Assembly: GCA_015069325.1 (NCBI GenBank) | Contig: SVIV01000002.1 | Coordinates: 97,886-161,885, forward strand | Origin: Clostridiales bacterium | GTDB lineage: Bacteria > Bacillota > Clostridia > Christensenellales > UBA1242 | Reading direction: 5' to 3' | DNA length: 64,000 nucleotides | Translations under genes and position numbers: made by a program | Shown here: piece after piece, positions 1 to 64,000 of the stretch | How the letters are laid out: every line of letters begins with the position of its first letter | Position numbering within the stretch: the stretch's first letter is position 1 | Notes under the pieces: generated by a model | Told to the model about the DNA's origin: nothing | The model's database searches: none | Seen by the model: only the letters and a program-made list of their open reading frames with translations

Positions 1-551
1 CCTTCATATCTATCATCACCACCAATCACAATTTCTTCACCTTCACAAACAATTTTCCCATCATTTAGCCTTGCATTTATTGTTGCCTTTCGCCCGCAAC
101 GGCAAACAGATTTGATTTCATTTATTGAATCTGCAAGTTCTATCAGTCTTTTACTTCCTTCAAAAAGTTCTGTTTTATAATTAGTAAGCAAGCCGAAACA
201 CAATACAGGCAAAAATAATGAAAGCTCTTTCAATTCTTCTACCTGAGATTTTGTAAGAAATTGACATTCATCTACGATTATCACATTTTTTTGAATCTTG
301 TTTACATTTACAATCATATGTTTTTGACAGATATCAAAAAAGTTATCTTCTTTAGTAAATTCAAGACATTCACTTTTTAGCCCAATTCTGCTTGAAACAT
401 AACTTTTTCCATTTTCTTGGCAACGATTATCGCAAATTGGCTTAAATAAAAAAACATTAAACCCTTTTTGCTGATAGTTAAATTTAATCATAAGCGCTTG
501 GGCTGTTTTTGAACTTCCCATAGCACCATATCTAAAATATAGTTTATTCAT
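1..551 (-). CDS. tdk: Thymidine kinase (3' end runs off the window)
   Basis: Manual translation (not in ORF track): MNKLYFRYGAMGSSKT (P-loop), IIVDECQF, FEGSKRLIELAD, Zn-binding VCRCGRKA; GGGG SD-like upstream. Confidence 0.92.
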   Translation of the reverse strand, partial: MNKLYFRYGAMGSSKTAQALMIKFNYQQKGFNVFLFKPICDNRCQENGKSYVSSRIGLKSECLEFTKEDNFFDICQKHMIVNVNKIQKNVIIVDECQFLTKSQVEELKELSLFLPVLCFGLLTNYKTELFEGSKRLIELADSINEIKSVCRCGRKATINARLNDGKIVCEGEEIVIGGDDRYE

Positions 552-636
552 TTTATCCCCTTATAGCCATTTTAAACTTTACATTTTTTTTTGTCAAATA
601 ATCCGCACAAATAATTTAAATTTTATCCACAAAAAA

Positions 637-659
637 ACTCTAATGTTTTTCATTAGAGT
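637..659 (-). terminator. Intrinsic terminator after rnr
   Basis: ACTCTAATG-ttttt-CATTAGAGT inverted repeat, followed by a T-run on the minus strand. Confidence 0.7.
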
Positions 660-660
660 C

Positions 661-3135
661 TTATTTGAAATTTGAATCTTCATAGTCATAATCTTTTTTG
701 TGATTTTGTTTATCCTTTCGTCGTTTATCTCTCTTTTTCTTTTCTTTTTGACGAATGATATTGCCAATATAATTCTTTTTATTTGTTGTTTCTCGCATTT
801 CAGCCTGACTTACCATTTTCACATCAGTCTTTCCAATAACTCTCATCGCTTTTCTATCTGCTTTTTCAATGATAAAGTCAATTGGCTTGCAAAGTGCAAG
901 GATAATATTTCCATTGCCATCATATACAGCACATCTTTGAGGAGAAAGTTCGCAATCAGACGAATTTCTACCAATAACTTGCGATAATGGAATTTCTGCA
1001 CTTATCCCTTTTGAATCTTCTTTAACAATAACAATAATGTCATCTTCAAAGCCTTCTTCTGGAGATGTTGCACGAAGTTTAGTAATTCTTCCGTGCATTT
1101 TTTCGCCAATATGTTGTTCGCAATATATTACGCTGTTGATATCTTCAAAATCTTTTTCTGCTTGATCAACCGCAAGCTGTCTAGAATTTGCAATGTCAAC
1201 AATCTTTTGAATTTTATTTAAAGAAATCTTACTTGTTCCGTGAATATCTGCAAGAATATTGTATTGAGTAATATAGTCAGGCACTCTTCTGATAGGAGAA
1301 GTAGTGTGAGAATAATGTGGAGATTGAAGTGCGTAATGCGAAATTCGCTCTCCTTCCCATTCAACATACTCATCATCTGGATCATTACTGTAAAGATGAT
1401 CGCTATAAACAGCCCTTGACTGCATTTTAATTAGGAAGTTGTTTACAACTTCTTCGTTTGCTCCATCTTTTACAATTTCAAGCAAATCTCTTGTCCCCTC
1501 TGCAGAAAGATCACCATCAAATTCAATCCCTAAAATGTCAAAAAATTCATTGGCTCTTTCAATTTTATGTGGATTTGGTTCGTCGTGAACACGATAAATA
1601 TTGTCTAAATTATTATCCTTTGCATATTTAGCTGTAACTTCATTTGCGCTTATCATAAATGCTTCAATCACTTCGTGATAATACAGGTGTGAAAGTGGAA
1701 CAATATCTACAATATTTTGCAAATCTTCATCAAACTTAATCTCTCTTTCCTTGCTTGCAAAAAATCTAATCATTTTTCTTGATTCAAAACCTTGTTTAAT
1801 AACTTTTCCTGCACAACAATTCATCACTACTTGTTCTTCTTCAGAAAGTGTTTGCCCACTTCTAATTTTTTCTGTCAATTCATCCAGAGTAACATCTTTG
1901 TTTTCATCAACAATATTTTGAGCATCTTGATAAGCATATTTTTTCTTGCTTTGAATCACTGCATCATAAATTCTACTGCGTTTAATACTTCCCGTGGTCT
2001 TATCTACAGTAAATTTGACAACAAAAGCCAGTCTATCTTCATTTGGATTTAATGAACAAATTCCTGTTGAAAGTTGAGTAGGTAAAATATTGTATGCCTT
2101 ATTTGGAGCATAAATTGTAAAACCACCTTCAATATACTTCTTCCCTATTTCACTGTTTAAATCAAAGTATTTAGTAACATTTGCAACCGCAATATAACAA
2201 ACTATATCGCCATTTTCATTTACAGTTGAATAAATTGCATCGTCCATATCTTTGCAAGTTGCAGGATCAACTGTAGTAAAATTGATATGTCTTAAATCTA
2301 CAATATTTCCCCTATGACTTCTTTTTGCTTCGGCTTCTGAAATAAGATTAAAGTCTGCAATGTTTACTTTATTTGGAATTTTTGCAATCTCTTTTTCAAG
2401 TGATTCACCTTCCCAACTCATAATTGCACCATAACTTTCTGCAATAGCGTCAAATTCGTGAATAGGATTTCCCGCATCGCCCTTGATTTCAACAATTTTT
2501 CCGCCAAGAAGCGGTGCATTTACATCAACAAGCTCCATCACGCAAAGTTTATCTTGAAAGGCTGCTTGTTCATCCGAACTGTTGAGAATAGGAATTTGTC
2601 TTGTAGCAAAACTTTTCTTATTTGGTATAAAAACCAATTCGTCGTGACTTAGTTTCAACACTCTTCCAAGTGCAAGATTTGGATTAGTGAGCTCCAACTT
2701 TGTTGCATTGCGTTCTTTGTATGATGAAAAAGTTTCTCCGTAATTTTTCCCCAACACAATTGCTTCATCACTTCCACTTATACTCTCAATAACAACGTGA
2801 AGCGGATCTCCATTGCTATAACTTGAAGCTACACTTTTACTAATCCTATACTTTTTATTAGTTTCCGGCATAACAACATAAAATTCATTGTTTCCCATTT
2901 CTTTTAAATACCCAAGTTTAACAATTTCTGGATTAATTGAAACCATTTCCTTATCTTTAATAATGCCGCCATTTGCAACAAGCCTGTCGAATGCCTGATA
3001 AAATCTATTTTTTGTGCTTATTTTCTTTCTGAAAATAAGTTGATTTCTCATAGTGTTTTTATGAATCTGATTATGAAAAAATGCACATCTGTAAATCGCC
3101 CCAATATTTTTAATCATTTCAAAATCATTTGCCAT
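661..3135 (-). CDS. rnr: Ribonuclease R / RNB-family exoribonuclease
   Basis: RNB motifs TVDPATCKDMDDA, SLNPNEDRLA, HYALQSPHYSHTTSPIRRVPD; S1-like region and basic C-terminal tail. Confidence 0.85.
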   Translation of the reverse strand: MANDFEMIKNIGAIYRCAFFHNQIHKNTMRNQLIFRKKISTKNRFYQAFDRLVANGGIIKDKEMVSINPEIVKLGYLKEMGNNEFYVVMPETNKKYRISKSVASSYSNGDPLHVVIESISGSDEAIVLGKNYGETFSSYKERNATKLELTNPNLALGRVLKLSHDELVFIPNKKSFATRQIPILNSSDEQAAFQDKLCVMELVDVNAPLLGGKIVEIKGDAGNPIHEFDAIAESYGAIMSWEGESLEKEIAKIPNKVNIADFNLISEAEAKRSHRGNIVDLRHINFTTVDPATCKDMDDAIYSTVNENGDIVCYIAVANVTKYFDLNSEIGKKYIEGGFTIYAPNKAYNILPTQLSTGICSLNPNEDRLAFVVKFTVDKTTGSIKRSRIYDAVIQSKKKYAYQDAQNIVDENKDVTLDELTEKIRSGQTLSEEEQVVMNCCAGKVIKQGFESRKMIRFFASKEREIKFDEDLQNIVDIVPLSHLYYHEVIEAFMISANEVTAKYAKDNNLDNIYRVHDEPNPHKIERANEFFDILGIEFDGDLSAEGTRDLLEIVKDGANEEVVNNFLIKMQSRAVYSDHLYSNDPDDEYVEWEGERISHYALQSPHYSHTTSPIRRVPDYITQYNILADIHGTSKISLNKIQKIVDIANSRQLAVDQAEKDFEDINSVIYCEQHIGEKMHGRITKLRATSPEEGFEDDIIVIVKEDSKGISAEIPLSQVIGRNSSDCELSPQRCAVYDGNGNIILALCKPIDFIIEKADRKAMRVIGKTDVKMVSQAEMRETTNKKNYIGNIIRQKEKKKRDKRRKDKQNHKKDYDYEDSNFK

Positions 3136-3278
3136 AAAAATCTCCTAATCTTTGTTAATTTCAATATATCATACTTCTCGTATAATTTCAATAGTAAAAT
3201 AAAAAATAATTATAAATTTTATACATTTAATACTTGCTCAAATTTGTAAAAATAAAAAAAATCCCAGCTGGGATTTTT

Positions 3279-4820
3279 TTAAACTAAACTATTTAAAGTA
3301 ATGCCTTCTGCAAATTGACAACCACCTTTACAGTCATAACCTGCAGTGCATCTTGCAGTCTTTGCCATCTTTGCAAACTTTTCTTGCATACGTTCAACTT
3401 CTCTTCGTTTTGCAAGCAAGATTTGCACTTGTTCGCCACTTGCTGTTGTCATTGCCATTTGACCGAGCTTATCGCTTTCTTGTTTAAGAGCATCTGCAAA
3501 TTCCTTGCATTTCCCTTGTGTCAAATCGCGAATTTCTTTTTGAGCAAGTGCACAGACTCTTTCATAGGCTTTAAGAAGATAATTTGACGTTTTTCCTGTT
3601 TCAACAACAGGCAATAGTCTTCCTTGTGGAAAATGACTTGCAACAGATGTAATATCTGCTAAATATTGTGGAACAAGGTCTGTCCCTTTCAAAATTGGTG
3701 GAATAAAGAAGTCTGGTTTTTGAATTTCAAATTCTTTTTCGCTGATATGGTGATGATTTGTTCGATGGCGATGACTTTGCGCAAGTCCAGCCCCTGAAAT
3801 TTGATATTTAATTGCAAACACATCACTATTGATTGTTTGTTCAATTAAAGGCTCTCCAAACATTGATAATTTTCTACCCTTTCCATCTTCAAGGGTTTCT
3901 GAATATAAATCATTTTCTTTAAACCACTTCACAAACTCTTTCATATATGGAATAAGTGGTCGATAAAATTCGTTTGGATTTTTTGAATAAATCACATCTT
4001 CAAACCAATGGCAAATATAATTAAATTGTCTAAAACTTGTTGTATAAACCATATTTGATGGAGTAAATATTGAAATCATATATCTTGCATTTTCTTGTGC
4101 AAGTTTTCCTGCTTTTACGCCCTTCTCATCAAAGAAAGGTTTGCAGTTGCCATATTTTTTGTTGATTGCATCTTCAAAAATTTCTTTCCACTTATAAAAC
4201 AGCTCTTTTTCCTGCGATTCAATATTGTCCATTTCAGTATATCTTGCACTTTTTTCACTTGTGTTGTATTCTTGTTCGTTATTTAAAACCATTGCAAGAG
4301 CTTTTGGAATGCCTGTAATTTCAAGCGTCAAATGAGAATGTCCAAAAGTTGAGTGATGCCCATTGTTTTCAACGATTTTTGCAATAGTCCTAATATCACT
4401 TACTCTCTTTTCTTCAAGCTGCTTGAAAGTATCTTTCATATAGCAGGTGCTTCCCATAAGCCCCGCTACAATACGATTGAAGTGAAGATCATAATTGTAA
4501 TGATATGCACCTTTTCCGCCAAGAGTTGAAATTAATAACAAGCAATCATCTAAAAGCATATTACTTTTATCAATAATATTTTGCTTTTCAAACTTTAAAG
4601 CTTCTTTTTCGTCGCCACTTGCTTGCTTAATTTTTGCAGAAATTTCTTTTTCTTCTTGTGCAAGCGAATAATATTTTGCACATTTGTCTTTTAAAACATT
4701 GATATAATTTTTGTTGTAAACTCCCTTGTTTTCCAACTCTTTCATTGACTGCATAATAAGTTGTATATCTGGATTAAGATTACAATCAAGTTCACTGTGC
4801 ATTTTAATTTGAATATTCAT
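3279..4820 (-). CDS. thyX: FAD-dependent thymidylate synthase-like protein with tandem ThyX domains
   Basis: GHHSTFGH, SEKSARY, AQENARY in the first domain; AQSHRHRT in the second; Cys-rich C-terminus. Confidence 0.7.
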   Translation of the reverse strand: MNIQIKMHSELDCNLNPDIQLIMQSMKELENKGVYNKNYINVLKDKCAKYYSLAQEEKEISAKIKQASGDEKEALKFEKQNIIDKSNMLLDDCLLLISTLGGKGAYHYNYDLHFNRIVAGLMGSTCYMKDTFKQLEEKRVSDIRTIAKIVENNGHHSTFGHSHLTLEITGIPKALAMVLNNEQEYNTSEKSARYTEMDNIESQEKELFYKWKEIFEDAINKKYGNCKPFFDEKGVKAGKLAQENARYMISIFTPSNMVYTTSFRQFNYICHWFEDVIYSKNPNEFYRPLIPYMKEFVKWFKENDLYSETLEDGKGRKLSMFGEPLIEQTINSDVFAIKYQISGAGLAQSHRHRTNHHHISEKEFEIQKPDFFIPPILKGTDLVPQYLADITSVASHFPQGRLLPVVETGKTSNYLLKAYERVCALAQKEIRDLTQGKCKEFADALKQESDKLGQMAMTTASGEQVQILLAKRREVERMQEKFAKMAKTARCTAGYDCKGGCQFAEGITLNSLV

Positions 4821-4906
4821 AAATCCCCCCTATTGTTGCAAATATTATACCACACATCAAAACACAATTCAATAGTAAAATAAAAAAATCCCTTAAAAAA
4901 GAGATT

Positions 4907-5047
4907 TTAATCTTCTAGACCGACTAGATAATCAATTGTAACTTTAAAAAATTTTGCAAGCATAATTAGACAATCCATACTTAGTGTCCTATCACCAGTT
5001 TCCCATTTTGCAATTCCCGCTTGACTAATACCTGTTTTCTTTGCTAA
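4907..5047 (-). pseudogene. XRE/Cro-C1 HTH regulator remnant
   Basis: Manual translation LAKKTGISQAGIAKWETGDRTLSMDCLIMLAKFFKVTIDYLVGLED*; immediately preceded in frame by TGA, no start or SD. Confidence 0.7.
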
Positions 5048-5074
5048 TCATGTTAAACTTTATGAAATGTTCAT

Positions 5075-5106
5075 AAAAAAAGACGAGAAATAGTCTCGTC
5101 TTTTTT
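5075..5106 (-). terminator. Intrinsic terminator
   Basis: AAAAAAGACGAGA-aatag-TCTCGTCTTTTTT inverted repeat. Confidence 0.75.
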
Positions 5107-6311
5107 TAGCTTTCAAATGTCATTGTATCTAAAATATCTAAAACTTCTTTAATCTTATCAGCCGCTTCATCGCACATTTCTTTTGTATGATTTGCTGTAT
5201 AACTTGTTCTAAGAAGTGCTTGACCTACAGGAGTTGCAGGAGAAATTACAGGATTTACATAAACCCCACGTTCTAAAAGCATCTTGCAAGCCAAGAAAGT
5301 CTTTTCATTTTGATATGTGTAGATTGGAATGATTGGAGTTTCGCTTTCAATAATTTTGATTCCCCTATCTTTAAGGCATTTTCTCATATAATCACTAATA
5401 TCGTGAAGATTTTGGACTCTTTCTGGGTGGTTTTTCAAAATATTGAGTGATGCTCTTGCACAAGCAACAGAAACAGGAGTTATACTTGCAGAGAAAATGA
5501 ATGGACGAGAAGCGTGTTGAACATATTCAACAACTTCTTTCTTGCCTGCCATATAACCACCAAGTGAAGCAAGTGATTTTGAGAATGTCCCCATATAAAT
5601 ATCAACTTCATCTTCAAGACCAAAGTAAGATGCAGTTCCCCTGCCGCCTTCTCCGATTACGCCAAGACCATGTGCATCGTCAACCATAATTCTTGCACCA
5701 TATTTTTTAGCAAGTGCAACAATTTCAGGAAGTTTAGCAATGTCTCCACCCATTGAGAAGACACCATCAGTAATGATTAAAATTCCGCACCCTTCAGGAA
5801 CAGATGCAAGTTTTCTTTCTAAATCTTCCATATCGCTATGATTGTAACGAAGCATTTTACCATAACTTAATTTGCATCCATCATAAATACTTGCGTGATT
5901 TTCTTTGTCACAAATCATATAATCATTTCTTCCAACAATTGCAGAAATGATACCAAGGTTGCTTTGGAACCCTGTGCTGAAAGTGATAACCTTTTCTTTG
6001 TGTAAAAATTCGGCAAGTTCTTCTTCAAGTTGAACGTGAATATCCAAAGTTCCGTTTAAGAATCTTGACCCTGAGCAACCACTTCCATACTTTTTGATTG
6101 CTTCTTCACCAGCTTTTACAACTTCAGGGTGATTTGTAAGTGCAAGATAGTTGTTTGAACCAAGCATAATAGTCCTTCTACCTTCCATATTAACAACTGT
6201 ATCTTGACCTGAATACAATTTGTGGAAATATGGATAAATTCCCTTTTCTCTTGCCACTTGATAAATATGTGTTTGATTGTAAACCTTATCAAATAAATCT
6301 GCTCTTTGCAT
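5106..6311 (-). CDS. PLP-dependent alpha-oxoamine synthase, serine palmitoyltransferase-like
   Basis: GIYPYF, LGSNNYL, GSRFLNGT, NHASIYDG, DGVFSM, DDAHG, PLP lysine in GTFSKS, FIFSAS. Confidence 0.8.
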   Translation of the reverse strand: MQRADLFDKVYNQTHIYQVAREKGIYPYFHKLYSGQDTVVNMEGRRTIMLGSNNYLALTNHPEVVKAGEEAIKKYGSGCSGSRFLNGTLDIHVQLEEELAEFLHKEKVITFSTGFQSNLGIISAIVGRNDYMICDKENHASIYDGCKLSYGKMLRYNHSDMEDLERKLASVPEGCGILIITDGVFSMGGDIAKLPEIVALAKKYGARIMVDDAHGLGVIGEGGRGTASYFGLEDEVDIYMGTFSKSLASLGGYMAGKKEVVEYVQHASRPFIFSASITPVSVACARASLNILKNHPERVQNLHDISDYMRKCLKDRGIKIIESETPIIPIYTYQNEKTFLACKMLLERGVYVNPVISPATPVGQALLRTSYTANHTKEMCDEAADKIKEVLDILDTMTFES

Positions 6312-6645
6312 TATTTTCTCCTTCTTTTTAACTAATTATTTATATTAATAGCATATTTTTTCACATTCTCCAAACGATTTTAACAAATTTTTAACTTTTT
6401 TCTTTATAATCGCTATTCTCCTTTATTTTAAAGAGAAATAGCATATTTTTTATTGTTAAATTTAAAAATAGTTGTTTTATCAAAAAATCGCTACATTCCT
6501 TAAATTTAAACGCTTATAGGTTTCATCACTTCAAATTCTTACATTTATAAAAAATTTAAAATAATTTTTCCTTCACCAAACTTAAAATTTGTTTGTCTTT
6601 TATATAAAATGTGTTATACTACTTTTATACAAAGGATAAAATTAT

Positions 6646-7350
6646 ATGAAAATCAAAGTATTAGGCTGTTCAAACTCTTGGACGTCAAGATGGACTTCTT
6701 GCTATCAAGTCAATGAAAATATATTAATGGATTGCGGTTGTGATGCATACAAAGCATATTTGCAAACAGGTAAATCTCTTACCGACATTAAACTTTTCTT
6801 AATCACCCACTTCCACGCTGATCATATTTACGGGCTTAATGTATTTTTAACATTTGTTCACAGAAATAGAACAAACAAAACTTACAAGCCAACAATCGTA
6901 GGACCAAAAGGCATTCAAAAAATGTGTGAACGCGTTTTTTACACATCAAACCTTATTAAATTTGATTTTTCTGATTATGTGAATTTTGTTGAAGTTAAAG
7001 ATGGTGATAGTTTTGAGTTTGATGGCATAAAAATATCTGCTCACAAACTCAACCACGGAGACGTTGTTGATTTTGGATATATTCTTAACGAAAACGAAAA
7101 ATCTATTGGCTATACAGGCGATACAACACTAGTCCCTGCTTTATTTAAATTTATTGAAAAGTGCGATACTTGCATAATGAACATAAGCAGAACAAAAACA
7201 AATGCAAAGCATTTGGGTGTAGATGCATTTGAAATGTTAAAAACAAAATACCCAAACAAAAAACTACTTGCTACCCATTGCGATGAAGAAGTTTATATGT
7301 TGCCTGAAATTAAACCTTCACGAGTAGAAGAAGGAATGATTATTGAATAA
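6646..7350 (+). CDS. MBL-fold metallo-hydrolase (RNase Z-like)
   Basis: LG start motif, DCG, THFHADH, YTGDT, THCD. Confidence 0.8.
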   Translation: MKIKVLGCSNSWTSRWTSCYQVNENILMDCGCDAYKAYLQTGKSLTDIKLFLITHFHADHIYGLNVFLTFVHRNRTNKTYKPTIVGPKGIQKMCERVFYTSNLIKFDFSDYVNFVEVKDGDSFEFDGIKISAHKLNHGDVVDFGYILNENEKSIGYTGDTTLVPALFKFIEKCDTCIMNISRTKTNAKHLGVDAFEMLKTKYPNKKLLATHCDEEVYMLPEIKPSRVEEGMIIE

Positions 7351-7391
7351 ATCAACAGCTAAATAAAAAAGCCACACAAAGTGGCTATTTT

Positions 7392-7748
7392 TTATGGTTT
7401 TAAGTTTTCTTCACATTCTTCACAGATTGCTTTATCTTCTGGAATTTCTTTTCCGCAGTTTGAACATTTATGCATATTTACTGTGCCTTTTGCAAAATTT
7501 TCTTCTGCAATGCTTCCTTGGGTAGCTTTCACAGCACTCCCCGTCCAAGTAAAAATAATCCCTATAATTGTAAATGCAATTCCGCTAATTAATAGCAAAA
7601 TTCCACCAATAAGAAGTCCTACATTTACCGTTTCTTTACAAGCGATTACCATCATTGCAATACCACCTGCCAAAGCGATAAGCGAAAGAACTAAAAGCCC
7701 AATTCCCAGTCCTTTGAGTTGACCCTTTCTTTTTTCGATTATATTCAT
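7392..7748 (-). CDS. Two-TM membrane protein with C-terminal zinc ribbon
   Basis: Two hydrophobic helices; CSNCG...CEEC; AGGAG SD. Confidence 0.75.
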   Translation of the reverse strand: MNIIEKRKGQLKGLGIGLLVLSLIALAGGIAMMVIACKETVNVGLLIGGILLLISGIAFTIIGIIFTWTGSAVKATQGSIAEENFAKGTVNMHKCSNCGKEIPEDKAICEECEENLKP

Positions 7749-7760
7749 AATATTCTCCTT

Positions 7761-8828
7761 TTAAATAAATAATGTCAATAAAATGATTGCCATAATTGCG
7801 AGTATTGGCAATAGCACAATCAACGAAATTTTCCAACCAGATTTTGGCAACTTCCCGCCAAATGCCCCAGTTTGACCATTTATGACATTAGAATACGACT
7901 TATCTTTATATTTAAAACTTGTCCTATATATTGGCAAGAAACAATAGTAAAAATCACGATTAATATATGCAATATTAACATTTAAGCTGCTTACACCATC
8001 ATTATATCGCAATAAATCATTGGTAAGTTCTCTTTCTATTTCACCTTTAATTATGTAATGAGCACTATCAAACGCTTCATTTACACTACTTGAATAGCTT
8101 TCAACATCATATCCAAACACATAATCGTTTGAATAATCAACGGCCTTTGTAAAATCATATGGTCGAACTAACAAAATCTCTTCCTGCGTAAATTTTGTGC
8201 TTGTTTCAATAATTACATCTTGATGAGATGAAAAATACTGTCCTGAAGACGTAGAATAACTTCTATAAGACCTAGTTTTCCCATCTTTATCTGTAGTAGT
8301 TTTGATATCATACACTCGCGCATTATATTCAGTCGAACATTTCGCACCAAATACAAATGACGGATAATAAAAAGCATTTATATCTTCAATTTTAAAACTT
8401 TTCTTTAAGGACTTTGGCACAAGCCAATTCTTTTTTATTTTTGCCTTAAAAATTTCTCCTGCAAGCCCCTTGCTTATAGAAAAAGGAATAATTGCATCTG
8501 GCTTTAGGCCCCACTGTTCAATTGATTTCAAAAGCATTGACGTGTTGCAATATGGGCAATGCGCTGAAATATCATAACCTTCCACGCTAATCAATGCCCC
8601 ACAGTTTAAACAATTTAATTCCTTTTTCAATAAAAGCAAATTTTCATTGTTGTGATTAAGTAACACATCGTCATTCAGTTGATGTTTTTGGTAAGTTGTG
8701 GTTTTAGTTATTTCTTTTTTGCTTTTGCAAGACGGACAGGTCAAACACTGTCCGTCTGCATCAAAGTGCATATCATCGCCGCAACTAGAACATTTTGAAA
8801 ACAACAACTCAAGTTTCTTTTTTGACAT
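7761..8828 (-). CDS. YdjG-like zinc-ribbon protein with C-terminal TM helix
   Basis: Four CxxC pairs, PDAIIPFSI, VINGQTG...GKLP, C-terminal TM; overlaps the upstream SPFH gene stop. Confidence 0.7.
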   Translation of the reverse strand: MSKKKLELLFSKCSSCGDDMHFDADGQCLTCPSCKSKKEITKTTTYQKHQLNDDVLLNHNNENLLLLKKELNCLNCGALISVEGYDISAHCPYCNTSMLLKSIEQWGLKPDAIIPFSISKGLAGEIFKAKIKKNWLVPKSLKKSFKIEDINAFYYPSFVFGAKCSTEYNARVYDIKTTTDKDGKTRSYRSYSTSSGQYFSSHQDVIIETSTKFTQEEILLVRPYDFTKAVDYSNDYVFGYDVESYSSSVNEAFDSAHYIIKGEIERELTNDLLRYNDGVSSLNVNIAYINRDFYYCFLPIYRTSFKYKDKSYSNVINGQTGAFGGKLPKSGWKISLIVLLPILAIMAIILLTLFI

Positions 8829-9886
8829 TATTCACCTAATTTGTTTCCGCATTCACTGCAGAACTTTGCTGTGCTCTTCACTTCTGCTCCACATTCTGGA
8901 CAAAAACTTTTTGCAGGGATTTTTACTCCGCATTCTGGGCAGAATTTTGCATTTGCCGGAATGTTTGTTTTACATTTCGCACAAACTTTTTCTTCTTTTT
9001 TCTTTTTAGGCTTTTCTTCGCTTCCTTTGAGCCCTTCCGCAAAAACTTGTCCAAGCGAACTTCCGGCACCAAGTCCCACACCTAATCCAGCAAGCCCGCT
9101 TCCATTTGGATTTTTTGCAGCTTCATCCATAGCATCTGCCGCTTTAAGGCGAAGATTTGTGTCAAGGCGATCTTCCATTATTCCAAGTCTAGTCCTTTCA
9201 TCAAGAGCCTTTTCAATTTCTTCTGGAAGTGAAATATTTTCAACTACAACACCTGAAAGTTTCATACCTAATTTCAGAAACTCAACATTTGTTTGCTTTT
9301 TAATTTCGTCTGCAAGTTCTTTATAATTAGCCGCTAAATCTAATGCTGAAATTTTACCTTCGCCCAAGGCATCAGTAATCCCCTGAATGATTAATGGACG
9401 ATTGTGAGATTCAATATCTTCAACCTTATAAAGCTGATTTGTGCCAAAAACTTCTTCCATAAATGTGCGCACGTCAACAATTTTAAATGAATATGTTCCA
9501 AATCCCCTTAATCTTACATTCCCAAAATCTGCATCTCTCATCATAATTGGATTTTGAGTGCCCCATTTAAGTCCTGTAAACTGTTTTGTATTAATAAAAT
9601 ATACTTCCGCCTTAATTGGAGAGTTAAACCCCGTAGGAAGCGACAAAAGTTTTGTAAGGAATGGAATATTCTCTGTCGCAAGCTTATAAGTGCCAGGTGC
9701 AAAAATATCACATATTTGTCCTTTATGCACAAAAACTGCTGTTTGCGAAGGTCTTACGACAAGAGTAGAACTATTCATAATTTCTTCTCTTTTCTGCATC
9801 GGAAAGCGGTAAACGATAGTATCTTTACTATCATCTTGCCATTCAATAACTTCTAATAATTGTTTTTTAAAAAATCCCATATTCAA
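8828..9886 (-). CDS. SPFH-domain protein with double zinc ribbon (YdjI-like)
   Basis: VIEW, LVVRPSQTAVFV, KWGTQNPI, ENISLPEEIEKALD; C-terminal CAKC/CPEC/CPEC/CSEC. Confidence 0.85.
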   Translation of the reverse strand: MNMGFFKKQLLEVIEWQDDSKDTIVYRFPMQKREEIMNSSTLVVRPSQTAVFVHKGQICDIFAPGTYKLATENIPFLTKLLSLPTGFNSPIKAEVYFINTKQFTGLKWGTQNPIMMRDADFGNVRLRGFGTYSFKIVDVRTFMEEVFGTNQLYKVEDIESHNRPLIIQGITDALGEGKISALDLAANYKELADEIKKQTNVEFLKLGMKLSGVVVENISLPEEIEKALDERTRLGIMEDRLDTNLRLKAADAMDEAAKNPNGSGLAGLGVGLGAGSSLGQVFAEGLKGSEEKPKKKKEEKVCAKCKTNIPANAKFCPECGVKIPAKSFCPECGAEVKSTAKFCSECGNKLGE

Positions 9887-9976
9887 TCTCCTTTTTACCT
9901 ACCTTTATTTTAGTATATTTACTACAAATTTTGCAAATATTTTACAATAAAAATAAAAAAAGGCGATAAAATCACC

Positions 9977-10573
9977 TTAAAATTTCAATTCTTCTGGCAA
10001 ATGCACGTCTGCATATCCCTGTTTTGCTTCACAAAGCGGACAAGTTTCCCACGCTTCTTTGCCAAAACTTACATATCCGCACGACGGACATACCCAAGCG
10101 ACCTGCTTAGCCTTTTTATAAAGTTTTTCATCTTTCATTTGTTTATAAAGTTCTTCAAATACCCTTGCGTGAACTTGCTCCACCTGCCCAATCATTTGAA
10201 ATAAATTTGCAATCTCAACAAAACCTTCTTCCCTTGCAATCTTTTCAAATTCAATGTAAACATTTGCTTCATCAAGTTCGTCTTGCATTAAATATTTTAA
10301 ATTGTCAAGCATATTCCACTTTTCTTTAAATGGAAGACCTAATGCTATATCAATATTTTCAATTTGCTCCTTGTCTGCTTGCTGAAGTTTTGTGTAAAGC
10401 ATTCTTGCGTGATTAAATTCTTGATAAGCAATTTTATCAATAAGCGTAGCTATCGCTTCATAACCATTCATTCTGAATCCATATTCGCAAAATTCATATC
10501 GAGTCCTAGCACTACACTCAGCAACAAAAGCCCTTGCAAGATTTAAATAAGTTTGACTATCTTTTAATTTCAT
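9977..10573 (-). CDS. Rubrerythrin family protein
   Basis: TYLNLARAF..E..ARTRY, QEFNHA, AREEGF..IA..F, VEQVH; rubredoxin CPSC..CPLC. Start moved to MKLKD because of GGAGG SD. Confidence 0.85.
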   Translation of the reverse strand: MKLKDSQTYLNLARAFVAECSARTRYEFCEYGFRMNGYEAIATLIDKIAYQEFNHARMLYTKLQQADKEQIENIDIALGLPFKEKWNMLDNLKYLMQDELDEANVYIEFEKIAREEGFVEIANLFQMIGQVEQVHARVFEELYKQMKDEKLYKKAKQVAWVCPSCGYVSFGKEAWETCPLCEAKQGYADVHLPEELKF

Positions 10574-10689
10574 ACATTCCTCCATACACTTTTTATATCC
10601 AAAAGACAAACATTTATTCATTTTTTACTTTTTTAATAAAAAAATGCGTTTTTATTGGACTTTTTTTGTCGTTTTGTTATAATTATCGT

Positions 10690-11247
10690 ATGTGGACAAT
10701 AGAATACATTCTTTCTCAAATTTGCATTGTTATTGCTGTAGGCATATTCATATCTACTACCTTTCTTCGAAATAGGAAGTTAGTAATTTTTTTAAATTGC
10801 ATTGTAAACAGCATTTACATTATTCATTATATTCTTTTAAGCAAATACATAGGCGTGGTAATAAATTCAATAGCAATCGCAAGAAGCATTTGGTTTTATT
10901 TTGACTCAAAACTACCACACAAAAATTACCTTTCACTTATTTTTTGTTCACTGTCAATGACTCTAGCTGGAGTTTTAACGTATTCTAATCCACTTGACAT
11001 ATTCGCAATCATCGGTTCCGTAATTAGCACTTTTGGACTTTGGCAATCCAATATGCAAGTATATCGGATTTGCCTAATTATCAACAACTTATGCTATATG
11101 ATATTTAATTTATCAATAAAATCTTACCTATCTGTCACATTTGAATGTGTAATCATTATCACCTCAATTATCAATCTTATTAAATTTTATAAAGAAACTA
11201 AAAAGAAAAAAGATTTGATTCCACCATTACAACAAAACCAACTATAA
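10690..11247 (+). CDS. YgjV-like integral membrane protein
   Basis: Multiple hydrophobic helices; start moved to ATG 10690, 6 nt after TGnTATAAT. Confidence 0.6.
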   Translation: MWTIEYILSQICIVIAVGIFISTTFLRNRKLVIFLNCIVNSIYIIHYILLSKYIGVVINSIAIARSIWFYFDSKLPHKNYLSLIFCSLSMTLAGVLTYSNPLDIFAIIGSVISTFGLWQSNMQVYRICLIINNLCYMIFNLSIKSYLSVTFECVIIITSIINLIKFYKETKKKKDLIPPLQQNQL

Positions 11248-11277
11248 AAAAATAAAAGGAACGCTCCTTTTATTTTT

Positions 11278-12717
11278 TTAATTTTTCATTTGCTTTTCAA
11301 ACTCTTTAATTAAGCACTTTTTCGCCAAATCAGAACTAACATATGCAAACCATTTTAAATTTGCATTGTTTTTTATTTCATTGTTTTCATCTCGCGCAAC
11401 GACAATATCAACCTGATCTCCGTCAAAAAGCCTTGTGTATGGCGGAGATTTTGTTTTTGAACCATTGATAATTGCATACTGAAAACCTAAACCTATATCT
11501 CTATGAAGTTTAAACGCAAAATCTAAAACCGTGTTATCTTTATGAATAAACTTAATCTCGCCAGAACGAGTTTTTACGTGAATAAAATCTTGCCCTAAAC
11601 TTCCTACATCTTCTTCGTCAAGCATATAGCTATTTTGACCATCTAATGTCCCATTTCTTAAAGAAATGTTTTCGCTTTTATTCAAAACATAAACATTATA
11701 TTTGTTTTTAAACCTGTCTTCTATTTGAATATAAGGTTTTTTAGTAAATGAACCAACATTTGCATCAATAAGTTTCACCTGTCCTGACAATTTGTGTTCT
11801 ATCAAAGAAAACACTTCCGCCAAAACATCTTGAAACTCGCCTTTTTCATAAACAAGATGAATATTGTATGTCGCAACCTTAAGCATTTGTCCTTGGGAAA
11901 TTTTTCTAATGTTTATATTTTTAAACATTTTGTTTAAATCTTCATAAACTTTATATTCGCGAACTGGAATGATATGCAAAGATGTAATACTAGAATTCAA
12001 ACAAACTTCTTGCAACTTTCCTTCAATCTTTTTTATAATTTGAACATTTGATGAATGATAATTATTATACTGCCAAAGATATTCACTTATCTCCTGATTA
12101 TGCACAAGCTTAAAGCATTCATTTTTTATCGTTCTATAAAAATATTCACTGTTGAGCGCTTTCGCTATAGGAATAATCCACTTTTCTGTTTCTTTCACCT
12201 TTTCAAGTTGTTTCGCAAATGGGAAAGACGCAATCGTGCGAAGATTGTGCAGCCTATCCGCAAATTTAATACAAAATCCTAAAGGGTTTTGCTTTCCTAA
12301 AGCAATAAGCTTTTTAAAAGACTGCTCTTCAATTGACGCCTTTTGAAAATTTTGGTCTTCATAAATATCGTCGGTGTTAAAAACATATTCTTCTTTGTCT
12401 ATGGCAGAAACACAATCAACCATACTAGCAACATTTTTGCCAAAATGTTGTTCTATTTCTTTTGTTGTATAATTGCAATCTTCAACAACATCGTGCAAAA
12501 GTGCCCCGCAAACAACATCTTCATCAAAATCCAAATTAGATAGTATTATAGCAACTTCTAAAGGGTGCGTGATATACAACTGACCATCCAGACGCCTTTG
12601 ATCGCGATGCAATAATCTTGCAAGTTCAAATGCCCTTTCAATCTTATGAGTAGAATAACCATTTTGCACAAACCTTGACTTTATCACTTCAAATCTTTCG
12701 TCAATTTTATCCAACAT
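11278..12717 (-). CDS. RelA/SpoT homologue: HD hydrolase, degenerate synthetase, TGS; no ACT domain
   Basis: HRDQRR..G..YITHP, LLHDVVED, IKFADRLHNLRT; TGS motif TVLDFAFKLH..IG...AIING; no recognisable synthetase YQSLH/EIQIRT motifs. Confidence 0.8.
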   Translation of the reverse strand: MLDKIDERFEVIKSRFVQNGYSTHKIERAFELARLLHRDQRRLDGQLYITHPLEVAIILSNLDFDEDVVCGALLHDVVEDCNYTTKEIEQHFGKNVASMVDCVSAIDKEEYVFNTDDIYEDQNFQKASIEEQSFKKLIALGKQNPLGFCIKFADRLHNLRTIASFPFAKQLEKVKETEKWIIPIAKALNSEYFYRTIKNECFKLVHNQEISEYLWQYNNYHSSNVQIIKKIEGKLQEVCLNSSITSLHIIPVREYKVYEDLNKMFKNINIRKISQGQMLKVATYNIHLVYEKGEFQDVLAEVFSLIEHKLSGQVKLIDANVGSFTKKPYIQIEDRFKNKYNVYVLNKSENISLRNGTLDGQNSYMLDEEDVGSLGQDFIHVKTRSGEIKFIHKDNTVLDFAFKLHRDIGLGFQYAIINGSKTKSPPYTRLFDGDQVDIVVARDENNEIKNNANLKWFAYVSSDLAKKCLIKEFEKQMKN

Positions 12718-13675
12718 CTATACCTTCCTTAATAAGTTTATAAATGACATCATCTTCTCTGTTTGAAACTTTAGCAAACCTAAACGCATTTGCTTCTAAA
12801 ATTTCATTGAAATGATATTCCAACTTGTTTTGAACCAAAGCGATTTTTTGATTATCTGAAAGCGCACTAGAAATTTCGTTTTTATCCACAAACAAACGCT
12901 TAAACAAATCAATTAAATCTTTAATAGCATAATCAAGATTTACGCTATAATCATTAAATTTTAGGCATTGGTAAATTCCACCATCTGGCATATCAATAAG
13001 CTTACGAGAAATTATCACAAACTCAACACAAGGATTATGTTCTCTTCCCCTTGCAACTGTATTTAACGTTCCACCTCCACCAATATACGCAACTTTACTT
13101 GGCGGATTATTAAATATCATAAAACATCTATCGCCAATCTCTTTGTTATATAAATCAATAAAAAGGTTTTGTTCGGCAACTGTAAGTGCACCTTTATATG
13201 GCAGTTCTTGTTGATTATAAAATTCAACAATTTCTTCATCACTCATTTTGTTTAAGTTGCCAAGCATCTTCACAGCTTCAATTTTTTCCTTTACAAACGC
13301 ACCATAAACAACAGTTCTTTCCCCGTTTGACATTTCGCTTAACACACTCATCACACCATATTTAAGCGTGCTGTTGAAATTACTATGAACTTCACCTTTA
13401 TATGCATTATTGTTGTAATAATACACAATGTAGTTTCCTACAAAACGATCATACGACACTTCTTCTGACGGATTTATATCCGAAAACAAAAAATCATCAA
13501 TACAAATGCCAAATGAATTTTTTAAAGCTACTAAAAACTGAATAGACGGTTCACTCATTTTAGACAAATAGTTGTTGATACTAGATTGCGAAAATCCGGT
13601 TTTATCAGCAATATACTTTTGCGTATATTTCTCAGCCAAAATTTTTAAATTCTTTTGAAAATTACTCATAACCAC
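12707..13675 (-). CDS. XRE-family HTH protein with large uncharacterised C-terminal domain
   Basis: N-terminal NLKIL...TQKYIADKTGFSQSSINNY..EPSIQFL; stop overlaps the RSH start. Confidence 0.75.
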   Translation of the reverse strand: MVMSNFQKNLKILAEKYTQKYIADKTGFSQSSINNYLSKMSEPSIQFLVALKNSFGICIDDFLFSDINPSEEVSYDRFVGNYIVYYYNNNAYKGEVHSNFNSTLKYGVMSVLSEMSNGERTVVYGAFVKEKIEAVKMLGNLNKMSDEEIVEFYNQQELPYKGALTVAEQNLFIDLYNKEIGDRCFMIFNNPPSKVAYIGGGGTLNTVARGREHNPCVEFVIISRKLIDMPDGGIYQCLKFNDYSVNLDYAIKDLIDLFKRLFVDKNEISSALSDNQKIALVQNKLEYHFNEILEANAFRFAKVSNREDDVIYKLIKEGIDVG

Positions 13676-13849
13676 TCCTTACAATATCTTATCATTTTTT
13701 GTCTAAATTTGTCAATGCTTTTATCATTATAATAATATTATTTTTCTTTTTAATAAATATAGTTTATTATTTTTATAATCATCATTTCATTAAAGTGTAG
13801 TTTACAAAATGATTTTTTTATGCTATAATACTATTAATTAGGAGAAACT

Positions 13850-15196
13850 ATGGCAGAATTAAAAGAATTAGACATACAACTTGCCGACGAAGGCTGGAAT
13901 ATTTATGGCGGAAAAAGCTTCAATATTTGGGGACTTGTAGATTTCCCACCAGAACTTTTGAAATATATCCTTGATTATAAAGGAAAAACATTTGTCAGTT
14001 TTGACCCAAACACCGGAAAAAAGATTAAGAAAACCGGACAGAGAGCACCTGTATGGACCGCTTTTGACAAATACCTATACAACGATTACAACCCAAAATC
14101 AAAAGATAACTCCTTGCCAAAAATTTCCGCAACCTTTAAATCTTGTTTTGACCATAAATATAGTGCAATTGTTGAAAATATGGGTATGCATATCGCAATT
14201 GCATTGGATATGCCAACATCTTACAACTACATTGTCGCTTTCAATCCTGAAAAACACAAAAAAATCGTGCAAAACTATCCAACCCCCGACCTAAAAGACA
14301 AATTACAACCAATCGGTATAGTTTCAATCGATTTTTTACAGGCAAGACAAACGGATAAAGTAACAACAGATAAATCAGCATACTTTCACGGAAAAGAAGA
14401 AAACCCTGACTCAACATTCTTTTTCGATGGCGACCAGCTTATTACATTTGAAGATGCGTTAAAAAAACACCATATAGTCCTTGACAAACTCGCAGGAGAA
14501 GAAAACTATATTGAACACTGGATTGACGTCGTTGATAAAATCGCGAGAGAAGAATTTAAAAATATTCCCAAAGAAAAACTCAGCAAAATAACAGAAGATA
14601 TACACAGCAGAATTGCAAGATCATTTTTGCTTAAAGACTGCATTCTCGGAGACTGCGATTTCACGTCATACAACGGCGGCATTGTTGTAAATTCCCACAA
14701 AATACGCTATGCGGCAAACCACGACTATGGAGACATTTGCAACGGGCTCGTAAAAAACAAATTCACATTTGACCTTTATTGCGGAATGTCATTAGACACG
14801 TTCCAAAAACTACCACAAGCGATTCAAGATAAAATTTTAGCAGCACAGAAAAGATTTTCAGCAAAAACAGTTGAACAACTAGCCGAAGACTGGGCAAGTT
14901 CTTCCAGTGAACACAATTTCTACTATGTCTTAAAAAACTTCCCTAATGCCTGCAAAGAATTTTTCAACAACACAGCAAACCTTATCCAAAAGAAGCAGAT
15001 AGAGAAAATTGTCGCAAAATACACAAAAATAACAGTCAATGGGAATGCACTCCTAACAAAAGAAGAGGCCGATATGTTTATCACATATTTAAACGCAAGA
15101 GCTTCACATTACTGCGAACTATACGTAAATCATTTAAACGGAATTCACAGCAAAGTGCCCGAAAATACCGAACTTGATAGTTACGCAATGGAATAA
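13850..15196 (+). CDS. HipA/CtkA-like kinase-fold protein (divergent)
   Basis: E..G..IA.ALDMP, GIVSIDFL, DCILGDCDFTSYN (cf. DxxxGNxDRHxxN), ANHDYG (cf. PxxDxG); GGAG SD. Confidence 0.5.
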   Translation: MAELKELDIQLADEGWNIYGGKSFNIWGLVDFPPELLKYILDYKGKTFVSFDPNTGKKIKKTGQRAPVWTAFDKYLYNDYNPKSKDNSLPKISATFKSCFDHKYSAIVENMGMHIAIALDMPTSYNYIVAFNPEKHKKIVQNYPTPDLKDKLQPIGIVSIDFLQARQTDKVTTDKSAYFHGKEENPDSTFFFDGDQLITFEDALKKHHIVLDKLAGEENYIEHWIDVVDKIAREEFKNIPKEKLSKITEDIHSRIARSFLLKDCILGDCDFTSYNGGIVVNSHKIRYAANHDYGDICNGLVKNKFTFDLYCGMSLDTFQKLPQAIQDKILAAQKRFSAKTVEQLAEDWASSSSEHNFYYVLKNFPNACKEFFNNTANLIQKKQIEKIVAKYTKITVNGNALLTKEEADMFITYLNARASHYCELYVNHLNGIHSKVPENTELDSYAME

Positions 15197-15229
15197 CAAC
15201 AAAAACAAATCAAGTAACAAATTAAGGAG

Positions 15230-15880
15230 TTGATTATGGAAGAAATAAATAATTTAATTTACTCATTAAAAATTAATTTTATAAACCGCTCAGGGGGAGA
15301 CACTTCAATCTCTGTTGAATTCCATGATAATGGTTTAAAAATAAAAAGTATTAAGTTGGGCAATGTTTGTATTACAGAAGAAACAAAAAATGGAAGAGTC
15401 CTTAGCGGAAAAATAGATAATCAAGAAGGATGTTGTGGATATAGATTTGATTATCAAAATGGTGAAAATTTAATAAACATCAATCCTAAAATTCCTATAG
15501 AAACAGCTATTTCTTTGATAAATACAAGCAAGAGGCAATCAGATTATTTAACAGCAGAATTGGTTCTTAGTTCTATTGCAAGAAACGATTATAGAGTTGT
15601 AATACTTGATGAAGGAACTCTAGATATAATCAAAACAGTTTTTGCAAAAAATGAAATTGGAAATCAATGTTGTTTGCAAGAAACTCTTAATTTAATAAAA
15701 TCAAATAACGATGAATGTTTTGTTGAGCAAGATAAGAAAAGGGTTTATACAGTAGATGACAAATTGGTTGAAGAATCTCAAGCACGTATGTTATCAGATA
15801 TTATTAGCAAAAACCCTCAAAGTTATAAGGAATTAATCGAAATTAAAAACCAAATTCAAAAAAACAAAGAGATGGAGTAG
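15230..15880 (+). CDS. Hypothetical protein
   Basis: 216-aa ORF with AAGGAG SD; start may be ATG 15236. Confidence 0.65.
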   Translation: MIMEEINNLIYSLKINFINRSGGDTSISVEFHDNGLKIKSIKLGNVCITEETKNGRVLSGKIDNQEGCCGYRFDYQNGENLININPKIPIETAISLINTSKRQSDYLTAELVLSSIARNDYRVVILDEGTLDIIKTVFAKNEIGNQCCLQETLNLIKSNNDECFVEQDKKRVYTVDDKLVEESQARMLSDIISKNPQSYKELIEIKNQIQKNKEME

Positions 15881-15891
15881 AAAAAAGCATT

Positions 15892-16347
15892 ATGAATAAA
15901 TATATGCAAATTGCAATAAAAGAAGCTCAAAAAGGAATTTCTCTTGGACATGGTGGACCGTTTGGTGCAGTAATTGTAAAGGATGGTAAAGTAATAAGCA
16001 AAGGACATAATCAAGTTGTTGTAAATAATGACCCCACCTGCCATGGCGAAGTAGATGCTATAAGAAAAGCTTGTAAAAAACTAAAGACCTTTGACCTTAG
16101 TGGTTGTGAAATATATACAACAGGCTACCCATGCCCTATGTGCTTTTGCGCTATACTATGGTCTAACATAAACAAAGTGTATTATGGTTGCAACACTACC
16201 GATACTGAAATAATAGGCTTTAGAGATAAAGAATTTGAAGAAGGCATACTTCAAAAGAAGACAGATATTTGTGAGGAAATAGATAGAAAAGAGTGCCTAT
16301 CTTTATATCAAGACTATAAAAAAATTCAAGACAAAACAATTTATTAA
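15892..16347 (+). CDS. Nucleoside/guanine deaminase (cytidine deaminase fold)
   Basis: GGPFGAVIV, DPTCHGE, PCPMC zinc motif. Confidence 0.88.
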   Translation: MNKYMQIAIKEAQKGISLGHGGPFGAVIVKDGKVISKGHNQVVVNNDPTCHGEVDAIRKACKKLKTFDLSGCEIYTTGYPCPMCFCAILWSNINKVYYGCNTTDTEIIGFRDKEFEEGILQKKTDICEEIDRKECLSLYQDYKKIQDKTIY

Positions 16348-16450
16348 AAAATGCTTTATAAATGCAAAAATAGACTAAAAAAAACAAAAAAATCTATTAG
16401 CCTATTTTTTATTAACAAAAAAAAAGAAAGACTTATCATCTTTCTAATAA

Positions 16451-16526
16451 TGGAGCTGTTACCGGGATTCGAACCCGGGACCTCCACCTTACCAAGGTGG
16501 TGCTCTACCTACTGAGCCATAACAGC
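16451..16526 (-). tRNA. tRNA-Thr(GGT)
   Basis: Reverse complement GCTGTTA..GCTCAGTAGGTAGAGC..CCACC-TT-GGT-AA-GGTGG..GGTTCGAATCC..TAACAGCTCCA; 76 nt with encoded CCA. Confidence 0.97.
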
Positions 16527-16751
16527 AAGTTCTATTTTTTTTGTTTTTGATGCTTTTTTAAATGCAATTCGAGTGCTCAACAAGTCTTACCAATGTAGAA
16601 GTCATATTAGCGGAAGGGGCAAATGCCCCTATTTTTTCTTATGCTCCATATATTTTGACGATTTGTCTTTTATTCAAAATATCATTAATGTATCAATGGT
16701 AAAAAAATAAGCATAGAACTTATATACATATTATCATATTTTTTAGGAATG

Positions 16752-18098
16752 TCAAATAGTTTTTTCAATATTTTTCAAACTCATTGCAAGCTCGTGAATA
16801 TCTCCCGCACCAAGAATTACAAAAAGATAATTTTCGCTAGAAGCCCTTATTTCCTTTTCGCAAGCTTCAAAAGAGTCAAAAAACATACTTTTTACTCCCC
16901 TTTTTGATAAATCTAAACTCAATTGCCTGGAATTTATTCCTTCTATTTCTTTTTCCCTTGCAGGATAAATCGGAAGAAGCCACACTTCTTTCGCATCAAA
17001 AAAACACTCTAAAAATTCATGATAAAAATCTTTAGTGCGTGAAAATAAATGTGGCTGAAAAATGGCAATAATATTTTTATTAATCTTTTTACAAACAGCA
17101 AGCGTGTTTTGAATTTCTGTTGGATGATGCGCATAATCGTGAATAACGAACGGATAATTGCTTATTAACTCCATTCGACGTTGCACCCCCGCATAATTCA
17201 ACAAGCCCCCTTTTATATCTTTTAAATCTATATCAAGTAGCAGGGAGACCACAACAACAGCCAACGAATTTTCCACGTTATGCAAACCAAAAGCAGATAG
17301 CTTAATCTCATCTACAAACTGATTATCAATATAAAGATCATAACTATATCGTCCTGGCATATACTCTTTGCAATCTCTCGCATCAACAAAACCGCCATTA
17401 CCAAACGTAACAACGCTCAAATCAAGACCATCAACAATATCAACATTTTTACGATTTAAAATGCAAAATCCATATTTTTTAGTGTTTTTTGCGAATTTTT
17501 TAAAGGATTTTACCAAATTATTCATATTTTTAAAATAATCCATATGATCGCTTTCGACATTCAAAACCACCGATATGTCACTTTTTAATAACAAAAAACT
17601 ATCTTTATATTCACATGCTTCAGTTAAGAAATATTCACCTTGACCTATATGCAAATTTGAATTTATTTGATTTAAAATACCACCAATATGAACTGTCGGA
17701 TCCAACCCCGCTTGAAGCATAACAGAAGCAAGCATTCCCGTTGTTGATGTTTTTCCGTGAGTGCCCGCGATTGAAATACATTTTTTATCCGCTATGATTT
17801 CAGACAACGCTTGCGCTCGTGAGATGATTGTTTTATTTAGCGACTTTAGCAAAACAACATCGCTATTATTCTCGCTTATTGCAGAACTAACAATACATAA
17901 ATCACACGCATTAACAAATTCAGGAGACTCCCCCCGAACAACAAAAATACCTTGCGCGATCAAATTATCTGTAATAGAAGATAACTGGCTATCGCTTCCA
18001 AAAACATTCAGCCCTTTATGTTTCAAGAGCAAGGCAATTGCAGACATGCTGATTCCGCCAACACCAATAAGATAAACCGACTTAACATTTTTAAACAT
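16752..18098 (-). CDS. murC: UDP-N-acetylmuramate--L-alanine ligase
   Basis: IGVGGISMS, IAGTHGKTSTT, EACEY, DHMDY, DYAHHPTE, FQPH. Confidence 0.93.
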   Translation of the reverse strand: MFKNVKSVYLIGVGGISMSAIALLLKHKGLNVFGSDSQLSSITDNLIAQGIFVVRGESPEFVNACDLCIVSSAISENNSDVVLLKSLNKTIISRAQALSEIIADKKCISIAGTHGKTSTTGMLASVMLQAGLDPTVHIGGILNQINSNLHIGQGEYFLTEACEYKDSFLLLKSDISVVLNVESDHMDYFKNMNNLVKSFKKFAKNTKKYGFCILNRKNVDIVDGLDLSVVTFGNGGFVDARDCKEYMPGRYSYDLYIDNQFVDEIKLSAFGLHNVENSLAVVVVSLLLDIDLKDIKGGLLNYAGVQRRMELISNYPFVIHDYAHHPTEIQNTLAVCKKINKNIIAIFQPHLFSRTKDFYHEFLECFFDAKEVWLLPIYPAREKEIEGINSRQLSLDLSKRGVKSMFFDSFEACEKEIRASSENYLFVILGAGDIHELAMSLKNIEKTI

Positions 18099-18162
18099 AT
18101 TTTTTTATATGCTATTGCAAGTTAAAGTGTCATTTTTTTTTCGCAAATCATAAAATTTTAAT

Positions 18163-19023
18163 ATGACAAATCAAAGCATAGAAATACAATCAAACGTGTC
18201 CATTAAAGAGATAACAACCTACAAAAATCAAGGTTCTCTCAAACACATTGCGTATCCCAAAACAATAAAACAATGTAAAGCTTTAATTGAAAATTTAGAA
18301 TTTTATAACATTCCTTATTTTGTTATCGGCAACGGTAGTAACCTACTGATATCACCCGAAACACGTAAATTTTGCATTAATTTGACAAAAATGAAGTATT
18401 TTTTTAAAATAAACTCAAATTTTTTGTCGTTTTCTTGCAATTATCTGCTTTCCAATATTTACACCATTTGCAAAAAAAATGGATTTTCAGGATTTGAACA
18501 TCTCGCAACAATACCCGCATCTCTTGGCGGAGCAATAAAAAACAATGCATCTTTTTTAGGAAATGAAATCTTTGATAATCTCGAAAAAATAAAAATATTA
18601 AAGAATGGCAGGGTTTTAAATTTACAAAAAAATACCATAAATTATTCTTATCATAAAACAGATTTATCTGACTGCATTATTCTTTCCGCAACTTTTAAAT
18701 TACAGGAAAAGTGCCCAGCAGAAATTCTTCAAACGTATAAAAACGCACTTTCTTTCCGCATTGAACATCAACCTAAGGGATTTTCTTGCGGTAGCGTTTT
18801 TCGCAACCCTGATGGTTTCTCGGCAGGTCTTTTAATAGACAAATGTAATTTAAAAGGAAAAGTAAAAGGCGGAGCAATGATATCGCCTAAGCACGCAAAC
18901 TATATTGTGAATTTTAACAATGCAACTTTCGAAGATATACAATATTTAATCGACTTTGCAAAAGAAGAAGTATATCGAAAATTTAAAATCATATTGCAAG
19001 AAGAAGTGGAAATAATACAATAA
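18163..19023 (+). CDS. murB: UDP-N-acetylenolpyruvoylglucosamine reductase
   Basis: IGNGSNLL, IPASLGGAIKNNA, QP..FSCGSVFRNP, KHANYIVN. Confidence 0.9.
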   Translation: MTNQSIEIQSNVSIKEITTYKNQGSLKHIAYPKTIKQCKALIENLEFYNIPYFVIGNGSNLLISPETRKFCINLTKMKYFFKINSNFLSFSCNYLLSNIYTICKKNGFSGFEHLATIPASLGGAIKNNASFLGNEIFDNLEKIKILKNGRVLNLQKNTINYSYHKTDLSDCIILSATFKLQEKCPAEILQTYKNALSFRIEHQPKGFSCGSVFRNPDGFSAGLLIDKCNLKGKVKGGAMISPKHANYIVNFNNATFEDIQYLIDFAKEEVYRKFKIILQEEVEIIQ

Positions 19024-19055
19024 AAAAAAGATAACCCTAGTTATCTTTTTTATTT

Positions 19056-19295
19056 TTACAATTCGTTTTCTTCACAAAGCTCAACCGCGTCCCAAAATAG
19101 ATTTTTTAATTTATTGTATTTTCCTTCCGCATTAAAAGCCATACATTCGCCACAAGACTCATACATCTCTACTGACGCTTTTACTTGCCAAACTTCTTTT
19201 TTTAATGCATTAAAATCCTTATCTTTTCTATCACTATGCATAGCAATAAAAATTTCACAATTCTCAATAAAATCCTTCAACTGTCGTATTTTCAT
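19056..19295 (-). CDS. Hypothetical protein
   Basis: Short ORF after era; AGGAG SD before MKIRQ. Confidence 0.55.
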   Translation of the reverse strand: MKIRQLKDFIENCEIFIAMHSDRKDKDFNALKKEVWQVKASVEMYESCGECMAFNAEGKYNKLKNLFWDAVELCEENEL

Positions 19296-19318
19296 TACTT
19301 TTCTCCTAAGTCTCATTA

Positions 19319-20152
19319 TTAATAACCCAAGTTTTTTACTTTTTGCGGTTTATTGCGCCAATCTTTTTCAACCTTTACAAACAATTTGAGCATAACCTTT
19401 TTACCTAAAAGTTCATTTGCGAATTTTCTTGTTTTAATCCCAATCTGCTTTAATGTTTCGCCGCCTTTACCGATGATCATACCCTTATGGCGATCTTGCT
19501 CACAAACAATATCTGCATCGATATAAACAATATCTTCTTCTTCATAAAAACGAATAATTTCAACAGCTATTCCGTGTGGGACTTCTTGATTTAAAAGTTC
19601 CAGTGCACTTTCTCTTATTTCTTCAGCAACCAAGAATTTCACACTTTTATCCGTATAATAATCTGGCGGATAAATATACATTGGCCCTTCATATTCCGGC
19701 AAGAATTCTAAAATTTTTTCAATCAAACAATCTATATTTTCCCCTGTTTTTGAAGAAAGAGAAATATCACAATCCAAATCTCGACTTTTCAAGTCTGTCT
19801 TTGTTTTGACAACAAGTTTATCTCCTTCAATATGGTTGATATATTCCTGTTCTTCTTGATTCACATCTTTAGTTCCATCAACAAGATAAAGTGTTAAATC
19901 CACCCCAGCCAGAGCGCTTCGGACATTTTTCATCATTGATTTATCCAGCAAGTTTTTACTACGATGAACTCCTGGAGTATCAACAAATATTATTTGATAG
20001 TCATCAGTAGTCAAAATTCCCAAAATGTTATCTCTTGTCGTTTGTGGTTTTGACGAAACAATTGCCACCTTCTCTCCTATTAATGCATTTAAAAGACTAC
20101 TTTTCCCTGCGTTTGGCTTGCCTATCAACGCAACATATCCCGCCTTAAACAT
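19319..20152 (-). CDS. era: GTPase Era
   Basis: GKPNAGKSSL, KPQTTR, DTPG, KH-domain IIGKGG; start at MFKAG. Confidence 0.95.
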   Translation of the reverse strand: MFKAGYVALIGKPNAGKSSLLNALIGEKVAIVSSKPQTTRDNILGILTTDDYQIIFVDTPGVHRSKNLLDKSMMKNVRSALAGVDLTLYLVDGTKDVNQEEQEYINHIEGDKLVVKTKTDLKSRDLDCDISLSSKTGENIDCLIEKILEFLPEYEGPMYIYPPDYYTDKSVKFLVAEEIRESALELLNQEVPHGIAVEIIRFYEEEDIVYIDADIVCEQDRHKGMIIGKGGETLKQIGIKTRKFANELLGKKVMLKLFVKVEKDWRNKPQKVKNLGY

Positions 20153-20627
20153 TTTTCTCCCTTTTAATACCAAGAGAAGACAACACTTCATCACTCTTTT
20201 CCATCATAACCACTTCATCTTCCTTTTCAATATGGTCATATCCTAAAAGATGCAAAAGTCCATGCAAAGCCAAAAACGAAATCTCTCGCTTTAAACTATG
20301 ACAATATTCTTTCGCCTGTCTTTTTGCAACCTTCTTACAAATAACAATATCGCCCAAATAAAGCGCACCGTTTGGCAATGTCTCTTCAACAAAGTCTGAA
20401 ACTTTTTGACTATAATTTATGTTAAGCATAGGAAAAGACAATACGTCCGTTTCTTTATCAACTTGCCTATACTCTTTATTGTAAGATCGAATTGTTGCGG
20501 AATCTACAAATGAGATTGTTGCTTCTAAGCCATCAACATTATTCCCCGTAATTTCTAAAGCCTTGTTATAAACGTCTTTAATCACCTTTTTATATCTATG
20601 TCCTACACCTTCAAAATTAATTGTCAT
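20145..20627 (-). CDS. ybeY: rRNA maturation endoribonuclease YbeY
   Basis: TDVLSFP, LGDIVI, HGLLHLLGYDH. Confidence 0.95.
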   Translation of the reverse strand: MTINFEGVGHRYKKVIKDVYNKALEITGNNVDGLEATISFVDSATIRSYNKEYRQVDKETDVLSFPMLNINYSQKVSDFVEETLPNGALYLGDIVICKKVAKRQAKEYCHSLKREISFLALHGLLHLLGYDHIEKEDEVVMMEKSDEVLSSLGIKREKNV

Positions 20628-21749
20628 TTATCCTCCTATGTTTCTACTTAAAGTGATTATATAATTCACTTGATGCCAACCACTTCCTTCTCGTAAGGTA
20701 TAACTCTCTGCCTTTATTATCTCATTTTCTTGCAAAAAAATCAAGGCTTTTTGACGTGCATTTTGGATAATTTTTTCTTTAACATTATCAAAATCTTCTT
20801 TTATCTCTACAAATTCCGTTTCATATACATATATCTTTTTCAAATATAATGGCAAAATCAGATTTTTAGAAAGAAACTTTTTCTCAGTTTCAATCTCAAA
20901 CTCTAAAAAATTATGTTCCTTATTATTTGAATAAACAAGTAAATCGTTTAAATAAACTTCATTAAATACTTTAACCTTACCCGTTCTCTTTTCTTCCATT
21001 CGCCAGTCATAATGTGTTTCTTCTCCAATAACCCATACATCTGCATAAATTTCCGCTTTGGGATTTGTCTCTCTTTTTTCTCCTTGCGAATCGTAAATGT
21101 ATGGATAAACCAAAACATCACCTTTTTGAACAATATCGCCTTCATTAACAGCTAGCGTTCCTTGAATAAGATTAATTTTATATATTTTGCCGTCATACAA
21201 ACTCACAATCGGTTGAAAATTGCTTCCCATTTCACTTGGAATCTCAACTTCATTGACGCTTACCACAATGCTTTGCCCAACAATTGATATACTTATCGAA
21301 GAAACTTCATCAAATTGTTCTCTTACCATCTTTTCAAGTTTAAATGTATCTATTCCGCCCTTTAGTCTTGTAGGCAGACAACTTTCCACAAAAGCAGCAA
21401 TCTCGCCATTTAGGTCGCTTTTTTCGCCTAAAACGTCTATTTTAAGCACAAAATTAAACTGAAAAACATACAATATCGAACAAAACAACACGGCAAACAA
21501 AATTCCATAACTTTTTACAAGCTTCAACAAAAAGCCCACAAGACCAAAATGGGAATAAGAAAGGACTTCTATTTTTTGTTTTTCTAAGATGTTTTTTGTG
21601 AGCTTTCTATCACTATATAAGACTTCAAAATGCGAAATTTGATTTTCCTGACGCTTAAAATTAAAAATTTTAACTTTTTGAGAAAGATTATTTAAAACTT
21701 TTTCCTGGTTTAATCCTTTAATTGTTATTTTTGTGCGATTTTTAAACAT
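20628..21749 (-). CDS. yqfD: Sporulation protein YqfD
   Basis: TM helix, G...V..GDIVQKGDVLV; position between yqfC and ybeY. Confidence 0.75.
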   Translation of the reverse strand: MFKNRTKITIKGLNQEKVLNNLSQKVKIFNFKRQENQISHFEVLYSDRKLTKNILEKQKIEVLSYSHFGLVGFLLKLVKSYGILFAVLFCSILYVFQFNFVLKIDVLGEKSDLNGEIAAFVESCLPTRLKGGIDTFKLEKMVREQFDEVSSISISIVGQSIVVSVNEVEIPSEMGSNFQPIVSLYDGKIYKINLIQGTLAVNEGDIVQKGDVLVYPYIYDSQGEKRETNPKAEIYADVWVIGEETHYDWRMEEKRTGKVKVFNEVYLNDLLVYSNNKEHNFLEFEIETEKKFLSKNLILPLYLKKIYVYETEFVEIKEDFDNVKEKIIQNARQKALIFLQENEIIKAESYTLREGSGWHQVNYIITLSRNIGG

Positions 21750-22023
21750 TTTGCCTTTCTACTTTGTTGATTTTACCTTTAATATACAAAACATTTTCAT
21801 TGATCTCTGCCAAAACAAGCCCACTTCCTTCGACTAAAATATGATAATATTTTGTTTTAAAAATGATTTGTTTTTCTGAAAGAGAAATAATCCCTTTATG
21901 TCCTTCAGCATAAAAAAGTTTTCCTGAAATATTAACAAAGTTATAATCAGACAAAAACTCTTTTTTAAACCCCATTTTATTTTTTATCTCATCAAAAAAA
22001 TTAAACACGCAATCTTTCTCCAA
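21742..22023 (-). CDS. yqfC: YabP/YqfC-family sporulation protein
   Basis: EGHKGII, VEGSGL.L, IKGKI; upstream of yqfD. Confidence 0.7.
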   Translation of the reverse strand: MEKDCVFNFFDEIKNKMGFKKEFLSDYNFVNISGKLFYAEGHKGIISLSEKQIIFKTKYYHILVEGSGLVLAEINENVLYIKGKINKVERQNV

Positions 22024-22056
22024 TTTAAGATATGCGTGTTTATATTTTAATTTAAC

Positions 22057-22587
22057 CTAATCATCATATTTATGAAAAACATTTCCAAGTATTAATGCTT
22101 TCATTCTTGGCGAAAGCTTTTTTATTTCTTCTAAAAGTTCATCATCAATCACCTTTTTAGTGTAAGAATGCTCTCTTAAAAAATCTTCAAATTCTTCATC
22201 TCTAGACTTTTTTTTCTTTTTTGGATTTTGCTGATTTTCAAGTTCTTTTAAAAACTGTTCAATTTCATCTTTGTTTTGATTTGGCCCTACTTCAACATCC
22301 ATTTTATCCGCACCAGAAGTAACGACAGGATTGCTAAACAAATCTTTAAATTCTTCTTCTACATCTTCAGTAAGAGATATATTTTCAAAGGCTTTCGCTT
22401 CCTTACGTTTATCTTCATCTGCTTTTTCTTTTTTATCTATTGATGCCTTTTCATCTGTAAACTTTTTAATGTTTTCGTCCAGCTTCAATCTTTTCTTTTT
22501 GTTTTTTTTGCGAGTTACAACAATACAAATTGCAATTATGCCTACCAACACAATGACCACACCAGCAATAATCAACCACTTAATCAT
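22057..22587 (-). CDS. Membrane-anchored hypothetical protein (YqfB position)
   Basis: N-terminal TM plus basic stretch; overlaps floA stop. Confidence 0.65.
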   Translation of the reverse strand: MIKWLIIAGVVIVLVGIIAICIVVTRKKNKKKRLKLDENIKKFTDEKASIDKKEKADEDKRKEAKAFENISLTEDVEEEFKDLFSNPVVTSGADKMDVEVGPNQNKDEIEQFLKELENQQNPKKKKKSRDEEFEDFLREHSYTKKVIDDELLEEIKKLSPRMKALILGNVFHKYDD

Positions 22588-23624
22588 TCAAATAAATCTC
22601 CTTCATCATCGCCAAAAGGGTTTTCTTCTTTTTTATCACTTTGAATAATCGAACGTCTTAATGCTGTATCTGCTTGAAGATTCATTAATTTATAATAATC
22701 CATAACAGAGAAACGCCCTTCCTTAATTGCCTGACTAAGCGCTTTTGGCACTTCCGCTTCAGCTTCAAGCATTGCTGATTTTTTCGCTTCTGTTTTTGTG
22801 CGCATTTGAAGTTCTTTTATTTCTTCTGCATTCTTTTTCTTTTCAGCTTCAATCTGCACATATACTTTTTCTTTTTCCGCCGATTGTATCTCTCGTTCAA
22901 GGCTAAGATTTCTGCCTACTTCAACCTTGGAAATTGAAATATCTTCAATGCTATACATTGATTTTTGCCCCACTACTTTCATATTAAAGTTGACAAGAAG
23001 TGATTTGCTTGGGTCAGTCAAAATATCTTTGTAACATTTTGTATGAGATATATTTTCTAAAATCCAAGCATTGATTACGCTTTTAAGGTCTTCTTCCCCA
23101 AGTCCATCAATATATTTTTCAAGATTAAGTTTGATTGATGCCCTTGCTGATACAATCATCTCCCTTTCATCTTGCGTGAATGCTCGAATCCCATCAACAG
23201 TAATCACTTTTGAATTTATCGCATTTTGCACAGATTCAACAACATTATGATTTGCAAGATCCATTGCACAAGCCAAAGAAAAGGTCATTGATAATCCAGC
23301 ATCACTGGCAAGTTTTATTGCTGTCAAAACTTCTTGAATATTTCCACCGCTTTGAACAAAACTCTCAATTTCGTTTAAAGAAATATTATATTTAGATTTT
23401 TTTACTAAAACAAAAGCATTGACAACTTCAGAAACATTAATTTTTCTGTTTTTTATACTTAAAAGCTTAAATGTAGGAATATACGCCCCACCAAAAAGTG
23501 CTGTCCACCAAGATTTCATAGGGACAAATGCAAGGTATATAATCAAAGCAATCAAGATTGCCCCAAAAATTGATACTGCAGCAATTTCACCCGCCCCAAA
23601 ACTTAACAACATATTAATTGACAT
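22584..23624 (-). CDS. floA: Flotillin-like protein FloA (YqfA family)
   Basis: FVP...W..A, SGGN...V, AEAEVPKALSQAI, VMDYYKLMNLQADT. Confidence 0.85.
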   Translation of the reverse strand: MSINMLLSFGAGEIAAVSIFGAILIALIIYLAFVPMKSWWTALFGGAYIPTFKLLSIKNRKINVSEVVNAFVLVKKSKYNISLNEIESFVQSGGNIQEVLTAIKLASDAGLSMTFSLACAMDLANHNVVESVQNAINSKVITVDGIRAFTQDEREMIVSARASIKLNLEKYIDGLGEEDLKSVINAWILENISHTKCYKDILTDPSKSLLVNFNMKVVGQKSMYSIEDISISKVEVGRNLSLEREIQSAEKEKVYVQIEAEKKKNAEEIKELQMRTKTEAKKSAMLEAEAEVPKALSQAIKEGRFSVMDYYKLMNLQADTALRRSIIQSDKKEENPFGDDEGDLFE

Positions 23625-23692
23625 AACTGCCTCCGATGGCTTAATTATATCATATAAAATAATAGTTGTAAATAGGCAAATTGATATTTTGT

Positions 23693-24529
23693 TTAATTTT
23701 TACCTGCCAAAAATCTTGTGTAATAAAAAATATATTGTTGCGCGTAACCAGAAAGCGCGCCAAATTTATTTACTAAATCATTGCGCATAAATTCACGATT
23801 TTCAGTCTTTGAAAAATGTTGGTTATACATCTGTGCAATCCAAGTATCAACAGGAAAAGATTCTCCCCTATGGTATGCAAAAAGCAAAATACAATCTGCA
23901 ACTTTAGGGCCAACACCAGCAAGAGAAATAAGTTTATTTCTAAGACTTATCGTGTCAAGTTTATCCCACTCTTTTAAAATCGCAGGGCTAATCTGCTGAA
24001 GCACTTTAACAAGATATTTTGCCCTATACCCCGCACCGCATTTCACAAAAAATTCTTCCTTTTGATCTTTTAGTTTTTCATAACTCGGAAATGAATACAC
24101 ATTGTCAGAAAGTTTTTCGCCAAGCGATTTCCTTATATTATTTAAAATCACTTTTATTCTTTTAATATTGTTGTTTGCAGAAATGATAAAGGAGATAAGC
24201 GTTTCAAACAAATCTTGATTTAAAATTCTAATTCCATAACCATACTCAAGCGGTTTTTTCATTATACTAAAATCGCTTAATTTTTCTTTAATTTGCGTAT
24301 AATTTACATCTAAATCGAAATAATTCACAAAATAATCCACATTTTTTGTTTTTATCAAATAAAAATCTTTATTTTCTTCAATTTCGGCATAATGATTTTG
24401 GGGATAACTTATATACTTTTCTCCTACATTTTCAAAACAAAAAACCTGCCCACATTCGAAGATATGAGCAATATTAAACTGGCTTTTATCATAAACTTTA
24501 ATGCCTTCTATTGTTATTTCGTATTTCAT
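23693..24529 (-). CDS. 8-oxoguanine DNA glycosylase (Ogg family)
   Basis: FECGQVF, GIRILNQD, SANNNIKRI, HhH-GPD GVGPKVADC...FPVDTW. Confidence 0.9.
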   Translation of the reverse strand: MKYEITIEGIKVYDKSQFNIAHIFECGQVFCFENVGEKYISYPQNHYAEIEENKDFYLIKTKNVDYFVNYFDLDVNYTQIKEKLSDFSIMKKPLEYGYGIRILNQDLFETLISFIISANNNIKRIKVILNNIRKSLGEKLSDNVYSFPSYEKLKDQKEEFFVKCGAGYRAKYLVKVLQQISPAILKEWDKLDTISLRNKLISLAGVGPKVADCILLFAYHRGESFPVDTWIAQMYNQHFSKTENREFMRNDLVNKFGALSGYAQQYIFYYTRFLAGKN

Positions 24530-24661
24530 AATTTGATTGTAACATACAATAACTTAAAAAGCAAACCCCTTGTTATTATTAACAAAAAAAATAATACTTG
24601 ATTTGAAATATCCCCCTACTTTTTCACAAAAAAAGATGGCTTAATTGCCATCTTTTATTAA

Positions 24662-24934
24662 TTATTCTTCAACTGAAACAATCTTTTTGCCGTTGTGTGT
24701 GCCAAATTTAACTTTTCCAGCACAAGTAGCGAAAAGTGTGTAATCTTTACCCATACCAACGTTTTTGCCTGCGTAAATTTCAGTGCCTCTTTGTCTTACA
24801 ATAATAGAGCCAGCTGTAACGTTTTCTCCGCCATAAGCTTTAACTCCAAGACGTTTAGCTTGTGAATCACGGCCGTTTTTGGTACTTCCACCACCTTTCT
24901 TATGTGCAAAAAGTTGAGCATTAAATTTAAACAT
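24662..24934 (-). CDS. rpmA: 50S ribosomal protein L27 with Prp-cleaved N-terminal extension
   Basis: [18 protein letters not shown]. Confidence 0.98.
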
Positions 24935-25253
24935 TTTTTACCTCCAATTTTGCGTATTTTTCTTCATTTAAAATTATAGATTTAAATGAGTTTAAACAGG
25001 TTTCAAACAGGAATTTTATTTTTTCATTTCTCGCATCATTTAATGATACTTCAATTTTTAGATAACCGTCTTCGATTTTATGAGTGTTTTGCACTTTTTC
25101 CACTTGGTCAACACCAACAACTGCAAGTTGAGCAACTGTTGACAGTTGACAGCAAAGCAAATCGATTCCGTCCTTTCTATTTTTTCCTGCGTGTCCGCTA
25201 ACTTCAAAACCTATAATAACATCATTTTTTCTAAAAAAAGTAATATTTGTCAT
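24927..25253 (-). CDS. prp: Ribosomal-processing cysteine protease Prp
   Basis: SGHAG...D..C motif; lies between rplU and rpmA. Confidence 0.88.
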
Positions 25254-25262
25254 TTCAAAACC

Positions 25263-25571
25263 TTACTTTGTAATAGATAAAATTCTAAGTTGTGTGAAAG
25301 GTTGTCTGTGTCCTTGTTTCTTTCTTTCATTTTTCTTTGGCTTATATTTGAAAACAACGATTTTATCGCCTTTTCCGTGAGCAACTACTTCTGCTTCACA
25401 TTTTGCCCCAGAAACAAAAGGATTTCCAGCAACAACATTTCCGTTATCACTTACAAGCAAAACATTAAGTGAAACTTTATCGCCTTCAGCATTGTTTAAT
25501 TTTTCAACACTGATTACATCATTTTCACTAACTTTGTATTGCTTTCCACCACATTCTACTATAGCAAACAT
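25263..25571 (-). CDS. rplU: 50S ribosomal protein L21
   Basis: GGKQYKV, GHRQPFT. Confidence 0.98.
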
Positions 25572-25589
25572 TTCTTTTACCTCCTCTAA

Positions 25590-25660
25590 CCAAACTCGCT
25601 GTTCATTTCAGGTGTTAGGTTTTTCACTAATCTTTTAAACCCTATACAAGCGGATACGTG
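25590..25660 (-). ncRNA. Probable L21 leader RNA
   Basis: 5' UTR of rplU containing TATCCGC..., ACACCTG and AGCGAG elements reminiscent of the Firmicute L21 leader. Confidence 0.5.
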
Positions 25661-25664
25661 TGTT

Positions 25665-25693
25665 ATTATAGCATAGTCAACCCATTTTGTCAA
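25665..25693 (-). promoter_or_regulatory. SigA promoter of rplU
   Basis: TTGACA-17 nt-TATAAT with extended TG. Confidence 0.85.
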
Positions 25694-25783
25694 GAGAAAC
25701 AATAAAAAAGACTTGAAATTCAAGTCTTTTTTATAATTCCTTTAAGTTTCTAATTTCTAAAAGGTGATGCAAACTAAGTTTGC

Positions 25784-28700
25784 TTATTTTCTTCTAGCTT
25801 CTTTTCGGTATGCTTTTTCTTTCTTGTCAAGTTTCTTCTTATTGACAACAAAGTAAACAACAACACCAGCAAGGAATGCTACTGAAAGTCCAATTGCAAT
25901 TCCACCGAATACATCGCCTGCATCTACAGAGCTAGCTTCGTCAGCGCCAACTTCAAACTTTGTAGTTTTTGTAGTTGTATTGCCTGCTGCATCTGTAACA
26001 GTGAATGAAAGTGTATAAACACCTTTTTGTTTAAGTTCGTGAGAATAATCGTAATATCCTTCTTCTGTTGCTTCATTGTCAAGAGTTTTGTAAGCTTCAT
26101 CTTCATATTTAATCTTAACAACTAAGCTTGAAAGGAGTGCATCTACCTTTGTAACTTTATCAGTTACTGAAAGGATTGATTCATCTACAGTTGTATTTGA
26201 GAATGCAATATGAAGTGGATCGCCAACTTTATAGTTTGTTTTAACTATATCACTTCCAATTTCAAGTTCAGGCGCAATTGTATCTCCGGCACTTAACGAT
26301 ACTGAATAAGTATCACCTTCACCAACCATTGCGCTTACATTATAAGAAATTGTATATTTACCATCTTTAACAAATTTAAGATATATTTTGTTTCCAACGA
26401 TTTCGAAATAATCTTTAAGATCAATATCTTCGGTATTTTGCCATTCGCTTAATTTGATTGTCGCAAGAGTTGTTGAATTTCTTGTAATAGTAACTGTCGT
26501 ATTTTCAGCATCAATTGAAGATGTTCCAATAGCAGTTGTCGAAGGTTTAACAATTTCAATCTTATTGAGATGTGTTTCTGCCTTATCTGCTTCATAAACA
26601 GCAAATTCAGTTTTCTCATTGTAATGAAGATTCATTTCATTGTCATTGATTGAAAGTGAAGCACCTGAAACTTTGATTGTAACTACTGATTCGCTTTCAA
26701 CTTCAAATCCCTTAACATTGCTATTTACAAATGCAGGAACTGTATCTTTTCCTTCAACAGCAAGAGCATAATCATTTTCTGCATCTAAATAGATGAGATA
26801 AGATTCGCTACCGTCATTGTAATAAAGTTTGCCTTCTTCCACAACAAGTTTTTCGCCTGTAGCTGTAAGAGCTGACGTTGCATATCTGATTAAGTATGCA
26901 GTATATTGAAGTTTATAAGTTCCTTCAGTGCCTGCTGTGAAGTAAAGGTTGTCTAAAATTTTATAGTCGTTATCTGTTGCGCTGATAGCTTCAACATTAT
27001 ACCAAGTTGCTGTATTTGTTTCATCATCAGCACCAAGGCCAATGTAATCAAATCCTTCTTCTTTATTCATAGAAATTGAAGGTGGAGTAAGATATACCAT
27101 TTGACCAGGAGTTACTGTTTCTTCTCTTGAAGAAATGTTGTCAATAGTAGGTTTTAATTCTGCACTTGCACTTGCATTAACCTTGTATGTGAAATAAGAA
27201 GTTACACTATGGTTTGCAGCATCAACTACTGTGATTGCAACTTGATATTCCCCGCCTACAGAAGCACGGAAATATCCACCATTAACAATGTAAGAACCGC
27301 GATAAGAATCTAATTTCGTATTCATTCCATAGCTTGTAACAGGTGTTCTTGAAACTTCTTTCTTATCTGCATCTCTAGCAATTTTGTAAACAGCAATTTT
27401 TGCAGTAACATAATTTGCTTTAGCATCTGTAAATGTAAGTGATGGCAATTGAATTTCATCTGGCGCAGAATATGATGCTGATGGTGCATTCTTAATAGTT
27501 TTAAGAACTGGCATATCAATATCAGTTGCGTCTGCAATTGCCACGAGTTTGTTAAAGAATCCTACATTTCCATTATCATCGATTGCATAAGCAAAAATTT
27601 CAACGAATGCAGCTTCTGCTGGTTTTGAAGCAAGGTCAACTGTGTATTCTGAAGCACTTTCATCAACAAACCAACCTTCCGAAGTTACTCTTTGAAGAGC
27701 TTTGTTATACCATTTACCTTCAGCCTTGCCGATTTTGCTTCCTGCATAATAATCAATTGTGCTTGTAGTAACAGATGAAACAATAGCTGTTTTAGCATCA
27801 TCTTTAAGATATCTATAAGCAGTAACTGCCTTGATTCTTGAATCTTGGTTGTCAGTTGCAGATGCTACATTGAATTTGAACGTATCTGTTGCAAGATAAG
27901 ATGCTTGAAGATCGCTTGAGAAAGTAAGAGTTGGCACCTCTGGATCTGAGTAATCAGCAATAAGTTCAATGTCTTTCTTTGCTGAAGATTCAGTATTGAT
28001 TCCATCATTTGCAAAATAGTAGAAGTTGTAAGATTGATTTTTGAATGTGCCCATTCTTCCTTCTGCAGGAGCAATATAAGCGTATCCTTGAGCCATCATT
28101 TGTTCGATAGCATCTTCAGTGTCTTCTGAGAAACCTTCAGTATCAACAATCTTGTTTCCAAATGCATCTTTATTAAACTCAGTTGTTACAACAAGATAAT
28201 ATTGTTGCATATAATCTTTAATTTCATTGATATCATATTCAGGATCTAATGGATCTGTAACAATATCATTAAGTTCAAGTGCACTTCTTAATGCATAGTT
28301 GTCTTCAATTACTTGTTTGTAAATGTCAGTAATTGTGCTTCCTGAAAGTGCATCAGGAGCAAAAATTAAGTTGTAATTATCGTAAAGAGATTCAGTGATA
28401 ACGAATTCTTTGATTCCGCTGTAATTTCTGATTTCTCTTCTAAGAGTAATATCTTCGTTAGCAACCATATTATCAGTTCCGCCAATTGCATACATAATAA
28501 TATTTCTGTTGATTGCTTTTGTTTTAAGGAGATTTTCAGCACTTGCATAAGTTTTTGCTTCTGCGTCATATCCTGGTTTCGCAGCATCATAAATGAATAC
28601 TGAAGCAGATTTTGAATCTTTTACATTCTGAATAATTCTTGTAACTTCATCAGTATTAATTGCTGTATGACCATAGAAGTCTTTTACTGTGTAAATAAAC

Positions 28701-29854
28701 TTGTAAGAGCCTTCTTCTTTTGCTGTGAATTTGTTTCCGTCAGAAATAACTTCTGCAGTAACATCTTTAGCGTCAGCTGTGTTGTATTTACCATTTCCGT
28801 CAGCTTTAATAACTTGGATTGTATAGTAAGTTTCAACTCCTTCTGTTGCTGGAGAGTTTGTTGCTTTTGTTGTTCCGATAGCGCCTGGAAGTGTTTTCGC
28901 AACACCTACAGTTGCACTATCAGGAAATGTATTTGATGAGAAAGAAGCAACAAGTTCATATTCGCTGTCTTTCTTTTCGCTGTCTGCAAAATAATATTTT
29001 TCTTTTACGATGAATGATTTGCTTGTTGATGCAACATATACAGACTTATCGTCAACTTTTTGATAGAAAGAATATAAAACTTTGATTGTTTTTCCGTCAT
29101 AAGTTCTATCGCCTTCTTCGCCAGCAGAAAGAGTAGCAGCAGGAATAACATAAACTTCTTTTCCATTAACTGTTTTAGTTTCTGCGTTAATTTCGTCAGC
29201 ACCACAAGTAATTTTAATTTTTACATAAGTGTCAGTAGTTGCACTTGCTGCACCTGTGATAAAGTTTTCCTTGTCGTTTTCAAGCAATACTTCTTCCTTT
29301 TCTCCCATAACAGTTGGAAGTGGTAAAACCACATCTTTACCATCAGCAAGAGTAATATCATAAATGCTTGGAATAACATTTTCAACATTTGTTTCAAAGT
29401 CAAAGCTTGCGTTTGTTGCTTGAGCAGTAACTATAAGGTCATAAGAATATTCAACAGTGTCGTGAACAACTTTGTAAGTAACAACATATTGTCCTACTTT
29501 TTCTGCAACGAATTTTCCGCCTGAAACAACAACTTCATCACCGGTTGACTTTTCAGTAACAATAACTTCAGAAGTAATTTTTGCACCTTCGTCCTTTTCT
29601 CCGATTGTGATTGAACCTGCATCATATTTATAAGTTGCTGCAGGGATTACTACTGTTTCTCCTTTTTTTACAGTAAGTGATTGTTGCTTTGATGCTTCAT
29701 TCCCTGTGTTTACAGAAATGCTGTTTACATTTGCTGGTGTAATTTCTTCCGCACTAGCCATTGCATTTGCTGGGAAAAAAGCACCACACATAATGCAAGC
29801 AAAACCTACAGCTGCAGTTTTTAAAATTGATTTAGTAATTTTTGTTTTAGCCAT
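25784..29854 (-). CDS. Large cell-surface protein with Ig-like repeats, signal peptide and C-terminal TM anchor
   Basis: Signal MAKTK..AMA/SA; repeated G.Y.v.y.v.D..GN/H and D...P motifs; C-terminal TM plus KKK tail; start at MAKTK (AAGGAG). Confidence 0.8.
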   Translation of the reverse strand: MAKTKITKSILKTAAVGFACIMCGAFFPANAMASAEEITPANVNSISVNTGNEASKQQSLTVKKGETVVIPAATYKYDAGSITIGEKDEGAKITSEVIVTEKSTGDEVVVSGGKFVAEKVGQYVVTYKVVHDTVEYSYDLIVTAQATNASFDFETNVENVIPSIYDITLADGKDVVLPLPTVMGEKEEVLLENDKENFITGAASATTDTYVKIKITCGADEINAETKTVNGKEVYVIPAATLSAGEEGDRTYDGKTIKVLYSFYQKVDDKSVYVASTSKSFIVKEKYYFADSEKKDSEYELVASFSSNTFPDSATVGVAKTLPGAIGTTKATNSPATEGVETYYTIQVIKADGNGKYNTADAKDVTAEVISDGNKFTAKEEGSYKFIYTVKDFYGHTAINTDEVTRIIQNVKDSKSASVFIYDAAKPGYDAEAKTYASAENLLKTKAINRNIIMYAIGGTDNMVANEDITLRREIRNYSGIKEFVITESLYDNYNLIFAPDALSGSTITDIYKQVIEDNYALRSALELNDIVTDPLDPEYDINEIKDYMQQYYLVVTTEFNKDAFGNKIVDTEGFSEDTEDAIEQMMAQGYAYIAPAEGRMGTFKNQSYNFYYFANDGINTESSAKKDIELIADYSDPEVPTLTFSSDLQASYLATDTFKFNVASATDNQDSRIKAVTAYRYLKDDAKTAIVSSVTTSTIDYYAGSKIGKAEGKWYNKALQRVTSEGWFVDESASEYTVDLASKPAEAAFVEIFAYAIDDNGNVGFFNKLVAIADATDIDMPVLKTIKNAPSASYSAPDEIQLPSLTFTDAKANYVTAKIAVYKIARDADKKEVSRTPVTSYGMNTKLDSYRGSYIVNGGYFRASVGGEYQVAITVVDAANHSVTSYFTYKVNASASAELKPTIDNISSREETVTPGQMVYLTPPSISMNKEEGFDYIGLGADDETNTATWYNVEAISATDNDYKILDNLYFTAGTEGTYKLQYTAYLIRYATSALTATGEKLVVEEGKLYYNDGSESYLIYLDAENDYALAVEGKDTVPAFVNSNVKGFEVESESVVTIKVSGASLSINDNEMNLHYNEKTEFAVYEADKAETHLNKIEIVKPSTTAIGTSSIDAENTTVTITRNSTTLATIKLSEWQNTEDIDLKDYFEIVGNKIYLKFVKDGKYTISYNVSAMVGEGDTYSVSLSAGDTIAPELEIGSDIVKTNYKVGDPLHIAFSNTTVDESILSVTDKVTKVDALLSSLVVKIKYEDEAYKTLDNEATEEGYYDYSHELKQKGVYTLSFTVTDAAGNTTTKTTKFEVGADEASSVDAGDVFGGIAIGLSVAFLAGVVVYFVVNKKKLDKKEKAYRKEARRK

Positions 29855-30124
29855 TTTAATCTCCTTGTTATAACATATATTTGTCAACACCAATTATAAA
29901 CTATTTTTAGTTACAAGTCAACAATTTCCTTAAAGAAAACAAAAATATTTTGTGGTTTATCAGGCTTTTTATGTTGCCGAAAGACGACTAGTTTTGTCGA
30001 AATAAAACAATTAAACAACTTTTAATAAAAACTTTAACAAATTATTCACATTTTTTTGAAAACGCAAGTAGTATGTTAATGTGAAAGGCAAACTTTCACT
30101 CTTACATAACTCAAGGAGGAACAA

Positions 30125-30322
30125 ATGAATTTTTTTAACAATAATACCGGTTGCGGTGGTAATTTTGACCACTGCGGTTGCGGTTGCGACATTTGCAGTA
30201 TTGTCCTTTGGATTATCTTACTTCAATGTCTTTGCGGTGGAAACAATGGTTGCGGAATAGACTGTTGCACTCTTATTATCCTTTTGCTTTTATGCGGATG
30301 CGGAAACAACCACTGCAAATAA
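30125..30322 (+). CDS. Small Cys/Gly-rich hydrophobic peptide
   Basis: AAGGAGG SD, 65 aa, two internal GCGxDxC-hydrophobic-C repeats; downstream terminator AATAACCAAGA..TCTTGGTTATT. Confidence 0.8.
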   Translation: MNFFNNNTGCGGNFDHCGCGCDICSIVLWIILLQCLCGGNNGCGIDCCTLIILLLLCGCGNNHCK

Positions 30323-30433
30323 GCAAATAAAAAATAACCAAGAAAAAATCTTGGTTATTTTTTTATTTTTATTGAAAATTCCTTTACTTTTTTATCAAAT
30401 TAGTTTAAAATGATATTAAATATTGGAGGAACT

Positions 30434-30808
30434 ATGAAGTTTGAAAAAAATTGTGAAATAATTTGGAAAGACAGAAAAAGACATTTGGGAATGCCAATTT
30501 CTTTCTATAGATATTATATTGTCAAAAAAGAAGGCGAATGGGTAAAATTTTTCAGACATAAAGGATTTTTATCTGCAATCATTGACGAAATTAATGCATA
30601 TAGATGCTATGATGTAACCTTGCATATCACATTGTTTGATAAAATTTTTAAAACAGGCACAATAGAAATTTGTTCAAACGATGCGTCTGCACCTGTTTTT
30701 CACCTTCGCCACGTTAAAGACCCTTATAAAGTGCGTGATTTAGTGTCAAGTTTAATCGAACTTGAAAGAAAGAAACACAATGTTGGCGTTACTGAATTTC
30801 ACGGATAA
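30434..30808 (+). CDS. Bacterial PH-domain protein
   Basis: WKDRKR, KGFLS...EI..YR..DV, GTI.I.S.D; GGAGG SD before MKFEK. Confidence 0.75.
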   Translation: MKFEKNCEIIWKDRKRHLGMPISFYRYYIVKKEGEWVKFFRHKGFLSAIIDEINAYRCYDVTLHITLFDKIFKTGTIEICSNDASAPVFHLRHVKDPYKVRDLVSSLIELERKKHNVGVTEFHG

Positions 30809-30928
30809 TTTAATTTAAATAAAATTATAACAAAAAATACCCTTTCAAAAGGGTATTTTTATTTAAGCTAATTTATTAAAAGTCCAGTTAACGTTTACAA
30901 AATAAAAAAGGTGCATAATGCACCCAAA

Positions 30929-31834
30929 TTACTCGGTTGTTTTTTGTTTAGCTAAAAAATCTTGAAAATGTTTTGGAAGTGCCACTTCAAAACGTTTTAT
31001 TTCATTTGTTCGCGGATGCGAAAATTCAATGCTATAAGAATGCAAAAGTTGCCCATTTAAACCTTTTTCTGCCTTTCCATAAATGTCATCACCTACAATG
31101 GTATGCCCTAAAGATTTACAATGCACTCTTATTTGATGCGTTCTGCCTGTCTGCAAAGCAAATTCAACTAAATCATATTTATCGTAGTGGGCAATAACTT
31201 TATAGTTTGTTATTGCAAGTTTTCCATTTTCTGAAACCGCCATTTTCTTGCGATCTTTTTTGTCTCTTTCAATATAAGTTTCAATTCTACCTTCACTGTT
31301 TTTTAAATGTCCTTGAACAAGAGCAAGATATTTTCTTTTACAAGTTTTATCTTTAATTTGCTGTGCTAAACTAATATGCGCCATATCGTTTTTGGCCACA
31401 AGCATAAGTCCTGATGTGTTTTTGTCTAGCCGATGAACAATCCCTGGTCGAAGCACACCATTAATACCACTCAAATCTTTGATTTTATATAACAACCCAT
31501 TTACTAATGTTCCTTCTTTTGTTGAGCTGCAAGGGTGCACAACAAGACCTTGTGGCTTGTTGACAACAATTAAATCGCTGTCTTCATAAACAATTTCAAA
31601 ATCAACATTTTCAGCTTTGGCATCAAGTGGCTGAACTTCTTCGATTGTATAATCAACCCTATCGCCAATCTTTCCTTTTGCCCCTGCCTTAACTTGTTTT
31701 CCATTTAGTAAAACATTGCCTTGTTCTATCATTTGTTTGATGTGTGAACGAGTAAACTGTGGCAATCTTTCAACTAATAAATTATCTAGTCGCACATTTT
31801 CTTTGTCAATCAAAAAGAAATCACTCATTTCCAC
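30929..31834 (-). CDS. rluD: RluA-family pseudouridine synthase
   Basis: S4 domain, NKPQGLVVHP, HRLDKNTSG, TGRTHQIRVH. Confidence 0.92.
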   Translation of the reverse strand: MEMSDFFLIDKENVRLDNLLVERLPQFTRSHIKQMIEQGNVLLNGKQVKAGAKGKIGDRVDYTIEEVQPLDAKAENVDFEIVYEDSDLIVVNKPQGLVVHPCSSTKEGTLVNGLLYKIKDLSGINGVLRPGIVHRLDKNTSGLMLVAKNDMAHISLAQQIKDKTCKRKYLALVQGHLKNSEGRIETYIERDKKDRKKMAVSENGKLAITNYKVIAHYDKYDLVEFALQTGRTHQIRVHCKSLGHTIVGDDIYGKAEKGLNGQLLHSYSIEFSHPRTNEIKRFEVALPKHFQDFLAKQKTTE

Positions 31835-32357
31835 CTTCCTTTTTATCTTCTTTGTTTGCTTTTTCTTCTTTTGAATAGAAGAACAAAAAATAAATCATTA
31901 ATGTAACAACTCCCACGCAAATTGCAACATCTGCGAAGTTAAAAACAGGAAAATTTATAAATTGAAAATTAATAAAGTCTCTGACAAATCCCAGCGCAAA
32001 CCTATCAATCATATTACCAATGCACCCGCCCGCAACAAGACCAATACTTACTGCAAGCCACATTGATGATTCGTTTTTAACCTTTCGCAAACGCAAAACG
32101 AAAAAGAGTAAAATTAAGATTAAAATAATTATTGATATAATTGCAAGTCCTATGGTGCTATTTGAAAATATTCCCCAAGCGCCACCCCTATTTTCAATAT
32201 AAACAAAGTTGATAAAACCAGGCATAACTTCAACGCTATCCCCTACATTTGGTATTAAGTGTGATATAACAACTTCTTTAGTTGTTAGGTCTAAAATTAA
32301 AATTACAGCAAAAACTATCCCTGCAATTATTGGTGACCATATTTTTTTATTCTTCAA
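31821..32357 (-). CDS. lspA: Lipoprotein signal peptidase II
   Basis: NRGGAWG, GNMIDR, VRDF, FNFAD. Confidence 0.95.
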   Translation of the reverse strand: MKNKKIWSPIIAGIVFAVILILDLTTKEVVISHLIPNVGDSVEVMPGFINFVYIENRGGAWGIFSNSTIGLAIISIIILILILLFFVLRLRKVKNESSMWLAVSIGLVAGGCIGNMIDRFALGFVRDFINFQFINFPVFNFADVAICVGVVTLMIYFLFFYSKEEKANKEDKKEGGNE

Positions 32358-32712
32358 TGCTCATTCCCTCTGGCAAAATTAAATATAAAGTCTCTTTATC
32401 AAGGTTTATCATTCTTGCGTTGGATGCAAAAATAAAACCATTCAAAAAGTCTAAAATTCTATTGCTATTTTCTTTATCACACCCTTCAAGAGAAATAATG
32501 ATAGGTTTTCCTTCCATAACAAAACCTGCAAAATCAAAAATATGGTCATAAATTTCAGGATAATAAACAGAAACGCCATCTATTTGATCAACCCGCTTAT
32601 TTCCTTTATTGTTTAAGCTGTAAGTTGCTTGTGATTTGTTTTTTTTCTCTGCTTTAGGCTTTTTTTCTCCTTCAAAACCAAGAGCTCTAAAAAATCCACC
32701 CATAAACCCCAT
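32347..32712 (-). CDS. sepF: Cell division protein SepF
   Basis: RILDFLNG, YLILP; position before lspA. Confidence 0.75.
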   Translation of the reverse strand: MGFMGGFFRALGFEGEKKPKAEKKNKSQATYSLNNKGNKRVDQIDGVSVYYPEIYDHIFDFAGFVMEGKPIIISLEGCDKENSNRILDFLNGFIFASNARMINLDKETLYLILPEGMSIEE

Positions 32713-32826
32713 ATTTCACCTCTATTTTACTATATAAAAAAGTATAACATAAAAAAACAAAAAAATAAAATAATTATAGACAAAAAAAGAAAACTATTGT
32801 TTAGTTTTCTTTGATTTTTTTGTTAT

Positions 32827-33096
32827 TTAACAATATGGTTGAAAGTCATTACTTCTATGTTTAGATTTCTTCATATTAATTTCACCTGTAATTTTTTCCT
32901 TTGGTAAAGTTGCATAAGGAATGTAACTTTTCATAGTTTCTTTACTTTTTTCATGTCCTTTATTTGCCACTTTTTCGTAATCATTGTTTTCGATTGGTAA
33001 AGCTTGAATATAGTTTGCAGAATAATAAACGCCACACAGTAAACCAGCTGATACTAATATTGCTATAACTTTATTTTTTAACATTGATCTCATCAT
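32827..33096 (-). CDS. Hypothetical exported or membrane protein
   Basis: AAGGAG SD; N-terminal hydrophobic segment. Confidence 0.55.
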   Translation of the reverse strand: MMRSMLKNKVIAILVSAGLLCGVYYSANYIQALPIENNDYEKVANKGHEKSKETMKSYIPYATLPKEKITGEINMKKSKHRSNDFQPYC

Positions 33097-33224
33097 ATAA
33101 TACTCCTTATTAAGATTATATACTTAAACACATCTTATGTCAAATCAAATATTGAGTTTTTTTAATTATAAAAAGCAGGAATAGTATTAAATATTATCTG
33201 CCTTAATAATAAGATAAAATTTTT

Positions 33225-33896
33225 TTATTTTTCAAAAGATTGATCCATCTCTTCAATTCGAAGTTGATTCTTTTTAATTTGATTGTATATTTTGTCACTT
33301 TCTCTATATGATTTTGAACGTTTTTTTTGAACAACATCACCAGCAACCAAAGTTGAACCTCCTAATGCTAATGAACCATATATAGCTGGCCATACCCTAT
33401 CTACAAATTTGTTTTTACTTTTACTACATTCTTCTTGTATTTCTTTAATATCTTTTTGTAAAAATGAATCTTCAATAAATTCAGATGAATTTAACTCTTT
33501 TACTTTATTTTCAAACTCTTTAGTTGAAATTTCTCCGTTTGTATAATCGTCATAATACTTATGTATATATCCTGCCTTAATTTCTTCATACTCTTGAGAA
33601 TCCATATATTCAACTACTTTTTTATCAATTTTTGTCGCTATTTCATTTTCATATGCTATGCATCTAATACCTAAAGTAAAAATGCTTGCAACAGATACAA
33701 CAAAAGAAACAAGCGCAGTGCTTTTCAATATTGCTTCTGCATGTAACAATTTATCCTCTGTCTTATAATTCTTATTGTGTTTTTTCATTAATTCATCATT
33801 AAGTAAAGACAGCTTTTCAATTTCTCTTTCAATTTTACGAATTTCTGATCTTTCTTTTTCTTTTCTTGTTTTTCTTGGTCTTGCTGTTTGCTTCAT
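33225..33896 (-). CDS. Hypothetical two-TM coiled-coil protein
   Basis: AAGGGG SD; two hydrophobic segments flanked by charged helices. Confidence 0.65.
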   Translation of the reverse strand: MKQTARPRKTRKEKERSEIRKIEREIEKLSLLNDELMKKHNKNYKTEDKLLHAEAILKSTALVSFVVSVASIFTLGIRCIAYENEIATKIDKKVVEYMDSQEYEEIKAGYIHKYYDDYTNGEISTKEFENKVKELNSSEFIEDSFLQKDIKEIQEECSKSKNKFVDRVWPAIYGSLALGGSTLVAGDVVQKKRSKSYRESDKIYNQIKKNQLRIEEMDQSFEK

Positions 33897-34059
33897 AACA
33901 TTCCCCTTACACTACAATAATTGTTTTATACATTCTATTATAGAAATATTTATTGTGATTGTCAATACTTATAAAAAAAACTACATATAATATGTTAAAG
34001 AAATAAAAAAAGCACACCTTTCGATATGCTTTTTTCTCTATTATAATGTTTTTCTAAAA

Positions 34060-35247
34060 TTATTCAATAATTGTAGAAACAACACCAGAACCAACTGTTC
34101 TGCCACCTTCACGGATAGCGAAACGAAGTCCTTCTTCAATAGCAACTGGGTTGATAAGAGAGATTGTCATCTTAACGTGGTCGCCAGGCATAACCATTTC
34201 TACGCCCTTTTCAAGTTCGATAACACCAGTGATGTCAGTTGTTCTGAAGTAGAATTGTGGTCTGTAACCATTGAAGAATGGAGTATGACGTCCACCTTCT
34301 TCCTTCTTAAGAACGTAAACTTCAGCAGTGAATTTAGTGTGTGGGTGAATTGAACCTGGTTTGCAAAGAACTTGTCCTCTTTCGATGTCTGTTCTTTGGA
34401 TACCACGGAGAAGAAGACCAGCGTTGTCTCCAGCGATTGCAGCGTCAAGAGATTTGTGGAACATTTCTACACCAGTGATAACTGTTTGTCTAGATTCGCC
34501 AAGACCAACGATTTCAACTGTATCTCCAACTTTAACAGTTCCTCTTTCAACTCTACCAGTAGCAACTGTTCCACGTCCTGTGATTGTGAATACGTCTTCA
34601 ACAGGCATAAGGAATGGTTTGTCAGTTTCTCTTGGTGGTTCAGGAATGTATGAGTCAAGAGCAGCAACAAGTTCGCCAATGCAAGCGCAAGCAGGATCAG
34701 AAGTGTTTCCAGCTTGAGCAGCTTCAAGAGCTTTGAATGCAGATCCTCTGATAATTGGAGTATCATCTCCTGGGAATCCGTATTCAGTAAGAAGATCTCT
34801 GATTTCCATTTCTACAAGGTCAGCAAGTTCTTCATCATCAACTTGGTCCATTTTGTTCATAAATACAACGATGTATGGAACACCTACTTGTCTTGCAAGA
34901 AGAATGTGTTCTCTAGTTTGAGGCATTGGACCGTCTGTAGCAGCACAAACAAGGATTGCTCCGTCCATTTGAGCAGCACCAGTAATCATATTTTTAACGT
35001 AGTCTGCGTGTCCTGGGCAGTCAACGTGTGCGTAGTGACGAGTTTCTGATTCGTATTCTACGTGAGAAGTATTAATTGTAATACCTCTTGCCTTTTCTTC
35101 TGGGGCTTTATCGATTTCATCATATTTCATTTTTTGTGTGCCGTAAAGCATAGTGATTGCGGCTGTAAGAGTTGTCTTACCGTGGTCAACGTGTCCGATA
35201 GTACCAACGTTAACGTGTGGCTTTGATCTAACATAAGCTTCTGCCAT
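34060..35247 (-). CDS. tuf: Elongation factor Tu
   Basis: [21 protein letters not shown]; start at MAEAY (AAGGAG). Confidence 0.99.
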
Positions 35248-35284
35248 TTTTATAATTCTCCTTTTTATTTTTAATACTAACGAT

Positions 35285-35313
35285 AGTTTAGCATACTTTT
35301 TTAGTTTTGCCAA
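35285..35313 (-). promoter_or_regulatory. Internal SigA-like promoter of tuf
   Basis: TTGGCA-17 nt-TAAACT with extended TG. Confidence 0.6.
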
Positions 35314-35470
35314 ACGATTTTTAATTTTTTTTTAGTTTTTTAGGGCCACCACGCCCCCTTCCGAGTAATTTTATCAAATTCACGCCTGATAAAAAGGCTT
35401 TAAAAATCTATTTATCCCTTTCAGCAGACTATTTTGACGGGAAATAATCTGCTAAAAGTATGATAACATT

Positions 35471-37543
35471 TTACGCTTTCGCTCTTTCCCCAATGATTGT
35501 AGTTGCTACGCTCTTTGGAACTTCTTGATATCTAAGTGGTTCCATAACGTAGTTTCCACGTCCTTGTGTTTGAGAACGAAGGTCAGTAGCATAACCAAAC
35601 ATTTCTGCAAGTGGAACTTCTGCATTTACAATTTGAATTCCGTTTGAAGATTCATTTCCTGTAAGCATACCACGACGAGATGTAAGGTTACCCATAACTG
35701 TTCCAAGATAATCATCTGGAACTTCAACTGTAACTTTCATAATAGGTTCTAAAATTACAGTATCAGCACGTTTTGCAGCATCTTGGAAAGCCATAGAACC
35801 TGCAATTTTGAACGCCATTTCAGAAGAGTCAACTTCATGGAAAGATCCATCAACAAGTGTAACTCTAAAGTCAATAGTTTCATATCCAGCAAGAACACCA
35901 TTAACTCTTGCTTCTTGAATACCATTGTTGATTGGTTGGATAAATTCTTTTGGAACTGATCCACCAACTGTTTTATCAACAAATTCATAACCAGAACCTG
36001 GTTCAAGTGGTTCAATTTCAACAACGCAGTGACCGTATTGTCCTTTACCACCACTTTGACGAATGAATTTACCTTCAGCACGAACAGGTTTCTTCATATA
36101 TTCTCTGTAAGAAACTTGTGGCTTACCTACTGTAGCTTCAACTTTGAATTCTCTAAGAAGACGATCTACAATAATTTCAAGGTGAAGTTCACCCATACCA
36201 GCGATAAGAGTTTGTCCTGTTTCTTGGTTTGTAGTTACTCTGAAAGATGGGTCTTCTCTCATAAGTTTTGCAAGAGCAAGAGCCATTTTTTCTTGCATAT
36301 CTTTTGTTTTAGGTTCGATAGCAAGTTGAATAACTGGTTCTGGGAATTCCATAGATTCAAGTTGAACAGGATGCTTTTCATCACAAAGAGTATGTCCTGT
36401 GATTGTATCTTTTAGTCCTACGATAGCTGCGATATCACCTGCACCAACTTCAGAAATTTCTTGTCTTTGGTTTGAGTGCATACGGATAAGACGACCAACT
36501 CTTTCAGTTTTTCCATTGTTTGAGTTGTAAACATAAGTTCCTGCAGTAAGTTTACCTGAGTAAACACGGAAGAATGTAAGTCCTCCAACGAATGGATCTG
36601 TCATAATTTTGAATGCAAGTCCTGCAAATGGAGCAGATTCGTCTGCTGGTCTTTCTTCTTCTTCATTTGTATCAGGATTCATTCCTTTAATTGCAGGAAT
36701 GTCAAGTGGAGATGGAAGGAAGTCTACCATTGCATCAATAAGCATTTGAACACCTTTGTTTTTATAAGATGAACCGCAAAGAACAGGTGTAAGAGTTTTT
36801 GCGATAGTTGCCTTACGAAGAGCAACTTTAAGTTCGTCATTTGAAATTTCTTGTCCTTCAAAATATCTTTCAAGCAAAGCATCATCAGTTTCAACAATTT
36901 TTTCAATCATTTCATCGTGAAGTCTTTGAGCTTCATCTCTAAGATCTGCAGGAATATCAGTAACTTCAATCTGAGTTCCCATATCATCTTTATAGATTTC
37001 TGCCTTCATTTCAAAAAGGTCAATAATTCCGCTGAAAGTTTCTGCAGAACCGATTGGCATTTGAATTGGAAGAGCATTAGTTTTAAGTCTTGTTTCAATT
37101 GACTTAACGCAAGCGAAGAAGTCTGCTGCATCTCTATCCATTTTGTTTACATAGATAATTGCAGGAACGTGATATTTAGTCGCTTGTCTCCAAACTGTTT
37201 CAGTTTGAGGTTGAACTTTATCACGAGCAGAAAGAACAAGAACTGTTCCGTCAAGAACCTTAAGAGAACGTTCTACTTCAACAGTGAAGTCAACGTGTCC
37301 TGGGGTATCAATAATATTGATTTTATGACCTTTCCATTGGCAAGTTGTGCAAGCAGAAGTAATTGTAATACCTCTTTCTTGTTCTTGGGCCATCCAGTCC
37401 ATTGTGGCACCGCCATCGTGAACTTCACCGATTTTGTGTGTTTTACCTGTATAGAAAAGGATTCTTTCTGTAGTGGTAGTTTTACCAGCATCAATGTGAG
37501 CCATAATACCAACGTTTCTAGTCATTTCTAGAGCATTTGCCAT
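35471..37543 (-). CDS. fusA: Elongation factor G
   Basis: [25 protein letters not shown]; start at MANAL (AGGAG). Confidence 0.99.
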
Positions 37544-37802
37544 ATTTTTTCTCCTAATTAAATTTATAACCATTTTCAGTGCGGTTATAATGCACCAAAT
37601 TTAATAACTTTAAAATGCTAGTAAAAATTTTAAGGGGAAGGGCTTTGCCCGGCTTAAATATTTTTACAGCGCCCTTAATTCGTAGAAAATTATCCAGCGG
37701 AAATTTTCAAGAATAGGAAAGGGGTTCGTGCGGGAAAACTGAAATTTAGCGGTTAGGATTTTGCCGTGTCCGCGTAAAGAATTTTGGTTGTCCCTGCGAG
37801 TT

Positions 37803-38276
37803 TTACCACTTAAAGTGAGCAAAAGCTTTATTTGCTTCAGCCATTCTGTGCATTTCATCTCTCTTCTTAATTGATGCACCTGTGCTATTATAAGCGTCCA
37901 TAAGTTCGCCAGCAAGTTTAGCATCCATTCCTCTTTCGCCTGTGCGTTTTCTTGCATTAGCAACAATCCAACGAATAGCAAGAGTTTGTCTTCTTTCTGG
38001 TCTGATTTCCATTGGCACTTGGTAAGTAGCACCGCCAACTCTTCTTGATTTTGTTTCAAGAACAGGTTTTACATTTTCAATAGCTGCGTTGAATACGTCA
38101 ATAGCTTCCATATCCATTTTCTCTCTGATGATATCAAGCGCACCGTAAACAATTCTTTGAGCAAGTCCTTTCTTTCCTGATTCCATTACTTGGTTGATAA
38201 CCTTAGCAACAACTTTGCTTTTGTAAATTGGATCAGCGAGAACATCTCTTTTTTCAGCACTATTTCTTCTAGCCAT
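37803..38276 (-). CDS. rpsG: 30S ribosomal protein S7
   Basis: [21 protein letters not shown]. Confidence 0.99.
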
Positions 38277-38340
38277 TTTATTCTCCTTTTATCAGCACTT
38301 AAGCTGAGATTATATTGTAATTTGATTCACTAAGCAAAGA

Positions 38341-38721
38341 TTACTTAGATTTTTTTGGTTTCTTAGCACCATACTTAGAACGGCTTTGCATTCTCTTTTG
38401 AACACCAGCTGTATCCAAGCTTCCACGAATAATGTGGTAACGAACACCTGGAAGGTCTTTTACTCTACCGCCACGAACGAGAACAACACTGTGTTCTTGT
38501 AAGTTGTGGCCAATTCCTGGAATGTAGCAAGTTCCTTCAGTTCCGTTAGAAAGTTTAACTCTTGCGATTTTACGAAGCGCTGAGTTTGGTTTTTTAGGTG
38601 TTGCAGTTCGAACAGAAAGGCAAACTCCTCTTTTTTGTGGGCATTCATCAAGAAGTGGTGATTTTGACTTCTTTTCAAATGTTTCACGACCTTTTCTAAC
38701 TAATTGGTTTATTGTAGGCAT
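38341..38721 (-). CDS. rpsL: 30S ribosomal protein S12
   Basis: [29 protein letters not shown]. Confidence 0.99.
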
Positions 38722-38994
38722 AGTTTTCTCCTTTTAACTTAACTTTTCGTTTAAGTGATTTGTCATATTTTTTAATAAAAATACGCGACACTTTTGTTGT
38801 CGCGTAAAAAATGCTTTTTCTTTTGTAAAACACGAACAAGCACGATTGCATTAGATGCAACTTCACAGCATATTACTATGAATCGGTTAAACTTTTCTAT
38901 AAAAGCCACCTGCTGTTTGTTTATGCCTTTAAAAGTAATAATCCTTGAGATTATTTTTCAAAGCATTGCCTCCGACAACGAAGCATACGAGAGT

Positions 38995-39023
38995 ATTATA
39001 CTCAAAGCATCTTCGTTTGTCAA
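38995..39023 (-). promoter_or_regulatory. SigA promoter upstream of the str operon
   Basis: TTGACA-17 nt-TATAAT. Confidence 0.85.
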
Positions 39024-39051
39024 GGATTTTTTTATAAAATAATGTGATTTT

Positions 39052-39507
39052 TTATAAGCTTGCAGTTCTATCTAATGCCTCTTGAGCAAGCGCCAACTCT
39101 CTTTGTCTTTCTTGAACTCTACGTTGCATCTCTTCCTGCCTTTCTTGAGTGCAATAAAATCTTTGTGCAATAAAACCACCTACTGCACCTAAAACACCTG
39201 CACCTGTCACCAATTCTGCTATAGCACCCGTTGCCCCTGTTAACACAGGCCCTACTACTGCTAAAACGCCAACCGGAATAAGTCCTAAAGCAACTGTTCT
39301 TTTTATACTACCCATTCGATAAGCCCTTTGTTCACCTGCCAATAATCCGCCATTACGCGTAACAATATTCTGCAGATCTCTTCTCGCATCTCTCACCATA
39401 GTTCTTGCACTTGTCATTGCTGATGCATGCGACATATGATAAAAATCTACAGCTGTTCTAAGACGTCTAGTTGCTTCTCTTATTTCGTATACTTGTTGTT
39501 CTGTCAT
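39052..39507 (-). CDS. Hypothetical protein with Gly-rich hydrophobic hairpin and coiled coils
   Basis: AAGGAG SD; ~45-aa hydrophobic stretch between R/Q/E-rich helices. Confidence 0.7.
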   Translation of the reverse strand: MTEQQVYEIREATRRLRTAVDFYHMSHASAMTSARTMVRDARRDLQNIVTRNGGLLAGEQRAYRMGSIKRTVALGLIPVGVLAVVGPVLTGATGAIAELVTGAGVLGAVGGFIAQRFYCTQERQEEMQRRVQERQRELALAQEALDRTASL

Positions 39508-39580
39508 ATTTTTTCTCCTTATATAATTATGTTATCTTGTTAATCCCTATATTGTCAAATAATTTGTTCTGTTTTTCTAC

Positions 39581-41557
<1,977 letters not shown>

Positions 41558-43768
41558 TTAATCAATAATTTCAAGCGGAGCAAGGTTAAGCATTAAACTC
41601 TTCTTTCCGAAATCATCAAATACAATATCTCCAACAAGTCCGTCTGGAGTAATATCAACAATTTCTCCTTCCCCATATTTAGGGTGTTCCACTCTTTGCC
41701 CCACCTTATAAATAGATATGTCTTTTTCTTCTTTTTCAGTTTTTTTCTCATTGTTCATAAACTCAGAATGATTAAATAAATTTTGAGACGCACTAGAATA
41801 TGCATTTAAATTGTTGCCAACATTTCCATTTCCAAAAGCATCACTTACAAAAGTTTGTTTTGCTTGCGGCTTCTTTTCTTGAACAGACAAAAGTCCCAAC
41901 TCTCTTGTAAACCTGCTTGGCATTTGATATTGGCTTCCGCCATACAAATATCTTTTACTGCATTGCGACATAAACAATACTTCTTCAGCCCTTGTAATTG
42001 CAACATACATAAGCCTACGCTCTTCTTCAAGTTCGCTTGTCGAATTTAATGCACGCGATATAGGAAATATCCCTTCTTCAAGCCCTACAATAAACACTAC
42101 TTTAAATTCAAGACCTTTTACTGCGTGCACAGTCGCAATCGTAACAGCTCCCCCACCACCAATTTCGTCATTTTCTGAAGAAAGCGTGATATTTTCAAGA
42201 AAGTCTCCAAGTGTAGCTTCAGGATTTAATGCTTCATATTCTTTTACAGAAGATACAAACTGTTCAATATTCATAAGTCTATTTAAATCTTCTTCGTCTT
42301 TAGGGTTATACGCACTTCTAATGTCAAAAGTCTTAATCATTTTTTCTACAAATTTTGATAATGGCTTTTGATTTTCTTCTACCACCTGTAAAAACGCTTC
42401 TTTAAATGGTTGAAATTTTCTGTATAATGCAGATTCATATTCAAGTTCTCTTGAAAGACAATTTTCAAGCAGACTTAAATTTGGCTCTATTGACTGCAAT
42501 TTTGCAATCGTTCCGTCGCCAATCCCCCGTTTAGGGAAATTAATTATTCTTGTAAATGATACATCATCTTTAGGATTAACAAAAAGTCTTAAATATGCAA
42601 TTAAGTTTCTAATTTCAACTCTCTCATAAAACTTAAATCCACCAAATATTCGATGTGGAATATTGTAAGAAAGAAAAGATTCTTCCAAACTGCGAGAAAG
42701 TGCATTCATTCGCATAAGCACAGCCATATCATCATAACTATATCCTTGCAAAATCAATCTTGAAATGTTTTGCGCAACAAATAAAGCTTCATCTCTTTCA
42801 TCATAAGCATTATAAATTTGTGGCACTTTCCCGCTTTCTTTATTAGTAAACATCACCTTATCAAGTCTTGCACGATTATTTTTAATTACATTATTTGCGA
42901 CTGTGATAATTTGTGGGCTAGAGCGATAGTTTTGCTCCAGCTTAAACACTTGAGAAGATGAAAAATCATTTTTAAAATTAAATATATTTTTAAAGTTTGC
43001 CCCACGCCAAGAATAAATACATTGGTCTTCATCGCCTACTGCAAATACATTGCCATACCTAGAAGCAAGAAGTTTTACAAGATCATACTGAATTGCGTTT
43101 GTATCTTGAAACTCATCAACCAAAATATATTGAAAGCGATTTGCATAATAATCTAAAACTTGTGGACAAGTTTTAAAAAGTTGATAAGTTTTGCACAATA
43201 GGTCATCAAAATCAAGAGCATTGTTTTTCTTTAATTTCTCTTGGTAATCATTGATGCACGCCCCTACCTTTTCAATATCTTCTGCATTTTTGTTGAGAAG
43301 CAAATAATCTGATAAAGCAATTGTCCCGTTTTTCCAGTTGGAAAGATGAAAAGCCACATTCTTTTTAAGTTTATCATCTCCCCCGCGATTCGCACAAACT
43401 TCCTTTAAAACTTTTTCGCTATCACTTTCACTATAAATTGAAAAATCCTTGGTAAAAGGAGGCATAGATTCTATGTCCATACGTAAAATTTTTGCACACA
43501 TTGAGTGGAAAGTTGACACCCAAACCCTATCTGCCCCGTCAACCATTTCGGCAACACGAGTTTTCATTTCTCCTGCCGCTTTGTTTGTGAATGTTATGGC
43601 AAGAATATTGTAAGGTGAAACCCCTTTTTCTTTAATAAGATAGGCAATTCTATGAGTAAGAAGCCTTGTTTTTCCTGATCCCGCCCCTGCGGTAACCAAA
43701 ACAGCCCCTTCAGTAACTTTCAAAGGAGCAAGTTGTTGTTCATTTAATGTGGATAAGTCGTAATTCAT
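41558..43768 (-). CDS. pcrA: ATP-dependent DNA helicase PcrA/UvrD
   Basis: AGAGSGKT, VDEFQDTN, LEQNYRS, KGLEF, EEERRLMYVAITRA, C-terminal Tudor-like HPKYGEG. Confidence 0.95.
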   Translation of the reverse strand: MNYDLSTLNEQQLAPLKVTEGAVLVTAGAGSGKTRLLTHRIAYLIKEKGVSPYNILAITFTNKAAGEMKTRVAEMVDGADRVWVSTFHSMCAKILRMDIESMPPFTKDFSIYSESDSEKVLKEVCANRGGDDKLKKNVAFHLSNWKNGTIALSDYLLLNKNAEDIEKVGACINDYQEKLKKNNALDFDDLLCKTYQLFKTCPQVLDYYANRFQYILVDEFQDTNAIQYDLVKLLASRYGNVFAVGDEDQCIYSWRGANFKNIFNFKNDFSSSQVFKLEQNYRSSPQIITVANNVIKNNRARLDKVMFTNKESGKVPQIYNAYDERDEALFVAQNISRLILQGYSYDDMAVLMRMNALSRSLEESFLSYNIPHRIFGGFKFYERVEIRNLIAYLRLFVNPKDDVSFTRIINFPKRGIGDGTIAKLQSIEPNLSLLENCLSRELEYESALYRKFQPFKEAFLQVVEENQKPLSKFVEKMIKTFDIRSAYNPKDEEDLNRLMNIEQFVSSVKEYEALNPEATLGDFLENITLSSENDEIGGGGAVTIATVHAVKGLEFKVVFIVGLEEGIFPISRALNSTSELEEERRLMYVAITRAEEVLFMSQCSKRYLYGGSQYQMPSRFTRELGLLSVQEKKPQAKQTFVSDAFGNGNVGNNLNAYSSASQNLFNHSEFMNNEKKTEKEEKDISIYKVGQRVEHPKYGEGEIVDITPDGLVGDIVFDDFGKKSLMLNLAPLEIID

Positions 43769-43893
43769 AGTTATATAATAGCAGATAATACCATTTGTTG
43801 CAAATTTTTAACAAAGATAAAAAAAAGAATTTAAAAACGATATTTTATTTTTCTTTTCAAAAATTTTATGCTAAACTTTAATCAGGAGATAGA

Positions 43894-44676
43894 ATGAAAA
43901 AGGGAATATCTTTATTTTTTGGATTTGATATAGAAATAGGCACACGAATTAAGATGATTAAAGATGCTGGTTTTGACTGTGTGATAACAAATGCAGATAA
44001 ACGGTTAAATAAACAAAATGGAAGCATATCAAAACAAATGAAATTACTTAAAAAATACAATTTACAACCTTCATCACTTCATATGAGATACATTCAAGAC
44101 GATCTTCCTTACTTTTGGCAAAAGGGAAGAAAAGGGGATAAAATTGAAAAGAACATAAAAAAAGATTTAAAGATTGCAAAAAAATATGGTTTCAAATGTG
44201 TCGTTATGCACTGTGCAGGCGAATATTCTTTAATCGGCGAACAAAGATTTTACCATATTTTATCATTATGCCAAAAACTTGACATTCCTATCGCTGTGGA
44301 AAACTTGCTTTCAAGCAAGCTTTTTGTGGAAATCTTTAAAAATATAAAAAATCGTTATTTAAAATTTTGTTATGATAGCGGACACGATAATTGCGATAAT
44401 GACGATAAAAACTATTTTGAATCATTTGGAGAAAAGCTCATCACTCTTCACCTTCACGATAACGATGGTAAAAAAGACCAACACACGCTAAATAAAGCTG
44501 GCACCATTGATTGGAAAATGATTGCAAAAAATATAAAAAAATATTCACCCGAAATCAATTTAGATTACGAAATCAAATGCCTTGCAGGCTGTGATAATAT
44601 GACCGCAAATGATGTGCTTTGCGAAGTGAAAAAACAGGCTGACAAACTTGAAGAAATGATTAAAAATCAAATGTAA
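43894..44676 (+). CDS. Sugar phosphate isomerase/epimerase (xylose-isomerase-like TIM barrel)
   Basis: VMH, IAVEN, CYDSGH, LHLHDNDG..DQH, GTIDW. Confidence 0.85.
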   Translation: MKKGISLFFGFDIEIGTRIKMIKDAGFDCVITNADKRLNKQNGSISKQMKLLKKYNLQPSSLHMRYIQDDLPYFWQKGRKGDKIEKNIKKDLKIAKKYGFKCVVMHCAGEYSLIGEQRFYHILSLCQKLDIPIAVENLLSSKLFVEIFKNIKNRYLKFCYDSGHDNCDNDDKNYFESFGEKLITLHLHDNDGKKDQHTLNKAGTIDWKMIAKNIKKYSPEINLDYEIKCLAGCDNMTANDVLCEVKKQADKLEEMIKNQM

Positions 44677-44713
44677 AAACTATAGAAAAAGAGCAGAACT
44701 AACTGCTCTTTTA

Positions 44714-45220
44714 TTATTCTTTTAAATTATAAATGTTTTTCTTTTTCTTAACTGCATAATTATATGCAAGAGTAGTTCCACTTCTTCGACAGTTGTTGAC
44801 GCCCCTTTTTGGCGGACTGAAAGAAATGGGTCTATAATTTTCATCGTAATAAAAAACACAAATATCACTTTCGTCAATCATATGATAGTTTCTCACAACA
44901 TAAGATTTCTGCCCTGCCCCTATCGCACACTTTGGAAAATAACTTTCATCATAGCGATTGCACACAAAAGAGTTGTCATCTTCATTATAATACTCAAGCC
45001 GAACATAAACTCGCCTGATAAAAGGATATTTTTGTTTAAGTTTTAATAGAATATCTGAGCAAAAATCATTGAAATGACTTCCACTTCCAATCAAAAACCG
45101 AGAAACATTGTCCTTTGTAATCAACTTTTCAAATAGCGTAAAAGTTTTTTCAAACAATTCATCAGTTGCTTCAATTTTTTTATGACCAATAAAGGTGCAG
45201 GTTTTAAAATGCTTCAACAT
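44714..45220 (-). CDS. SLOG / DUF1273-like protein
   Basis: CTFIGH, RNYHMIDESD, SGT..AYNYA. Confidence 0.7.
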   Translation of the reverse strand: MLKHFKTCTFIGHKKIEATDELFEKTFTLFEKLITKDNVSRFLIGSGSHFNDFCSDILLKLKQKYPFIRRVYVRLEYYNEDDNSFVCNRYDESYFPKCAIGAGQKSYVVRNYHMIDESDICVFYYDENYRPISFSPPKRGVNNCRRSGTTLAYNYAVKKKKNIYNLKE

Positions 45221-45326
45221 ATTGATATATTAACACATTTTTTAAAAATTATCAACACATCGAAGTATTTTTTACAAAAATATTTTTATCCTATTTTTAC
45301 TTCAATACAATGAATAGGAGAAAATT

Positions 45327-45566
45327 ATGAAACTTGTTAAAGCCTGTGCAAAAAGAATCAAAGAAATTATAGCTGAAAAAAATTTGAATCAATATAAACT
45401 TTATAAATGTAGCGGTGTCCCACAATCAACAATTAGCACTGTTTTAAAAGGAGAAATTAAAACTATCACAATTCACACAATTTACGACATTTGTGCAAGT
45501 TTAAATATCGAATTAAAAGACTTTTTTGATTGTGATTATTTAAGCCTTAAAAATATAGAAGATTAA
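45327..45566 (+). CDS. XRE-family HTH regulator
   Basis: NQYKL...GVPQSTIS, IC..LNIELKDFF; AGGAG SD. Confidence 0.85.
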   Translation: MKLVKACAKRIKEIIAEKNLNQYKLYKCSGVPQSTISTVLKGEIKTITIHTIYDICASLNIELKDFFDCDYLSLKNIED

Positions 45567-45694
45567 AAAAGAGCCAGTCGGCTCTTTTTTTACTTGGCAT
45601 TTTTTATTATATTCTTAAAGTCGTGCAACATCTGGTTGCCATCAACTCCCCAAGTCTTTTGTAACTTTTCTAGCATAGAAAAGTTAATATTCAT

Positions 45695-47170
45695 TTACAA
45701 CAAAATACAAAGCACTCCGCCTTTTCCTTCATTGACGATTCTTCCCAAAGTTTTACGCATTTTCTTTTGCGCTTCAAGTGGCATAAGCACAATTTTCGAG
45801 TTGATACTGTCGCCCACAAGTGAATATAAACTTTTTCCCAAAATGTTTGTTTCCCAAATAGAATTAGGATCTTGCTGAAATTGCTCAACAAGATTATTTG
45901 CAAGGTCTTGAGATTGCTCCTCATTGCCCACGATTGGCGTAACTTCTGTTTCTACATCAACCTTCATAATGTGTAAACTTGGAGCACTAGCCTTGATTTT
46001 AACCCCATATCGTCCACCCTGCTTTATGATTTCAGGGGTGCCTAGTTCTAAGTCATCTCGGGAAGGCTCAACAATGCCGTAGCCTGTTGATTTTACCTGT
46101 TCCAACGCATTTTTAATTTTGTCATACTCAACCTTCGCAACAGCCAATGCCTTGATATAACTGATAAGCGCAAAATCATCACAAATTTCATAGCCACATT
46201 CGTTTGAAAGCACTTTGTAAAAAAGGTCTTGCTTAGGAATAATACTGAAACGAATTGTCCCATTTCCTGCATTAATCGAAGAAATGGCAATAGGCTCGAA
46301 AAACACGCTTTCAGCAAAGGCAATTTGACTTTTATCTACGTCACTAAGTTTATTAATTTCACTGCCAAGGCGTTTCATCTCTCTTGCAACATCTGAAATA
46401 ATATCGCTTTCAAATTCAAGTGCACTAAGCCAAGACGGCATTTCTATTTTAATGGAAGACACAGGGAATTCCATTAAAGCACTTTTCATAATCTTATCCA
46501 CATCTTCTTCCTTCATTTCAAGGGCATTTACTGCTACCACAGGCACCGAATATTTTTCTTTTAACGCAAGCGTCAATTTTTTATTTTCTGCCGAGTTTGG
46601 ATTTTTACAATTCAGCACCATTACAAATGGCTTTCCACTTACCTTCATTTGACGAACAACCTTTTCTTCTGCATCAATGTAATTTGCCCTTGCAATCCCT
46701 GCTACAGACCCGTCAGTAGTTACAACAAATCCAATTGTAGAATGGTCATTAATCACCTTATCTGTGCCAATTTGGGCTGCTTGTTCGAATGGGATATCTT
46801 CACTAGTCCAAGGCGTTTTAACAAGTCTTGGCTTATCTTCTTCGGTATGCCCCATAACTCCGCTAACTACATAACCTACGCAGTCAATCATTCTCACCTT
46901 CATTTCTGCGTTTGCAATCTTGATTTTTACACTTTCATTTGGCACGAAGTTTGGCTGAGTAGTCATAATTGTTTTGCCTTCGGCAGACTGCGGAAGCTCA
47001 TCAATAGTGCGCTGTTTAACATTTTCGCTTTCAATGTTTGGGACAACAAACTTTTGCATAAACTGAGAAATAAATGTCGATTTCCCAACGCGAACAGGAC
47101 CTACAACTCCAATATAAATATCGCCATTTGTGCGAGATTGTATGTCTTGATAAATTTCATAATTTTCCAT
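45695..47170 (-). CDS. spoIVA: Stage IV sporulation protein A
   Basis: RTNGDIYIGVVGPVRVGKSTFI, DELPQS, IDCVGY, KTPW, APSLH. Confidence 0.96.
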   Translation of the reverse strand: MENYEIYQDIQSRTNGDIYIGVVGPVRVGKSTFISQFMQKFVVPNIESENVKQRTIDELPQSAEGKTIMTTQPNFVPNESVKIKIANAEMKVRMIDCVGYVVSGVMGHTEEDKPRLVKTPWTSEDIPFEQAAQIGTDKVINDHSTIGFVVTTDGSVAGIARANYIDAEEKVVRQMKVSGKPFVMVLNCKNPNSAENKKLTLALKEKYSVPVVAVNALEMKEEDVDKIMKSALMEFPVSSIKIEMPSWLSALEFESDIISDVAREMKRLGSEINKLSDVDKSQIAFAESVFFEPIAISSINAGNGTIRFSIIPKQDLFYKVLSNECGYEICDDFALISYIKALAVAKVEYDKIKNALEQVKSTGYGIVEPSRDDLELGTPEIIKQGGRYGVKIKASAPSLHIMKVDVETEVTPIVGNEEQSQDLANNLVEQFQQDPNSIWETNILGKSLYSLVGDSINSKIVLMPLEAQKKMRKTLGRIVNEGKGGVLCILL

Positions 47171-47190
47171 ATTTTTCTCCTTTGCAAGAT

Positions 47191-47219
47191 AATGTATGTT
47201 GTGGAAAATTGAAATATGA
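47191..47219 (-). promoter_or_regulatory. SigE-type promoter of spoIVA
   Basis: TCATATT-14 nt-CATACATT matches the mother-cell SigE consensus; spoIVA is SigE-controlled in characterised Firmicutes. Confidence 0.75.
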
Positions 47220-47255
47220 TTGCAAATAAAAAAGAAGGAGTTTTCTCCTTCTTAA

Positions 47256-48908
47256 TTATTTAGTTGTCTTTTTTGTAGCAGCCTTTTTTGTTGTTGACTT
47301 TGTTGAAGTTTTAGCCTTTGAAGTTGTTTTCTTAGGTTCTTCTTTCTTTTCAACTTTCTTAGAAGCTGGCTTTGATGCTACTTTCTTGTCTGCTGTTTTA
47401 GTTTCTGCTTTTTTAGTAGTCTTTTTCGCAGGTGCTTTTTCACTTGCTTCTTTCTTGTCTACAGGCTTTGCAGTAGATTTTGCAGGTGCTTTCTTCACTG
47501 ATTTTGCCTTTGCTTCCACTTTTTTATCGGCAGGCTTTGCTTCTTCCACCTTTTTCGTTGCTGACTTTTTAGCCACTTTTTTCGCAGGTGCTTTGTTTTC
47601 AACTTTTTCTTCTGCTTTAACTTCAATAGTTTTCATTTCATTTTCTTTTGCTTCTTCAGCAACACTTACAGTTTCAGCACTTTGCATTTCAAGTTCTAAT
47701 TTATGTTCGTCAGCCTTCTTTCTTAAAGACTTAAAGATTTTCTTATAACGAGCTTGCTCTTGTGCGATGTCTTCTTTTCCTGTAAGGTAATATCTTGCAA
47801 TTTCTTCGCCATCAACACCGTTTGCGTGCATATTTTCACAAGCACGGTTAAGTGCAAGAAGCTGTTCATTTTCTTTTAATGTGAAACGTTTACGAATAAC
47901 ATATTTTCTAATGCTCGTTGGCGCAGAGCCATCTTTCCAAAGAAGAGAAAGATATGTTTCTCTTTCGCTTTCTGGCGCTTGAACAAGCACTTTGTATTTG
48001 TCTTCTTTGCTTAAGTTGAAACCAATATTGTTTTTCACGCAAATAGGATCGGTAATTTTACGTTTTTCTTCTACACAGTCAAGTTCTAATTTAGTAATTT
48101 GAACCCTCTTAATCATTTTAAATACAAATGAAATTGACATTAAAATAAGTGGGATTGCAATGATTATAAGAATCATTGTATTGCTTGAAAGCATCTCTAA
48201 AAGGCTGCTCATTGTTTGTGCAGCAGGCGAATCATTGTAAACCCCTACAACCATTCTTTCACTGACTTTCCAGTAGTCTTTAGCTGTGTTTGAAGCACCT
48301 TTTGTTTGAAACCAATACATTCCGTTTTCATCTTCATAAATTTCAATGATAGTATGGAAAACAAGTTGTGCTTTATTTTTCCCTGCAGCAGCAATTTCAC
48401 TTGAAGGCACACCGAAAAATTCGGTAAACGAAAGCCCATACACATGCTCAGTGTTTTCTTTTGTTTGAGTGATTTCAATAGTGTCAAGCCTATTAAATTC
48501 TTCATAATCAGCAGCATATTTGTAGAATGCAATATGATCGCCAACATTCAATGTTTTAGTGTCAACCTTTTGCACAACAATCGTATCACCAATCTCAAAC
48601 CCTGCTTTCACCATACTGCCCGAAACAACCTGCATAAAGCTGTAACCAGCAAATGTAGGTGGAAGATGATTCATTTTAAAAATGAAACTGCTTAGCCCAA
48701 ACACACAACAAACCACACACATTGCAATTAAAACAACGTCAATAAAGATTGACAAAACCTTACCAACAGGACCTGTGCCAAACATTAACCATTTTTCATT
48801 TATTTTTCGTTTCTTTGAATACTTTTTGTCAAGGGCAAGAGCGGTCTTTTTAATTTTTTCTTGAACGCTATTGTCTTCCTTAACCAAAACATTAACATTA
48901 GACTGCAT
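47256..48908 (-). CDS. SipW-like (S26B) signal peptidase with extra domain and Lys/Ala-rich tail
   Basis: TM, VVSGSM (catalytic Ser), GDTIVV, LNVGDHIAF, VFHTI (His), TKGASN..D, second TM; tail of PAKK/AKK repeats. Confidence 0.82.
   Translation of the reverse strand: MQSNVNVLVKEDNSVQEKIKKTALALDKKYSKKRKINEKWLMFGTGPVGKVLSIFIDVVLIAMCVVCCVFGLSSFIFKMNHLPPTFAGYSFMQVVSGSMVKAGFEIGDTIVVQKVDTKTLNVGDHIAFYKYAADYEEFNRLDTIEITQTKENTEHVYGLSFTEFFGVPSSEIAAAGKNKAQLVFHTIIEIYEDENGMYWFQTKGASNTAKDYWKVSERMVVGVYNDSPAAQTMSSLLEMLSSNTMILIIIAIPLILMSISFVFKMIKRVQITKLELDCVEEKRKITDPICVKNNIGFNLSKEDKYKVLVQAPESERETYLSLLWKDGSAPTSIRKYVIRKRFTLKENEQLLALNRACENMHANGVDGEEIARYYLTGKEDIAQEQARYKKIFKSLRKKADEHKLELEMQSAETVSVAEEAKENEMKTIEVKAEEKVENKAPAKKVAKKSATKKVEEAKPADKKVEAKAKSVKKAPAKSTAKPVDKKEASEKAPAKKTTKKAETKTADKKVASKPASKKVEKKEEPKKTTSKAKTSTKSTTKKAATKKTTK
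47259..47640 (-). repeat. Low-complexity histone-H1-like repeats
   Basis: KAPAKK, KKAPAKS, KPADKK, KPVDKK, KPASKK in the peptidase tail. Confidence 0.8.
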
Positions 48909-49036
48909 TTTTTACCTCATTAATGTTATTATAACAAGATAGAAAGATTTTACCAAACTAATTTGCTTCTTTTTACAAAAAAATTAAAAAAATATTAAAT
49001 AAATTATTCTTTTTCTTCTTTTCTTCATTTTTAAAC

Positions 49037-49083
49037 AAAAAAAATCCTTCGGGAGATAGGTCATCATATCTTCCCAAAGGATT
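49037..49083 (-). terminator. Strong terminator after the last paralogue of the four-gene cluster
   Basis: AATCCTTTGGGAAGATA...TATCTCCCGAAGGATT followed by a T-run. Confidence 0.8.
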
Positions 49084-49105
49084 AATTTAAAAAGATTTAA
49101 ACTAA

Positions 49106-49696
49106 TTAAGCTTTTTTAACAAGAGCCCAAGTTACAACAGCGCTTCCTTCAGCAGAAGAACTTGTATAGTGAGCTGATTTGTTTGTATCTTTAATTGTTA
49201 CTGTGCAAGTAACTTCTACAGCAGCAGCAGCAGCTTCTGATTCACTAATAAGACCATCAGAGTCTGCGTCAGTAGCTGGAGCAACTTCAACTGAAGTTTT
49301 TGACCATTCAATTGTTACGTTAGCAAAATCAGTTGTATCTGTTACTGTAGCAACATATGTAGTTTCACCGACATTTGTGAATGTATAAGTGAATACAACT
49401 TGTTTGTTTGTAGCGTCAAGACCAATTGTTTCATCAGCTTTTAATTCGCCTCTTACTGTAGAATCAGTAACGTCGAATTCAGCTGTTCCCATATCTACGT
49501 CTTTAGTAATATTGTATTTTGCAGATACTGAACCTGCGATTTCACCAGTAACATTGTATTGAACATCGAAAGATGATCCAACTGTTTGTTGAGTTGCAGC
49601 GTAAACGCCGATGAGTCCACCAACTACTGCAACAAGAGCAACTGCAAGACCAATCACAGCATATGAAAGTTTCTTGCTAGATTTTTTTTGTTCCAT
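49106..49696 (-). CDS. Putative fibre/pilin subunit, paralogue 4 (likely major)
   Basis: KK-hydrophobic-GLIGVYA/ATQQTVGSSFDVQY; FTYTFTN; VTIKDTNKSAHY; codon choices resemble tuf by eye. Confidence 0.65.
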   Translation of the reverse strand: MEQKKSSKKLSYAVIGLAVALVAVVGGLIGVYAATQQTVGSSFDVQYNVTGEIAGSVSAKYNITKDVDMGTAEFDVTDSTVRGELKADETIGLDATNKQVVFTYTFTNVGETTYVATVTDTTDFANVTIEWSKTSVEVAPATDADSDGLISESEAAAAAVEVTCTVTIKDTNKSAHYTSSSAEGSAVVTWALVKKA

Positions 49697-49841
49697 TTTT
49701 AATTTCTCCTTAATTTTTTTTGTTTTGTGTCATATCCCTAAACGATGCAAGATGACCATTGCTTCGGTCCTCTACCCTTCCAAACATTTTTGAAAAGAAT
49801 GCCTAAACTTTATTTAACGATGTTAATTTATCAACTTTCTA

Positions 49842-50411
49842 TTATGGATTTGTAGGTGTCGTAGATGTAAGTGTCCAAACAAGACCTGCTGTTGAATTGC
49901 TTGTATAATGAGCTGATTTGTTTGTATCAATAATTGTTACTTGAATTGTTACTTCAACAGCATCAACACCAGAGCCTTCAACCCCTGCACCAGGCGCAAC
50001 TTTAACAGATGTTTTTGATGGAGTAACTGTTACGTTTGAATATGAACAGTTGTCTGCAAGAACAGCTTCATATTCATTTTCACCAATATTTAAGAATGTA
50101 TAAGTGAAAGTAATTGATTTATTTGTTACTGAAAGGTCAATTTTGCCTGCAGTGATTTTATCATAAGATGTTGCACCTTGTTCTTCAGTAGCAGCAAATG
50201 TAATCGCACCCATTTGAGTTTCTTGTCCGTTTAATACTTGATATTTTGCTGAAACGGTAGCAGCAATATCGCTTCCAACCGTATATTGAACATCGAATGA
50301 TGAGCCAACTGATTGTTGAATAGCAGCCCAAGCACCGATAAGTCCGCCAACTACGAAGCATACAGCAACTGCAAGCGACATAACGGCGATTGATAATTTT
50401 TTATTTGACAT
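49842..50411 (-). CDS. Putative fibre/pilin subunit, paralogue 3
   Basis: GLIGAWA/AIQQSVGSSFDVQY; FTYTFLN; VTIIDTNKSAHY. Confidence 0.65.
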   Translation of the reverse strand: MSNKKLSIAVMSLAVAVCFVVGGLIGAWAAIQQSVGSSFDVQYTVGSDIAATVSAKYQVLNGQETQMGAITFAATEEQGATSYDKITAGKIDLSVTNKSITFTYTFLNIGENEYEAVLADNCSYSNVTVTPSKTSVKVAPGAGVEGSGVDAVEVTIQVTIIDTNKSAHYTSNSTAGLVWTLTSTTPTNP

Positions 50412-50453
50412 AATTTATCTCCTTAAATATTAAATCTTGATTGTGAAGTAGAT

Positions 50454-51071
50454 TTAAACTTCTAAGTACTCTAAGGTAAAGCTTAACCCATTATCAGCAG
50501 AACTTGCAACATAAGCATTTAAGGTCGTCTTATCAACCGCAAATCTTATGCGGATGTAATGAGTGGCCTCCGGCTGAAGTACTAAAGTCATTTGAGAAAA
50601 ATCTGATGATGAAGAAAGTGTTGTCCATTCGGTAGTGCTTCCAGTTGAGATTATGTAAGAACAATTTATGTTTGCCAAATCATCTGAGAAACTTGCCCAA
50701 CTCGATATTACTTGCACTCCTTGCGAAGTTGACGCATTTTCGAATGTATAAGTAAAATCGACATAGGTTTTATCTGCCGTAAGTGCTATGTTGTGCCCTT
50801 GGCCCAATTGCTCTATTTGCTGAACGGAATTGATATCATACTGAATATCCCCCATTTCAACAATGTTTTCTCCTTGGATTTGATAGTATGCTGAAACCTT
50901 TGCCGCAATGTTTTGCCCGACTTCATATTTAATATTGAAATCTGCATCCATTGACTGCATTGTTGCTGCATATACCCCTATTAATGCACCTGTGATTGCG
51001 ATAAGACTGAAAACCAAAAGAAAAACCGCTAGTGTGAATTTAGATCTTGCACTCTTTCTTTTTGCCATCAT
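50454..51071 (-). CDS. Putative fibre/pilin subunit, paralogue 2
   Basis: ALIGVYA/ATMQSMDADFNIKY; IAAKVSAYY; FTYTFEN; start moved to MMAKRK (AGGGG SD). Confidence 0.62.
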   Translation of the reverse strand: MMAKRKSARSKFTLAVFLLVFSLIAITGALIGVYAATMQSMDADFNIKYEVGQNIAAKVSAYYQIQGENIVEMGDIQYDINSVQQIEQLGQGHNIALTADKTYVDFTYTFENASTSQGVQVISSWASFSDDLANINCSYIISTGSTTEWTTLSSSSDFSQMTLVLQPEATHYIRIRFAVDKTTLNAYVASSADNGLSFTLEYLEV

Positions 51072-51076
51072 TACCC

Positions 51077-51643
51077 CTAATCTCCAATTTTGACAATAAC
51101 CCACTCAAGGCCATTCTCAGCATTACTTAAATAGGTGGCATCTCTATCAAGGTTTACGACTGCGATAGTCATTTCAACCGTCCAAGTTTCACCGGCACCA
51201 ACGATAAAACCATTTTGTGGCCTACCGTCTTCACCGTTTACTAAGCAGTAAATACTAATGTTTGATTTGATTGATTCATCTACAAGTGTAACTTTCATTT
51301 CCTTATTCTTCTCATTGTTTGTGAACGTATAGGTAAATTTTACACTACTATGTTCCTGAGTAAGAACAATAGGATCGATTGAAAGCATTTGGTATGCTGT
51401 TTGTTTGTCGTCTTTAGGGTCAAATACGATTTTGCCGAAGCTTACTTCATTACCTTCAAACGTATATTTCCCTTCAACAGTAGCAGCAACCTTCACTTGA
51501 TAGTGCACTTCAAAACTATCATCAGTTTTTAATGCAAAGTAGGCCCCCAAAGCACCCCCTACTAAAAAAAGAATGCAAATTATAAGGATTATTATAAGTT
51601 TTATTCTTTTCTTTTTAGACTCGCCTTGGTAATTTTCTGCCAT
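51077..51643 (-). CDS. Putative fibre/pilin subunit, paralogue 1
   Basis: GALGAYFA...SFEVHY; VAATVEGKY; FTYTFTN; ends NGLEW. Confidence 0.62.
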   Translation of the reverse strand: MAENYQGESKKKRIKLIIILIICILFLVGGALGAYFALKTDDSFEVHYQVKVAATVEGKYTFEGNEVSFGKIVFDPKDDKQTAYQMLSIDPIVLTQEHSSVKFTYTFTNNEKNKEMKVTLVDESIKSNISIYCLVNGEDGRPQNGFIVGAGETWTVEMTIAVVNLDRDATYLSNAENGLEWVIVKIGD

Positions 51644-51699
51644 CTTTTCCTCTTTTTCGACTTTTGTTGTTTTTAGGTTTCCCCAAAATACTTACCCTT

Positions 51700-51729
51700 A
51701 TTCTATCGCAAAGCATAAAGTCTTGTCAA
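51700..51729 (-). promoter_or_regulatory. SigA-like promoter of the paralogue cluster
   Basis: TTGACA-18 nt-TAGAAT. Confidence 0.6.
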
Positions 51730-51791
51730 ATAAATTAAAGCACTTTTTAAAAAAAATATTTTTTCTTGTCGAATACAAAAAAAAGAAGATG

Positions 51792-52538
51792 TCAATCTTC
51801 TTTCTTTTCTTCAGTCGTTATTTCTTCTTGCTTCTTTATTTCAGTGTTTTCTACTTCGTTTTGTTTTTTGTGCAAAACCTTTGTAAGTTTATCTTTAAAA
51901 CCAACTTTATTCTCTTTCCCTTGAATTAGCCTCTTTATGTTTGAATGATGTTTTGCAAGTGTAAGCACATACAAAAACCAAACTACACATGTTGTTACAA
52001 TTGCGCTAAGCACACTAAATTCACTAATCCAAGCATAAGCCGTTAATGCAATTGCAAGCCCGCCAGTATAAATGAATGAAGTAACAGAGCCTATATCAAT
52101 AATAATTAAAATAAGAAAGCACACCGCAAACCAACTTAATGCAACATACCAAAGTGGAGAGAATAAGAAAATTCCCGCAAAAACTGCAACTCCTTTTCCC
52201 CCTTTAAATTTTGACCAGCATGGAAAATCATAACCAATCACCATAAATAATGCAGCTGTGAAATAAGCAACTTCAGCATAATCAGCATAACCAATAAACT
52301 GAAACATTAATTTAAAGAGTAGGCATGTCAACCCTGCTTTTGCAATCTCACACGCAAACGTTGCAAGCGCAAGTCCAAATCCGTGTGAACGAAGCATATT
52401 CATAGTTCCTGGATTTTTGCTTCCGATTTTTGTGATATCCTTTCGTCTGGCATTCCACGAAATAATCTTAGCAAAGTTGATTGTTCCTATAAAATAGGAG
52501 ACAAAAGCAACCATAATTAATAAAAGTGCCAATTCCAT
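51792..52538 (-). CDS. plsY: Glycerol-3-phosphate acyltransferase PlsY
   Basis: GSKNPGTMN, FKGGKGVA, KHHSNIKRL..GKE. Confidence 0.92.
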   Translation of the reverse strand: MELALLLIMVAFVSYFIGTINFAKIISWNARRKDITKIGSKNPGTMNMLRSHGFGLALATFACEIAKAGLTCLLFKLMFQFIGYADYAEVAYFTAALFMVIGYDFPCWSKFKGGKGVAVFAGIFLFSPLWYVALSWFAVCFLILIIIDIGSVTSFIYTGGLAIALTAYAWISEFSVLSAIVTTCVVWFLYVLTLAKHHSNIKRLIQGKENKVGFKDKLTKVLHKKQNEVENTEIKKQEEITTEEKKED

Positions 52539-53848
52539 TATTCTTCCCCCTTACCCTTTAGGACAAATTTTATAGGAGTCCCAGAAAAGTCAATTCTTTC
52601 TCTAAATCTATTTTCAAGATATCTTTCGTATGAGAAATTGATTAGTTTTGGTTCATTCACAAACAAAACAAATGTTGGCGGATTTGTAGATGCCTGAGTA
52701 ATATATCTAATTTTAGCACGTCGTCCACTTCGCGCAGGTGGCTCAAAATTTAAAATAGCATCATGAAGAAGCTCATTTAAAAGACCAGTTGTAATTCTTT
52801 TAGATGCATTTTCATAAACTTTTTCCACTACGCCCATAATTTGACCAGTGCTTGTGCCGGTCAGCGCAGAAACAAATATAACTTCAAAATAACTCATAAA
52901 CGAAAGTGCTTCTTTAAGCATCAATTCATATTCAGGTTTACTTTTTGATTTGATGTCCCACTTGTTTACCACTATAACACTTGGTTTCCCCGCTTCATGA
53001 ACATACCCTGCAACTCTCACGTCTTGCTCTGAAAGCATATCTTGACTTCCATCGACAACAATTATTGACACATCTGATTCATCTATTGCAGACATTGTCC
53101 TTAAAACAGAATAACCTTCTACCGAAACTTTTTCTACCGACCTTTGTCTGCGAAGTCCCGCAGTATCAACAAGCGCATAATCTTTTTTATTGTATTTGAA
53201 TGGCACCAAAACACTATCTCTTGTTGTCCCTTCAATATTTGAAACAACAACCCTTTCGCTTCCGATAAGCCTGTTGACCAAACTTGATTTACCCACATTC
53301 GGTCTTCCCACAATGGCAATCTTTGTTTCTTTGCTTTCGTCTAAATCAACATCTTGTTTAAAGTTTTTCACTACAGCATCAAGCACATCGCCAAGCCCTT
53401 TACTTTGCATTACTGAAAGTGGATAAGGCTCGCCTAAGCCCAGCGAATAAAACTCGTAAGTCTTTTCAACATCAAAATTATCCAGTTTGTTTACAACCAA
53501 AACAACGGGAGTCTTACTTTTTTGTAAAATCTCAGCAACTTCTTCATCGTTTGGCGTTACTCCAACCCTGCCATCTACTAAAAAGACAATTACATCTGCT
53601 TCATTAATCGCAATAAGCGCCTGCTTTTTGATATCTTTTTGAAATATATCCTCACTTCTTTCATCAAGACCACCCGTATCAACTAAAGTAAAACTATGCC
53701 CAACCCATTCTGCATCGGCATAAATTCTATCACGAGTAACACCCGGACTATCATCAACAATACTAATTCTTTTTCCACATATTTTATTGAAAAAAGTGCT
53801 TTTTCCAACATTAGGTCTTCCTACTACAGCAACAATTGGTTTACGCAT
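52538..53848 (-). CDS. der: Ribosome biogenesis GTPase Der
   Basis: Two GRPNVGKS domains, TRD, DTGG/DTAG; start at MRKPI (AAGGAG). Confidence 0.97.
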   Translation of the reverse strand: MRKPIVAVVGRPNVGKSTFFNKICGKRISIVDDSPGVTRDRIYADAEWVGHSFTLVDTGGLDERSEDIFQKDIKKQALIAINEADVIVFLVDGRVGVTPNDEEVAEILQKSKTPVVLVVNKLDNFDVEKTYEFYSLGLGEPYPLSVMQSKGLGDVLDAVVKNFKQDVDLDESKETKIAIVGRPNVGKSSLVNRLIGSERVVVSNIEGTTRDSVLVPFKYNKKDYALVDTAGLRRQRSVEKVSVEGYSVLRTMSAIDESDVSIIVVDGSQDMLSEQDVRVAGYVHEAGKPSVIVVNKWDIKSKSKPEYELMLKEALSFMSYFEVIFVSALTGTSTGQIMGVVEKVYENASKRITTGLLNELLHDAILNFEPPARSGRRAKIRYITQASTNPPTFVLFVNEPKLINFSYERYLENRFRERIDFSGTPIKFVLKGKGEE

Positions 53849-53975
53849 AAAATCTCCTTTCATATACTTTAACATAATCAATCAAAAAAAATCAATCAAA
53901 AATCACATTTTATTGTTTTTATTTCTCATCTCTACATATAAAAAGCTTGAGAATAATATCATCTCAAGCGTAATC

Positions 53976-54923
53976 TTAAACATATAAAATTGATAGAACC
54001 AAGAAATATAGTGCATTTTCTTGCAACATTTCCCCACTTTTGATCATATAGTCCACTTTTTCTAAAAGCGAATAAATTTTCTTCAGTTGCATCTTAGAAA
54101 AGTTTTTTATTTGACCGCGTTGCTTTGAAATTGCCCACTCTTTCGCCCCTAAGCACGATGCTAGCTCTTTATCAGACATATCACTAATAGAAATCAAAAA
54201 CAACCTTCTAAAATGATTAGTAATAAGCCCCAAAATGCCTTGTTCTTTTTTGAGTGCATCAATCAGTTTTATTGCCCTATCACCATTTTTCTTCCCCAAA
54301 GCATCAGTAAGTTCATATACAACGAATTCATCTTCCTTCGCAACCAAAGATTCAACCAATTTTTTTGTGATAAGCTTGTCATTCATATCGTAATAAGCAA
54401 GCTTATCAACTTCACTTACAATTCGAGTGAGATAACCGTTGCAATATTCATATAAAACTTGAGCGCCTTCTGCAGAAATTTGTTTATTTTTCTTTGCAAA
54501 CTCATTCGCAATTACACTTAACGCCATATTTTGTTCAAATCTTTTACAATCAACAAAAGCAGTCAAATCTTTAATAGATGCGAATTTATCGTGCATATCA
54601 AATATTATAAGAATTGTTGACGCAACAGGGCTCTTTAAATATTCTGCAAGCATTTTTTTGTCTGCTTCGCTTACCTTTTGAATATTTTTCAACACCACAA
54701 CTCGATAATTATCCCCCATTGGCATAACTTCCATTGCATCTAAAACAGCTTTCATTGAAAAACTGTCATCATCAAACTTAACAAGATTAAAATCTTCTAA
54801 ATTTAACCCCGCTTTTTTCATAATCATTGAATACGCACGAAGATAAAGTTCATAATCTTCTCCTTCAAGCAAATAACAATTTTTCAATCCTTCTTCTTTT
54901 ATCCTTACTTTTAATGTTTTCAA
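53976..54923 (-). CDS. holA: DNA polymerase III delta subunit
   Basis: YLLEGED, EVDKL..Y, D..IKSG; position after comEC. Confidence 0.88.
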   Translation of the reverse strand: MKTLKVRIKEEGLKNCYLLEGEDYELYLRAYSMIMKKAGLNLEDFNLVKFDDDSFSMKAVLDAMEVMPMGDNYRVVVLKNIQKVSEADKKMLAEYLKSPVASTILIIFDMHDKFASIKDLTAFVDCKRFEQNMALSVIANEFAKKNKQISAEGAQVLYEYCNGYLTRIVSEVDKLAYYDMNDKLITKKLVESLVAKEDEFVVYELTDALGKKNGDRAIKLIDALKKEQGILGLITNHFRRLFLISISDMSDKELASCLGAKEWAISKQRGQIKNFSKMQLKKIYSLLEKVDYMIKSGEMLQENALYFLVLSILYV

Positions 54924-57013
54924 TCTAAACTCCTAAAACTCAAATTTTTGCCATCAAAGGCAAAATTACCCAACGCATTAAATGAATAGTTACAGCCAAC
55001 AACATATTTATTTGCGATATGAACAAAATCGCCATCTCCGAGTGAATAATCTGCAAAAACAAAATCAAACTTATATGTATTATTCAGCTTTCTAAATTCA
55101 TTATAACAATTATTGTTCCCAGATGCAATAAAAACTTCGTTTTCATCAAAAACAACCCTTGTTCCTACAAATTTTTCTTCAACTAAACAATACGTCAGTT
55201 TAAAACCGCCAAGCATGTAATCCTTATTAAATTCACAAACTATATTTTCATCGTATGCTCCATCTTCAAAACTTAAAAAACAACTGGAAATTAAGTCCTG
55301 TAAGGCATCATAGCGATAACTATTCACTCTGTCATTTGCCACAAAAATATCACACGTGCTGTTGGTTTTATCCATTAATTTGCCAAGAAGATAGCAATCG
55401 CCTACAGCAAGTATTTCTCCACTAGAATTTTTCAGCACAACACTTGACTGATTATACTGAGAAATGTATGAAATTGTGGATAACGTGTCTGTTTTAAAAT
55501 AATATCCTAAAGTCGAACAAGCAAAACATAACATCACAACAGTAATTGCAACAACTTTCTCCTTTCCCAGCATCACCAAATAATCACTAATAATGAAAGA
55601 AGCAACATAGAAAAGCAGAATGTTTACATATCCCATATTTTTAATATATATTTTTGATTGCTCTACATTAAAAAACTGAGCAATCATAAAAATTAAAGTA
55701 AACGCAAAATCTGCAACAATTAGCAGTTTCGCAAGAAAAGGAATCAATAACGATAAAAAGGAAACTGCAAATAAAAATGGATAAACAACGCCAAATAAAG
55801 GCACTACGAAAAAGTTTGCAAAAATTGAAAGGAGATTAATTTCTCCGCCCATTAAACAAAGAAGTGGTAATATTCCTATTTGCGCAGCAATGCCTACTGC
55901 AAAGACATCATAAACTTGCTTAGGCATAATTTTAGAAAGAAGTTTTTGCACTACCGGCATAATCACGTTTATACCAATTACGCAAAATACACTCATCAAA
56001 AAGCCAAAATCAACTCCGCTTAAAGGACTGCATAAACAAATAAGAAACCCCGCAACACCTAAAGCATTAAGACTGTCATATTTGCGATATAAAAGTTTAC
56101 TAAGCATAAAGATAATCCCCATTATCCCAGCTCTTAAAACAGAAGGTGTGAAATTGCATAAGTATGCATAAAAGAGAATAAAGCCCGCTGTCAAAACAAA
56201 ATTCACATACTTGTTGATACTGCATTTTTTCATTAAACCAAAAATTAAAGAGATTAAAAAGCTTACGTGCAGACCGCTTACCGTCAAAATGTGGATAATT
56301 CCAGCACCCTTATATGCCGAATAAATATCTGAATCTAAATTATTCTTGTCTCCAAACAGCGAAGCAAATGCTGTTTCTGCATTATCTGGCGACATATTCT
56401 CATAAAGTTTATCTTTAATAGAAAGCCTTACAATTTCGTCAAATGTTTTGTATCCTTCAGTTACAACTACATTTTTAAAATTGCAAGTAGCATTATATCT
56501 CACACCACTTCTGTATGCCGATGTATTAAAATCTCCTAAAGTAAATGGTCTGACATTTTCAAGTTCACTTTCAAAAGAAATGAAACTGCCAATTTCTGGC
56601 AATAATGCACAATTTGTAATTTCAACGCAAACATTGCCTTCATTTTTGCCATTTATTTCCACGCTATCTAAAATGACTGAATAAGAATACTTTTCTTCGC
56701 TTATGCTGTCGGTAATCCTGCCCACTACAACCGCCTTACCCACATATTCAGTTGCCTTAAAAGACTCAATCCCTACAAAATACCACGAACAACCTAATAT
56801 AAACGAAAAAATAAGGGCAAGCATCTGCTTTAAATGCTTATTTATAATTGAATAAAGCGAAAATAAAATAAGGATTAAAGAAGTTATGATGATATATTCC
56901 ACGCTTCCGTTAAAAATATATCTTACCACATTAATTCCTAGTAAGAACATTAAGAAAGGATAAAACAGCCATCTAAAATTCATCTTTTTCATTTGTTTAA
57001 AACATTTTAACAA
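54920..57013 (-). CDS. comEC: ComEC/Rec2 competence channel (C-terminal MBL domain degenerate)
   Basis: AGIIHILTVSGLHV, PSVLRA, GFLMS; many TM helices; no HxHxDH in the C-terminus. Confidence 0.88.
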   Translation of the reverse strand: MLKCFKQMKKMNFRWLFYPFLMFLLGINVVRYIFNGSVEYIIITSLILILFSLYSIINKHLKQMLALIFSFILGCSWYFVGIESFKATEYVGKAVVVGRITDSISEEKYSYSVILDSVEINGKNEGNVCVEITNCALLPEIGSFISFESELENVRPFTLGDFNTSAYRSGVRYNATCNFKNVVVTEGYKTFDEIVRLSIKDKLYENMSPDNAETAFASLFGDKNNLDSDIYSAYKGAGIIHILTVSGLHVSFLISLIFGLMKKCSINKYVNFVLTAGFILFYAYLCNFTPSVLRAGIMGIIFMLSKLLYRKYDSLNALGVAGFLICLCSPLSGVDFGFLMSVFCVIGINVIMPVVQKLLSKIMPKQVYDVFAVGIAAQIGILPLLCLMGGEINLLSIFANFFVVPLFGVVYPFLFAVSFLSLLIPFLAKLLIVADFAFTLIFMIAQFFNVEQSKIYIKNMGYVNILLFYVASFIISDYLVMLGKEKVVAITVVMLCFACSTLGYYFKTDTLSTISYISQYNQSSVVLKNSSGEILAVGDCYLLGKLMDKTNSTCDIFVANDRVNSYRYDALQDLISSCFLSFEDGAYDENIVCEFNKDYMLGGFKLTYCLVEEKFVGTRVVFDENEVFIASGNNNCYNEFRKLNNTYKFDFVFADYSLGDGDFVHIANKYVVGCNYSFNALGNFAFDGKNLSFRSLD

Positions 57014-57046
57014 AATTTCACACTTTTTTCAAGCCTTTTACACACA

Positions 57047-57074
57047 AAAAGCATCTCGATTAAGAGACGCTTTT
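57047..57074 (-). terminator. Intrinsic terminator
   Basis: AAAAGCaTCTC-gattaa-GAGAcGCTTTT. Confidence 0.65.
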
Positions 57075-57079
57075 ATTTT

Positions 57080-58717
57080 TTATTTTAAAGTAAGATATCC
57101 AGTATTTGTGTTTGCCATTGTGTAAGAAATATTGCTTGAATTCCACGCAACTGCACCAACTAAATTTGTTGAGCAACCCGAGAATGTGTCTGATCCGGTT
57201 GTAACACTTGCTGTTGACCAACCACTTCCGACATAAATTGTCTTAAGTTTTGTGTTGCTACCAAATGTCTTACTCATATTATTCACTTTCGATGTATTAA
57301 ATGATGACAAATCAATAACTTGCATTGTAGTAATATAAAACATTTGTTCCATATTTATTAAACTTGAAGTATTCCAGCCAGAAATATCTAATTTTTTCAA
57401 TCCAGTTGCATTACGGAACATCATTCTAAAAGAAGTTACTTTTGCAGTATTAAAGTGAGTTAAATCTAAACTTGTTAAGCCTTGGCAGTCCTTAAATACC
57501 CCTTCCATAGTGTTAGCAGACTGTGTATTAAAAGTTGAAATATCTAAATTTGCAAGCTTGCTACACCCTTCAAACATACGAATAAAATTTGTAACAGCAC
57601 TTGTGTCAAAATGAGAAAGATCTAAACTTGTTAAGCCCGAACAACCAGCGAACATATATTTAAAAGATCCTGACGCAGAAGTATCAAAAAGAGAACTATC
57701 TAAAGTTGTCAACGCTGCCTGCATACGAAACATAAATTCGAAATGACCTAAAGCTGAAGTGTCAACATTTTTAAAGACTATTGATGTGCATTGAAATGTC
57801 ATAGTGCTAGGATTTGGCACATTAGCTCCAGAAGTAGCGAGATTACTATCACAAAAATCAAAATTTTCAGGAAGAACAATTGTATTTCTTGATGAAACTG
57901 TCATTTTGCTTCCTGACATTTGAGCTCTGATACTTCCATCACCCGCAGCTGACACATCTTCGCCTTGTGGATTTTGAGAATAAATTGTTTCAAATGCAGT
58001 AATTTGTTTGCCTTGTGCTTTTGCAAAAGTGTAAAGTTTTGATTCACTTAATGTTGAACCGCTTGTTTCTTTTGTATGATGATTTAATGTAAGTGAAAAA
58101 CTTCCCAAGCATTCAGCAGTGCTGTTTAAGTCTTTTACAGAAACAGTAACTTTAATAAATTTATACCCATATGCTGCAGCATTGCTTATTTTATTGTTCG
58201 TCCAAGCATTTTCTTCAATTGAAGATGCAGAAGCGGTTGTCATAAATGTTGAGCTATCATAATATTCTGTTTTAATAACAACATTTTCTTTTACTTCAAA
58301 AGTTTGTTCCAACACTACTTGCACATAATCTTTGTTTCTAAGATTATGAACTGTGAAATAGAAAACTACTTCTGGCGTTTCTGGTGTAAGACCAATATCT
58401 CCAAGCCAAATAGACTTTTGTGGAAGTGGATCTGTAGATGCGTTGAAAACAACATAACCTTCTTCATTGGTTACGACATTTCCTTCTTTATCTGCATCAA
58501 TTGTAACGACAGGAACTCCTGAATTTGGAATGTATTTTTCTGTCCTTATTTCTGCCGCAACATTTTCCCCTACTTGATAACCTACTTCAAAGCCAGCACT
58601 CAAGTTTTGTGTTGTAGCCGCCCATACACCAACAATAGCCCCTAACACCAACATAAAGCCGAAACATAATGAAAGAACCGTTGTTCTAAATTTTTTTCCA
58701 GATATAGTTTTTGCCAT
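57080..58717 (-). CDS. Fibre-subunit-like domain fused to BspA-like/DUF285-type LRR surface domain
   Basis: N-terminus GAIVGVWA/ATTQNLSAGFEVGY..VAA, FYFTVHN, VTVSVKD; C-terminal ~26-aa LDLSxFDTSxVTxxxxMFxxC repeats. Confidence 0.78.
   Translation of the reverse strand: MAKTISGKKFRTTVLSLCFGFMLVLGAIVGVWAATTQNLSAGFEVGYQVGENVAAEIRTEKYIPNSGVPVVTIDADKEGNVVTNEEGYVVFNASTDPLPQKSIWLGDIGLTPETPEVVFYFTVHNLRNKDYVQVVLEQTFEVKENVVIKTEYYDSSTFMTTASASSIEENAWTNNKISNAAAYGYKFIKVTVSVKDLNSTAECLGSFSLTLNHHTKETSGSTLSESKLYTFAKAQGKQITAFETIYSQNPQGEDVSAAGDGSIRAQMSGSKMTVSSRNTIVLPENFDFCDSNLATSGANVPNPSTMTFQCTSIVFKNVDTSALGHFEFMFRMQAALTTLDSSLFDTSASGSFKYMFAGCSGLTSLDLSHFDTSAVTNFIRMFEGCSKLANLDISTFNTQSANTMEGVFKDCQGLTSLDLTHFNTAKVTSFRMMFRNATGLKKLDISGWNTSSLINMEQMFYITTMQVIDLSSFNTSKVNNMSKTFGSNTKLKTIYVGSGWSTASVTTGSDTFSGCSTNLVGAVAWNSSNISYTMANTNTGYLTLK
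57240..57780 (-). repeat. About seven 26-aa (78-nt) leucine-rich repeats
   Basis: TCTAAACTTGTTAAGCC recurs at 57465 and 57621, 156 nt apart (2 x 78). Confidence 0.8.
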
Positions 58718-58790
58718 ACTTACCCCTTTTTCTGTATTTTACAATACTATTTACAAATTAGTCAAGCAATTTTCAATATTTTTTTAAACA

Positions 58791-58822
58791 AAAAAAAGAG
58801 ACGCCTTTTTGCATCTCTTTTT
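58791..58822 (-). terminator. Terminator closing the phage-like operon
   Basis: AAAAGAGAcGC-ctttttt-GCaTCTCTTTT imperfect hairpin with T-run on the minus strand. Confidence 0.6.
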
Positions 58823-58832
58823 CCTGAAAAAT

Positions 58833-59069
58833 TTAATTTTCATCATCATTTTGTTGTTGATTTTCGCCCTTTTCGTCCTGCTCAGCCTTTTTTTCGCCAT
58901 TCATTGACACAACTCCTAAGACAACCAAAACTCCCGCGAAGGCCAAAATTACATTTTCAATAAGTTTGCTTTCAATTGAAAAGCCAAATAGTTCACCCAA
59001 AGCATTAACTAAAAGAACAACAGCGCCTGCAAAAGCAGTCCAAAATCCATAACTTTTAAAGATTTTCAT
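58833..59069 (-). CDS. Small two-TM holin-like protein
   Basis: KS..FW.A motif, two TMs, LVVLGVV, charged tail. Confidence 0.6.
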   Translation of the reverse strand: MKIFKSYGFWTAFAGAVVLLVNALGELFGFSIESKLIENVILAFAGVLVVLGVVSMNGEKKAEQDEKGENQQQNDDEN

Positions 59070-59285
59070 TTAATCCCCCTTTGAAATCATATCTTTAAGG
59101 TCTGCAAGTTCTTCTCTGACCTTTTCTATAATAATCAAATGCGTTGAAAGTTCGTTGATGGTATTTCGATATGCCTGCTCACGTTTTTGACTGTCTTTTA
59201 ATTGATAAAACAATAAAAAGACAAACAACATTGCAAATATGCCGTTACCTACAACCGAACTTATAAGTTCTGTCCAGAAATTCAT
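59070..59285 (-). CDS. BhlA/UviB-family holin-like protein
   Basis: NGIFAMLFVFLLFYQLKDS.KRE..Y. Confidence 0.8.
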   Translation of the reverse strand: MNFWTELISSVVGNGIFAMLFVFLLFYQLKDSQKREQAYRNTINELSTHLIIIEKVREELADLKDMISKGD

Positions 59286-59287
59286 AT

Positions 59288-59395
59288 CTACCTCTTTTTA
59301 TCCGCTATTGCTAGCATTTTTTCGGTTGAAAGAGTTTCAAGCAAAAACTCTTCATAATTTATCAAATCTATATGATTTCTGTTTATAATTTTCAT
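59288..59395 (-). CDS. 35-aa hypothetical peptide
   Basis: MKIINRNHIDLINYEEFLLETLSTEKMLAIADKKR*; ATGA overlap with the upstream gene and fills the gap to the holin gene. Confidence 0.45.
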   Translation of the reverse strand: MKIINRNHIDLINYEEFLLETLSTEKMLAIADKKR

Positions 59396-60885
59396 TTTGA
59401 CACCGTTACAACAAAATTACTAATATAATCATCTTCACCGCTGGCAGACTCAACTGCAATTTCAAACATATTGCCCAAAACATTCACTTGAATTTTCTGC
59501 ACATCCTTATCACCTTTAACAAAACACACCTTTTCACCTAAGTCGCTTTTAAACGAAACTTTGCAATCGCTAAACGAAGTTATTAAGAAAGATTTTATTC
59601 GCTTTCTTTCACCTGGCATATCAAAATCCAGTTTTCCACTTTTCCACATGTTAGAAAGTTTTTGCCCAAAAACATTCCCATTTTTTGTAAGCTGACCAAT
59701 CATTCCCTTGTTTTCATTATAAAAGCAAGCAATAAACTTTGATTTTAAGTTGTTTGTAAGGGCAAGCATTTGTCTAATATCTACTCCACGTAAAAGATCA
59801 ACTTGTTTATTTGCAATATCATAAATTATCAATAGATTATTCTTAAATCCATTTTCACAATTTTCACAGCCAATTATCTGCCCATCTTTAAAATCAGCTC
59901 TACAAGCCAAGAAGTATTTTCCGTCATAACACTCTGCATTAATATATCGATTATCCATACCATTCAACATCTGCAAACATTTGATTTCAATTTCTTTGAC
60001 ACTTGTCCCGTTAAACACTTTAAGTTTGTCCCCTTCTATAAAGTAAACATTGTCGCCGTATTCAACAATTGTGTTTGGCTGAATATAATTGGACGCTCTA
60101 TAAACGTGGCTGACTGCAAAAGATTGGCTATTACTGTATGCGGAAATTTCTGTTATCCCAAAATCTCTAAATAAATATATATAATCATTAAATGATATGA
60201 TTCTATTTAAATCTCCCCTTTCATCTGTAAAATCGAGATTTTTTGTAAGGGAATTATCCCAATTAATCACGTCTGTATCTGTATAAACTAAACTCCCCCT
60301 TGCTTCTGCAGTAATGGCAAACAGTTTACCATAATGAGAACAACAAGAAATTATACCTGGAGTTTCTACTTCTTTTCGCACTCCCAAACTTGTAATCACA
60401 AGCGTCTTGCCATCTTTTGATGAAAGCAAAATTGCGTCCTGTTTATCATATCGATAATGTGTTATAAATGGCAGACTAGAAAACTTCGTAGGATAAGAAA
60501 AAGAAATGCTTCTTTGTCTAAACAATGCATCAAAGCACACTTCGTTTGCATCATTATAATAAAACAGACAATTGCAATCTGCTTCTAAATCTATGTCATA
60601 ATATTTCAATTTCCAAACGTGTTGAACTTCTGTTCCTTTGATGCTAAAATCAGATTCAACATCTAAATTTTGATCATCGACAGGCATAGTCAAAGCTTTA
60701 AAACCATATCCACTTTTTAAACTTCCATCTTCTGAAATAAAGTTGTATGATAATTTTGCCTGCCCCGTTTTAAGCAGGACATCATCATCTTTGATGTTCT
60801 GTTCTTGTGCAAAAATATCAAATTCAAACTGTCTTTCAGTTTCCTTTTTACCTTTAAGAGTTTTCTTATAAAACATTAAAGCCAA
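59392..60885 (-). CDS. Putative podovirus-type nozzle / head-closure (beta-propeller-like) protein
   Basis: Beta-rich 497 aa; HYGKLF, WKSG.LDF..PG..KRIK; position after adaptor-like gene. Confidence 0.5.
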   Translation of the reverse strand: MALMFYKKTLKGKKETERQFEFDIFAQEQNIKDDDVLLKTGQAKLSYNFISEDGSLKSGYGFKALTMPVDDQNLDVESDFSIKGTEVQHVWKLKYYDIDLEADCNCLFYYNDANEVCFDALFRQRSISFSYPTKFSSLPFITHYRYDKQDAILLSSKDGKTLVITSLGVRKEVETPGIISCCSHYGKLFAITAEARGSLVYTDTDVINWDNSLTKNLDFTDERGDLNRIISFNDYIYLFRDFGITEISAYSNSQSFAVSHVYRASNYIQPNTIVEYGDNVYFIEGDKLKVFNGTSVKEIEIKCLQMLNGMDNRYINAECYDGKYFLACRADFKDGQIIGCENCENGFKNNLLIIYDIANKQVDLLRGVDIRQMLALTNNLKSKFIACFYNENKGMIGQLTKNGNVFGQKLSNMWKSGKLDFDMPGERKRIKSFLITSFSDCKVSFKSDLGEKVCFVKGDKDVQKIQVNVLGNMFEIAVESASGEDDYISNFVVTVSK

Positions 60886-61427
60886 CTCCTTCTAGGAATC
60901 TTCACTTCGCTTTTTTGTCTTAGCATAATTTGAAGCGAACCTTTAAATCTCTCTTCCCAAATATTTGCATCTTGATATAAGTTGTTTAAAAAGAAATATT
61001 CTCTTGCCACACCATAAGCAAATATTCTTTCCGGTAAGGACGCAGAAAAATCATCATCAAAAGTAAGTTGCTTTGGTGATGTTGAATAAATCACTTCAAC
61101 ATCTTTCCCACAAACAAAAATATAATTATCAAAAATTTTGTAATGCACATTTCTGCCATATCTATCCTTAATCGAATAAATTTCAACAACTTCATTAGAG
61201 AATGATTTTAATTCAAGTTTAAAATTTTTTATTTCAAATTTTTCAGCAATCAAAATAGGTTGATATTCACAAGCAATTTCTTCCCTGACTAGATTAAAAC
61301 ATTTTACAAGTTTGTTCTTCAAATTTTCATCTTCTTCAGATAAACTTTCACCTTTGCGAAGTTTTTCTTCAAGTTCATCACAAGCAACAAAATCACAAGC
61401 TTTTATAATCACGTCTTTTACTTTCAT
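60876..61427 (-). CDS. Putative head-tail adaptor (tail tubular protein A-like)
   Basis: 183 aa; MKVKDVI, VIY...P, YGVA.EY, W...F; position after capsid. Confidence 0.5.
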   Translation of the reverse strand: MKVKDVIIKACDFVACDELEEKLRKGESLSEEDENLKNKLVKCFNLVREEIACEYQPILIAEKFEIKNFKLELKSFSNEVVEIYSIKDRYGRNVHYKIFDNYIFVCGKDVEVIYSTSPKQLTFDDDFSASLPERIFAYGVAREYFFLNNLYQDANIWEERFKGSLQIMLRQKSEVKIPRRSWL

Positions 61428-61735
61428 ACAATCTCCTTGAGCATATTCACCTGCTCTTTTATATTTTTCTCATATACCATTTGATTATTTTGTTCGATTT
61501 CTCTAAGAATGTTGTCCCTATTTTCAATTCTTGTTTTTCTTGCATAAACAAGCGTTCTTTCATCTAACTGAGAATAAGGAACTTTAAAACAAAAACTATT
61601 TTGCTTTTGTGCAGAAGAGTGCACTTCAAAACAATTTAAATCTGTATTAAAATACACTTCATACGATTCATCAATCTGCCTAAGCCTTTCGCAAATAAAG
61701 AAAACATCACTATTAATTTTTATTAATTTCTTCAA
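61424..61735 (-). CDS. Hypothetical protein in the capsid operon
   Basis: AAGGAG SD, TTG start; overlaps next gene. Confidence 0.65.
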   Translation of the reverse strand: MKKLIKINSDVFFICERLRQIDESYEVYFNTDLNCFEVHSSAQKQNSFCFKVPYSQLDERTLVYARKTRIENRDNILREIEQNNQMVYEKNIKEQVNMLKEIV

Positions 61736-61755
61736 AACAATCTCCTTTTTATATG

Positions 61756-61791
61756 AAAAAGAGCAAAAAAATAAGATTTTTGCTCTTTTTT
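61756..61791 (-). terminator. Hairpin after the capsid gene (terminator or stoichiometry attenuator)
   Basis: AAAAAGAGCAAAAA-aataaga-TTTTTGCTCTTTTT. Confidence 0.7.
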
Positions 61792-61808
61792 AACCAATTT
61801 TTATTAAA

Positions 61809-62987
61809 TTAATTTGCAAATGGATTTGTCACTGTAGATTTAATGCCTGAAATTTTTGCCTGTCCACATGGCTTATCACAAATAAGTTCAGCGTATTTTA
61901 CAAGCGTCGCACTATATGTAGGATATCCTTGATTTTGCTTTAAGATTCTTCCATCTTCACCTTCAAGCCACTTCCAGTCGCAAAGTTCGTGAAGAGTAAA
62001 ATCGTTTGTATTAAGAAGATACATTGCGTCATCATCAACAAATCTGTCAGCAACAACAGGAATACCATTATGAGTAATAGTTTTATATCCACCTTCAAGT
62101 TCAGCGATATCAACATTTCTTCTATATGCACCCAAGTATTCTTGATATGCTCTACGCACCTTGCTTGAGCAAGAAATAAAGTTGATTTGAGAATCTGTAT
62201 TCATATCAAGAAAATCAATTGCTTCTTGAATTAAGATATCTGAAACCTCTGTAGCAGTTGCGCTTACATAAGGTTTAAGCCAAGGATATGCTGATTTTGA
62301 CACTCCATAAATTTCACTTTGACTTTCATCAAAGATTCTGCCAAGACCAGAAATTTCAAAATCTTTTGACCCTTGAACATAAAGTTTATCACCTGCAGTT
62401 ACAGTTGCGTTTCCTGAGAAAATAAATGTTTTATTTACTCTGTCAACATATTCCACTTTAATTGGAGATGCACTTGTTTTATTTTCTGCAGTATAAACAT
62501 CAATAAGCATTCCTTCAATTAAATTGTTAACTTTATCACAACTAACTGTTTTTCCATCAACAGAAGATACTGTAGCGATTAAGCCTGTGCCATCACCATA
62601 AATCATTCTTCCTAAGTTGAAAGCACTTGCCTTAACAAGACCTTCCATTTCGTCAGATAAAAGATTTACAAATGCACCTGCATTGCTGCTTGATGCACGA
62701 ACAGCTTTATCTGAAATTTCAATTTTTCCATACAAGTTTTTAAGTTCACTTACAAATTGAACATAACCATTTCCACTAGCAGTTGGGAGAGCTCCCGTTT
62801 CACTTCCAGCACCAACCCCGCCATTGATACCAAATGGAGCAAGTTTTCTAATTTCTTTTCCCCAAACATCTTTGTTTGAACGTTTTATTTTCGCCAAAAG
62901 TGGATTTGCATTTACATTGAGTTGATTCGCAACAACACCAAGGTAAACATCTTTAAGTGCACTTTCAGCAGTTTTTAATGTAACCAT
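61809..62987 (-). CDS. Phage major capsid protein (HK97-like)
   Basis: 392 aa after a scaffold gene; E.GALP, LYG.I.IS, GDGTG, GIPVVAD, Y.ELIC..P..Q; strong AAGGAG SD. Confidence 0.75.
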   Translation of the reverse strand: MVTLKTAESALKDVYLGVVANQLNVNANPLLAKIKRSNKDVWGKEIRKLAPFGINGGVGAGSETGALPTASGNGYVQFVSELKNLYGKIEISDKAVRASSSNAGAFVNLLSDEMEGLVKASAFNLGRMIYGDGTGLIATVSSVDGKTVSCDKVNNLIEGMLIDVYTAENKTSASPIKVEYVDRVNKTFIFSGNATVTAGDKLYVQGSKDFEISGLGRIFDESQSEIYGVSKSAYPWLKPYVSATATEVSDILIQEAIDFLDMNTDSQINFISCSSKVRRAYQEYLGAYRRNVDIAELEGGYKTITHNGIPVVADRFVDDDAMYLLNTNDFTLHELCDWKWLEGEDGRILKQNQGYPTYSATLVKYAELICDKPCGQAKISGIKSTVTNPFAN

Positions 62988-63066
62988 TTTTTCTCCTTTT
63001 TTATTAAAAATATCATTTTTTGCTATTTTTATTTGAAAAAAATGTAGAATTGAATTAATTATCTGT

Positions 63067-63708
63067 TTAGCTAAACATTTTATCCACTAAACTCTTCGCT
63101 TCGGCAAGGGTTTTAGGCTTGTCAGGTTTTACACTCGACAACCTTTCACCCCCGCTTGACGACATAACAATAGGTGGCTTCAAATTCTTCAAATCAATGA
63201 GATAATTTTCAATAATTTTGTTTTTTACATTTTCATCAGATAATACATATTGATTGATAATCGGGTCGCTTAACTTATCACCTTCTTTCAAGTGATTCAA
63301 AACTACTTCAGCCCACGCAACCTGATATGGACTGCAATCTTTAGATGAAGAAGACGAAAATTTATTCAATATCTCTTCTTCATACATTTTAGCTTCATCA
63401 TTATTTTCAAGGAACAGCTTAAACACCTCTTGATTAAACCCATTTTCTTTTTCTTCTTTTTCCACAAACTCATCTTTTTGTTCAACTTCGGCTTGCTCTG
63501 TTTTATCTTTTTGATATTGACTTAGCTGTTGACATTTCCTTGTAAACTCACTTTGCAAATTCTCATATGCGTCCATAAGAGCTTGCACACTTTTAAATTT
63601 TCCAAGTTCTGCCATTTGAGAGCCGGCCGCATCAACAACTTCACTTTCTTGCACCTGCTCAAAATCAGATGCCGACACTTCAACCGGTTGTTCTCTATTT
63701 TCTTCCAT
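63067..63708 (-). CDS. Putative capsid scaffolding protein
   Basis: Acidic N-terminus, GKFKS...L..AY.NLQ.EFTRK, coiled coil, C-terminal PKTL.EA. Confidence 0.65.
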   Translation of the reverse strand: MEENREQPVEVSASDFEQVQESEVVDAAGSQMAELGKFKSVQALMDAYENLQSEFTRKCQQLSQYQKDKTEQAEVEQKDEFVEKEEKENGFNQEVFKLFLENNDEAKMYEEEILNKFSSSSSKDCSPYQVAWAEVVLNHLKEGDKLSDPIINQYVLSDENVKNKIIENYLIDLKNLKPPIVMSSSGGERLSSVKPDKPKTLAEAKSLVDKMFS

Positions 63709-63710
63709 AT

Positions 63711-64000
63711 CTATACCCCCATTTTTTTATGTTCATTAATATGATTTAAAAATCTTTGTTCTGCATTTTTATCCGCTTGACTCACATTTTCAAAATCTTG
63801 ACCAAGCATAAACGCAATATGCTCGTTGATATGCAGAGAGTGATTATCTATTTCGCTTACATAAACTTCAATATTATTTAATAATTTCAAGTTTTCTTTT
63901 CCTGCCTTTTTAATGTGAAGTTCATTTACATCTTGCGCATTTTCCCAAGTTCCCATTCCAAGCATTTCAACAATTTTCGTTTTCATCTTATTTGACAAGT
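63711..64000 (-). CDS. Probable C-terminus of a portal protein (5' part outside window)
   Basis: Frame open to near the window edge; DNH..HI.EH...HI.EH motifs; position directly before the scaffold gene. Confidence 0.5.
   Translation of the reverse strand, partial: LSNKMKTKIVEMLGMGTWENAQDVNELHIKKAGKENLKLLNNIEVYVSEIDNHSLHINEHIAFMLGQDFENVSQADKNAEQRFLNHINEHKKMGV

Follow-up and report, generated by a model that had tools for sequence, protein, structure and literature searches.

What do four small paralogous genes and a signal peptidase gene build together in a tiny-genome gut Clostridium? The window analysed here, a stretch of 64,000 nucleotides, carries all five genes on the minus strand, where an earlier sequence-only reading had placed them. 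Four tandem paralogues (A to D, 188-205 aa) come first and the gene for a 550-aa Sec11/SipW-like Ser/His peptidase comes last. That reading proposed a new fibre or pilus system. Our computational analysis suggests, with a probability of roughly 0.6, that the five genes form a cassette from which the cell makes a surface protein fibre of the TasA/AbpA type.

Features of the cassette and of one dispersed family member (positions in the window)
Feature	Position	Strand	Basis or description
Promoter-like site upstream of gene A	51700..51729	-	TTGACA, 18 nt, TAGAAT; 11/12 consensus matches
Subunit A, 188 aa, deviant paralogue	51077..51643	-	translation, alignment; longer charged N-terminus
Subunit B, 205 aa	50454..51071	-	alignment; canonical GVYA-AT site, extra insertion in sandwich
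Subunit C, 189 aa	49842..50411	-	alignment; canonical GAWA-AI site
Subunit D, 196 aa, probable major subunit	49106..49696	-	model, oligomer prediction, codon usage
Intrinsic-terminator-like hairpin and U-run after D	49036..49082	-	-23.9 kcal/mol, z -5.1
Promoter-like site for peptidase gene	48928..48956	-	TTGGTA, 17 nt, TG-TATAAT; consensus match only
Whole peptidase gene, 550 aa	47256..48908	-	ORF
SipW/Sec11-like signal peptidase part, residues 1-290	48039..48908	-	profile, conservation, fold
Peptidase C-terminal part	47256..48038	-	conserved cytoplasmic domain (residues ~290-400), then Lys/Ala/Glu-rich tail
Terminator-like hairpin after peptidase gene	47232..47253	-	terminator scan
Dispersed long family member, 545 aa	57080..58717	-	N-terminal module (residues ~5-212) fused to DUF285/BspA-type leucine-rich repeats

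The four proteins align end to end with 26 columns invariant in all of them, which bears out the common layout described earlier. These columns include the G..G..A helix end, F-x-x-x-Y, A-x-x-V-x-x-x-Y and FTYTF-x-N, and the motifs picked out by the sequence-only reading are among them. Identity to A is 26-30% for the other three, and C and D share 52%; the likeness among the four paralogues is far beyond chance. The length of B is counted from its MMAKRK start, which adjoins the stop of A; the GTG-extended ORF of 216 aa overlaps A. No Pfam or NCBIfam model covers A to D. A search of 1.84 billion proteins with the family profile yielded 850 representative clusters at E ≤ 1e-3, of which 376 also pass E ≤ 1e-10, and among 216 sampled genera of the class the family was found in one genus only. 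Around the proposed cleavage site, 120 family members have V31 in 95 cases, A33 in 111, A34 in 110 and Q37 in 90. The residues that come next alternate as V39/S41/F43/V45/Y47, and Y47 is present in 116 of the 120. As had been noted, neither an LPXTG motif nor a C-terminal hydrophobic anchor was seen in the four translations, and the genome (0.99 Mb, 96% complete) gave no candidate for a sortase (PF04203). Neither the sortase gene nor the sorting signals of sortase-assembled Gram-positive pili were thus found.

The gene product next to the subunits had been called a Ser/His S26B peptidase, and its conserved residues agree with this. Residues 1-290 are predicted to comprise an extracellular catalytic domain flanked by two transmembrane helices, the first of them N-terminal. 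The catalytic domain contains Ser98-Met99, Gly-Asp124, His185 and Gly204..Asn207..Asp211; in 75 homologues Ser98/Met99, Asp124 and Asp211 never vary, and His185 is kept in 90% or more. Ser98, His185 and the box E Asp presumably have the catalytic roles that we assign to them from the SipW and Sec11 literature. With Ser/His, not Ser/Lys, and the box E Asp, the protein appears by its residues to be an S26B peptidase. The matches to the SipW model NF046067 (E 6e-14, 52 bits against a cut-off of 190) and to TIGR02228 (E 2e-11, 44 bits against 51.85) are each split into two stretches by an insert of ~60 residues, which sits between box C and His185. With the predicted structure (pLDDT 91.7), the top Foldseek row was human SEC11A (7p2p_A; probability 1.00, TM by target 0.54) at a weak E-value of 3.7e-3, followed by SEC11C (7p2q_A) and then by LexA, UmuD, SpsB, SipA and LepB. 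Among S24/S26 peptidases the modelled fold therefore seems closest to Sec11, with the weak E-value in mind. Past the second helix, the C-terminal part has many nearly invariant columns in the 75 sequences and no Pfam match. Homologues of the peptidase are named 'hypothetical protein' in public sources, and none of the 120 listed has a precomputed Pfam domain. A LepB-type ordinary signal peptidase is encoded elsewhere in the genome (86 bits), so the cassette peptidase is an extra, specialised enzyme; it is also the only TIGR02228-type match in the genome.

Subunits and peptidase go together in the genus, an association on which the fibre proposal had been staked. Among 151 genomes, 34 carry family and peptidase together, 8 carry the family without the peptidase, 3 the peptidase without the family, and 106 lack both (odds ratio 150, with related genomes not being independent). 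Of 40 peptidase genes, 33 are immediately preceded on the same strand by one to five family genes, and in four of the seven exceptions the contig extends less than 600 bp upstream. The subunit genes are thus co-localised with a dedicated Sec11/SipW-type signal peptidase I. Five of the eight family-positive genomes that lack the peptidase were searched again with TIGR02228, and nothing scored over the cut-off. Since 8 of 42 family-positive genomes are without it, dependence on the peptidase is not absolute. Family members in such genomes have helices ending in AxA-like motifs, which an ordinary signal peptidase could cut. Both the eight genomes with the family only and the three with the peptidase only speak against a fibre. 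In the window, the peptidase gene is indeed the next gene on the same strand, but it does not follow D as directly as had been stated: it starts 197 bp past D, beyond the terminator-like hairpin and with a promoter-like site of its own. None of 200 shuffles gave a hairpin and U-run as good, and a simple terminator scan missed the structure because its loop is long. The promoter-like sites are consensus matches only, of which 18 were found compared with 14.3 expected in shuffles. The strong terminator and the separate promoter-like site, which split D from the peptidase gene, are a further observation at odds with the fibre reading.

The last copy, D, had been proposed as the major subunit. It has an AAGGAG Shine-Dalgarno sequence, and its codon adaptation index relative to the genome's own tuf is 0.705, the 99th percentile of 697 ORFs of at least 150 aa being 0.684. 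With codon usage as a proxy for expression, and with its own terminator, D is probably the major subunit. The index of C is 0.605 (above the 95th percentile) and that of B 0.33; by codon usage we judge B to be a minor subunit.

D is predicted to consist of a signal helix (residues 7-35), a donor strand (~34-50) and a beta-sandwich (55-194), with cleavage predicted at VYA33/A34. In the AlphaFold2 monomer (pLDDT 86.2), residues 36-54 have neither strand assignment nor strand pairing. Prediction of three copies of mature D (34-196) as a homotrimer gave scores of 0.01, 0.50 and 0.66. None of three controls scored above 0.00, and the median of 0.50 clears the tool's mark, which one of the three runs missed. 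When the tool was calibrated, 20 of 30 solved homo-pairs cleared that mark, as did 1 of 23 single chains. In the modelled trimer, residues 34-50 of one copy go into the beta-sandwich of the next, where residues 34-50, 52 and 54 face strands 57-61, 69-74, 98-104, 166-180 and 186-194, and the near-invariant Y47 contacts the near-invariant N126. Partner pLDDT is 64 or higher; contacts recur poorly between runs, with an overlap of 9% or more. The segment left unpaired in the monomer is thus the one that is modelled to insert into the neighbour, and polymerisation by an N-terminal donor strand, as the sequence-only reading had suggested, is what the prediction supports. The low-scoring run, the low contact agreement, the missing distinctive fold relative and the mature domain's lack of profile likeness to clostridial PF12389 proteins, described below, count against a fibre.

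The four subunits, read earlier as sharing one layout, are not equivalent, because A lacks the cleavage motif that B, C and D have in canonical form. Its helix ends in GAYFALK where the family has a V-x-A-A motif, and at position 33, which is Ala in 111 of the 120 members, it carries Phe, as 3 of them do. The codon adaptation index of A is low (0.41). A may be an uncleaved membrane anchor or a nucleator.

The module also occurs outside the cassette, and in this respect the earlier reading was too narrow. Altogether, the N-terminal module heads 18 proteins of this sortase-less genome, all of them strong copies. Twelve are long members, in which the signal-plus-module head is followed by a long C-terminal region, in ten cases with DUF285/BspA leucine-rich repeats. 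A Pfam scan of 11 of these found DUF285 above the cut-off in eight, which are BspA-like by this measure; one scored 23.6 against 25, and two had no Pfam match. The twelfth had DUF285 matches in a whole-genome search, in which 10 of 13 DUF285-bearing ORFs were family members. The long member in the window matches the family profile at E 7.9e-23 and PF03382 with 148 bits against a cut-off of 25. The C-terminal parts of the ten resemble BspA-type leucine-rich repeat surface proteins (PF03382 DUF285, LRR_5), and a homologous cluster goes by the name 'BspA family leucine-rich repeat surface protein' in one public source. The N-terminal export/assembly module, in contrast, falls outside the BspA definition and is annotated in none of the libraries searched.

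By sequence, the subunits could not be assigned to TasA, and our searches came to the same result. PF12389 (Peptidase_M73, TasA/CalY) matched none of A to D at E ≤ 1, none of the 120 members at E ≤ 1e-3 and nothing in the whole genome at E ≤ 10, while the control search detected B. subtilis. The scan for SipW-dependent signal peptides that had been suggested came out negative: TIGR04088 (SipW-cognate signal peptide) was absent from A to D, from the 120 members and, at E ≤ 10, from the genome. The helix-end motif G-x-x-G-V-(Y/W/F/L)-A-A is only loosely like the TasA-type end. Alignment of the family with 17 clostridial PF12389 proteins by hhalign gave 88% probability (E 3e-6) over only 43 columns, which correspond to the signal peptide up to the first Phe; after the signal peptides were trimmed the probability was 3%. 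Membership in the TasA/CalY family is thus not supported by sequence, with no PF12389, TIGR04088 or mature-domain profile match. The structural comparison with TasA and AbpA, also suggested earlier, gave a likeness that is not specific. Foldseek returned nothing at E ≤ 1e-3, its weak top rows being FimG, CfaB and FimA (E 0.018-0.13, not significant). In the fold comparison AbpA (7ueg_A), among the top matches, reached Z 5.9 (rmsd 3.9, 119 residues) and the TasA fibre (8aur_A) Z 5.1 (rmsd 3.9, 117 residues), and many unrelated sandwiches scored equally well; the best Z overall was 6.4, and there was no clear relative. Of 30 feature hits in the ESM Atlas, 29 were clusters without a name; in one cluster, with a score of 0.90, 22% of the members carry PF12389.

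We propose that B, C and D, with D the most abundant, would be exported through Sec with a long signal peptide and cut by the Sec11/SipW-like peptidase after the conserved V/I-x-A motif, in D between A33 and A34. The cut would free an N-terminal strand of alternating hydrophobics (V39, F43, V45, Y47), which the model places in the beta-sandwich of the next subunit as donor-strand complementation. A would retain its helix in the membrane and serve there as anchor, nucleator or terminator of the fibre, and the 12 long members might be built into this polymer, giving a fibre that displays adhesin heads.

Such an arrangement has precedents. Like tapA-sipW-tasA of B. subtilis, as described in excerpts of PMC9674648 (PDB 8AUR), the locus has a dedicated Sec11/SipW-type peptidase beside small, presumably secreted beta-sandwich subunits, the first mature residues are predicted to serve as donor strand for the next subunit, as in TasA, and an accessory paralogue might play the anchoring or nucleating part of TapA. 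The cassette differs in having the subunits first and the peptidase last, in a 550-aa peptidase with an insert and a large conserved cytoplasmic C-terminal region, unlike SipW, and in the number of module-bearing genes, most of which are fused to LRR heads. The sipW-bsaA-bsaB-bsaC locus of C. perfringens is, in the sections of PMC11580942 drawn on here, a clostridial SipW-linked matrix polymer with a modelled assembly by N-terminal strand exchange. BsaA and BsaB are remote TasA homologues in which intermolecular isopeptide bonds lock the strand (PMC11580942, same sections); no such lock is expected here, since the mature domain has no conserved Lys in the 120 family members. The Bsa authors propose that subunits stay tethered to the membrane via the signal peptide until SipW cuts, which fits an uncleavable paralogue as polymer anchor. 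Unlike in the Bsa system, neither a von Willebrand A protein nor a type IV pilus link was seen here. According to parts of 10.64898/2026.01.04.697558, AbpA, AbpX and Tafi fibre genes lie beside a TIGR02228-type signal peptidase I, their subunits use donor-strand complementation (only predicted here), and the loci often add tip/adhesin components and membrane anchors. In our genome, in contrast, the adhesin-bearing members are scattered and not within the locus, and the family turned up in a single genus of the 216 sampled in its class. Donor-strand complementation of an incomplete Ig-like fold is also shared with chaperone-usher pili (FimA/FimG/CfaB), but chaperone, usher and outer membrane are lacking here, and the likeness is an analogy, not family membership. 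Signal-peptidase-linked donor-strand fibres have thus been described, in the parts of the three sources cited, for TasA, BsaA, AbpA, AbpX and Tafi, and 'new system' was too strong; in silico, the cassette is probably a sequence-divergent, unannotated variant of the TasA-type system.

The same proteins might instead be type II signal-anchored surface proteins, in which the helix stays uncut and the ~160-residue sandwich forms a membrane-proximal stalk, bare or LRR-headed, while the peptidase has another purpose or trims a subset only. The hydrophobic segment (~24 residues) has a membrane-anchor-like length, and in the AlphaFold2 monomer a single helix of 29 residues (7-35) passes straight through the proposed cleavage site, which both favours such an anchor and counts against a fibre. 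A and its counterparts look uncleavable in 17 of 33 cassettes, the peptidase-less genomes fit this explanation as well, and in a genome with no sortase or other obvious anchor a transmembrane helix would hold adhesins in place by simple means. A plain anchor, however, needs no cleavage site, and A33 and A34, which are ~92% conserved, sit right where the helix ends, have V/I at -3 and look like one. The tight neighbourhood of a second, specialised signal peptidase, the insertion of the segment just past the cleavage site as a strand in the homotrimer model and the oddity of a highly expressed head-less stalk (D) also argue against uncut anchors, which we regard as rather unlikely. Unlikely, too, and ranked just behind them, is a product that is cleaved by the peptidase without forming a linear fibre: the mature proteins might build a coat or matrix in sheet form, such as a wall-associated layer that embeds the LRR proteins, or act as secreted monomers. 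The linkage and cleavage-site evidence applies equally to it, an S-layer-like coat would likewise be in keeping with the very high codon adaptation of D, one of the complex runs failed, and the prediction covers the geometry of a trimer. In the passing runs, one copy's N-terminal strand nevertheless sits within its neighbour, a head-to-tail contact that gives linear polymers in TasA (excerpts of PMC9674648), and this favours the fibre.

Because the cassette adjoins spoIVA in this genome, as it does in G016, a spore appendage or coat component was considered as well, and TasA was first described as spore-associated (excerpts of PMC9674648). We hold a sporulation-linked structure to be very improbable: the subunits carry Sec-type signal peptides, the upstream promoter-like site is sigma-70-like, and the chromosomal site of the cassette varies between genomes. 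Genomes without the cassette have nothing of it between plsY and spoIVA, in G085 and G047 it lies on contigs other than the spoIVA contig, and in G099 it is located between holA and der.

The proteins encoded by the four tandem genes A to D align over their full length, and 26 columns of the alignment are invariant. Identity to A is 26–30% for B, C and D; between C and D it is 52%. All sequence motifs that the sequence-only reading had described for the four paralogues were found in this end-to-end alignment, so that its observation is confirmed. The genes are located on contig C7 of a 986,605 bp genome that is 96% complete. Together with the adjacent gene for a Sec11/SipW-like signal peptidase they form a cassette on the minus strand, which is flanked by plsY/der and spoIVA. 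A hairpin terminator is present 3′ of D, as had been proposed for the last copy, and the peptidase gene begins 197 bp past D. The longest open reading frame for B has a GTG start within gene A (216 amino acids), and an ATG-ATG at position 51071, right behind the stop codon of A, yields a 205 amino acid form that aligns with the paralogues. This position of the start just behind the stop suggests that A and B are translationally coupled.

Positions of the cassette genes and of neighbouring features in the window
Feature	Position	Strand
gene A	51077-51643	-
gene B	50454-51071	-
gene C	49842-50411	-
gene D	49106-49696	-
peptidase gene, 550 aa	47256-48908	-
C-terminal region of the peptidase	47256-48038	-
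region of the B starts (GTG of the longer frame, ATG-ATG)	51065-51104	-
helix-turn-helix gene, 79 aa	45327-45566	

No Pfam or NCBIfam model covers A to D or 120 relatives; the scans gave sub-threshold noise, namely FliL (an effect of the transmembrane helix), choice-of-anchor S and DUF models. Nothing usable came from the PDB when it was searched by sequence, either with the family profile or with the peptidase as query. A word-indexed homologue search yielded at least three foreign relatives with a single protein as query and at least seven proteins with an alignment; an exhaustive search of representatives with the family profile was used instead, which identified 850 representative clusters at E ≤ 1e-3. 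Their lengths are mostly 180–250 amino acids, with some up to 1,736. The few named members are annotated as "hypothetical protein [Clostridia bacterium]" and the long ones as "BspA family leucine-rich repeat surface protein". Among 401 genomes sampled from 216 genera of the class, matches were found in this genus only, where 42 of the 151 sampled genomes contain the family.

Type I signal peptidases recognise a small or aliphatic residue at position −3 and alanine at −1 (the −3/−1 rule). Within the first 50 residues of the 120 members the most conserved positions are K9, V31 (95/120), A33 (111/120), A34 (110/120) and Q37 (90/120), and those at the end of the helix look like such a site. An alternating pattern V39/S41/F43/V45/Y47 follows, with Y47 present in 116/120 members. 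In its AlphaFold2 model (pLDDT 86.2), D consists of a helix (residues 7–35), an unpaired segment (36–54) and a beta-sandwich (55–194). Prediction of a homotrimer of mature D (residues 34–196) gave scores of 0.01, 0.50 and 0.66 (median 0.50, best of three controls 0.00) and reached the mark of the tool, which in calibration was reached by 20 of 30 solved homo-pairs and by 1 of 23 single chains. The partner had a pLDDT of 64 or more, and the contacts agreed between runs to at least 9%. In the best run, residues 34–50, 52 and 54 contact the neighbour's strands 57–61, 69–74, 98–104, 166–180 and 186–194. The N-terminal strand of D is thus predicted to be buried within the sandwich of its neighbour, with the near-invariant Y47 contacting the near-invariant N126, which is the strand insertion that the sequence-only reading had suggested looking for in oligomer models. 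In TasA, residues 28–38, with which the mature protein begins, are reported to complete the sheet of the adjoining subunit (PMC9674648), and the modelled D trimer has the same geometry. The model supports donor-strand complementation of D.

Neither PF12389, the model for TasA, nor TIGR04088, the model for SipW-cognate signal peptides, found anything in the whole genome. Fold comparison of the subunit model gave a best Z of 6.4, with AbpA (7ueg_A) at Z 5.9 and the TasA fibre (8aur_A) at Z 5.1 amid many unrelated sandwiches. Foldseek and two VIA-align runs revealed no distinctive relative; the weak top rows of Foldseek were chaperone-usher pilins. Profile-profile comparison with 17 clostridial PF12389 proteins aligned the signal peptide alone, as far as the first Phe (88% probability, 43 columns), and nothing was left after removal of the signal peptides (3% probability). 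In the ESM Atlas one cluster with a score of 0.90 has PF12389 in 22% of its members; the remaining 29 of 30 feature matches are unnamed. The subunits therefore cannot be placed in the TasA family by sequence, which bears out the reservation of the sequence-only reading, and their fold would allow either answer. The family's way of working looks the same as that of TasA. Two other ideas were set aside: type IV pilin-like proteins, because the conserved motif is found where the hydrophobic helix ends and not ahead of it, and no G/F-x-x-x-E-type prepilin site was seen in the alignment columns; and a BsaA-like isopeptide lock, because the mature domain has no conserved Lys.

The peptidase is matched by the SipW model NF046067 (E 6e-14) and by the archaeal/ER-type signal peptidase I model TIGR02228 (E 2e-11), both below cut-off and each in two pieces; an insert of about 60 residues is located between the Gly-Asp box and the His box. 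Ser98-Met99, Asp124 and Asp211 are invariant in 75 homologues, of which at least 90% also have His185. The best Foldseek rows for the AlphaFold2 model of residues 40–290 (pLDDT 91.7) are human SEC11A and SEC11C, with LexA, UmuD, SpsB and LepB behind. One ordinary LepB-type enzyme is encoded elsewhere in the genome, and the genome search found no further TIGR02228-type match; the cassette enzyme is therefore a second, specialised signal peptidase. Behind its second transmembrane helix it has about 260 extra residues, a conserved cytoplasmic domain with many near-invariant positions in the 75 homologues and, behind it, a Lys/Ala/Glu-rich, histone-H1-like tail. This region is without a match in the Pfam scan and is absent from short-form homologues (199–291 amino acids) of other genomes. 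In public sources the homologues are labelled "hypothetical protein" with no Pfam domain recorded.

The peptidase profile detected the enzyme in 37 of the 151 genomes of the genus. Both partners are present in 34 genomes, the family only in eight, the peptidase only in three and neither in 106; the small Fisher p-value overstates the association because related genomes are not independent. Forty peptidase loci were taken from other genomes, and 33 of them have between one and five members of the family directly upstream on the same strand. The seven exceptions comprise four loci whose upstream contig is shorter than 600 bp, one with an adjoining convergent family gene and two with none. The expected co-occurrence of subunit homologues with SipW-like genes was thus observed, and it is not absolute. 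Five of the eight family-only genomes, each 97–98% complete, were searched again, and no TIGR02228-type gene over cut-off was found in them. Their divergent members have AxA-like helix ends (AFA, AIA, VLA, TLA or AWA; L111-L118, in G048, G075, G148, G060 and G053), which an ordinary signal peptidase could cut; some of these members form tandem pairs, and others carry a long C-terminal extension.

The cassette changes its place as one block. Within a conserved comEC-holA-der-plsY-spoIVA array it occupies different gaps, between plsY and spoIVA in this genome and in genome G016 (locus L071) and between holA and der in G099 (L074); in G085 and G047 it is located elsewhere. In cassette-less genomes, for example G008 (L069) and G011 (L070), plsY lies directly beside spoIVA. 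No recombinase was seen in the stretches read at these four loci. G016 has three tandem small helix-turn-helix genes (L071:1925-2686); the window has one, just past spoIVA.

The four paralogues are not equal. The codon adaptation index is 0.705 for D (>99th percentile), 0.605 for C (>95th), 0.41 for A and 0.33 for B; tuf-like codon usage, which had been noted for the last copy, is thus found in D and C and not in A and B. Protein A has a longer charged N-terminus and the helix end GAYFALK, with Phe where 111/120 members have Ala; the helix encoded by the first gene of the G016 cassette ends in GVFFVLN. Of 33 cassettes, 17 have one paralogue without the cleavage motif, which the others keep, and in 16 of these 17 the deviating gene adjoins the peptidase gene. 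Such a paralogue would keep its transmembrane helix and could anchor, nucleate or terminate the fibre. We propose that it would be comparable to TapA, to the membrane anchors of Tafi loci (10.64898/2026.01.04.697558) and to the assembly intermediate that is suggested to remain tethered to the membrane in the case of BsaA (PMC11580942).

Altogether, the family profile matches 18 ORFs of the genome and one weakly: the four cassette genes, two other short ORFs and twelve long ones (442–818 amino acids), which carry the entire module (profile positions ~5–188) at the N-terminus. DUF285/BspA-type repeats are above cut-off in 8 of the 11 long members scanned and just below in one; two have no Pfam match. 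In a genome-wide search, 10 of 13 DUF285-bearing ORFs were family members. The three without the module are at C1:49780-52326, C5:124797-125453 and C7:226063-226389 (open frames of 1014, 411 and 300 amino acids). No sortase was found in the genome. The simplest reading is that the BspA-type heads would be secreted, cleaved and then inserted into the same polymer.

One reading is that the donor-strand fibre may have evolved independently and is no divergent form of TasA. It would be the principal platform for surface display in this sortase-less gut Clostridium with its 1-Mb genome. The polymerisation handle common to the 18 genes would place about a dozen interchangeable BspA-type adhesin heads on one filament, and cleavability of the signal peptide would set the role: cleavable subunits extend, and the uncleavable A and its counterparts in 17/33 cassettes anchor or terminate. 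We give this reading a probability of roughly one in four; if it is true, fibre assembly would be ruled by signal-peptidase competence. That the proteins are uncleaved signal-anchor stalks is doubtful: the length of the hydrophobic segment and the genomes with the family alone fit, but the conserved cleavage site, the adjacent peptidase and the strand-insertion model are left unexplained. A cleaved, non-filamentous coat is possible, and a role in sporulation is unlikely because the position beside spoIVA is not kept across genomes.

Donor-strand fibres that are linked to a signal peptidase and have accessory anchors and adhesins have already been published (TasA, BsaA, AbpA, AbpX, Tafi). Judged from sequence, what appears new is a family recognised by none of the libraries searched, the expansion of its module, with BspA-type heads, over 18 genes, the unusual build of the peptidase, and the recurring paralogue predicted from motif loss to be uncleavable; new as well is the confinement, among the genera sampled, to one genus of tiny-genome gut Clostridia. 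In the literature searched, no description of the family was found, and no link of SipW, TasA or donor-strand fibres to BspA/DUF285. If true, the proposed fibre would provide a function for at least 850 representative clusters left blank by the libraries searched and for a peptidase family publicly annotated as hypothetical. It would suggest how a very small, sortase-less, uncultured gut Clostridium displays BspA-type adhesins, namely plugged into a donor-strand polymer, with a simple, testable anchoring rule of one paralogue with an uncuttable signal peptide. The signal-peptidase-linked donor-strand principle would extend to subunits for which neither sequence nor fold searches give a connection with TasA, which bears on a single or multiple origin of such fibres.

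Many PF12389 matches in other Clostridia (loci L049-L068) span profile positions 2 to ~78 only, at the start of large ORFs; genome G442, for example, has 10 such matches in ORFs of 263–966 amino acids. TasA-type N-termini fused to large proteins thus seem to be common beyond this genus.

Follow-up and report, generated by a model that had tools for sequence, protein, structure and literature searches.

A conserved podovirus-like head operon in gut Clostridia with small genomes: a candidate gene-transfer-agent-like system

What are the head genes of a short-tailed phage doing among the ordinary genes of a bacterial chromosome: do they form part of a prophage, or of a particle that the lineage has kept? 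The question is raised by one end of the window, a stretch of 64,000 nucleotides (contig SVIV01000002.1, positions 97,886 to 161,885 of the forward strand, assembly GCA_015069325.1). The host (G000) belongs to a genus of gut Christensenellales-type Clostridia with genomes of about 1 Mb. An earlier note, made from the letters of the window, had suggested that these genes could be a vertically inherited short-tailed particle rather than a prophage. The G000 genome is 96% complete, and the absence searches reported below cover that fraction.

Results

A ten-gene operon encodes head, stub-tail and lysis proteins

Positions 58833-64000 of the window carry head, stub-tail and lysis genes on the minus strand. 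They are intact and tightly packed, and every gene of the earlier list, from the portal end through the two holins, was recovered. This portion is the downstream two thirds of an operon with the order TerS-like gene, 74-aa four-cysteine protein, portal, scaffold-like gene, capsid, 103-aa gene, adaptor, nozzle, BhlA holin and second holin. Because the same ten genes stand in the same order, beside the same ABC transporter, in each of 16 same-genus loci, the gene set is far beyond chance.

The far end of the window lies within the portal gene, the last 95 codons of which occupy 63711..64000 (minus strand); the gene continues past the window to G000:C7:163440. The full portal (614 aa, L003:5597-7441) matches Pfam P22_portal (7e-24) and phrog_156 (2e-43). 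It is followed by a gene for an acidic protein of 213 aa (63067..63708, minus strand), called scaffold-like by position only; no family match was found in Pfam, PHROG or NCBIfam, and the gene is present in all 16 related loci with identities of 35-74%. The major capsid protein (392 aa; 61809..62987, minus strand) belongs to an HK97-type podovirus family, with matches to phrog_14242 (7e-55) and to NCBIfam NF033394 capsid_maj_Podo (263 bits, cut-off 80), and its best match among deposited phage capsids reaches only 29% identity. Just 3' of the capsid gene, a 16-bp hairpin (61754..61792, no strand given) appears in the rule-based list of terminator-like structures and is a possible partial terminator. 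The next gene encodes a conserved protein of 103 aa (61424..61735, minus strand), to which a neck or head accessory role can be assigned by position only. This protein gave no match in Pfam, PHROG, NCBIfam or the PDB sequences, and homologues occur in 16/16 same-genus loci and in L032-L035; an alignment of 20 sequences has 6 invariant columns.

The adaptor and nozzle calls, which had been flagged as positional, were substantiated by AF2 models and Foldseek comparisons. The head-to-tail adaptor (183 aa; 60876..61427, minus strand; pLDDT 89.8) resembled podovirus adaptors, namely those of Pa223 (9nwi_A, TM 0.68/0.61), SU10 (7z47_A, TM 0.63), KHP30 and N4, and its Pfam SU10_adaptor match (8e-4) lay under the cut-off. 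The tail nozzle (497 aa; 59392..60885, minus strand; pLDDT 85.6, pTM 0.87) is of the beta-propeller type and matched the Pa223 tail protein 9nwi_Y (E 7e-20, TM 0.72/0.70) and further nozzles: VP1 8zkk_O, P22 gp10 8eap_D, SU10 7z47_G and T7 gp12. The predicted folds thus place a podovirus tail hub, made of adaptor and beta-propeller nozzle, 3' of the capsid gene.

A 35-aa ORF (59288..59395, minus strand) has a start that overlaps the nozzle stop. A peptide resembling it was detected in one (L030) of 15 same-genus loci when Met-starting ORFs were scanned, and an ORF of about 95 aa takes its place at three loci. The operon ends with two holin-like genes, both kept in 16/16 related loci. The first (71 aa; 59070..59285, minus strand) is of the BhlA family (Pfam Holin_BhlA 5e-14, 52 bits, cut-off 22.6), and the second (78 aa; 58833..59069, minus strand) matches Pfam Phage_holin_1 (6e-5, 23.9 bits, cut-off 22) and the phrog_297 holin (9e-8). 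The terminator reported earlier 3' of the last holin was found again by eye, as a hairpin and T-run at 58818-58789; this putative intrinsic terminator (58789..58818, minus strand; 8-bp stem including one G-U pair, 6-nt loop, T-run) is missing from the list of the rule-based scan.

Host genes flank the operon on both sides

On the 5' side of the portal gene, only the 74-aa four-cysteine protein and a short TerS-like gene were present, followed by a divergent ABC transporter, rsmE and dnaJ/dnaK. A prophage in the upstream contig would have spoken against the earlier reading; host genes begin there directly after the TerS-like gene. No integrase or replication gene was found at the operon or on its upstream side, no tRNA target was found at the locus, and the search for flanking direct repeats gave no convincing att-like repeat. 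When the tail fibre, tail and endolysin genes of relatives were used as tblastn queries, no match with E < 0.3 was obtained in G000, and the Amidase_2 profile gave 0 matches in the same genome. Needle or plug, receptor-binding and ejection proteins were not found in the operon gene set. The tblastn, profile and repeat searches are in agreement with the earlier observation that tail fibre, endolysin, integrase and att repeat are missing on the side visible in the window. An integrated prophage, intact or decaying, does not fit: no integrase, att repeat, replication gene or lysogeny gene was found, the cluster is near-universal in the genus and its genes are intact.

Only residues 63-130 of a prophage-type TerS of 150 aa are covered by the alignment with the TerS-like protein, which likewise matches only positions 196-243 of phrog_309; its truncation is deduced from a single pairwise alignment and from HMM coordinates. 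The N-terminus of the prophage-type TerS matches an HTH family. A conserved promoter upstream of Met31 suggests that the product would be a protein of 96 aa.

The large terminase gene lies at a second conserved locus

The earlier note had placed the terminase upstream, outside the window. A TerS-like gene is indeed found there; terL stands alone at its own conserved locus, 122 kb from the head operon (G000:C7:33163-34581). In the terminase profile search of G000, PF03237 gave one match (terL) and PF03354 gave 0 matches, so that no second terminase was detected in this genome. The TerL product matches Pfam Terminase_6N and 6C, both above the cut-offs; a Walker A motif (GGNRSGKT) and a Walker B motif (FVWFDEE) can be read from its sequence, and it is 62% identical to the TerL encoded beside a homologous operon in another family.

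The terL locus has the order regulator, SH3/TM protein on the opposite strand, terL and GLUG surface protein, and this neighbourhood is conserved in 16/16 loci. The regulator is sigma-70-region-4-like. Another family carries homologues of the regulator and of the opposite-strand SH3/TM gene in equivalent positions (E 1e-11 and 2e-7, respectively). No LexA box was detected in the promoters of the regulator gene, of terL or of the head operon. In three of the 16 loci, the terL locus is contiguous with the head operon, with only host genes between them over about 17 kb; in G000, a rearrangement has separated them by 122 kb.

The cluster is near-universal in the genus and evolves under purifying selection

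Patchy presence among close relatives, which would have weakened the case for vertical inheritance, was not observed. The capsid gene was detected in 36/36 same-genus genomes, the nozzle in 119/120 (82/82 of high quality) and terL in 116/120 (81/82 of high quality); the four genomes without a terL match, which include the closest relative, G016, are 80-94% complete. The ten genes and terL stay intact even as capsid identity falls from 91% to 48%. In-frame stops were isolated only: the capsid genes of G034 and G036, the nozzle gene of G012 and terL of G123 each contain a single TAA. Beyond the genus, the capsid profile matched 140 of 301 genomes of the order with a completeness of at least 90%, and families were near all-or-none (16/16, 15/16 and 13/16 versus 0/16 in six families).

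As estimated by the NG86 method, dN/dS of the cluster genes was 0.00-0.25, compared to 0.04-0.25 in host neighbours. Between G000 and G016, values of 0.05-0.21 were obtained for nine genes, the tenth being saturated (host flanks 0.05-0.25), and between G011 and G006 (dS 0.03-0.22) values of 0.00-0.25 (host flanks 0.04-0.08). For terL, the values of 0.16-0.21 where computable are unreliable, as all pairs were saturated (dS > 1.2 or undefined). Relaxed selection, the mark of decay, was not seen in the cluster genes. The cluster tree and the neighbour-gene tree had 12 of 14 splits in common (label shuffles: mean 0.28, maximum 3), and the patristic correlation between them (r = 0.91) was reached in 0 of 2000 permutations; since the host markers adjoin the cluster, the common history demonstrated in this way is with the neighbourhood, not with the species tree. 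Synteny at the same site in all 16 relatives, selection, the tree and the upstream host genes all support the reading of a vertically inherited short-tailed particle.

Discussion

The operon derives from a short-tailed (P22/SU10-like) phage and, in this genus, is now a fixed chromosomal feature inherited vertically. The adaptor and nozzle folds of the P22, SU10 and Pa223 tail hub are shared, the portal is P22-like and the capsid has SU10-type hints, whereas the needle or plug, tailspike, fibre and ejection proteins of these phages are absent here.

We consider it rather probable that the cluster encodes a gene-transfer-agent-like particle, a function that is read from the anatomy and conservation of a system known from its genes alone; most likely, such particles would carry DNA of the producing cell to the cells around it. 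Like gene transfer agents, the cluster comprises phage structural and packaging genes without integration or replication modules, and it is inherited vertically under purifying selection across the host clade. In G000, the full gene set should not be transferable, since the 122 kb between terL and the head operon exceed what any tailed-phage head of this type could hold; in the three relatives with the 17-kb arrangement, this would depend on capsid size. As the genes lie so far apart and integrase and replication genes are missing, the element cannot move itself. The missing fibre, receptor-binding protein, needle or plug and endolysin weigh against this reading.

In the proposed mechanism, a fraction of the cells would express terL and the head operon under the sigma-70-region-4-like regulator, and a procapsid would be built from the portal, scaffold and capsid proteins. 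TerL, whose partner would be the short TerS, apparently devoid of the N-terminal DNA-recognition part found in a prophage relative, would pack this procapsid with whatever cellular DNA is available. The adaptor and nozzle would close the portal, the two holins would lyse the producer cell, and kin would receive DNA from the particles, as with gene transfer agents.

It is unlikely, and nevertheless worth weighing, that the domesticated particle has a job other than gene transfer, such as killing in the manner of PBSX, a programmed lysis whose released DNA or cytoplasm would benefit kin, or action as a decoy against infecting phages. Conservation and purifying selection prove use, not purpose; the operon ends with two holins, and the lack of a fibre or receptor-binding protein fits a particle without need of specific docking. 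However, a complete packaging set (TerS-like protein, portal, and a TerL whose ATPase motifs and nuclease domain are intact) is kept under selection, which is hard to explain by a non-packaging job, and PBSX-type killing uses a contractile tail, which is absent here.

Capsid-forming PICIs have their own capsid and packaging genes, without tails or fibres, and phage satellites insert into att sites by means of an integrase, are able to replicate and differ in presence from strain to strain. A helper-dependent element of this kind, making its own heads and stub tails and taking fibres and lysis enzymes from a co-resident phage, seems to us quite improbable. The missing fibres and endolysin would fit it, as would the capsid and packaging genes of its own, and relatives in other families have further genes: L032 has NHL-like and DUF7934 proteins 3' of the nozzle and L033 an endolysin and a tail protein. 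Against it, no integrase, replication gene or module, att repeat or tRNA target was found, the cluster stands at the same chromosomal site in 16/16 relatives and co-diverges with its neighbours, its genes are spread over 122 kb and so are not packageable as a unit, and the genome has no second terminase. The marks of a cf-PICI-type satellite, namely an integrase, a replication module and strain-variable presence, were not found. An inert prophage remnant that has not decayed yet is very improbable, for although the phage origin is certain, terL-adjacent copies exist in other families (L032, L033 and L035, in G059, G045 and G039) and G045 has two capsid-gene copies, this reading is already contradicted by the conservation data, namely ten genes and terL kept intact in genomes of about 1 Mb over the whole range of capsid identities, the low dN/dS and the isolated in-frame stops.

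For the gene-transfer-agent-like reading, the podovirus-like FpGTA of Faecalibacterium prausnitzii is the closest published analogue, as far as the available part of the report goes (Borodovich et al., Nat Commun 2026, PMC12946183). In both systems, podovirus-like particle genes are fixed in the chromosome of gut Clostridia, TerS, portal, scaffold and capsid genes share an operon devoid of replication and integration genes, TerS has no obvious DNA-binding domain there and may lack one here, two loci are separated (by about 125 kb there and 122 kb here), and the genes occur in every examined species of a genus (PMC12946183). According to the same part of the report, terL lies inside operon I of FpGTA and the second locus encodes baseplate, fibre, RBP, holin and endolysin (PMC12946183); here, terL and the regulator form the second locus, the holins are the last genes of the head operon, and neither fibre nor endolysin was found. 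Table S2 of the same paper lists the FpGTA capsid (RCH50849.1) as 'N4-gp56 family' (PMC12946183), whereas the capsid here matches NF033394 only, and TIGR04387 capsid_maj_N4 gave 0 matches in G000 with E values up to 1. By this indirect test, the cluster falls outside the FpGTA family: the capsid family name differs and no fibre/baseplate-type second operon was found. A separate domestication is suggested by the capsid family names, as distinct from a direct sequence comparison. For FpGTA, the available part reports particles, DNA of 8.4-8.9 kb and proteomics, whereas the present system is described by its genes; it also reports DNA of a Christensenellaceae MAG in faecal particles with GTA-like packaging (3 of 25 events), with no gene cluster named in that part (PMC12946183).

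RcGTA of Rhodobacter capsulatus and relatives is built from head and packaging genes that pass down vertically and are controlled by the host; its accessory loci are scattered over the chromosome, its TerS has no sequence specificity, its release depends on lysis, and its recipients require ComEC and DprA. The present cluster has in common the vertical inheritance of head and packaging genes and the dispersed loci, host control and release by lysis would be further shared features, and G000 has both the ComEC and the DprA gene. RcGTA differs in being siphovirus-like, with tape measure, tail tube and fibres where only adaptor and nozzle are present here; its host belongs to a different bacterial phylum, and no sequence relationship is shown.

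The earlier note had pointed to comEC, which does lie one gene past the operon end, the intervening gene encoding a DUF285 surface protein. This adjacency is not a conserved link, being found in only six of 16 relatives within the 20 kb fetched for each; in other subclades, polA/ruvX or gpr/groESL occupy the comEC position, and comEC and holA form an ordinary pair of host genes.

Gene content of the head operon

The source genome G000 (986,605 bp in 8 contigs, G+C about 33%, completeness 96%) carries on the - strand of its contig C7 a phage-derived set of ten genes in the order TerS-like (small-terminase-like), 74-aa protein, portal, scaffold-like, capsid, 103-aa protein, adaptor, nozzle, BhlA holin and second holin. 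This head operon occupies window positions 58833-64000 and a short stretch upstream. All the genes listed for the window in the earlier note were recovered by gene calling as intact and close-packed ORFs on that strand. The portal gene, of which the last 95 codons are in the window, codes for 614 aa and matched P22_portal (7e-24) and phrog_156 (2e-43). The major capsid protein was recognised by phrog_14242 (7e-55) and by the NCBIfam model NF033394, capsid_maj_Podo (263 bits for a cut-off of 80), and the two holin-like proteins by Holin_BhlA (5e-14) and Phage_holin_1 (6e-5). Phages in the databases are only remotely related, with 29% identity for the best capsid match, and the ESM Atlas returned the SU10-type capsid family again and nothing further.

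The adaptor and the nozzle, previously named from their position, were each folded from an alignment of 19 homologues and both names are now borne out by structure. The 183-aa adaptor model (pLDDT 89.8) matches podovirus head-to-tail adaptors, with TM values of 0.68/0.61 against Pa223 and 0.63 against SU10, and also matches KHP30 and N4. The 497-aa nozzle model (pLDDT 85.6, pTM 0.87) matches the podovirus nozzles of Pa223 (E 7e-20, TM 0.72/0.70), VP1, P22 gp10, SU10 and T7 gp12. Other assignments were upheld in part. The acidic 213-aa gene is present and its name, scaffold, still rests on position; the 35-aa ORF does exist as a reading frame and, in a scan of 15 same-genus loci for ORFs that start with Met, was recognisable in just one; the terminator 3' of the last holin gene can be read by eye and is absent from the list of a rule-based scan. 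A PDB sequence search with the 103-aa and 74-aa proteins gave no match.

The same rule-based scan highlighted a 16-bp bidirectional hairpin directly 3' of the capsid gene (window 61754-61792), which may set the head-to-tail transcript ratio. Between the holin genes and comEC lies a gene for a DUF285/LRR (BspA-like) surface protein (window 57080-58717), and the N-terminal signal-anchor regions of two smaller genes (window 51077-51643 and 50454-51104) resemble that of this protein; the three seem to belong to one family of surface proteins that vary.

Upstream region and flanks

The proposal that the particle is vertically inherited was confronted with the alternative of a full prophage extending upstream of the portal gene. 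The window corresponds to C7:97886-161885, and the contig goes on for 87 kb past it. On the 5' side of the portal gene it carries just the gene of the 74-aa protein, with four invariant cysteines, and that of the short TerS-like protein (phrog_309, 1e-5); the ABC transporter that comes next is divergently transcribed, and behind it lie the gene of a membrane protein, rsmE and dnaJ/dnaK/grpE/hrcA. This region upstream of the portal gene has neither a large terminase nor an integrase, and genes for replication, a fibre or an endolysin are absent too. The search for att sites or a tRNA target detected no tRNA, and the only flanking repeats, short, imperfect and AT-rich, were not convincing. A full prophage is thus ruled out by the gene content beyond the portal.

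Distribution, selection and shared history

The capsid gene is single-copy in 36/36 same-genus genomes, at identities ranging from 91% to 48%. Other families were sampled by one representative each, and 9 of these 24 have the gene. In the 20-kb loci fetched from same-genus relatives, the ten genes kept one order in 16/16 cases, and each time the same ABC transporter was placed head-to-head to them. The nozzle profile matched 119 of 120 same-genus genomes (82/82 of high quality) and the large terminase gene, terL, was found in 116 of 120 (81/82 of high quality); the four genomes devoid of a terL match, among them the closest relative G016, have a completeness of 80-94%. At the level of the order, the capsid profile was detected in 140 of 301 genomes with a completeness of at least 90%. 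Presence per family is near all-or-none (16/16, 15/16, 13/16 and 11/16 versus 0/16 in six families), a pattern that fits inheritance within one sub-clade better than sporadic lysogeny. The relatives carrying the gene are mostly MAGs of uncultured Clostridia from animal and human guts, together with Candidatus Onthoplasma, Fimimonas, Borkfalkia and Christensenella sp. UBA, so that the lineage is of Christensenellales type.

Selection was estimated by NG86 dN/dS. Between G000 and G016, nine cluster genes gave values of 0.05-0.21 and five host neighbours 0.05-0.25; the 74-aa gene, saturated in this pair, was left out of the range. In the closer pair of relatives G011 and G006 (dS 0.03-0.22), the cluster genes gave 0.00-0.25 and the host neighbours 0.04-0.08. 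The dN/dS of terL is unreliable, synonymous sites being saturated in every pair. For all 17 genomes, a tree of portal, capsid, nozzle and adaptor (1731 columns) was compared with one of three adjacent host genes (910 columns), themselves linked to the cluster. Of 14 splits, 12 are common to both trees, where label shuffling gave 0.28 on average and 3 at most, and patristic distances correlate with r = 0.91, a value reached by 0 of 2000 permutations. Synteny, purifying selection and the agreement with the tree of linked host genes uphold the earlier view, and domestication followed by vertical inheritance is very probable and well supported.

Departures from the single intact copy were seen outside the genus: two tandem capsid-gene copies in another genus of the same family (G277:C2:8035-10367), capsid matches from three genomes of other families (G048, G286 and G301) that are full-length apart from a single in-frame TGA each, and a capsid gene split in two pieces in G056. 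Possible explanations of the in-frame TGA codons are sequencing error, recoding and decay.

A solitary large terminase gene

In three genomes of other families, the homologous cluster has terL adjoining the portal or TerS gene. A tblastn search of G000 with the terL proteins of other families revealed one full-length homologue, at C7:33163-34581, outside the window and 122 kb from the head operon, with 62% identity to the best query. Its product exceeds the Pfam cut-offs for Terminase_6N and 6C, and the Walker A and B motifs are readable. No other terminase was detected in G000, where PF03237 gave one hit (this gene) and PF03354 none.

The terL block consists of a gene for a sigma-70-region-4-like regulator (164 aa), an opposite-strand gene for an SH3/TM protein, terL and a gene for a GLUG surface protein, and was found in 16/16 relatives. 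It is contiguous with the head operon in three of the 16 (G003, G036 and G078), where nothing but the surface protein, a membrane protein and the ABC transporter separates the two. A comparable layout exists in G059, from another family, in the order regulator, opposite-strand gene, terL, TerS-like, 74-aa, portal and on to the nozzle, after which come NHL-like and DUF7934 genes and then both holins, with metabolic host genes on either side. The regulators of the two families are homologous (E 1e-11), as are the opposite-strand genes (E 2e-7). Most simply, the contiguous layout is ancestral in the genus and a rearrangement split terL off later.

The GLUG-motif protein (G000:C7:30586-32982; 6587-8983 in L037, the fetched terL locus) has 798 aa, a signal peptide and a C-terminal anchor. 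In 16/16 relatives its gene comes after terL in the same orientation, and it is fast-evolving (22-36% identity; dN/dS 0.3-0.7 from saturated pairs). The protein may act with the system at the cell surface, or its gene may simply be a neighbour. The opposite-strand membrane protein (257 aa; G000:C7:34669-35442, L037:10670-11443), wedged between the regulator and terL, gave a weak SH3-like match and has a homologue at the same place in another family.

comEC and DNA uptake

The earlier note had pointed to comEC, which does lie one gene away from the head operon in G000. As a conserved link the neighbourhood does not hold: comEC is within the fetched 20 kb in 6 of 16 relatives only, others having polA/ruvX or gpr/groESL downstream, and its adjacency is therefore no part of the system. 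G000 has comEC and dprA. A profile search of this genome found no T2SSE-type (ComGA/PilB) ATPase over the cut-off, and the sole strong HHH_3 match lies in a 720-aa frame that resembles Tex more than ComEA. G000 seems to have a channel for DNA uptake and no obvious pilus.

Comparison with FpGTA and possible function

To our knowledge, gene transfer agents (GTAs) have long been known almost exclusively from Alphaproteobacteria. The first from the gut, which is also the first podovirus-like one, is FpGTA of Faecalibacterium, published in 2026. FpGTA is the closest published system (PMC12946183). Like FpGTA, the system of G000 is podovirus-like, genus-wide and distributed over two loci. The two differ in that the separated part is here terL, that the holins here end the head operon, that no fibre/RBP/endolysin operon was found in G000 (tblastn with the genes of relatives; Amidase_2), and that the capsid is here of NF033394 whereas Table S2 of PMC12946183 assigns that of FpGTA to the 'N4-gp56 family'. 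The TIGR04387 profile had no match in G000. These four differences, the capsid family among them, point to an independent capture relative to FpGTA, the systems being set apart by capsid family name and layout.

In human faecal particles, GTA-like packaging of Christensenellaceae MAG DNA represents 3 of 25 events; the account of them in PMC12946183, where the MAGs concerned bear HGM11616/HGM11616-type and QANA01 labels, names no genes, and its Table SD3 gives enrichment statistics at family level only. A search of the full-text literature found no other description of such a gene set in Christensenellales. Of the possible uses of the set, a putative GTA-like function is the likeliest and reasonably probable. 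Far more tentative is the reading as a whole, namely that a large clade of reduced-genome gut Christensenellales fixed a fibre-less podovirus-derived GTA independent of FpGTA, that this would be the genetic basis of the Christensenellaceae packaging, and that the particle may have assumed the DNA-capture step of natural transformation, a takeover proposed from genomes of ~1 Mb in which ComEC and DprA are kept and a competence-pilus ATPase is missing. A conserved, split and apparently independent podovirus-derived system, retained by bacteria that shed most of their genome, would give this packaging a candidate gene set and would suggest that a widespread lineage of the gut has capsid-mediated DNA exchange among its core traits. 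For work on structure and mechanism, it would also offer a minimal particle made of portal, capsid, adaptor and nozzle.

TerS-like protein, promoters and regulation

In one pairwise alignment, the TerS-like protein aligned just to residues 63-130 of the 150-aa TerS from a prophage-like relative, the N-terminus of which matches an HTH family. The upstream DNA of 20 aligned loci, read by eye, contains a conserved TTGKCA, then a TTGA-N17/18-TAWAAT pair and, ahead of Met31 of the called ORF, a ribosome-binding site. From this promoter and ribosome-binding site, the product is probably of about 96 aa and devoid of a DNA-recognition domain. Such a domain is not known from the TerS of the Rhodobacter capsulatus agent RcGTA. 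For the TerS of FpGTA, its absence has been described (PMC12946183).

A sigma-54 reading of the conserved TGGCA-N-TTG 5' of the head operon was rejected, the spacing being one base over the consensus and a TTGAAA-N18-TATAAT following. The regulator gene has a conserved promoter, TTGACT-N18-TATAAT, with the palindrome TTGTAAAATATTTTACAA just 5'. lexA adjoins this gene in G000 and 5 of 16 relatives. SOS control was discarded: no LexA-type box was found at the regulator, terL and head promoters, match counts were at chance level, and the sole exact match near the system to the LexA box consensus, GAAC-N4-GTTC, is that of lexA itself (L037:13378).

The block beside the regulator (G000:C7:36563-37840, L037:12564-13841), found in G000 and 5 of 16 relatives, consists of a 62-aa zinc-ribbon-like ORF, the lexA gene together with its GAACGCCCGTTC box, and the gene for a Spo0A_C-domain protein of 127 aa. 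The exact 14-mer TTTATCGGAGAAAT, which is not conserved in the closest relative, occurs just twice in the 986-kb genome, at C7:34596 (L037) and C7:164039 (L003, the fetched head-operon locus), both outside the window; the two copies sit 1-2 bases ahead of an ATG, that of terL and that of the TerS ORF as called in its long form.
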